The notes under the pieces were generated by a model, which was given only the letters and a program-made list of their open reading frames with translations, was not told the origin of the DNA and made no database searches. A stretch of DNA of 64,000 bases from the NCBI GenBank assembly GCA_012295275.1, contig CM022672.1, positions 20,460,001-20,524,000 of the forward strand, written 5' to 3'. This document shows, in pieces, positions 1-64,000 of the stretch (positions are counted from its first letter, which is position 1; each line of letters starts with the position of its first letter). This DNA comes from Chrysomallon squamiferum (Eukaryota > Animalia > Mollusca). The position numbers and the translations under genes are program-made.

Positions 1-10940
<10,940 letters not shown>

Positions 10941-11310
10941 CTAATATTTAAATAAATATTCAGATTTTACATTTTAAAGAAATAAAAGTAAATTTATTTC
11001 TGTCTACAAAAACAAAATTATCCAGTTTTCTTTTTATTGCGGTAAAATTAATTGATAAATTTAAGTAAAATAATTTTGGTGGCTAGTGAACTTCTTGGTT
11101 TACCACAAAAATAATATATAAATATTTGTTTCGTAACTTTTACATTAACGATTATTTCATATTAAATATTTTTATTATTGGATCGTTCTGAATGTCTGAC
11201 GTTTTGTCTTTAAACGCTTCATGTAACAGCTGTAATGTTGGTGCGACTGACGCGTTGTCATCACTTGCAGCATCTTAATCTACTGGTTGTTGTTGTTATT
11301 GTTATTGTTA

Positions 11311-11357
<47 letters not shown>

Positions 11358-13021
11358 TCATTTGGCGTTGAGGCCGCAGAAAGGTGATTCCCTACCGCCA
11401 TTCTGTGGACTTCTTTAACCGATCGTCAGATATAAATATTTCTTTCAGTTTCTCACATATAGACGATATAAAGTACCAGTAACTGGGAATTGACAAATTT
11501 CCCATTCTAACAGCAGGCCATTTTTTTTCCTTTTAATGGGAATGAGCATAAAAATAGTTGTTCCTTCGAACTGTAGCACAAAAGAACAGCGATTGCAACG
11601 ATGCTTTCTCTTCAAAAATATATCATATGAAGCCATTACTATTAAAAAGCTCCGAGTAAATATTTCTTCATTCATCAGAATACCAACTGAATATGATTTT
11701 AAAACTATACCTACCTAGATTAAGAACAAGGCCGCACACAAGTAGCAGTAGACGGTACATCGTCAACTGCAGATTGTACAATCAATCTGATTTTTAGAAA
11801 AATAGAGTTTAAAATACTGTCACAACGAATGCAAGCCCACGAAACGCCTGTCCCATTAGCAAATAAGTAACTACATGTCTACGCAGACGTACGTAACTGA
11901 TTAAAATGTCAGCATGTGAAAAATAAACGGAAAATCGTGGAAAATATTTGTTACAATCGCAGAGCACACATTATCTTCATAGATGGCATTACTGGCCGAT
12001 CGGCCGCGACCCGGTACGACCCGGCACAATTCGGTTCAGCCCGACTCTTTCCGGAATTCGTATGTAGGGTTACTGGTATTAAGGGACTGATCCCCTTAAC
12101 GCCCTTAGACACGAAGCATTTGACATACGAAATGTTACATTCAGACATGTTGACATTTGGCTTGGCGCTTTCGCGTTTCCTTGTTTAAATAAAGAGACGG
12201 AAAGCAAACAACAGTGTTTACATTACTACCAAATATTGCCATACCTTAAAATCTGTTTTAAATTAACAAACCTTTACTTACCTCCGTTAAGTACCTTTTT
12301 TGCAGACTGCTAGTTAACACAGGCTAAAAACAGATAATTAATTATATTGGTTTTCTGAAATATTATTAATCAGTTTTGAGGAAAATCTTTGAAAGACGTT
12401 TATAATATAGCAATGTTAACAATAATGGAATACATTTATTATTATTATTATTATATAAAATCAGTGAAAGTTTCATGTTGTTGGGGTTTAGTATAAAAAG
12501 GATATTTGCTCATATAAATAAATAAATAAGAAACCAGTTAATTCGATTAATATTAAAACAAAAAGAACAATATAAAAAAATAAATAAAATTTAAAAAAAA
12601 GAAAAAAGTGAAACAAGCAAACAAACAAACAAAATATTTTCTTTACATTTTTTTCAGTTAAAAATTGAAATGAATGAATAAATGGATATTTAACTATAGT
12701 TTTTATTTATTCTGTGTTAGTTATATGCCTTCTTATCATAATAAATAGAAAAAGGAAAACATCTTTTGCCAGATAAAACTAATATTTATAAATCATAAAT
12801 AAAAGTCTTGACGTAGTTATCGGCAACCAGCATTTTTGAATTTACATCTATTTTCATTTCTTCATGAGTTGTAGGGACATAAACAAATAATCACCACATA
12901 GTAAAACAGGTAAATGGCCGTAACTTAAAAACTCTCAAATATTGAGTGAATAAAGACAATAAACTCTTTTATTATTAAATTCAATTTCAGGTATGAAATA
13001 GCATGCAACTGTAGCACTGAA

Positions 13022-14072
13022 CTAGAAACCTGCATATGCTGAACTGACATTATAACAATTTCGCATGAAGAACGATGTAATTATCTAACTGTCAATCAGA
13101 TACACAAAGGTTGCACATGTGATTTGTTAGTTTTATTTTGATCATGTACTTTGCTGTTACCTTCCAGACACATACACGTTTTGTTGCGTCCAAGTATATT
13201 TCTTAACTTTCTTTTTATATCTTGGCACATTTGAATTAAAACAAAATAATGTGTTTCAGTAATTAACATTGAAATAGAAGAAAGAAGCAGGAGCTAAAGG
13301 CTGATTTTCAAGTTTCAGTGGAAGTCAATTTCTGCGATCTACCCCATGGTGAAACCGATGGGCGAGATCGCCGGGAAGCATCCAGAAGTCCAGTTATTTT
13401 AAAATACAAAGCATACTTTTTATTCCTAAACAAAACAAAAGGCAAGTGTATAAGACTATCATTGTTGATATCACAATCCGTTCCAGCGGTAAAAAACGAA
13501 TGAAACTTATTTCTTTTTAAGTGGATCGCACGTCCCGTAAATTTGTTAACTTCTGTTAAGCTTCTCTTCAGAGCAAAACATATATATAATGATTGCATTA
13601 AAAATAAAATGAATTCTTGAATACAGTTATAAGAAACATTAATTAAACGATCGTAATAATTGGCTTACAGAAATGGTGCTGCAGTCAATGAACAAACGAG
13701 GTCAAATTCGCCGATAATGAGCCCAAAAATCGTAAATCAGTCAGTGATAGAGGTTGTTATATTGGAAAAAGCCACTTCCCCAGTGACATACCATTCTAAA
13801 AGAGCTTGAACAAGCTTTCGAATGATACCAGAAATGTTGAAGTAAGTTTATTGCTAAATATCGTAATTTATGTTTGAAGCCGATTTTGTTTTTTAGAAAA
13901 ATCTGGTTACTTTTCTTTTATTCTGTTTTGCCGCATATCAGAAAGCTCATTTTATCAGCTTTCCATATAGTTGTCCACTTCCAAGGCACCAAACCAAGAA
14001 GCTGTCCAGTTCGAAAACGCTTGTGCTTGGGACTGGGTTTAAAATGTTGCGTTTTTGAACTGCGGAGTACGA
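13022..14072 (-). mobile_element. ~1.05-kb insertion unique to unit 1, possibly Helitron/Helentron-like non-autonomous element
   Basis: Absent at the homologous site in other units (...actgaac|tca(t/c)tatcaaac). One end is CTAG with a short gcatatgc palindrome just inside it. Confidence 0.45.
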
Positions 14073-14378
14073 AATCACTAAATAACAAACAACACACAGA
14101 TCAAGAGCAGTTTTTATTTCCAAGCAAATAATGTTGCTGTAAGCCGAGTTAAAAGATGTTAAAAAAACACACGATACTGCACATTTCGTACTGTTAGATA
14201 ATCGAATGGGATAGATGTTATTATTATTATTTTTGAAACGTACTCTATGATCATAATTTGAGACCAAGACCATGTTAATACAATCTCGTTATATCATACA
14301 AATACAAACATTCATAAAGGACACAGACATATTTACAAACTGAATATTAAAGATTTTTTTTTCTAGATACCTCTGGAA

Positions 14379-14505
14379 CAGTGCTTCTCATATGGATGGT
14401 ACTTGGCTTTAGTTTCGTAAATTGTTTCAATTAGTGCTACTATAAAAGTATAATGGTCCAAAACGATAATGACAAAATGGTGAGCTTGGACTCTAAGAAC
14501 CACTG
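14379..14505. mobile_element. hAT-type MITE (further copies at 26483-26609, 34996-35122, 48007-48133)
   Basis: TIRs cagtgcttctca / t(a/g)agaaccactg; 8-bp TSD ctctggaa / ctctagaa (NTCTAGAN-type target). Confidence 0.75.
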
Positions 14506-14855
14506 CTCTAGAAGATGTTAATTACCTATTACTTATTGTCTACCTAACATCTGTTTTGATGAAACGTTCAGAGAATTTTATATCAGCTGTTTAATGGCAC
14601 GCCTCTTTTATGATTTCTGGAGTAGTGCAACAATAATGAAATTTATTACACAAACAGTTCACTCGTTATAAGGACAGTCAGTTTGTAAAGAGAATTCTCT
14701 ATGAATTATTTAGCGGCACGTCTTTGTATTATTTCTGAAGAAGTTCAACAGTCATTAAAATATTTGAATCTATGTATATCATAATATCTAAATTTACTAT
14801 AATTGAAAATTCTTGATGGACCTCTGAAATATTTACTTATAATGAGGGAAAATAT

Positions 14856-16992
14856 TTACTTATTACTTGTAAAGCACTGAGGGAAAACCTTCTTGCAAGC
14901 CTCCAAGTCGTGTTCTTTCATAAAATACAGAACTGTTTCCATACTAACCCCTTCTTCTATCAAATATTTGTTTGGAAACAACGTCTGCCTATCACGGGGC
15001 AGATCCCAGTAGAAGCTAGGGTATCCTTTCAATAGCATGACACAAACATACAGAGATTTTCCGTAACGCGATACCCCTGGTGAACCAGAAGCACCTTTTT
15101 CAAATCTGCAGTGAAACCTTACAAAATTTCGATTTATAAGTCCTTCATAGCCAAAAATAGGCAAATTATTCTGTTTGCAATATCGGGTTGCACCTGCGAT
15201 TTCTTTGGGTTTTTCGTCAATCAAAGAACAATTTGGGTCACATTTTTTGTTTTCGCCTCTGTTGTGACCCACAAACGTGAAGGGCACGTCGCTTTTGATA
15301 TCACAAAACAAAACAGGCGGCGGTGGCGTCCTGTTGTCAAGATTTAGTTCAAGGACAATAACATCCAGTTGTTCCTCACTGTAGAGTACGGAATGAAAGG
15401 TGAAGATCTCTGAGGTGTTTCCAATATCTTCACTTTCAAAATTAATGTACACGTCTCGACTGTCAAATAATGGGACTGGATTCATCTGATTATCTGAATA
15501 TTAAAATAACATTATTAATACATGAACACTGGAACACTGACATATAAATGTTTATCTATGTATCCAATGTCTATCTATCTATCTTTCTATGAAGGGGAGC
15601 AAAACAAAATTTACATATTAAAAACATGAGTATTGTCATTTGTTGACCAAAACTGCTCTCTCTAGTAGTTTTCTGATAAATCTAAAATGAAAATTAGATA
15701 TCTAAAATTGCAGTCCTTGAACTCCGGTACTGAGATAGCAAAAATCGATGTCTTTAATCATTGATAATATTTAGAAAGTTTCAAAATATGGTTTCTGAAG
15801 TATTAATAGTAGCGACAATTAATTATCAGTTTAATGTTCCTGTAAATATATTTGTAGATATAAACATAATACAAATGTTTCCTCATGAAAGATCAAATAA
15901 AACTTACCAGGTAAAAATTGTTTCACAATGTGATATACAGTCATTATGTAACGATCTCCTACACGGAATCCAGTTCCAGTTCCTCTAGGGGTGGTGATTT
16001 TACCAACTGATTTACCAAAGTCGACAATCATCTTCATAAATTCCAACCCTTCAGTATTGTCAATGTCTTTCCTCAATTCTCCACCGGACGTTTTGGAAAA
16101 TCCTGTAAAATCTTTAACAGAAACGAAAACTTCACGTGCTTTCTTATTGTTTAAAAACTTTGATCCAGCAAAAAACAACTACAACCCCCCCCCAAAAAAA
16201 AAATCCCCAAACAAAACAATAACAACAAAACACAAAAAACCGCACCTCAGGACCATCAAACAAAACTCAACAAACAACCAATCAAAAGAGCAATACACTA
16301 AATACTTTTATTTGTGTGTGCGTGTTTTTGTTATTTGTTTGTTTGTTTATATAGATAGATAGATAAATAAACAGATTTACTCATCGCAAATAAAAAGCAG
16401 TAACATTTAATATTAACTGTCGTAAAATAATGTCTATGCTGATAATGAAATTAATAATAATAATAATAATAATTCTTTGAACATGATACATTTCTATTGG
16501 CAAAACTATGATGAAGATGATGTTGATGATATTAATAATGATAAAACTATGATGACAATGATGACGATGATAATAATAATTACGATTAAGATGATAATAA
16601 AATATAATATAAAATAATACAATAAAATACAGTACAATGCAATACAATATAATATAAAGATAATGATAACATAATGATAATGTTGATGAATGAAACAAAC
16701 AGTAACTGTACAAACCTGGTTCGGGTTTTGTATGTTTCATGGTTTCTGTTGCTATGTATTCCACTGTGGATCCTCTGCCAAGCTGTACAATACCAGGCCC
16801 TCCATGGCCCGTGGCTTTCACTTTCACTCCAGTGGATGATCTTTCTCTTTCAACTAAAAAATAAAAAAATAAAAAAAAAAAAAATTGAAAAAGAAAGAAA
16901 GAAAGAAAGAAAGAAAGAGTTACTACTTTATTGTCAAGTTAACAAATTCAGTCATTCGCGTCCTTCATTTTATTTATTTCATTTATTTTATC

Positions 16993-17087
<95 letters not shown>

Positions 17088-18656
17088 TTCTTCTAGGAAA
17101 TACTAATACTTTACTTTGTGTTTGCTTATTCGATGGAAATTTGTGGTCTCCTATGAATCTAATGCTGGATTCTTGTCCTAACTGAATAATGCCTCCATCC
17201 TTAGCAGTTAGATCCAAATTACCTGTAAGGCATCAAAAACAAAAATTAGTATCTATTACTTGCAGAATGACAAAAAGAATCTTTAATTCTGTCACAGAAA
17301 ACAGACGTATGTGTCTTACTTGTAGAACGTCAAAAACAAGACTTACCTCTTGCCACAGAAAACAGATATATCTGTATTACTTGTAAAATGACAAAAAGGA
17401 TACTTAACTATCGTCACAGAAAACAGACACATCTGTATTATTTGTGGAACGTCAGAAACAATAACAAACTCTTGATATACAGTAGAAAACGTTCAGACAT
17501 ATTTGTAGAGGGTCAAACAATCAAACAATCATAAAGTCTTGAATTATCATAAAAAATATCCAGAAACATCAATATTAATCGTAGAACGCCCAAAATAATA
17601 TCAACACTTGCTCTGCCACATATAGTGGTCAGAACTATATGTTCTGCTTGTAGAAAGAGAATGTTTTTATATACAAGAATAACGTAGATTTTTGTCATTT
17701 CTGAAATAAATAAAGAAATATATTAAATATAGGGGACTATCACCAAAGTGAATTATCAATAGCTGTTATTCGACAAATTGGACATTAGAAATAAATAAAA
17801 CAACATTTCGAACAATAATATACCTAGTTCATTTAATGGTACAACTAAAAGTACAGTTTAAGAGAATATATATTTCAAACACACACACGCACATACACAC
17901 GCACGCACACACACAGGAAGTTAGTTACCTGTTTCGTTCATTGTTATGTCCTCATTGGAAATTATCTCTTCTCTGTTTTCATCATCGCGAATCGATGGCA
18001 TTGTCGGGTCAGCCTTTATCATAAAGATGTGCGTGAAAAAACAACAATAATAAATCCATAATTATTTGAACTTTGAATAAAACAAGATTACTTCATATAT
18101 TTTTTTAATTCATTTTTTTGTTTTTTATTATTTTTCTTTCTTTTTTTCTTAAATTTTTGTTTGTTAAATAAATATATTGATACAGTCTACGCCTATCTTG
18201 TTGACAAACATTACAAATGAATAAACGAAGTTCAAAAATATTTTGAATGAGGATAACACACTTATACAGGTGAATATATATATATGCGTGTGTATGTATG
18301 TATGTATGTATGTATTATGTATGTATTATGTATATATGTATGTACGTATATATTTTTGTATGCAAGTGTACAGTAAATGAGCATATTTAAATATGTTCAT
18401 ATGTGTATGTGTGTGTGTTTAGATACATACAAAAATATATGTAAATAAGTAGAAATATAAAATGTGTTTAAAAGACAATGGATCGAGAAAACATATATTT
18501 ACAGATGATGATATCTGAGACTGTTGTACTTCAATGGATGACACACAATTATCGCCAGTCCTTTGTTTACCATTAACAACGGAGCGCATCTTTACCACGT
18601 GAACCTTGTTCTTGTTGTGGTCGTCGTTCTTGTGTTTTACAACAAATGTTACCCAT
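14856..18656 (-). CDS. FAM111-like trypsin-fold serine protease with MG N-terminus and two RHIM-like motifs, copy 1 (~440 aa). Exons ~18501-18656, 17929-18013, 17115-17222, 16716-16853, 15908-16111, 14856-15493; 1-bp insertion in first coding exon
   Basis: SVGKI..GTGTGFRVGDRYIMTVYH (His), LDVIVLEL (Asp), FVGH, FEKGASGSPG (Ser) and EEGVSM match the FAM111A/B protease pattern; exon phases are compatible. Confidence 0.8.
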
Positions 18657-18974
18657 CTACAATAGAAACACCAGTAACAGAAATAAAATAAAAGTTTAAA
18701 AGTTATGTACAATCACAAATGTATATATGCATGTTTGTATGTATATATGTTTGTATATATCCACATGTCTGTATGTATGTGTATGTATCTGTTGCATTGC
18801 ATTGTACTGTATGTATGTATGTAGGTGTTTATACGTGAATGTATAATATGTGTAGGTGTGTCTGAATCGAAACTGGCTGGTCGCCATTTGTAATTTGTTT
18901 CACAGCCTTAAATCATTCTGACATTTCAGATTCTTTCTTTCTCATAATATCAAGGTTAAATGTTAACACTCATC

Positions 18975-19048
18975 AAGACTCATCGAACCTATGCTATCCA
19001 TTCGCCCGCACCCCGAAGGCGGACGAGAATACCGTTCGGCCATCAGTA
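18975..19048 (-). mobile_element. tRNA-derived SINE fragment (related pieces at ~45920-46030 and ~52730-52840)
   Basis: Minus strand gatggccgaacggta (A-box-like) ... ggttcga (B-box-like); no full cloverleaf seen. Confidence 0.5.
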
Positions 19049-19659
19049 CATATACATCTGTCTGTCTGTCTGATTGCATGTATATATGTATATATATATA
19101 TATGTATGTATACGTATTGCATTTTATTGTATTGTATGTGTGTATGAATATGTGTCTGTTTATATATAGGTTTGCAATTATTATACTGTTTGCATTGTGT
19201 TGTGTTGTATTGTATTGTAGTATGTATCTGTGTGTTTGTGTGTAAATATATGTGTAGATTTGTATGATAACTTTAGATGCGTTTGAACCGAAACTGAATG
19301 GTCGCCATTTGTAAAACATTTCATAGCCTTTAATCATACTGACATTTCAAATACTTTCTTTCTCATAATATTACGGTTAAATGTTAACATTCAACAAGAT
19401 ATAATTTTTGTATATATTATTTTACAATAGTCTGATTAGATTTTTAATCAAAGTAAATATGATATAACATCTTTACCTGTGCGATTTTCGCAGGCTTACG
19501 TATGCTTCCTTGTTTCGAATGACGAATTATATTTATAGCTTTCGGAATTCCCAGTTACTAATATATGCAAGTTGACAAGGTCAGTTACGCGGTGAAATGG
19601 TAAATTTTGTATTTGATATACATACAGTTCTTTTGTTATTGCAATTGCTATATTTAAAT

Positions 19660-19729
<70 letters not shown>

Positions 19730-20131
19730 TATTATTATTGTTGTTGTTAGTTTGATGCATTGATATACAAATATTTACGAAGAGTATATGTTAATATCAG
19801 CTATATGAAAGATGGATTAAATAACAAAAGAAAAGTTTTCCTGAATGTTATTCTAATTTATTCAGTGGAGAATGTCACTGTTAAAAAGTGAGGTCAGCTA
19901 TGTCACGTGTCTAAAGATAAATATTTTTATTTATATATGTTAGCTGCGGAAATAAAAATACATCTTATGTTTTTATTTAAAGGCTTTTTACTTCTTTTTT
20001 TTTTTTTTTTTTTTTTATTAAATTATATGATGTTGAAAGAAAAAAATAAATTCTACGTCATATAATTTAATACAAACGTTAACAAAAAGAAATGCTAATA
20101 AATAACATTATGTGTATATCGGGAAATCATG

Positions 20132-20163
<32 letters not shown>

Positions 20164-20671
20164 TAAAAAAATGTATCATACCTAGAATTTCTCTTGCCGC
20201 TGCAGACAATAATTATTAAATTATTATTATTTTTTTTTAAATAATAATAAAAAAACTATTCTGATTGTGAAGTAATTATCATTTTATATTTTTATATCAA
20301 AATAATTTCATTTAAAAATAGAATGAACATGAAAGTTAAAAGATCCAGTAAACTTTTATAATTGCTTGTTATGACTATAGACTTAAACGAATATACTTAT
20401 CTAGTTATTGTTGTTGTTGTTGTCATTATTATTATTATTGTATATATATTATTAATATATTAGAAATAAGAATAATAGCTGCCTAGCAGATAAAACATAT
20501 TTGAATTGTTTGTTCTTACAACTAAATACAATAACAAACGCTTTCTGTTATTCTATGTCAGTTATATGTTAATACAATCCTTTATTTCAAATAAGACAAA
20601 TATTAATAAAGAACAAAGACATATTTACTGACTGAATATCAAATATTTTTTCCTTCTAGATATCTCTGGAA

Positions 20672-20764
20672 CAGTGATTCTCAGAAGAGATGTGCTTGAC
20701 TCCCAGAATAGGAATTATTGAGGAATTTCAGCCAAAGAACAATCTCCACATAGGGAAATAATCT

Positions 20765-20863
<99 letters not shown>

Positions 20864-21911
20864 AGCGATCACATATTAATGGTTCATTATTTATGTCCAA
20901 ATAATTTCAATTAATAATAGAATGAAGATGCTTTTTAAAAGATCCTTGTATGTTATGACTACACACAAAGGACTCTGACGAATATAGCTATCGTGTTTTT
21001 TTTTAGTGTTTTTTTTCTGTGCAATCAGATACAATAAGAAGAATTATTCTGTGTCAGTTAAATGCCTTCTTAAAATAATAAAATGAAAGCGGAAAACAAC
21101 ATTTGTCATATAAAATCGGCCACTGTTAACTATTTAGGAATCAAAATAAAATCTGTATACAAATAAAATACTTGATGTGGCAGTTGCAAGTTTTGATTAG
21201 AAAATCCAATGGGACAGATGGAGTTTTTAAAAGACAAATTTTAAGACACTCTCTTTATTTCATATAAGTACAAACGTTAATATAGAACAAAGACATTTTT
21301 GCTAAATGAATATCAAAAGATTGTTTCCTGGCTAGATGTCTCTGAAACAATAGTTCTATTATTACATTACTCCCATAAGAGGAATTATGGAGGAATTTCA
21401 GTCAAGGAATCATCGCCAAAAAGGCAAATAATGTACCTTGCTCTCTATTTATGTTAAATTAAAGTACAATATATACAACAGTAAGAGCGATCATATATTA
21501 ATAGTTAACAAGAAAAAAAAAGAAAGAAAAAAAAAAAGAAATGAGGATAATAATAATAATAATAATAATAATAATCAATTAAGAACTTTAATAAATATAA
21601 ATTATGCTCCATAAAATGTTATTCCATTTGACAGATTAGGTCATTTTCCTCTTTTTTCTTCTTTTCTATTTGATGACACTTTATTAAGTGCTGTTGTCCT
21701 TGAAACCAAAATATTTGCCATTAAATAAAAAAAAACTATTTTAAAATTTGAATGCAATTAATAAAGTAATTTAATTTCGTAAACGTTTTCAAAAACTGCC
21801 GCTAGAAAAATATAATGCTGCACAATTTATTTGGTTACAAAATAGTAGAGCAAATGAGGAAATTAGGATCACAAGGAGAGAATTTGAAGTTGTGATTCTG
21901 AGAACCACAAC
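20672..21911. mobile_element. Longer (~1.2 kb) version of the same hAT-type element in the copy 2 flank
   Basis: ctctggaa+cagtgattctcag at left and ctgagaaccacaa+ctctaaaa at right, in the same flanking context as the 127-bp MITE. Confidence 0.5.
20767..20860. repeat. (CT)n microsatellite
   Basis: Direct reading. Confidence 0.95.
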
Positions 21912-22311
21912 TCTAAAAGGAATTAAATAGCCGTTTCGACTTATTTTCTACCTAACATTTCTTTCTATCGAATGATTAGAGCCCACATGGAATTTTCTAT
22001 GGCACGTCTCTGTTATTATATCTGGAGTGGTGCAACAGTATATATTTGAGTAAAAGAAACAAAAATTTCTGAAAAAGATTTATAACAGAAACGTTCTTGA
22101 TTTACACAAACAGTTCACTCTTTATAAGGACAGTCAGTTTGTAAAGAGAATTCTCTATGAATTATTTAATGGCACGTCTCTGTATTATTTCTGAGGAAGT
22201 TCAACAGTCATTAAAATATTTGAGTCTATGTATATCATAATATCTAAATTTACTATAATTGAAAATTCTTGATGGACCTCTGAAATATTTACTTATAATG
22301 AGGGAAAATAT

Positions 22312-25193
<2,882 letters not shown>

Positions 25194-25464
25194 CTTTATC
25201 AAAACAAAATTTCCGGTAAAATAACCTCCAACAACAACAAGTCCAAAATAAGGAAATAAAAATGTATTTGAACCAGGAAGGAAATAATATATATATATAT
25301 ACATACACATACATACACACATATATGTATATGTATATACATACACAAACATACACACATGTATGTATATATATCTATATATATATATATATATATATAC
25401 ACATACATATACATATACATATACATACGTTTATAATATAGCAATGTTAACAATAATGGAATAC

Positions 25465-25516
<52 letters not shown>

Positions 25517-26986
25517 ATTATTATTATTATCATTATTATTATTATTATTATATAAAATCAGTGAAAGTTTCATGTTGTTGGCGTTTATTATAAAAAGATA
25601 TTTTCTCATATAAATAAATAAATTAGAAAACAATTAATTAGATTAATATTAAAACAAAAAGAACAATATAAAATAAAATAAAATAAAATAAATAAAGAAA
25701 TAAAGAAATAAAGAAAATTTAAAAAAAAGAAAAGAAAAAAGAATAATTTAAAGAAGCAATCATACAAACAAAAACAGTTTTTTTTTTTTTACATTTGTTT
25801 CAGTTAAAAATTGAATTGAATTAATAAATGAATATTTAACAATAGTTTTAATTTATTCTATGTTAGTTATATGCCTTCTGATCATAATAAAAAGGAAAAG
25901 GAAAACATCTTTTGCCATATAAAACTAATATTTATAAATCACAAATAAAAGAATTGACGAGGTATCCGCAGCCAGCATTTTTGAATTTACATCTATTTTC
26001 ATTTTTTCATGAGTTGTAGGGACATAAACAAATAATCACCACATAGTAAAACAGGTAAATGGCCGTAACTTAAAAACTATAATATGGATTTGCTTCAAAT
26101 ATTGAGTGAATAAAGACAATAAACTGTTCTATTATTAAATTCAATTTCAGGAATGAAATAGGATGTAACTGTAGTACTGAACTCATTATCAAACACACAA
26201 CACAGATCAAGAGCAATTTTTATTTCCAAGCAAATAATATTGCTGTAAGCCGAGTTAAAAGATGTTAAAAAAACACAGGATACTGCACATTTTGTACTGT
26301 TAGATAATGGAATGGGATAGATGTTATTATTTTTTTTTTTTAAACGTACTCTATGATCATAATTTGAGACCAAGACCATGTTAATACAATCTCGTTATAT
26401 CATATAAGTACAAATATTAATAAAGGACACAGACATATTTACAAACTGAATATTAAAGATTTTGTTCTAGATACCCCTGGAACAGTGCTTCTCATATGGA
26501 TGGTAATTGGCTTTAGTTTCGTAAACTGTTTCAGTTAGTGCTACTATAAAAGTATAATGGTCAAAAACGATAATGACAAAATGGTGAGCTTGGACTCTGA
26601 GAACCACTGCTCTAGAAGATGTTAATTACCTGTTATTACTTATTGTCTACCTAACATCTATTTTGATGAAACGTTAAGAGAATTTTATATCAGCTGTTTA
26701 ATGGCACGTCTCTTTTATGATTTCTGGAGTAGTGCAACAATAATGAAATTTGTTACGCAAACAGTTCACTCGTTATAAGGACAGCCAGTTTGTAAAGATA
26801 ATTCTCTATGAATTATTTAGTGGCACGTCTTTGTATTATTTCTGAAGAAGTTCAACAGTCATTAAAATATTTGAATCTATCTATATCATAATATCTGAAT
26901 TTACTCTAATTGAAAATTCTTGATGGATCTCTGAAATATTTTCTTATAATGAAAATTATTACACAGTTCACTCGTTATAAGGACTG

Positions 26987-31723
<4,737 letters not shown>

Positions 31724-32411
31724 CTACAATAGAAATACCAGTAACAGAAATAAAATAAAAGTTTAAAAGTTATGTACAATCACAAATGTATGATTGTATG
31801 CATGTTTCTATGTATCCACATATGTCGGTATGTATATGTGTATGTATTGCATAGTATTGCACTGCATTGTACCGTATGTTCTGTAATTTTTTACACACGG
31901 GTATAGCCTTTTGAATCTTGGTCGCCATTGCATTGTACCGTATGTTCTGTAATTTTTTCATAGCCTTAAATCTTTCAGACATTTCAAATACTTTCTTTCT
32001 CATAATATCAAGGTTAAATGTTAACACTCATCAAGACATAGTTTTTGTATATGTAATTTTACTACAATCTGATTACATTTTAATCAAAGTAAATGTTGTA
32101 TATCATCTTTACCTGTGCGACTTTCGTGGTGCACGTATACTTCCTGGTTTCTATAAACAAATTGTATTTATTGCTTTGGGAATTGTCATTTAGTAAAGAA
32201 GAATAAAAAATTCTAACATTTTATACACACAATAATTTCATTAGTCATTTCAAGTAATTTATTCAGTGGAGAATGTCACTGTTACCGAAAGTTTTAAAAA
32301 GTGACGAAATTCTTACATAGTGGGGTAAGCTATGTGGAGTTAGATACTTTTATCCATATCAGATTAAATACTAATGTAAACAACTATAAGAGCGAAAAAT
32401 ATTAATAGTTT

Positions 32412-32471
<60 letters not shown>

Positions 32472-33239
32472 GTAATAATAATATTTGTTGGTTAGTTTGA
32501 ATCGAAACTGGCTGGTCGCCATTTGTAATTTGTTTCACAGCCTTAAATGATTCTGACATTTCAGATACTTTCTTTCTCATAATATCACGGTTAAATGTTA
32601 ACACTCATCAAGACATAGTTTTTTTTTTATATATTATTTAACAACAGTCTGATTACATTTTAATCAATGTAAATATTGTATATCATCTTTACCTGTGCGA
32701 CTTTCGTGTTGCACGTATACTTCCTTGTTTCGAATGACGAATTGTTGTTATATCATTGTGTGTTCCCAGGTACCAATATATGCAAATTGACAAGGTCAGT
32801 TACGCGTTCAAACTGTAAAATGTTGTTGTTCTTGTTTCTATGCTGAATATGTCAACGAATATAAACTCCAAGTTTGATACAAATATCTGCGAAGAGTGTA
32901 TGTTAATATCAGCTATATGAAAGATCGATTAGATAAAAAAGAAAAGTGTTCCATAATGTTATTCTAATTAATTTATTCAGTGAAGAATATCATTGTTACT
33001 AGAAGTTTTACAAATTATAACGGAATTCTTACAAAGTTAATAAGCTATGTCACGTTTCTAGAGTTAAATATTTTTATTCGTATATGTTAGTTGATGGAAT
33101 GAAAATACATCTTACGTTTTAATTTTAAGGCATTTTTGCATTTTTTAAAACGTTTTTGTTTTTTGTTTCGGTCTCGTATAATTTAATATAAAGGCAAACA
33201 AAAAGAAATGCTAATATATAACATTATTTATATTATATC

Positions 33240-33665
33240 ATCCGATGGTTCTGCTGGAGAAAGTTGAGGATGTTTGGGCCGACACAATTGCCGACAGTCC
33301 TCAGGATGAAAAGCTAACATTACTAATGGACTACGTCACACCTGGATAGAAGGGCCATGGACTCCAGAAATATGGAACCATTTTGGCAATGACAGTCACA
33401 GGACAAATAACCACTTGAAAGGATGGCGCCATAAAATCAATCAAATCGGCCAGAAGAGTCCTCCGAACATATTTGAGGCTGTAGGTCTATTGAAACGTGA
33501 GCAGTCTACAGTCCTAGTCAAACTACAGCAGTTAGATGGTCACTGGCGAGCTCCGGCACGAAAACGAAAATACCGAGCTGTCGATGCCAGAATCCGGTCT
33601 CTGAAAGACGAGTAGATCAGCCACAACATGACAGACATGGAGTACACTGACCACGTCGGCGAGCT
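33240..33665 (+). mobile_element. MULE-family transposase remnant (C-terminal part, frameshifted)
   Basis: DYV..TWI..WNHF..RTNNHLKGWRHKIN..PNIFEAVGLLKREQ resembles the MULE RTNN-x-x-EGW...HPNI motif. Confidence 0.75.
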
Positions 33666-35419
33666 TTTGCATTTCAACAGAAAGCTACGAGAATCAACGG
33701 AAATATTATTTAAAATAAATCACCTTCATTTGCTTTCCTTCTTCATTTTTTTTCATCATTTCATTCTTTAATTCTTTCTTTATTTATTTGCTATTTTGTT
33801 GGTTTATTTATTTATTTGTTTATTCTGTGGTTTGTTGTTCTCTCATGTATACACTTCTCTTTGAAAATTTAATTTTTTCTGTATCTTGTAATAGTTGTAG
33901 TCGCCGTTATTGTCATACTGTCACACAGACTAAAAACAGATAATTAATTATATTGGTTTTCTGAAATATTATTAATCAGTTTTGAGGAAAATCTTTGAAA
34001 GACGTTTATAATATAGCAATGTTAACAATAATGGAATACATTTATTATTATTATTATTATTATATAAAATCAGTGAAAGTTTCATGTTGTTGGCGTTTAT
34101 TATAAAAAGATATTTTCTCATATAAATAAATAAATAAGAAACCAATTAATTAGATTAACATTAAAACAAAAAGAACAATATAAAATAAAATAAAATAAAA
34201 TAAAATAAAATAAATAAATAAAGAAAACTTAAAAAAAAGAAAAGAAAAAAGAATAATTTAAAGAAGCAATCAAACAAACAAAAACAGTTTTTTTTTTACA
34301 TTTGTTTCAGTTAAAAATTGAATTGAATTAATAAATGAATATTTAACAATAGTTTTAATTTATTCTGTGTTAGTTATATGCCTTCTGATCATAATAAAAG
34401 AAAAGGAAAACATCTTTTGCCATATAAAACTAATATTTATAAATTACAAATAAAAGACTTGACGTAGTTATCGGCAACCAGCATTTTTGAATTTACATCT
34501 ATGTTCATTTTTTAATGAGTTGTAGGGACATAAACAAATAATCACCACATAGAAAAACAGGTAAATGGCCGGAACTTAAAAACTATCATATGGATTTACT
34601 TCAAATATTGAGTGAATAAAGACAATAAACTGTTCTATTATTAAATTCAATTTCAGGTATGAAATAGCATGTAACTGTATTACTGAACTCACTATCAAAC
34701 AAACAACACAGATCAAGAGCAATTTTTATTTCAAAGCAAATAATAATGTGGTTAACAATGTTAAAAAATGTTAAAAAAACACACGATACTGCACATTTTG
34801 TACTGTTAGATAATCGAACGGGATAGATGTTATTATTATTATTTTTAAAACGTACTCTATGATCATAATTTGAGACCAAGACCATGTTAATACAATCTCC
34901 TTATATCATATAAGTACAAATATTAATAAAGGACAAAGACATATTTACAAACTGAATATTAAAGATTGTTTTTTTTTTTCTAGATACCTCTGGAACAGTG
35001 CTTCTCATATGGATGGTACTCGGCTTTAGTTTCGTAAATTGTTTCAATTAGTGCTACTATAAAAGTATAATGGTCAAAAACGATAATGACAAACTGGTGA
35101 GCTTGGACTCTGAGAACCACTGCTCTAGAAGATGTTAATTATCTGTTATTACTTATTGTCTACCTAACATCTGTTTTGATGAAACGTTCAGAGAATTTTA
35201 TATCAGCTGTTTAATGGCACGTCTGCTTTTATGATTTCTGGAGTAGTGCAACAATAATGAAATTTATTACGCAAACAGTTCACTCGTTATAAGGACAGTC
35301 AGTTTGTAAAGAGAATTCTCTATGAATTATTTAGTGGCACTTCTCTGTATTATTTCTGAAGAAGTTCAACAGTCATTAAAATATTTGAATCTATCTATAT
35401 CATAATATCTGAATTTACT

Positions 35420-39518
<4,099 letters not shown>

Positions 39519-40221
39519 CTACAATAGAAATACCAGTAACAGAAATAAAATAAAAGTTTAAAAGTTATGTACAATCACAAATGTATGATTGTATGCATGT
39601 TTCTATGTATCCACATATGTCGGTATGTATATGTGTATGTATTGCATAGTATTGCACTGCATTGTACCGTATGTTCTGTGGGTATATGTGTAGGTGTACA
39701 TACGGGTATGTCTGTATATGTGTTGGTGTGTTGGAATCCACACTTTCTGGTCGCCATTTGTAATTTTTTCATAGTCTTAAATCATTCTGACATTTCAGAT
39801 ACTTTCTTTCTCATAATATCAAGGTTAAATGTTAACACTCATCAAGACAAAGTTTTTGTATATGTAATTTTACAACAGTCTGATTACATTTTAATCAAAG
39901 TAAACATTGTATAACATCTTTACCTGTGCGACTTTCGTGCTTCACGTATACTTCCTTGTTTCTATAAACAAGTTGTATTTATTGCTTTGGGAATTGTCAT
40001 TTAGTAAAGAAGAATAAAAATTCTAACATTTTATACACACAATAATTTCATTAGTCATTTCAAGTAATTTATTCAGTGGAGAATGTCACTGTTACTGAAA
40101 GTTTTAAAAAGTGACGAAATTCTTACATAGTGGGCTAAGCTATGTGGAGTTAGATACTTTTATCCATATCAGATTAAATACCAATGTAAACAACTATAAG
40201 AGCGAAAAATATTAATAGTTT

Positions 40222-40278
<57 letters not shown>

Positions 40279-42060
40279 GTAATAATAATATTTGTTGGTT
40301 AGTTTGAATCGAAACTGGCTGGTCGCCATTTGTAATTTGTTTCACAGCCTTAAATGATTCTGACATTTCAGATACTTTCTTTCTCATAATATCACGGTTA
40401 AATGTTAACACTCATCAAGACATAGTTTTTTTTTTATATATTATTTAACAACAGTCTGATTACATTTTAATCAATGTAAATATTGTATAACATCTTTACC
40501 TGTGCGACTTTCGTGTTGCACAAATACTTCCTAGTTTCGAATGACAAATTGTTGTTATATCACTGTGTATTCCCAGTTACCAATATATGCAAATTAACAA
40601 GGTCAGTTACGCGGTTAACTGTAAAATGTTGTTGTTGTTGTTTCTATGCTGCATATGTCAACGAATATAAACTCTAAGTTTGATACAAATATCTGCGAAG
40701 AGTGTATGTTAATATCAGCTATGTGAAAGATCGATTAGATAAAAAAGAAAAGTGTTCCAGAATATTATTCTAATTAATTTATTCAGTGAAATACCAATGT
40801 AAACAATGTCATTCTTACTTTGAATAATTTTGCAAATTATAACGGAATTCTAATAATAAAGTTTTATTGGTTGGTTTGAATAAACTGGCGTCGCCATTTG
40901 TCACGTTTCTAGAGTTAAATATTTTATACTTCGTATATATGTTAAATGTTGATGGATCCAGTCAAAATTTTTGTATATGTAATACAGTATGATTAGATTT
41001 TAATCAAAGTAAACATGATATAACATCTTTACCTGTGCGATTTTCGCAGGCTTACGTATATTTTCTTTTTTCGAATGACGAATTATATTTATAGCTTTCG
41101 GAATTCCCAGTTACTAATATATACAAGATGACAAGGTCAGTTACGCTGTGAAACTGTAAAATTTATACATGATACACATACAGTTCTTTTGTTATTGCAT
41201 TTGCTGTATTTAAATATTATTATTTTTATTATTATTGTTGTCGTTGTTGTTGCTGTTTTGTTGAAGTTGTTATTGTTATTGTTCTCCTTGTTACTATGCT
41301 GCATATATCATCGAATATTACTGATATACAAATATTTACGAAGAGTATATGTTAATATATCAGCAATCTGAACGATGGATTAGATAAAAAAGAAAAGTTT
41401 TCCTGAATGTTATTTTAACTAATTTATTCACTATTACTAGAAGTTTTACAAATGATGATGGAATTCTTACAAAGTTGGGTCAGCTATGTCTCGTGTTTAG
41501 AGTTAAATATTTTCATTTGTATATGTTAGTTGCTGGAATAATAATACATTTTATGTTTTAATTTTAAGGCTTTTTGCTTCTTTTTTTTTTAAATTTCCTT
41601 TTTTGTTTCATCCTCATATAATTTTAAATAAAGATTAACAAAAAGAAATGCTAGTAAATAACATTATTTGTATACCAGGATATCATGTTTAAACAACAGA
41701 GTCATATTTGCTAATATTCAATTAAATAAAGGATTGTATTAACATATAACTGACACAGAATAACTTAAAACGTTTGTTAGAACAAACAACTCAAATGTTT
41801 TATCTGCTAGGCAGCTATTATGTTTATTTCTAATCATTTTCCTTACTGTTATATATATATATATGTATGTAAATTAATAATAATAACAACAACAATAAGA
41901 TAGGGATATCGTTTAAGTCGTTTGGTATATAGTCATAATATACAAGTATAAAAGATTACTGAATCTTTTAAAAATCATGTTCATTCTATTTTTAACTGAA
42001 ATTATTTTGATATAAAGATATAAAATGATAATTCGTATATAATCAGAATAGTTTCTATTA

Positions 42061-42095
<35 letters not shown>

Positions 42096-42724
42096 TTTTT
42101 TTTATTTTTTTTTTTTAATTATAACCTGCCGCGGCAAGCGAAATACTTTATACGATAAGCCTTTTCAAGATAGCTTTATAATAGTAAAGTTCTTGATGTA
42201 TGTCAAAACCATTTATTATAATGAAAATTATTACACAATCAATTCACTCGTTATAAGGACCGTCAGTTTGTAAAGTACACCTCAAAGAAAAAAAAAAAAA
42301 ATAATAATAATAAAAATAATAATAATAATAATAAAAATTAACAGAAATATGGATATTGTCCGTTATCGATCAAAATTGTTACCTCCAATATTTTTTAGAT
42401 AAAACCAAAATCAAAATTAGATATAGAAAATTGCAATTCTGGAAATCCATGTGAGTGATTGCAAATATCAATTTTTTATTTGTGGTTTCAAGATATTAAG
42501 TGTTAACAATCAGTAAAGTTGTATATTTTGGGTGTATGTGTTTTGGTGGGTGTGTTTTTTTCCCACCGGATATATGCATTTCAATTTATCAATTTCAATA
42601 TAAATAATACAAAGCAGGACTAAAAGGAGCGACAATTAATTATCAGTTTAATGTTCCTGAAAATATATTTGCAGATATAAACATAATACAAATGTTTCCT
42701 CATGAAAGACCAAATAAAACTTAC

Positions 42725-43291
42725 CATGTAAAAGTGGTTACACAATGTGATGTGCAGTCATTGTGTAATGATCTTATACAAGGAAACCAGTTGCTGTTGC
42801 GACAGGGGTGATGATTTTACCAACTGGACAATCATTTTCAGAAATTGCAACTCGTCAATACACCACCGGACATTTTAGAAAATCCTCTAAAATCTGTAAC
42901 CAAAACGAAAACCTCAAATGCTTTCTTACTGTGTAAAAACTTTGACACGCAAATTTGTTTTAGAAAAACACAAACAACAACAACAAAACAACAACAAACA
43001 AACAAACAAACAAACAAAACAAACACTAAGAAGGAAACACACCTAAGAATCACCAAACAAAACCTAACAAATAACCAATCAAAAGAGCAACAAACTACAT
43101 AATTTTATTTTTGTGTTGGTGTTTTTGGTATTTTATATTTGTTTGTTTGGATAGATAGATAGATAGATAGATAGAGAGACAGATTTACCCATAGCAAATA
43201 AAAAGCAGTAACATTTAATATTAGGTGTACTGAGATATAATTAAACTTTTATTTAATCAAATTATAAAATAATGTCTATGCTGATGATGAA

Positions 43292-43339
<48 letters not shown>

Positions 43340-45604
43340 TCTTTGATCATGATATATTAATAATGATAAAACTATGATGACGAAGATAATAATAATTATT
43401 TTGATGCTGATGATGAAAATAATATAACAATGATCATATATTATTATGATGAAGATATTAATATAATATAATGCAGTACAGTACAATACAATATAATACA
43501 ATATAATATAATATAATATAATACAATATAATACAATATAATACAATATAATATAATATAATATAATATAATATAATATAATATAAAGATAATGATAGCA
43601 TAATGATAATGTTGATGAAGAAACAAACAGTAACTGTACAGACCTGGTTCGGGTTTTGTATGTTTCATGCTTTCTGTTGCTATGTATTCCACTGTGCATC
43701 CTCTGCCAAGCTGTACAATACCAGGCCCTCCATGGCCCGTGGCTTTCACTTTGACTCCAGTGGATGATCTTTCTCTTTCAACTAACAAAAAAGAAAGAAA
43801 ACAATAAAATAATAATAATAATTATAATGAAAAACATTGAAAAAAAAAAATAAAAGAAAGAAAGAAAAATAATTAATACATTTTTGACAAGTTAACAAGT
43901 TCAGTCATTCGCGTCGTTCATTTCTTCATTTTGTTTATTTCTATTATTTCTATTATTATTATTATTATTATTATTACTATTATTATTATCTTATAGGAAA
44001 TACTGATACTTCACTTTGTGTTTGCTTATTTGAGGCAAATTTGTGGTTTCCTATAAATATAATGCTTGATTTTGGTCCTAATTGAATAATGCCTCCATCC
44101 TTAGCAGTTAGATCCAGATTGCCTGTACAGCATCAAAAAAAAAAAAAAAAAAAAAAAAATATCTGTATTATGGAGAATGGAAATAAAATAAAATAATACT
44201 AATCCTGTGACAGAAAACAGACTTATGTGTCTTACTTGTAGAACGTCGAAAACATAACATCTATTGTCACAGAAAACAGATATATATGTATTACATAAAG
44301 AACGTCAAAAACAAAACTTATCTTTTTCATAGAAAAGAGATATGATATATCTGTATTGCTTGTAAAATGACAAAAAGAATACTTAACTCTAGTCACAGAA
44401 AACAGATATATCTGTATTAGTTGTGGAACGTTAGAAACAATACTAAATTATCGTATTATAGTAGAAAACGTTCAGACATATTTGTAGAAGGTCAAACAAT
44501 CAAACAATCATAAAGTTTTGAATTATTATAGAAAATATTCAGAAACATCAATATTAATCGTAGAACGTCCAAAATAATATCAACACTTGTCCTGTCACAT
44601 ATAGTGGTCAGAAATATCTGTCTTGCTTGTAGAAGGAGAATGTTTTTATACATAAGAAAAACCTTGATATTTTTCTTTTCTGAAATGGATAAAGAAATAT
44701 ATTAAATATAGGGGACTATCACCAGAGTGAATTATCAATTGTTGTTACGATAAAAACTGGACATTAGAAATAAATACAACAACTTTTCGAACAATAATAT
44801 ACCTAGTTCATTTAATGGTACAACTAAAAGTACAGTTTAAGAGAATATATATTTCAAACACACACACGCACATGCTCACGCACGCACACACACACAGAGG
44901 GACTTAGTTACCTGTTTCGTTCATTGTTATGTCCTGATTGGAAATTATCTCTTCTCTGTTTACATCATCGCGAATCGATGGCATTGTCGGGTCAGCCTTT
45001 ATCATAAAGATGTGCGTGAAAAAACAACAATAATAAATCCATAATTATTTGAACTTTGAAGAAAACAAGATTATTTCATATATTTTTTAATTCATTTTTT
45101 TGTTTTTCATTTTTATTTTTATTTTTTTGTTAAATAAATATATTGATACAGTCTACGCCTATCTTGTTGACAAACATTAGAAACGAATAACTGAACTTCA
45201 AAACTATTTTGAATGAAGATAACACACACATACATTTGAATATGTGTATGTATATACGTTTGTATATATGTATTTTTTATTTGTTTAGGTATGTATATAT
45301 GTATGTATACAAGTATGTAGTATATGAGCATATTTAAATATGTTCATGAGTGTATGTGTGTGTGTATTTAGATACATACAAAAATATATGTAACTAAGTA
45401 GAAATATAAAATGTGTTTAAAAGGCAATGGATCGAGAACGCGTATATTTACAGGAGATGATACTTTAGGCTGTTGTACTTCACTGGATGACACATAATTA
45501 TCGCTAGTCGTTTGTTTATCATTAAAGACGAGCTCATCTTTACCACGTGGATGTTTTTCTTGCTGTGGTCGTTGTGTTTGTGTTTTACAACAAATGTTAC
45601 CCAT
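42725..45604 (-). pseudogene. FAM111-like copy 5: open N-terminal exons (45452-45604, 44912-44996, 44015-44122, 43644-43781); His exon (42725-42893) broken; catalytic exon missing
   Basis: MGNICCK start, IQLG and VQLG motifs, early TGA at 42838; only a short stub resembling the last exon's end remains at ~42220-42278. Confidence 0.8.
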
Positions 45605-46559
45605 CTACAAAAGAAATACCAGTAACAGAAAGAAATTAAAAGTTTAAAAGTGATGTACAATCACAAATGTATGATTGTATGCATGTTTCTATGTATCCAC
45701 ATATGTCAGTATGTATATGTGTATGTATTGCATTGTATTGTACTTCATTGTACTGTATGTTCATATCTACAATAGAAACACCAGTAACGGAAATAAAATA
45801 AAAGTCTTAAAATAATATACTCACAAAAATGTATGCATATACGTCTGTATATCAGTATGTATGTATTTTAGGATTTGAATATTTTCTGTCTAATGTACGT
45901 CAGATTAGACTATGCACATAGACAATATTCGGGAACGCACTGACTAAGGAGGAAACGTCAAGTCTCGACTTCACGAACCACGAGACTCGAATCTATGATA
46001 GCCATTCGCCTGCACCCCGAAGGCGGACATATATATATATATATATAAATAGCATTTTATTGTAGTGTATGTGTGTATGAATATGTGTCTGTTTGTATAT
46101 AGGTTTGCAATTGTTATACTATTTGCATTGTGTTGTGTTGTATTGTATTGTAGTATGTATGTGTGTGTTTGTGTGTAAGTATATGTGTAGATTTGAATGA
46201 TAACTGTAGATATGTTTGAACCGAAACTGGCTGGTCGACATTTATCATTTGTTTTTCATAGCCTGAAATGATACTGACATTTCAAATACTTTCTTTCTCA
46301 CAATATTACGGTTAAATGTTAACATTCAACAAGACATAATTTTTGAATATATAATTTTACAACAGTCTGATTACATTTTAATCAATGTAAATATTGTATA
46401 TCATCTTTACCTGTGCGACTTTCGTGTTGCACGTATACTTCCTTGTTTCGAATGACGAATTGTTGTTATATCATTGTGTATTCTCAGTTTCCAATACATG
46501 CAAATTGACAAGGTCAGTAACGCGATGAAACTGTAAAATGTTGTTGTTGTTGTTGTTAG

Positions 46560-46725
46560 TGAAACGTGAGCAGTCTACAGTGGAAGTCAAAGTACAGCAG
46601 TTAGATGGTCACTGGCGAGCTCCAGCACGAAAACGAAAATACCGAGCTGTCGATGCCAGAATCCGGTCTGTGAAAGACGAGTAGATCAGCCACAACATGA
46701 CAGACATGGAGTACACTGACCACGT
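46560..46725 (+). mobile_element. Truncated copy of the MULE remnant
   Basis: Near-identical to 33492-33655. Confidence 0.7.
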
Positions 46726-48429
46726 CATCAACGAGAATCAACGGAAATATTATTTAAAATAAATCACCTTCTTCGTTTTGTTTTCCTCGTTTCATTCTTT
46801 AATTCTTTCTTTCTTTATTTGCTATTTTGTTGGTTTATTTATTTATTCAGTGGTTTGTTGCTCTGTCATGTATGTTCTTCGCTTTGAAAATTTAATTTTT
46901 TCTGTATCTTGTAATAGTTGTAGTCGCCGTTATTGTCATACTGTCACACAGACTAAAAACAGATAATTAATTATATTGGTTTTCTGAAATATAATTAATC
47001 AGTTTTGAGGAAAATCTTTGAAAGACGTTTATAATATAGCAATGTTAACAATAATGGAATACATTTATTATTATTATTATTATTATATAAAATCAGTGAA
47101 AGTTTCATGTTGTTGGCGTTTATTATAAAAAAGATATTTTCTCATATAAATAAATAAATAAGAAACCAATTAATTAGATTAACATTAAAACAAAAAGAAC
47201 AATATAAAATAAAATAAAATAAAATAAAATAAAATAAATAAAGAAATAAAGAAAATTTAAAAAAAAGAAAAGAAAAAAGAATAATTTAAAGAAGCAATCA
47301 AACAAACAAAAACAGTTGTTTTTTTTACATTTGATTCAGTTAAAAATTGAATTGAATTAATAAATGAATATTTAACAATAGTTTTAATTTATTCTATGTT
47401 AGTTATATGCCTTCTTATCATAATAAAAAGAAAAAGGAAAACATCTTTTGCCATATAAATCTAATATTTATAAATCACAAATAAAAGACTTGACGTAGTT
47501 ATCGGTAACCAACATTTTTGAATTTACATCTGTTTTCATTTTTTCATGAGTTGTAGGGACATAAACAATTAATCACCACAGAGTAAAACAGGTAAATGGC
47601 CGCAACTTAAAAACTATCATATGGATTTGCTTCAAATATTGAGTGAATAAAGACAATAAACTGTTCTATTATTAAATTCAATGTCAGGTATGAAATAGCA
47701 TGTAACTGTAGTACTGAACTCATTATCAAACAAACAACACAGATCAAGAGCAATTTTTTCCCCAAGCAAATGTTGCTGTAAGCCGAGTTAAAAGATGTTA
47801 AAAAAACACACGATACTGCACATTTTGTACGGGATAGATGTTATTATTATTATTTTTAAAACGTACTCTATGATCATAATTTGAGACCAACACCATGTTA
47901 ATACAATCTCCTTATATCATATAAGTACAAATATTAATAAAGGACACAGACATATTTACAAACTGAATATTAAAGATTGTTTTTTTTTTTCTAGATACCC
48001 CTGGAACAGTGCTTCTCATATGGATGGTACTCGGCTTTAGTTTCGTAAATTGTTTCAATTAGTGCTACTATAAAAGTATAATGGTCAAAAACGATAATGA
48101 CAAAATGGTGAGCTTGGACTCTGAGAACCACTGCTCTAGAAGATGTTAATTATCTGTTATTACTTATTGTCTACCTAACATCTGTTTTGATGAAACGTTC
48201 AGAGAATTTTATATCAGCTGTTTAATGGCACGTCTCTTTTATGATTTCTGGAGTAGTGCAACAATAATGAAATTTATTACGCTAACAGTTCACTCGTTAT
48301 AAGAACAGTCAGTTTATAAAGAGAATTCTCTATGAATTATTTAGCGGCACGTCTTTGTATTATTTCTGAAGAAGTTCAACAGTCATTAAAATATTTGAAT
48401 CTATCTATATCATAATATCTGAATTTACT

Positions 48430-49892
48430 CTAATTGAAAATTCTTGATGGATCTCTGAAATATTTCCCGTAACGCGATACCCCTGGTGAATCAGAAGCAC
48501 CTTTTTCAAATGTGCAGTGAAACCTTACAAAATTTGGATTTCGAAGTCCTTCATGGCCAGAAGTGGGGAATTTATTCCTGATGCAGAATTGGGATGCCTT
48601 TTCAACCGTTTCGTTTGTTAGATCAATTACTAAGCAATTTGTGTTACGTTTTTTGTTTTCGCCTCTGTCGTGACCCACAAACGTGAAGGGCACGTCGCTT
48701 TTGACATCACAAAACAAAACAGGCGGTGGTGGCGTCCTGTTTTAAGATTTCGCTCAAGAACAATAACATCCAGTTGTTTCTCTCTGTAGAGTACGGAATG
48801 AAAGGTGAATATCAGTTACGTGTTTCCAGTATTTTCACTTTCAAAACTGATCTAAATTCATCGGATTATCTGAATAATGAAATAATATAACAGAATTATT
48901 GGTACATGAACACTGCCATCCATACCTAACTATTTCGCTATATACATAAACAGTTATCTATTTAAGCGTTATCTATGCATATATCTATTTATGTGTCTCT
49001 CCATAACAAGTGAGAAAATAGTCCTCACTGATGTTTAACACGTTACACCTCAAACAAATAAAAAAAAAAAAAAAAAAAAAAAAAATTAACAGAAATATGG
49101 ATATTGTCCGTTATCAATCAAAATTGTTATCTCCAATATTTTTTAGATAAAGCCAAAATCAAAATTAGATATAGAAAATTGCAATTCTGGAAATCCATGT
49201 GAGTGATTGCAAATATCAATTTTTTATTTGTGGTTTCAAGATATTAAGTGTTAACAATCAGTAAAGTTGTATATTTTGGGTGTATGTGTTTTGGTGTATG
49301 TGTTTTTTTCCCACCGGATATATGCATTTCAATTTATCAATTTCAATATAAATAATACAAAGCAGGACTAAAAGGAGCGACAATTAATTATCAGTTTAAT
49401 GTTCCTGAAAATATATTTGCAGATATAAACATAATACAAATGTTTCCTCATGAAAGACCAAATAAAACTTACCATGTAAAAATGGTTTCACAATGTGATG
49501 TGCAGTCATTATGTAATGATCTTATACAAGGAAACCAGTTGCTGTTGCGAGAGGGGTGATGATTTTACCAACTGGACAATCATTTTCAGAAATTCCAACT
49601 CCTCGATACGCCACCGGACATTTTAGAAAATCCTCTAAAATCTGTAACCAAAACAAAAACCTCAAGTGCTTTCTTACTGTGTAAAAACTTTGACACGCAA
49701 ATTTTTTTTTAGAAAAACACAAACAACAACAACAAAACAACAACAAACAAACAAACAAACAAAACAAACACTAAGAAGGAAACACACCTAAAAATCACCA
49801 AACAAAACCTAACAAATAACCAATCAAAAGAGCAACAAACTACATAATTTTATTTTTGTGTTTGTGTTTTTGGTATTTTATATTTGTTTGTT

Positions 49893-49948
<56 letters not shown>

Positions 49949-50607
49949 CAGATTTACCCGTAGCAAATAAAAAGCAGTAACATTTAATATTAGGTGTACT
50001 GAGATATAATTAAACTTTTATTTAATCAAATTATAAAATAATGTCTATGCTGATGATGAAATTAATAATAATAATAATAATAATAATAATTCTTTGATCA
50101 TGATATATTAATAATGATAAAACTATGATGACGAAGATAATAATAATTATTTTGATGCTGATGATGAAAATAATAATAACAATGATCATATATTATTATG
50201 ATGAAGATATTAATATAATATAATGCAGTACAGTACAATACAATACAATACAATATAATATAATACAATACAATATAATATAATATAATATAATATAATA
50301 TAATACAATATAATACAGTATAATATAATATAATATAATATAATATAAATAATATAATATAAAGATAATGATGATAATGTTGACGAGGAAACAAACAGTA
50401 ACTGTACAGACCTGGTTCGGGTTTTGTATGTTTCATGCTTTCTGTGGCTATGTATTCCACTGTGCATCCTCTGCCAAACTGTACAATACCAGGCCCTCCA
50501 TGGCCCGTGGCTTTCACTTTGACTCCAGTGGATGATCTTTCTTTTTCAACTAACAAAAAAGAAAGAAAACAATAAAATAATAATAATAATTATAATGAAA
50601 AAAATTG

Positions 50608-50644
<37 letters not shown>

Positions 50645-50707
50645 CTTTTTTGACAAGTTAACAAGTTCAGTCATTCGCGTCGTTCATTTCTTCATTTTGT
50701 TTATTTC

Positions 50708-50779
<72 letters not shown>

Positions 50780-52409
50780 CTTATAGCAAATACTGATACT
50801 TCACTTTGCGTTTGTTTATTTGAGGCAAATTTGTGGTTTCCTATAAATATAATGCTTGATTTTGGTCCTAACTGAATAATGCCTCCATCCTTAGTAGTTA
50901 GATCCAGATTGCCTGTACAGCATAAAAAAAAAAAAAAAAAAAAAATTAATATCTGTATTACTTGCAGAATGGAAATAAAATAAAATAATACTAATCCTGT
51001 GACAGAAAACAGACTTATGTGTCTTACTTGTAGAACGTCGAAAACAAAACATCTATTGTCACAGAAAACAGATATATATATATGTATTACATATAGAACG
51101 TCAAAAACAAAACTTACCTTTTTCATAGAAAAGAGATATGATATATCTGTATTGCTTGTAAAATGACAAAAAGAATACTTAACTCTAGTCACAGAAAACA
51201 GATATATCTGTATTATTTGTGGAACGTTAGAAATAATAATAAATTCTCGTATTATAGTAGAAAACGTTCAGACATATTTGTAGAAGGTCAAACAATCAAA
51301 CAATCATAAAGTTTTGAATTATTATAGAAAATATTCAGAAACATCAATATTAATCGTAGAACGTCCAAAATAATATCAACACTTGTCCTGTCACATATAG
51401 TGGTCAGAAATATTTGTCTTGCTTGTAGAAGGAGAATGTTTTTATACATAAGAAAAACCTTGATATTTTTCTTTTCTGAAATGGATAAAGAAATATATTA
51501 AATATAGGGGACTATCACCAGAGCGAATTATCAATTGTTGTTACGATAAAAAGTGGATATTAGAAATAAATACAACAACATTTCGAACAATAATATACCT
51601 AGTTCATTTAATGGTACAACTAAAAGTACAGTTTAAGAGAATATATATTTCAAACACACACACGCACATGCTCACGCACGCACACACACACACAGGGACT
51701 TAGTTACCTGTTTCGTTCATTGTTATGTCCTGATTGGAAATTATCTCTTCTCTGTTTACATCATCGCGAATCGATGGCATTGTCGGGTCAGCCTTTATCA
51801 TAAAGGTGTGCGTGAAAAAACAACAATAATAAATCCATAATTATTTGAACTTTGAAGAAAAAAAGATTATTTCATATATTTTTTAATTCATTTTTTTTGT
51901 TTTTCATTTTTATTTTTATTTTTTTGTTAAATAAATATATTGATATACTCTGCGCCTATCTTGTTGACAAACATTAGAAACGAATAACTCAACTTCAAAA
52001 CTATTTTGAATGAAGATAACACACACATACATTTGAATATGTATATATGTGTATGTATATACGTTTGTATATATGTATTTTTTATTTTTTTAGGTATGTA
52101 TATATGTATGTATACAAGTATGTAGTATATGAGCATATTTAAATATGTTTATATGTGTATGTGTGGGTGTATTTAGATACATACAAAAATATATGTAACT
52201 AAGTAGAAATATAAAATGTGTTTAAAAGGCAATGGATCGAGAACACGTATATTTACAGGAGATGATATTTCAGGCTGTTGTACTTCACTGGATGACACAT
52301 AATTATCGGAAGTCCTTTGTTTATCATTAAAGACGAGCTCATCTTTACCACGTGGATGTTTTTCTTGCTGTGGTCGTTGTGTTTGTGTTTTACAACAAAT
52401 GTTACCCAT
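48430..52409 (-). pseudogene. FAM111-like copy 6: open N-terminal exons (52257-52409, 51708-51792, 50805-50912, 50412-50549); protease exons (49473-49641, 48430-48869) disrupted
   Basis: Same early stop and 3' deletion as copy 4; GASDSP; RHIM-like cores IQLG and VQFG. Confidence 0.8.
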
Positions 52410-53779
52410 CTACAAAAGAAATACCAGTAACAGAAAGAAATTAAAAGTTTAAAAGTGATGTACAATCACAAATGTATGATTGTATGCATGTTTCTATGTA
52501 TCCACATATGTCAGTATGTATATGTGTATGTATTGCATTCTATTGTACTGCATTGTACTGTATGTTCATATCTACAATAGAAACACCAGTAACGGAAATA
52601 AAATAAAAGTCTTAAAATAATATACTCACAAAATTGTATGCATATACGTCTGTATATCAGTATGTATGTATTTTAGGATTTGAATATTTTCTGTCTAACG
52701 TACGTCAGATTAGAATATGTCAGATTAGTAGACAATATTCGGGAACGCACTGACTAAGGAGGAAACGTCAAGTCTCGACCTCACAAACCACGAGACTCGA
52801 ATCTATGATAGCCATTCGCCTGCACCCCGAAGGCGGACACATATATATCTATGTATAGCAGTTTATTGTATTGAATGTGAGTATGAATATGTGTCTGTTT
52901 ATATATAAGTTTGCAATTGTTATACTGTTTGCATTGTGTTGTGTTGTATTGTATTGTAGTATGTATGTGTGTGTTTGTTTTGTGTGTAAATATATGTGTA
53001 GATTTGAATGATAACTGTAGATATGTTTGAACTGTAGATATGCTAGTCGCCATTTATCATTTTTTTTCATAGCCTGAAATCATACTTACATTTCAAATAC
53101 TTTCTTTCTCACAATATTACGGTTAAATGTTAACATTCAACAAGACATAATTTTTGAATATATAATTTTACAACAGTCTGATTACATTTTAATCAATGTA
53201 AATATTGTATAACATCTTTACCTGTGCGACTTTCGTGTTGCACGTATACTTCCTTGTTTCGAATGACAAATTGTTGTTATATCATTGTGTATTCCCAGTT
53301 ACCAATATATGCAAATTAACAAGGTCAGTTATGCGGTGAAACTGTAAAATGTTGTTGTTGTTCTTCTTTTTCTTGTTTCTATGCTGCATATGTCAACGAA
53401 TAAACTCTAAGTTTGATACAAATATTTGCGAAGAGTGTATGTTAATATCAGCTATATGAAAGATCGATTAGATAAAAAAGAAAAGTGTTCCAGAATGTTA
53501 TTCTAATTAATTTATTCAGTGAAGAATATCACTGTTACTAGAAGTTTTACAAATTATAACGGAATTCTTACAAAGTTGGATAAGCTATATCACGTTTCTA
53601 GAGTTAAATATTTTTATTCGTATATGTTAGTTGATGGAATAAATATACATCTTATGTTTTAATTTTAAGGCATAATTGCATTTTGTAAAACGTTTTTCTT
53701 TTTTGTTTCAATCTCATATAATTTAATATAAAGCAAACAAAAAGATATGCTAATATATAACGTTATTTATATTATATCA

Positions 53780-54195
53780 TCCGATGGTTCTGCTGGAGAA
53801 AGTTGAGGATGTTTGTGCCGACACAATTGACGACAGTCCTCAGGATGAAAAGCTAACATTACTAATGGACTACGTCACACCTGGATAGAAGGGCCATGGA
53901 CTCCAGAAATATGGAACCATTTTGGCAATGACAGTCACAGGACAAATAACCACTTGAAAGGATGGCACCATAAAATCAATCAAATCTATAAGAGTCATCC
54001 GAACATATTTGAGGCTGTAGGTCTATTGAAACGTGAGCAGTCTACAGTGGAAGTCAAACTACAGCAGTTAGATGGTCACTGGCGAGCTCCGGCACGAAAA
54101 CGAAAATATCGAGCTGTCGATGCCAGAATCCGGTCTCTGAAAGACGAGTAGATCAGCCACAACATGACAGACATGGAGTACACTGACCACGTCAT
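53780..54195 (+). mobile_element. MULE-family transposase remnant
   Basis: RTNNHLKGWHHKINQIYKSHPNIFEAV; duplicate of 33240-33665. Confidence 0.75.
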
Positions 54196-55447
54196 CGAGC
54201 TTTTGCATTTCAACAGAAAGCTACGAGAATCAACGGAAATATTATTTAAAATAAATCACCTTCATTTACTTTCCTTCTTCATTTTTTTTCAACATTTCAT
54301 TCTTTAATTCTTTCTTTATTTATTTGCTGTTTTGTTGGTTTATTTATTTATTTGTTTATTCTGTGGTTTGTTGTTCTCTCGTGTATACACTTCTCTTTGA
54401 AAATTTAATTTCATCTGCATCTTGTAATAGTTGTAGTCGTCGTTATTGTCATACTGTCATTCAAAATGAATCGTGAAAATGAATTATGGAAACAATTAAT
54501 GCATTACTGAAGTTTGAATTCAATAATTTGTTGTATTAACATATACAAATTAATAGACAGACACAGATCAGACAGAAAGAGATAGACAGACGACGTATGG
54601 ACACACATATTTACACCAGAGCCATTGTATATCGTTTTACAATTTTTTTTTTTTATATATATATATTTGTAATACCAACAACATAACCACTGAAACGACC
54701 TCTTAGTGCTAAGAACTGCACTGTGATACAGAATTAGTTCTTATCGTTTGACTGCACACTCCGACAACCAGGACATAGACAGATCCTAATTAGTACAGCG
54801 ACGTAGAATTCATTTTAGGACCATTTATACAAGTTTATCTATTATACGACAAATAATTACCTATGAATAGGTATTCAATCGTTCTTTTACAAAGTCATTC
54901 AGAGAAATTTCCTGTCAAATTGCCAGCTCGAGAAATGTTATTTTATGATATGTGGATAAAAATAATTTTACTGAATATACAAACAACGAAAGACTGTAAT
55001 ACAGCAAACTTATAACATTTATTAAAAGTCATACCAGAATCAATGACAGTCGTAACAATAATAATATTATCAACAAGAAATTAATATTTTAAAATTATAG
55101 AATTGATTGATTTATTTTTTAGCATTTTTTTACAAATGAAACATATGTACATTACTGTATTATAGTTGTGAATATTATGCAAGCATTTACATTTTACATT
55201 CAAACAAACAAAAAAATGTCATCAATAATCTGGCACTATCGGTATTCTGAATATCAGTATAAGGCAAAAGTACTGGGAAGAATGAAAGAAACTAGTAAAA
55301 CAACCAAAATTAATAACAGTGTATCATTTTGGAATTACTCAAATAGTGTAAGTCGTTTAAGAACTGAAATTATGCATTCGGATATTCTTTTTCAATTACG
55401 TGCTTCTCTGTTCAGTAGTGTTATCGTGTCTGTGTGTATGTGTTTTA

Positions 55448-55550
<103 letters not shown>

Positions 55551-55604
55551 GTTACCATACATTATTATGTTTCATTTTAAATAACACTAATAACATTTAT
55601 AATT

Positions 55605-56834
55605 CTATACGACGAAGGGGTCCACCAAATTATTTCTAACAGCCGAATACATTCCTATATGTTCAAAAACATTAGGCTGTACCATCAGCGCTACTAGTTT
55701 TTCTCGTTTACGAATTTCATCAAGAGCTGTATCTTTTGCGAATGAACTTTTGCACCGCATCTTGTCTAAATGATTAACTATCAATCTCCCGCCATTTCTT
55801 GTGTACAATATGGCCGGCGTACAACACGATGGAGCAGGGGTGACTTCGTAAAGATGTGCGGAAAGACGCCGGAGTTCAAGAAGATTCTGTCTTCCAACAG
55901 AAAGACCAACTAGGCAACAAAACAGCGTGCACGTCAGCCATACTATTTTGACTTTCTTCTGCTTCCACTCAACAATAAAATGCATATAAAACAGAAAAAG
56001 CATTGTTCCGAAAACGAGACTAACACCAATAAGTTCAGGTATGCGTTCAACTTCTAAACTAACGTATCCTAGCAAGCGACCAGGGTGATAAAATTTCACG
56101 TACGCCACATTCCGGTACCGTAAGTGAGACTCAGATGTTGCATGTCGCTTGTCGAGGTGTTTTCTGATAACGTGTTCAAGAACGGGTATCAGCTGCCTGT
56201 GTGGGTACGCATCGTCTTCAACAAGAAGCACGTACAATGGATTCAGCTTCAAAGTTTCATTTAAACAAAACACATAATCCTTCTTCTCCTTTTCAAAGAC
56301 ATCGCTCGGCGGTTTCGTGATTTTCGAATAGAGCTCAAACTTTGGAATGGCAATCGGCAAGGATTTAATTTCTTTGTGGCGGTCTGGATTGCTGTCAACG
56401 TTGCAAATGAAGAGGCCATATCTCTTTGTTGCCGCAGAGGAGTTCAATATGTGCAAGAAACGTCCAACCACCTGAGTCAGATAATCTGTTTCGTAATGTT
56501 GTTTCTGGTCGCGACGTCTCGAAACTGTGATGATGGTGATTCCAATGTCAAACTGTTGTAGTTTTAGTATTTTACTGTTGTTTAACCATTGTGACGTTCT
56601 GTTGTAGTCGGAGAGAAATTGCCTGTTTTCTGCGAGACGAATTTTGTTAATATTTATCAGTCGTGATTCTTCTCGTGTTTTATTAATCTGCCACATGGAG
56701 TAAACCGAGTATCTCATGCCAGTGCAGATCAGGGGTAAGATGATGCCGAACGTACACACAGAGACAAGTATCGTGTGTCTGAAAAGCTGATCTGCACATA
56801 TCCATCTAAAGCCGTTTTTCTTATTCAAGATCAT
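55605..56834 (-). CDS. PGAP4: PGAP4/TMEM246 GPI GalNAc transferase, 409 aa, single coding exon
   Basis: N-terminal TM, GITIITVSR, FEKEKKDYVFCL, YVLLVEDDA, YVKFYHP, two internal TMs, CCTPA, AKD and HIGMYS motifs; acceptor at ~56845 indicates an upstream exon. Confidence 0.92.
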   Translation of the reverse strand: MILNKKNGFRWICADQLFRHTILVSVCTFGIILPLICTGMRYSVYSMWQINKTREESRLININKIRLAENRQFLSDYNRTSQWLNNSKILKLQQFDIGITIITVSRRRDQKQHYETDYLTQVVGRFLHILNSSAATKRYGLFICNVDSNPDRHKEIKSLPIAIPKFELYSKITKPPSDVFEKEKKDYVFCLNETLKLNPLYVLLVEDDAYPHRQLIPVLEHVIRKHLDKRHATSESHLRYRNVAYVKFYHPGRLLGYVSLEVERIPELIGVSLVFGTMLFLFYMHFIVEWKQKKVKIVWLTCTLFCCLVGLSVGRQNLLELRRLSAHLYEVTPAPSCCTPAILYTRNGGRLIVNHLDKMRCKSSFAKDTALDEIRKREKLVALMVQPNVFEHIGMYSAVRNNLVDPFVV

Positions 56835-58832
56835 GATCCATCACCTGTAAATATATAAATGTAAAATCCAACAGCTGTACGATAATATTGCTTACATTTT
56901 TAAAAATATTTAGTCTTTATTTTCTAATTCTTTTTTAAAAAGAAGAAAATAATTAATTGATTAACACATAACAACAGCTGTAGCAGCAACACCGTAAGGA
57001 GAAAAACAAAAAGCAAAAACTTACCACGTTGCACTATATTACATACTTCACATGGAAATAATATACTTGTTTCACAGTCCCCTTTGTAACATAAGATTTA
57101 AACAGTCGGGTGTATTTTTGTAACATTTCATTTAGAACTGATATTATGAAGTAAAGTTTTATTGCTTTATTTATTTTATTGTTAATAGGCTATGTATTTG
57201 GTTATCTATTTATAATCAGGAAGAAAATAATATAAGGTAAAGTAAACTGTTTATGGTAACTAAAGTGATTCTGTTCGATTAAAAAGAAGTATTAAACAAA
57301 CAAACCAAAAATTATATGTAGTGCACTTTTCTTAACTCACAAATATAACTGCAAATTCTATTCATTCCTACTCTCAAGATGGTTTATTTAACTTTTTTTT
57401 CTGTCACCAATTTTAATACTTTCATAAAAATCACTTTCCAAATTCTTCATCTTTAACCTCCCCAAGTAACTTTTCTGTTTTACCGATATGTAGTATTTAT
57501 GTTATTAAGAAAGAAAACATTATACACGGTGGTTATTCATAATCCAAAATGGAAAATGATCAGTATCAAACGCTATATAATTTCCAACCTTTCAGTTCGA
57601 AGAACTCGGGAACACAGAGAAATCATTACTCTGAACATACAAATGTATGGGGTTACGTGTCGGCACCATTTTTAAAAGACACTACTTACGGATCATCGTG
57701 AATTTGTACAGCTTTAAAACTTGCCACAGCGTTGTTATAGATCTGTAGACTAGCACGGTAATCCCAGGGCCAATGTGTGACCCTCGGCTTTCAAAACTCG
57801 AGTGTTTCTTCCTCACTGACATAACTGATAATTCTATGAAGTGAGCATCCACACTTCCGCTCTCATCCGCGAAACACGTGAAAGAGAAAGCATGACGCTT
57901 GCGCAGTGATACCAACCTTCGAGCGACAGTTTTTGCCATGTGCCAGATATAATCGATCCATGTAAATGTTTCAAGTAACTGTATCTGATGGTTTCCAGGT
58001 CAGAGAAAAGACCCCAACTAGCATCGTACACGATTTGCGAGACATCTAGGCCATATAAATATAGAGTATGTTTAAAGATAAACAGAGATAAGCAGCAAAA
58101 CTGGTTACACGTCTTTTTGTTCCTGCAGCTAGTAAACTACCTGTTAAGTAATGTCAACTTGGTATCCAGCGTTTCAAGGGATTAATTAACTGAACTGGGG
58201 GTGCTACGTAACTGTTGTTTTATTGTGATGTAATGGATGATATAGTTATTAGAATTATATTATTATGATATAACTGATAATACAATTATCAGAACTATAA
58301 CATCATCACATAATTTTAATAATGATAACCTAACGTAATTCGTTCATACACACACGCGTTCATAAACTTTGCTGTATGTTGTCTAATATTCTACAGTGAA
58401 TGAAATAAGGACTTCATACACCTTTTTTTTGTTTGTTGTTAATATTCTTTTACAAGTAGTTGTAGTAGCAATAGTAGCTGTAGTAGAAGTATAGAGGTAG
58501 GAGTAGTAGTAGTAGCAGTAGAAGTAGTAACAATGATAGTAATGATAATGGTAGCAATAGTAATAGAAGTAATAGCAGTAGTAGCAGCAACAATTATTGT
58601 AGTAATAGTAGTATTATTATGCCATATTTTTATACCATATTAACACTTTCTGTACCCTATTACTACACTAGGTGTAGTAGGTGTAGTAATGATGATGGTG
58701 GTAAAGACATCATTCTTTAATTACGTGTATTAAACTGTGAAATCGGCGTAAAAGATCTAAAATGTCTGCCCGCATTTTTTGTTGTTTTTTAGTTTTGTTT
58801 TGTTTGTTTGTTTTATTAATATTTACTAGTTG

Positions 58833-58865
<33 letters not shown>

Positions 58866-59158
58866 AGTCACTCTTTTTAACTGAAAACATCCGTGTTTGG
58901 CTTGAGTAATGTGTTCACTGCTTATATAAAAAGCAAAACAAACAGCAGCAACAATAAATCTTTTCTTAAAGGTTAAGCACATGTCAAATGTAGCCAATGT
59001 CATTATACAGAATAAAAAAAAAATAAGAAAAAGAACACGAAGATGACGATGAAATAAATTAAAATAAAACGATAATAATAATAAAAATAAATATGTTTTA
59101 ATTTGACTTTATTTTAAACACCTCTGTAAAATGTATGTATGCATTTGTCTATATATGG

Positions 59159-59192
<34 letters not shown>

Positions 59193-59479
59193 CGCGCGCT
59201 CGTGTGTGTGTGTGTGTGTGGGGGGGAATGTGTGTGTAAAAAGATATACTTTTTAAATGTAAAGAGGTGTAGATTAATGGATAGACGCATGTATGGACAA
59301 ATAGACACGTGTGCATATGTTAACAATGTGAGATATTCAAGAAAAGCTGTCCTCTATTCACATTGAGAATAATCGATACCTATTAAAGAGGTTTACAGTT
59401 GTTCCTTACAAACTGTTACATTTACATCCATCCAGTGTGAACAATATCTTTTCACAAATGGAAAAATTGAAGGTATAGA

Positions 59480-59542
<63 letters not shown>

Positions 59543-59835
59543 TAATAATAATAATAATGAGGTGGATGATAACGATGATGACGGTGATGATGATAAAAAC
59601 AACAACTATAAAACAGACGTTCTACTGCTACTACTACTACTGATGCTGCTTCAACTGGTCTTAGCACTATCACTGCAATTACTATTACTTCTAGTAACAA
59701 TAATAATAATAATAATAACAAGGTTATTTATAATTGTAGTTTTAAGAGTAGCCGTAATGGTAGAAGTAAAGTAGAAGTAGTGGATGTAATAACAGGAGAA
59801 TAAGGAACAGCTGTAGAGGTAGTAGAAGCAGAAGC

Positions 59836-59872
<37 letters not shown>

Positions 59873-60960
59873 ATAGTAATATTGAGACTACTTACACTGA
59901 ACTCCGTGAGAGTTGTTCCAGAACATTTAACTCTATATTTTGTCAGCAGTGAATGTAATATTAATAAAAACACTCCACTTTTCTTCTTCTTCTTCTTTTT
60001 TTTTTTTTTTTTTTTTATATCACTGAAGCGTATCATAAATTATGACTTACCTGACGCAGTTATTTTAAAACATGCTATTTCTAGTCATGGTTGACGATTT
60101 GTTGTTTTTTTGTTGTTTTTTTGCTTGAGTTATTTTCTCTCTGGATCAGAGAAAATATTTCCAACATTTTTAAACTGTATCGTTGAACCTTGCAGTAGCC
60201 CATATTACAATAATTCATGCGGAACCATCTTCTGTTTCACTGCGTATTGTCGTCATGCCAACTTGTAATAAAACAAGAAATATGACGTTCAGATAAGACA
60301 TTTAGTCTATATCCTTTCACAAATGTCACAGGACTGTGTCTGATTCATAGTAGCAAAAAAAAAAAAAAAAAAAAAATTAAAAAATTAAAAAAATAATAAT
60401 AATAAATAAATAAATAAATAAATAAAATTTTAAAACGGCTTAGAATTAAAACTAAACTGTTATATTAAGGCACAGATACGAATGACCAATAACTTCTCAC
60501 AAATCTCCGACATACATTAATTTAGCCCCTTGAACCAACCAAGTAAATCGGCAGTAAAACCGCTTGAATAAATAATACGTGAATTTTTTATTTATTTTAA
60601 AATCAACAGCACGTTTGACATTACGTCGAATAAAATATTCTTATCATGAGTTTCGCAACACTAATTTATAAAAGAACGGTGATATCAAACAAAGCGTTAG
60701 TCCACAGTTATTTGCAGTGTTACTTAGAGAGAATTACAAATTACATTAGTGACGGAGCTATGTCGCATTTTAGCAGCTCGCTTATTTCGAAAAGGTATTT
60801 TTAAAATAGAGTTCATGTGATATTTATGTCCCTTAAAAACACGATTTTTATGAAAAAATAAAATAAATCTGCATTTATTGTGACTTATTTTCCAGATTAG
60901 TAGTGTCTCCAGTATGCTTTTGATGCCGCCATTATTATTATTAGTTTTTATTTATTTTAA

Positions 60961-61001
<41 letters not shown>

Positions 61002-61431
61002 TTGTTTTTTTAACTGTTGAGGAAATATGTCACGTTTCTCTTAAATTTTAATATCGCACTATCAGAGTCTCAAGGTTTCATTTTTTTTAATTTTTTTTTA
61101 TTATATTATTTTTCTCTAGGTCTCACATTTTTAGAGGCTTAGAAGAACTTATATATCTTATACAGATAGATCTGTATGTAGATATACACACAAGCACAGG
61201 CAATTAATTTTTTCAGTTCCTAATTATCATCAAACATGGTGCCTCCTTTCAACTAAATTTTAACTGTTTTTGTATATACTAAAGTATATAGAAGCTCTCC
61301 ATGAGTAGGGTCATATTTTATAAACATGAAAATAACAAAATAGCGGCATTTGTTTTGGGAGCTTTAAATTACAGTAGCTTTTGTCAAAATGATAGTAGTA
61401 AGCCTCAGTATAATGTTCGTTTGTTTTAGAG

Positions 61432-61589
61432 CAGTCATTGGCAACCTTTTTTCTAGAAGCGGGCCACATGAGACTTGGCTCATCCTCAGGCTGGCCGCAG
61501 GTACTAATTTAATTGTAGATTTTATTATTCCTTGTCAAATTAGGCGGGCCACTCAGAAAGTCGTGCGGGCCGCAGTTTGTCCATGACTG
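61432..61589. mobile_element. hAT-type MITE
   Basis: Imperfect TIRs cagtcattggcaa / ttgtccatgactg; TSD ttttagag / tttgagag; internal gcgggcc(a/g)c motifs. Confidence 0.7.
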
Positions 61590-62153
61590 TTTGAGAGGTA
61601 CTTTTCCTGCAACAGTGCTAAAATATAAAAATAATAATAGTTTATTCTACATACAAAATAATTGTTTATACTTTCTTAAAATAGACTGTGAATAGACTAT
61701 TAAGATGACTGAATATGTGACGAAAAGAGATTTTATTTTGCGCCTCCGTTTTGTACTCGCAATATAAATATTATTAAGTCAGGATTATTTTCCTATTTTT
61801 TCTTTATTCTGTTATATTTATAGCTCATTTAACACATATGAGTAAGGCCTACGTTAATTAAGTAATTTGAATTTGAATGATTCATTTAAGGTCTCCTAGA
61901 AAACTATAAACAGAATATAATAAAGTTTTTCCGCTAATCGATAAATGACTCGTAAAAGTATTAAATTGTTGAAAAAAGCTCTGAAAAGATTTTATCATTT
62001 GGATTCAAAACCATCGTCCATTACATGTTACTCTTATTCATCAGTGAAAACAAATATCAGATTTATAATTTTGTAGCATATTCTTTTTCCTTTAAACCGA
62101 ATCCAAATTATAATCTGTATTTATCTGGGACTAAAACAGTTGTGTAATCGTGA

Positions 62154-62215
62154 TCTCTCTCTCTCTCTCTCTCTCTCCCCATCTCTCCCCATCTCTCTCT
62201 CTCTCTCTCTCTCTC

Positions 62216-62305
<90 letters not shown>
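62154..62305. repeat. (CT)n microsatellite
   Basis: Direct reading. Confidence 0.95.
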
Positions 62306-62308
<3 letters not shown>

Positions 62309-63723
62309 ATTGTAATAGGTCTAACATGTAAAATAATGTTATGATAGATTTATAATTGTTGACTGAAAGGCAGGGACTTGCACAAATAAAGATAAACCTA
62401 AAACAGTCTTATAAAACCTTCAAATAAACAATTCATGTTGCCTCTACAGATTTGTACAATATTTTCCGTTTTAGCTTCATTTGTACTGGTTATGTTTAAA
62501 TGTCACATATGACGTCTGCAACAGGAAGAAAACTTAAAGATCGTAATCTTATTTCAATAGCTTGCTAGGATACTTTATTAAAGCTGTATTACCGAAATCA
62601 CATTTGGTAGACTGTAAAAGGCATTTTATGTGAAATACAGCACATACCATACATACATATATAGGTTTATATATGTGTTAAAATTTACTTGGATGATGAA
62701 TAAAACAAAATATCGGGTGAAGTATTATCTATACAGTGGAATGATGCTATTACTGTAAACTGCACAAATCTGTATTATGTACATCAATAATGCTACTACT
62801 ATTACTAAGAAGATGAAGAAGAAAAAGAAGAATACGTTGAATTTATGTTGTTTATAATTTAAGGTTTGCCAAAATCTGAAATAAAACATGAAGAAACTTT
62901 AGTTTTTAATCATACAGAAATAGTTGTTTGAAACGTTAAAAAATCTTTAGTTACCAAAATAAATTTTTCATCAAGGTCTAATTTGTGTAATTAGAAATAA
63001 TCTCAGGAATTTGTAGTGAAACGATTTTATAAAATTATCAACGACAAAGTTATGTGTTATCAATTTATTAAAAACAGCGGAAAGCAGCAGAAGTTCAACA
63101 AATAAAACTAACAAATAAACAATATAAAATAATAATTCAGATCAATTAAGCAACAATAACATATAAAATAACAATCTTGTTTCATAAGCAGTCTTCCTAA
63201 CAATGTCTGTAATGAACACATTCCAAGGACAGAATTTAATACACTAACTGACTATGACATATGAAAAATATAGTTGTCAATACAAATTTAAAAATGCAGA
63301 TAAATGCCTTTATTTACATGTACAATAAATATTTCAGTTTTAATTATAACAGAATTATAATGATAAAAGTATTCATGCTAAAATTCAAAAAATTTCATCA
63401 TCACCCATTTTCTACCAAAATGATAAAATAATAAAATGATAATTTTAACTCTACAGAAATACTGACTTAGTAAATTGTACCAAGAGTTCAAAATATCCCT
63501 TTAAAACGTGGGTACGTTCATTATAAAAGGTTGGGCACCATTAACATTTTTGCCATTTAAATTTAACCATATGTATACAAACCCATGCATACACACCATT
63601 TCCAAACATATCTAAATACTAATATTAAAATTTATTAATAACCAATCAAATATTTAGCAATATTAAAAAAAAAAAAAAAAAAAAAATTAATAAAAGTTAT
63701 AACAGGTTATGAATGGAATGCTT

Positions 63724-63904
63724 TTACTGAGTCTTCACTTTAGGGAGTTTCCACCCCATCTCTCTCATGAATGGTTTAATGGTTTTTAGAGAAATTGGAG
63801 GTAAGTAATTTTTAATATGTTTTCTTTTCCACCACTTCCCAGCTTTAGCTTGCTTGCTGCCAATCTTTGTGAACTTGTAGGAATAATGCTCCACCCTTAT
63901 GTAG
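63724..63904 (-). CDS. LMF1: Last exon of lipase maturation factor 1 (rest of gene beyond right edge)
   Basis: YIRVEHYSYKFTKIGSKQAKAGKWWKRKHIKNYLPPISL..PFMREMGW matches the LMF1 C-terminus as I recall it (EHYRYKF...GKWW.RK.I..Y.PP.SL...GW); tttcag acceptor. Confidence 0.85.
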
Positions 63905-64000
63905 CTGAAATTAAAACAAAATGCAAAAATAAAAAATAATGCACACACACACACACACCAACACTAACACACAGATACACCCACACAAACACAAACACAA

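Follow-up and report, generated by a model that had tools for sequence, protein, structure and literature searches.

Two RHIM-like repeats ahead of a FAM111-type serine protease domain in a transcribed gene of Chrysomallon squamiferum

Introduction

Initiator caspases such as caspase-8 are proteases activated by induced dimerisation. The human protease FAM111A guards replication forks (PMC9798293) and needs dimerisation through its alpha-1 helix for substrate cleavage, but not for autocleavage (PMC10920703). Its orthologues in coral and lancelet are described as devoid of ubiquitin-like domains (UBLs), and host defence was possibly the first job of FAM111, with the replication-fork role coming later (PMC9798293). 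RHIMs occupy the place usually taken by a death-fold domain, often in tandem within unfolded linkers, and have an Asn-x-apolar tail (PMC4262963); the RIPK proteins carry an aliphatic tetrad at positions −8, −6, 0 and +2 (bioRxiv 10.64898/2026.02.19.706818). A bivalve-type gene predicted to join CARD and RHIM has been described in an iridovirus of bivalves (PMC12452177). In other systems a short amyloid motif relays the signal to a death effector (HET-S/NWD2, PP motif) and proteases serve as immune effectors (PMC12881547, PMC10197012).

An architecture joining RHIM and FAM111 was not found in the literature searched; figures, supplements and subscription journals could list one. Searches for FAM111A in oyster returned no literature and those combining FAM111 with mollusc returned other topics only. 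The string “mollus” is absent from the main text of PMC9798293, “protease” and “peptidase” are absent from that of PMC4262963, whose supplements could list such architectures, and “FAM111” and “RHIM” are absent from the main text of PMC8195603, whose source data could list them. The accessible parts of PMC12881547 and PMC10197012 do not describe a FAM111-type enzyme for the fungal amyloid and gasdermin systems.

The window analysed here is a stretch of 64,000 nucleotides of the Chrysomallon squamiferum genome (GenBank assembly GCA_012295275.1, contig CM022672.1, forward-strand positions 20,460,001 to 20,524,000). It holds six tandem copies, A to F, of a FAM111-type protease gene, and every copy is damaged as assembled. 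A sequence-only reading had described copy A as a FAM111-like protease with a myristoylation-type N-terminus and two RHIM-like amyloid motifs. We consider it evenly balanced whether its product is a clustering-activated intracellular immune protease that uses a RHIM-type amyloid as clustering device.

Structure and Transcription of Copy A

Copy A is encoded by the minus strand and has six coding exons, all bounded by GT-AG. Exon 1 (18503..18656), whose 3′ end is matched by a loose end of RNA, starts with Met-Gly-Asn followed by Cys5/Cys6/Lys7. We take Gly2 and these three residues to be of the myristoylation plus palmitoylation type. Exon 2 (17929..18013), present in RNA contigs, codes an acidic linker. 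Exons 3 (17115..17222; 108 nt) and 4 (16716..16853; 138 nt), both in phase 1-1, encode RHIM-like repeats 1 and 2, respectively. Exon 5 (15908..16111) codes the segment that matches the alpha-1 dimer helix of FAM111A and the first protease strands, including the catalytic His (15932-15930). The remainder of the trypsin-fold domain, with the catalytic Asp (15365-15363), the catalytic Ser (15089-15087) and the stop codon, is found in exon 6 (14856..15493). A single open frame runs through exons 2–6 and spans both Q-L-G cores and the intact His/Asp/Ser triad; the exons, cores and triad all lie where the sequence-only reading had placed them.

The RNA compared consists of contigs from four RNA runs of one study (five public runs in all contain the stretch), and the comparison covers window positions 14200-18200. 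Four of the five exon joints are well supported and one weakly. Joints 15908/15493 and 16716/16111 are present in the contigs, joint 17929/17222 is spanned by contigs of runs X1 and X4, and X1 RNA has at 18013 a 30-letter loose end with the same letters as the terminal part of exon 1. The first donor lies after 18503 instead of the 18501 proposed earlier. The weak case is joint 17115/16853, for which an 11-letter RNA loose end fits the start of exon 4 with one mismatch. The GT-AG introns are absent from the RNA contigs, which therefore represent mature RNA. Copy A is a real, spliced and transcribed gene for a FAM111-type protease.

Exon 1 of copy A measures 154 nt, one more than in copies C, D, E and F (153 nt each), and the extra base lies inside a two-base run at 18581-18582. 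As a consequence, the frame of Gly2 stops at 18575-18573, after 27 codons. The Met-Gly-Asn start expected from splicing is thus present in exon 1 but out of frame, and the residues ICC/FFR that had been read behind it were a mixture of copies A and C. The sole open option as assembled is an inner in-frame ATG at 18589, which gives a 419-residue product without the anchor. This one-base change is the single lesion of copy A. As assembled, copy A represents either an allele with a frameshift or a slip of the assembly, and the working product is likely made from an allele that lacks the extra base.

The Six-Copy Tandem Array

The five other copies are also encoded by the minus strand. Copy B (22312..25193) is reduced to exons 2, 5 and 6, with frameshifts in the latter two and exons 1, 3 and 4 unmatched. 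Copy C (26987..31723) has exon 1 in frame and open protease exons, and has lost the exon-2 donor. Exons 1–4 are open in copy D (35420..39518), whose exons 5 and 6 both have deletions that shift the frame. They are present in copy E (42725..45604), with exon 5 frameshifted and exon 6 unmatched, and in copy F (48462..52409), where exons 5 and 6 are frameshifted. A partial duplicate of exon 1 that has lost its start codon is found at 39075-39143, within intron 1 of copy D.

The deletions common to D, E and F make a sequencing error unlikely for those lesions. Several of the 30 RNA variant sites compared match no window copy, and record 9 of X2 RNA has exon 5 letters of D/F type without the D/E/F deletion, spliced to an exon 6 without gaps. 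Transcripts are therefore made from alleles or copies that lack the D/E/F lesions. The tandem family turns over fast, through birth and death of its copies. This state of the locus could also mean a decaying array of transcribed pseudogenes, with the architecture functional in an ancestor or intact elsewhere and no active anchored protease here. Such a decay would agree with the lesions seen in all six copies as assembled and with the deletions shared by three of them, but we consider it improbable given the one-base lesion of copy A in a two-base run, its open exons 2–6 and the transcription of alleles without the D/E/F lesions.

A short Pro/aromatic/acidic motif was observed in exon 2 of copies B (25109-25193), C (30686-30770) and D (38875-38959) and at residues 83-98 of P0001, the nearest relative (see below). 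Its match to P0001 was reached by 21, 88 and 82 of 2000 shuffles for the three copies. P0026 and P0031 have a similar motif, and that of copy A is degraded; it may be a docking motif.

Other open reading frames accompany the array. Tandem small Cys-rich modules with a CC/C...CN ending, followed by long Asn/Gly/Lys-rich tails, are encoded by the minus strand at 3243-10940. They are presumably three-finger modules of the Ly6/quiver-like type; three ORFs of this array had no match in Pfam. On the plus strand, a single 411-residue ORF (55605-56840) has only a weak Pfam match to DUF7860 and is presumably a PGAP4/TMEM246-like membrane glycosyltransferase. The window has no gene recognised as coding an NLR or a gasdermin.

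The Protease Domain and Its Kinship to FAM111

Exon 6 alone matches Pfam Trypsin_2 with E 4.4e-5, below the cut-off and over part of the domain, and has no match in the PDB. Word-index homologue searches with this exon returned no relatives. A full HMMER scan identified 154 at E ≤ 0.001, the best being 36% identical. Sixteen of the 20 relatives looked up have named records (one via a cluster member). They are all molluscs (Haliotis, Potamilus, Argopecten, Mizuhopecten, Mercenaria, Mya, Ostrea, Pinctada, Saccostrea, Mytilus, Dreissena) plus one brachiopod (Lingula), and their labels read uncharacterised, hypothetical, “serine protease” or the name of a domain. The family profile, built from 41 rows of which two come from the window and one is a duplicate, has FAM111A as top PDB match over the whole domain including alpha-1 (E 1.4e-29; next match 1.6e-5). 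FAM111A is also the first match of the predicted structure of relative P0029 (Foldseek E 1.5e-15). The segment corresponding to alpha-1 aligns in the family profile and is helical in the models of two relatives. The FAM111-like assignment is borne out by the profile and the fold match, to which the partial Trypsin_2 match of exon 6 adds. The nearest relative, P0001 of Haliotis asinina, is devoid of the catalytic His and no motif was detected in it. It may be an anchored pseudo-protease or decoy.

Copy A shares with human FAM111A and FAM111B (PDB 8S9K, 8S9L) the Trypsin_2-type fold, the triad, the N-terminal alpha-1 segment and the lack of a signal peptide. It differs by a gene model without ubiquitin-like domains or PIP box, which has instead the Gly2 anchor consensus and the two RHIM-like repeats. 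The N-terminal exons are short; exons 3 and 4 have no match in Pfam, and the two ubiquitin-like domains of the vertebrate proteins were not found.

The RHIM-Like Repeats

Repeat 1 (17217-17152, minus strand) has the core IQLG at 17187-17176 and repeat 2 (16827-16753, minus strand) the core VQLG at 16788-16777. Both cores conform to the (V/I)-Q-(V/I/L/C)-G sequence of mammalian RHIMs, position +8 is apolar in each repeat, and an apolar-x-apolar strand precedes the core. Two core-plus-tail matches within 125 residues were reached by none of 1000 shuffles. The score of 43 of the exon 3 to exon 4 alignment was reached by none of 10,000, and the likeness of the two homologous exons together with their common nature of phase 1-1 cassettes suggests exon duplication. 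In other copies the core is less well kept: the core Leu of repeat 1 is replaced by the polar Ser in copy C, and repeat 2 of copy F has a Phe in its core.

The likeness to RIPK1, RIPK3, ZBP1, TRIF, the invertebrate RHIMs and the cryptic RHIMs of Imd and PGRP-LC lies in the core, the apolar +8 residue and the tandem arrangement in an unfolded linker. The copy A repeats differ from those of RHIM proteins in the register of the first strand, the residue at the conserved Asn and the absence of a Pfam RHIM match; the attached effector is a protease, not a kinase or an adaptor. Measured against the RIPK register, the upstream strand is displaced outward by 2 and 5 residues. None of the nine exon copies in the window has the exact aliphatic-tetrad register, and six of the nine fit it with a longer loop. 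The position of the conserved Asn is occupied by Ser or Cys in the window repeats, which keep the apolar tail residue. Pfam lists no RHIM match for exons 3 and 4, in scans whose HMMER filters drop weak matches, and neither exon matched a RHIM or HET-s fibril in the PDB. Such fibrils are also absent from the 43 PDB matches of the whole-family profile, and the ESM Atlas gave no usable feature match. Exon 4 matched “Pizza” propellers, which are designed proteins, in the PDB; these matches are sums of 4.5-bit repeats and were rejected. We do not class the repeats as RHIMs, but they likely act like RHIMs.

Among the relatives we considered the 54 with at least 90 residues ahead of the detected protease start (N-extended relatives). 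Three overlapping Pfam scans of relatives in general (30, 32 and 12 proteins) have no RHIM among the matches listed. The strict Gln core is found in 2 of the 54 and is not enriched, so that one of the outcomes named beforehand in the sequence-only reading as speaking against it, a lack of conservation of the QLG motifs in homologues from other species, is partly borne out. A looser pattern, apolar-x-apolar-Gly-x-x-[NSG]-x-apolar, picked like all motif patterns here after the sequences were seen, occurs in the N-terminal parts of three of the 22 relatives of anchor type (0.3 expected; reached by 1 of 1000 shuffles) and of 5 of the 32 others (2.2 expected), and in 2 of the 54 protease domains used as control (4.4 expected). 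When an apolar residue at −6 is also demanded (five register positions plus the tail), 5 of 54 relatives conform versus 0.8 expected (0 of 300 shuffles). The full aliphatic-tetrad register of the RIPK proteins is found in P0113 and P0128, with P0128 (residues 455-476) having the best register among the relatives, and Asn is present at the RHIM tail position in 4 of the 54.

Among the best local matches of exon 3 are motif islands from P0017, P0005 and P0024, the three proteins that come next to P0001 as nearest neighbours in the tree. At p ≤ 0.05, exon 3 has four matches to the 54 relatives, exon 4 two and the control exon 2 also two. An HMM of hand-picked cores of the relatives, one wrong row included, missed the window repeats; no profile link was found between the repeats and the relatives' motifs. 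Motif columns were not consistently better conserved than their flanks in 11 related pairs. On a protease tree of the 54 relatives plus copies A and C, in which we assigned the motif label, motif-labelled proteins require seven changes, at least five of them forced by well-supported branches. The motif feature is thus old or recurrent. Four of 22 relatives have p < 0.05 in a beta-island test (Fisher p 1e-5, for sequences that are related), and the score of the window is unremarkable (p = 0.49). The motif region of P0128 retrieved solely its own isoform and a Saccostrea orthologue, and no partner. In the AlphaFold models of P0029 and P0046 the motif regions are unstructured, with pLDDT under 50, which is no evidence either way. 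A Gibbs motif search (326, versus 295–311 for six shuffles) was rejected since it had locked onto one subfamily. P0156 (Mizuhopecten isoform X3) has 171 residues, keeps the motif and ends after the catalytic His; it is possibly a natural dominant-negative form.

RHIM amyloid is plausible. The RHIM-like pattern is enriched in relatives, and the negative findings, among them the lack of a Pfam RHIM match and of Gln core enrichment, count for as much. The same protein could be an immune protease of FAM111 type anchored at a membrane, with repeats that are short beta-strand motifs of an ordinary kind. These would bind a partner or a substrate, or serve autoinhibition and autocleavage, and membrane crowding alone would activate the enzyme. 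The missing profile match, the heterogeneity of the relatives' motifs and the unremarkable beta-island score would all be expected from such motifs. They leave unexplained why both repeats combine a Gly-terminated core with an apolar +8 residue, in tandem in a charged linker, and why P0113 and P0128 have the full RHIM register; we regard this non-amyloid role as rather unlikely.

N-Termini and Domain Fusions of the Relatives

The myristoylation consensus comprises Gly2, a small residue 6 and Lys7. A Met-Gly start is found in 18 of the 54 N-extended relatives; among these, Ser6 is present in 12, Lys7 in 15, and a Cys within positions 3-8 in 14. Within the window the consensus is present in copies A (out of frame), E and F, while copies C and D have Arg6. 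The Met-Gly relatives would, by this consensus, be of the myristoylation plus palmitoylation type. A myristoylation-type N-terminus is supported for the family; in copy A as assembled it is out of frame.

Pfam domain scans covered 62 of the 150 listed relatives, which are predicted proteins, so that some fusions may be gene-model errors. Above the Pfam cut-off, P0136 (Haliotis rufescens) has two DEDs followed by the FAM111-type protease, P0132 (Lingula) a CARD and a kinase with the same C-terminal protease, and P0145 (Dreissena) three TNFR repeats, ending in the same protease. Also above the cut-off are Death domains (P0054, P0058, P0065), Roc or COR (P0013, P0082, P0137, P0142, P0146), HEPN_DZIP3 (P0075, P0097), OTU (P0113) and a B-box (P0137). 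TIR (P0059) and Rel-homology (P0073) matches are below it. P0128 (Ostrea) is a receptor-like Ig protein with the RHIM-register motif and the same protease at its end. Note that the layout of P0136 resembles that of caspase-8 but with a serine protease. This set of fusions is as expected for a proximity-activated immune effector, and the immune or cell-death role proposed for copy A gains indirect support from the relatives with DED, CARD, TNFR and Death domains.

A housekeeping role of the FAM111-like protease at DNA-protein crosslinks or in proteostasis, without immune function, would follow the example of the human enzyme at replication forks (PMC9798293). It is hard to reconcile with a gene model free of ubiquitin-like domains, the membrane-anchor consensus, the rapid birth and death of copies and the fusion of relatives to DED, CARD, TNFR and Death domains, and is in our opinion very improbable.

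A Candidate Amyloid-Switched Protease

The preferred clustering-activated protease has parallels in two described groups. With initiator caspases such as caspase-8 it would share the principle of a protease switched on by induced dimerisation, and relative P0136 has two DEDs ahead of its protease. Copy A codes a trypsin-fold serine protease, unlike caspase-8, and its proposed clustering is of amyloid rather than death-fold type. With the fungal amyloid-controlled effectors (HET-S/NWD2, PP motif) and the gasdermin-activating proteases HET-Q2 and CHAT it would share the path from amyloid motif to death effector and the use of proteases as immune effectors; the protease clans are different.

We infer lipidation, amyloid formation, activation and an immune role for the product of copy A, in the following order. 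Myristoylation of Gly2 and palmitoylation of Cys, as suggested by the consensus, would pin the protein to the membrane. A charged linker, with disorder predicted for the relatives, would present the two repeats, and an upstream sensor or adaptor bearing a RHIM could template them into a cross-beta stack. Crowding may then dimerise the protease via the alpha-1 helix and order the active site, as shown for human FAM111A. The enzyme would cleave a protein of the pathogen, or one of the host that acts in death or signalling. Neither a sensor nor a substrate of the copy A protease was found.

On a wider scale, molluscs and brachiopods may possess a second branch of innate immunity, comparable to that of the caspases, in which the FAM111-type domain is combined with DED, CARD-kinase, TNF-receptor, Death, Roc-COR and RHIM-type amyloid modules, copy A being its amyloid-switched membrane-anchored form; we hold this tentatively, at somewhat less than even confidence. 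The idea that host defence came first for FAM111 is made testable by invertebrate relatives that carry immune clustering modules, not ubiquitin-like domains. If the proposal is true, a protease would be added to the effectors placed under animal RHIM-type amyloids, and an animal protease would be switched on directly by a signalling amyloid. It would also suggest that farmed oysters, mussels, scallops and abalone have an unstudied family of defence proteins.
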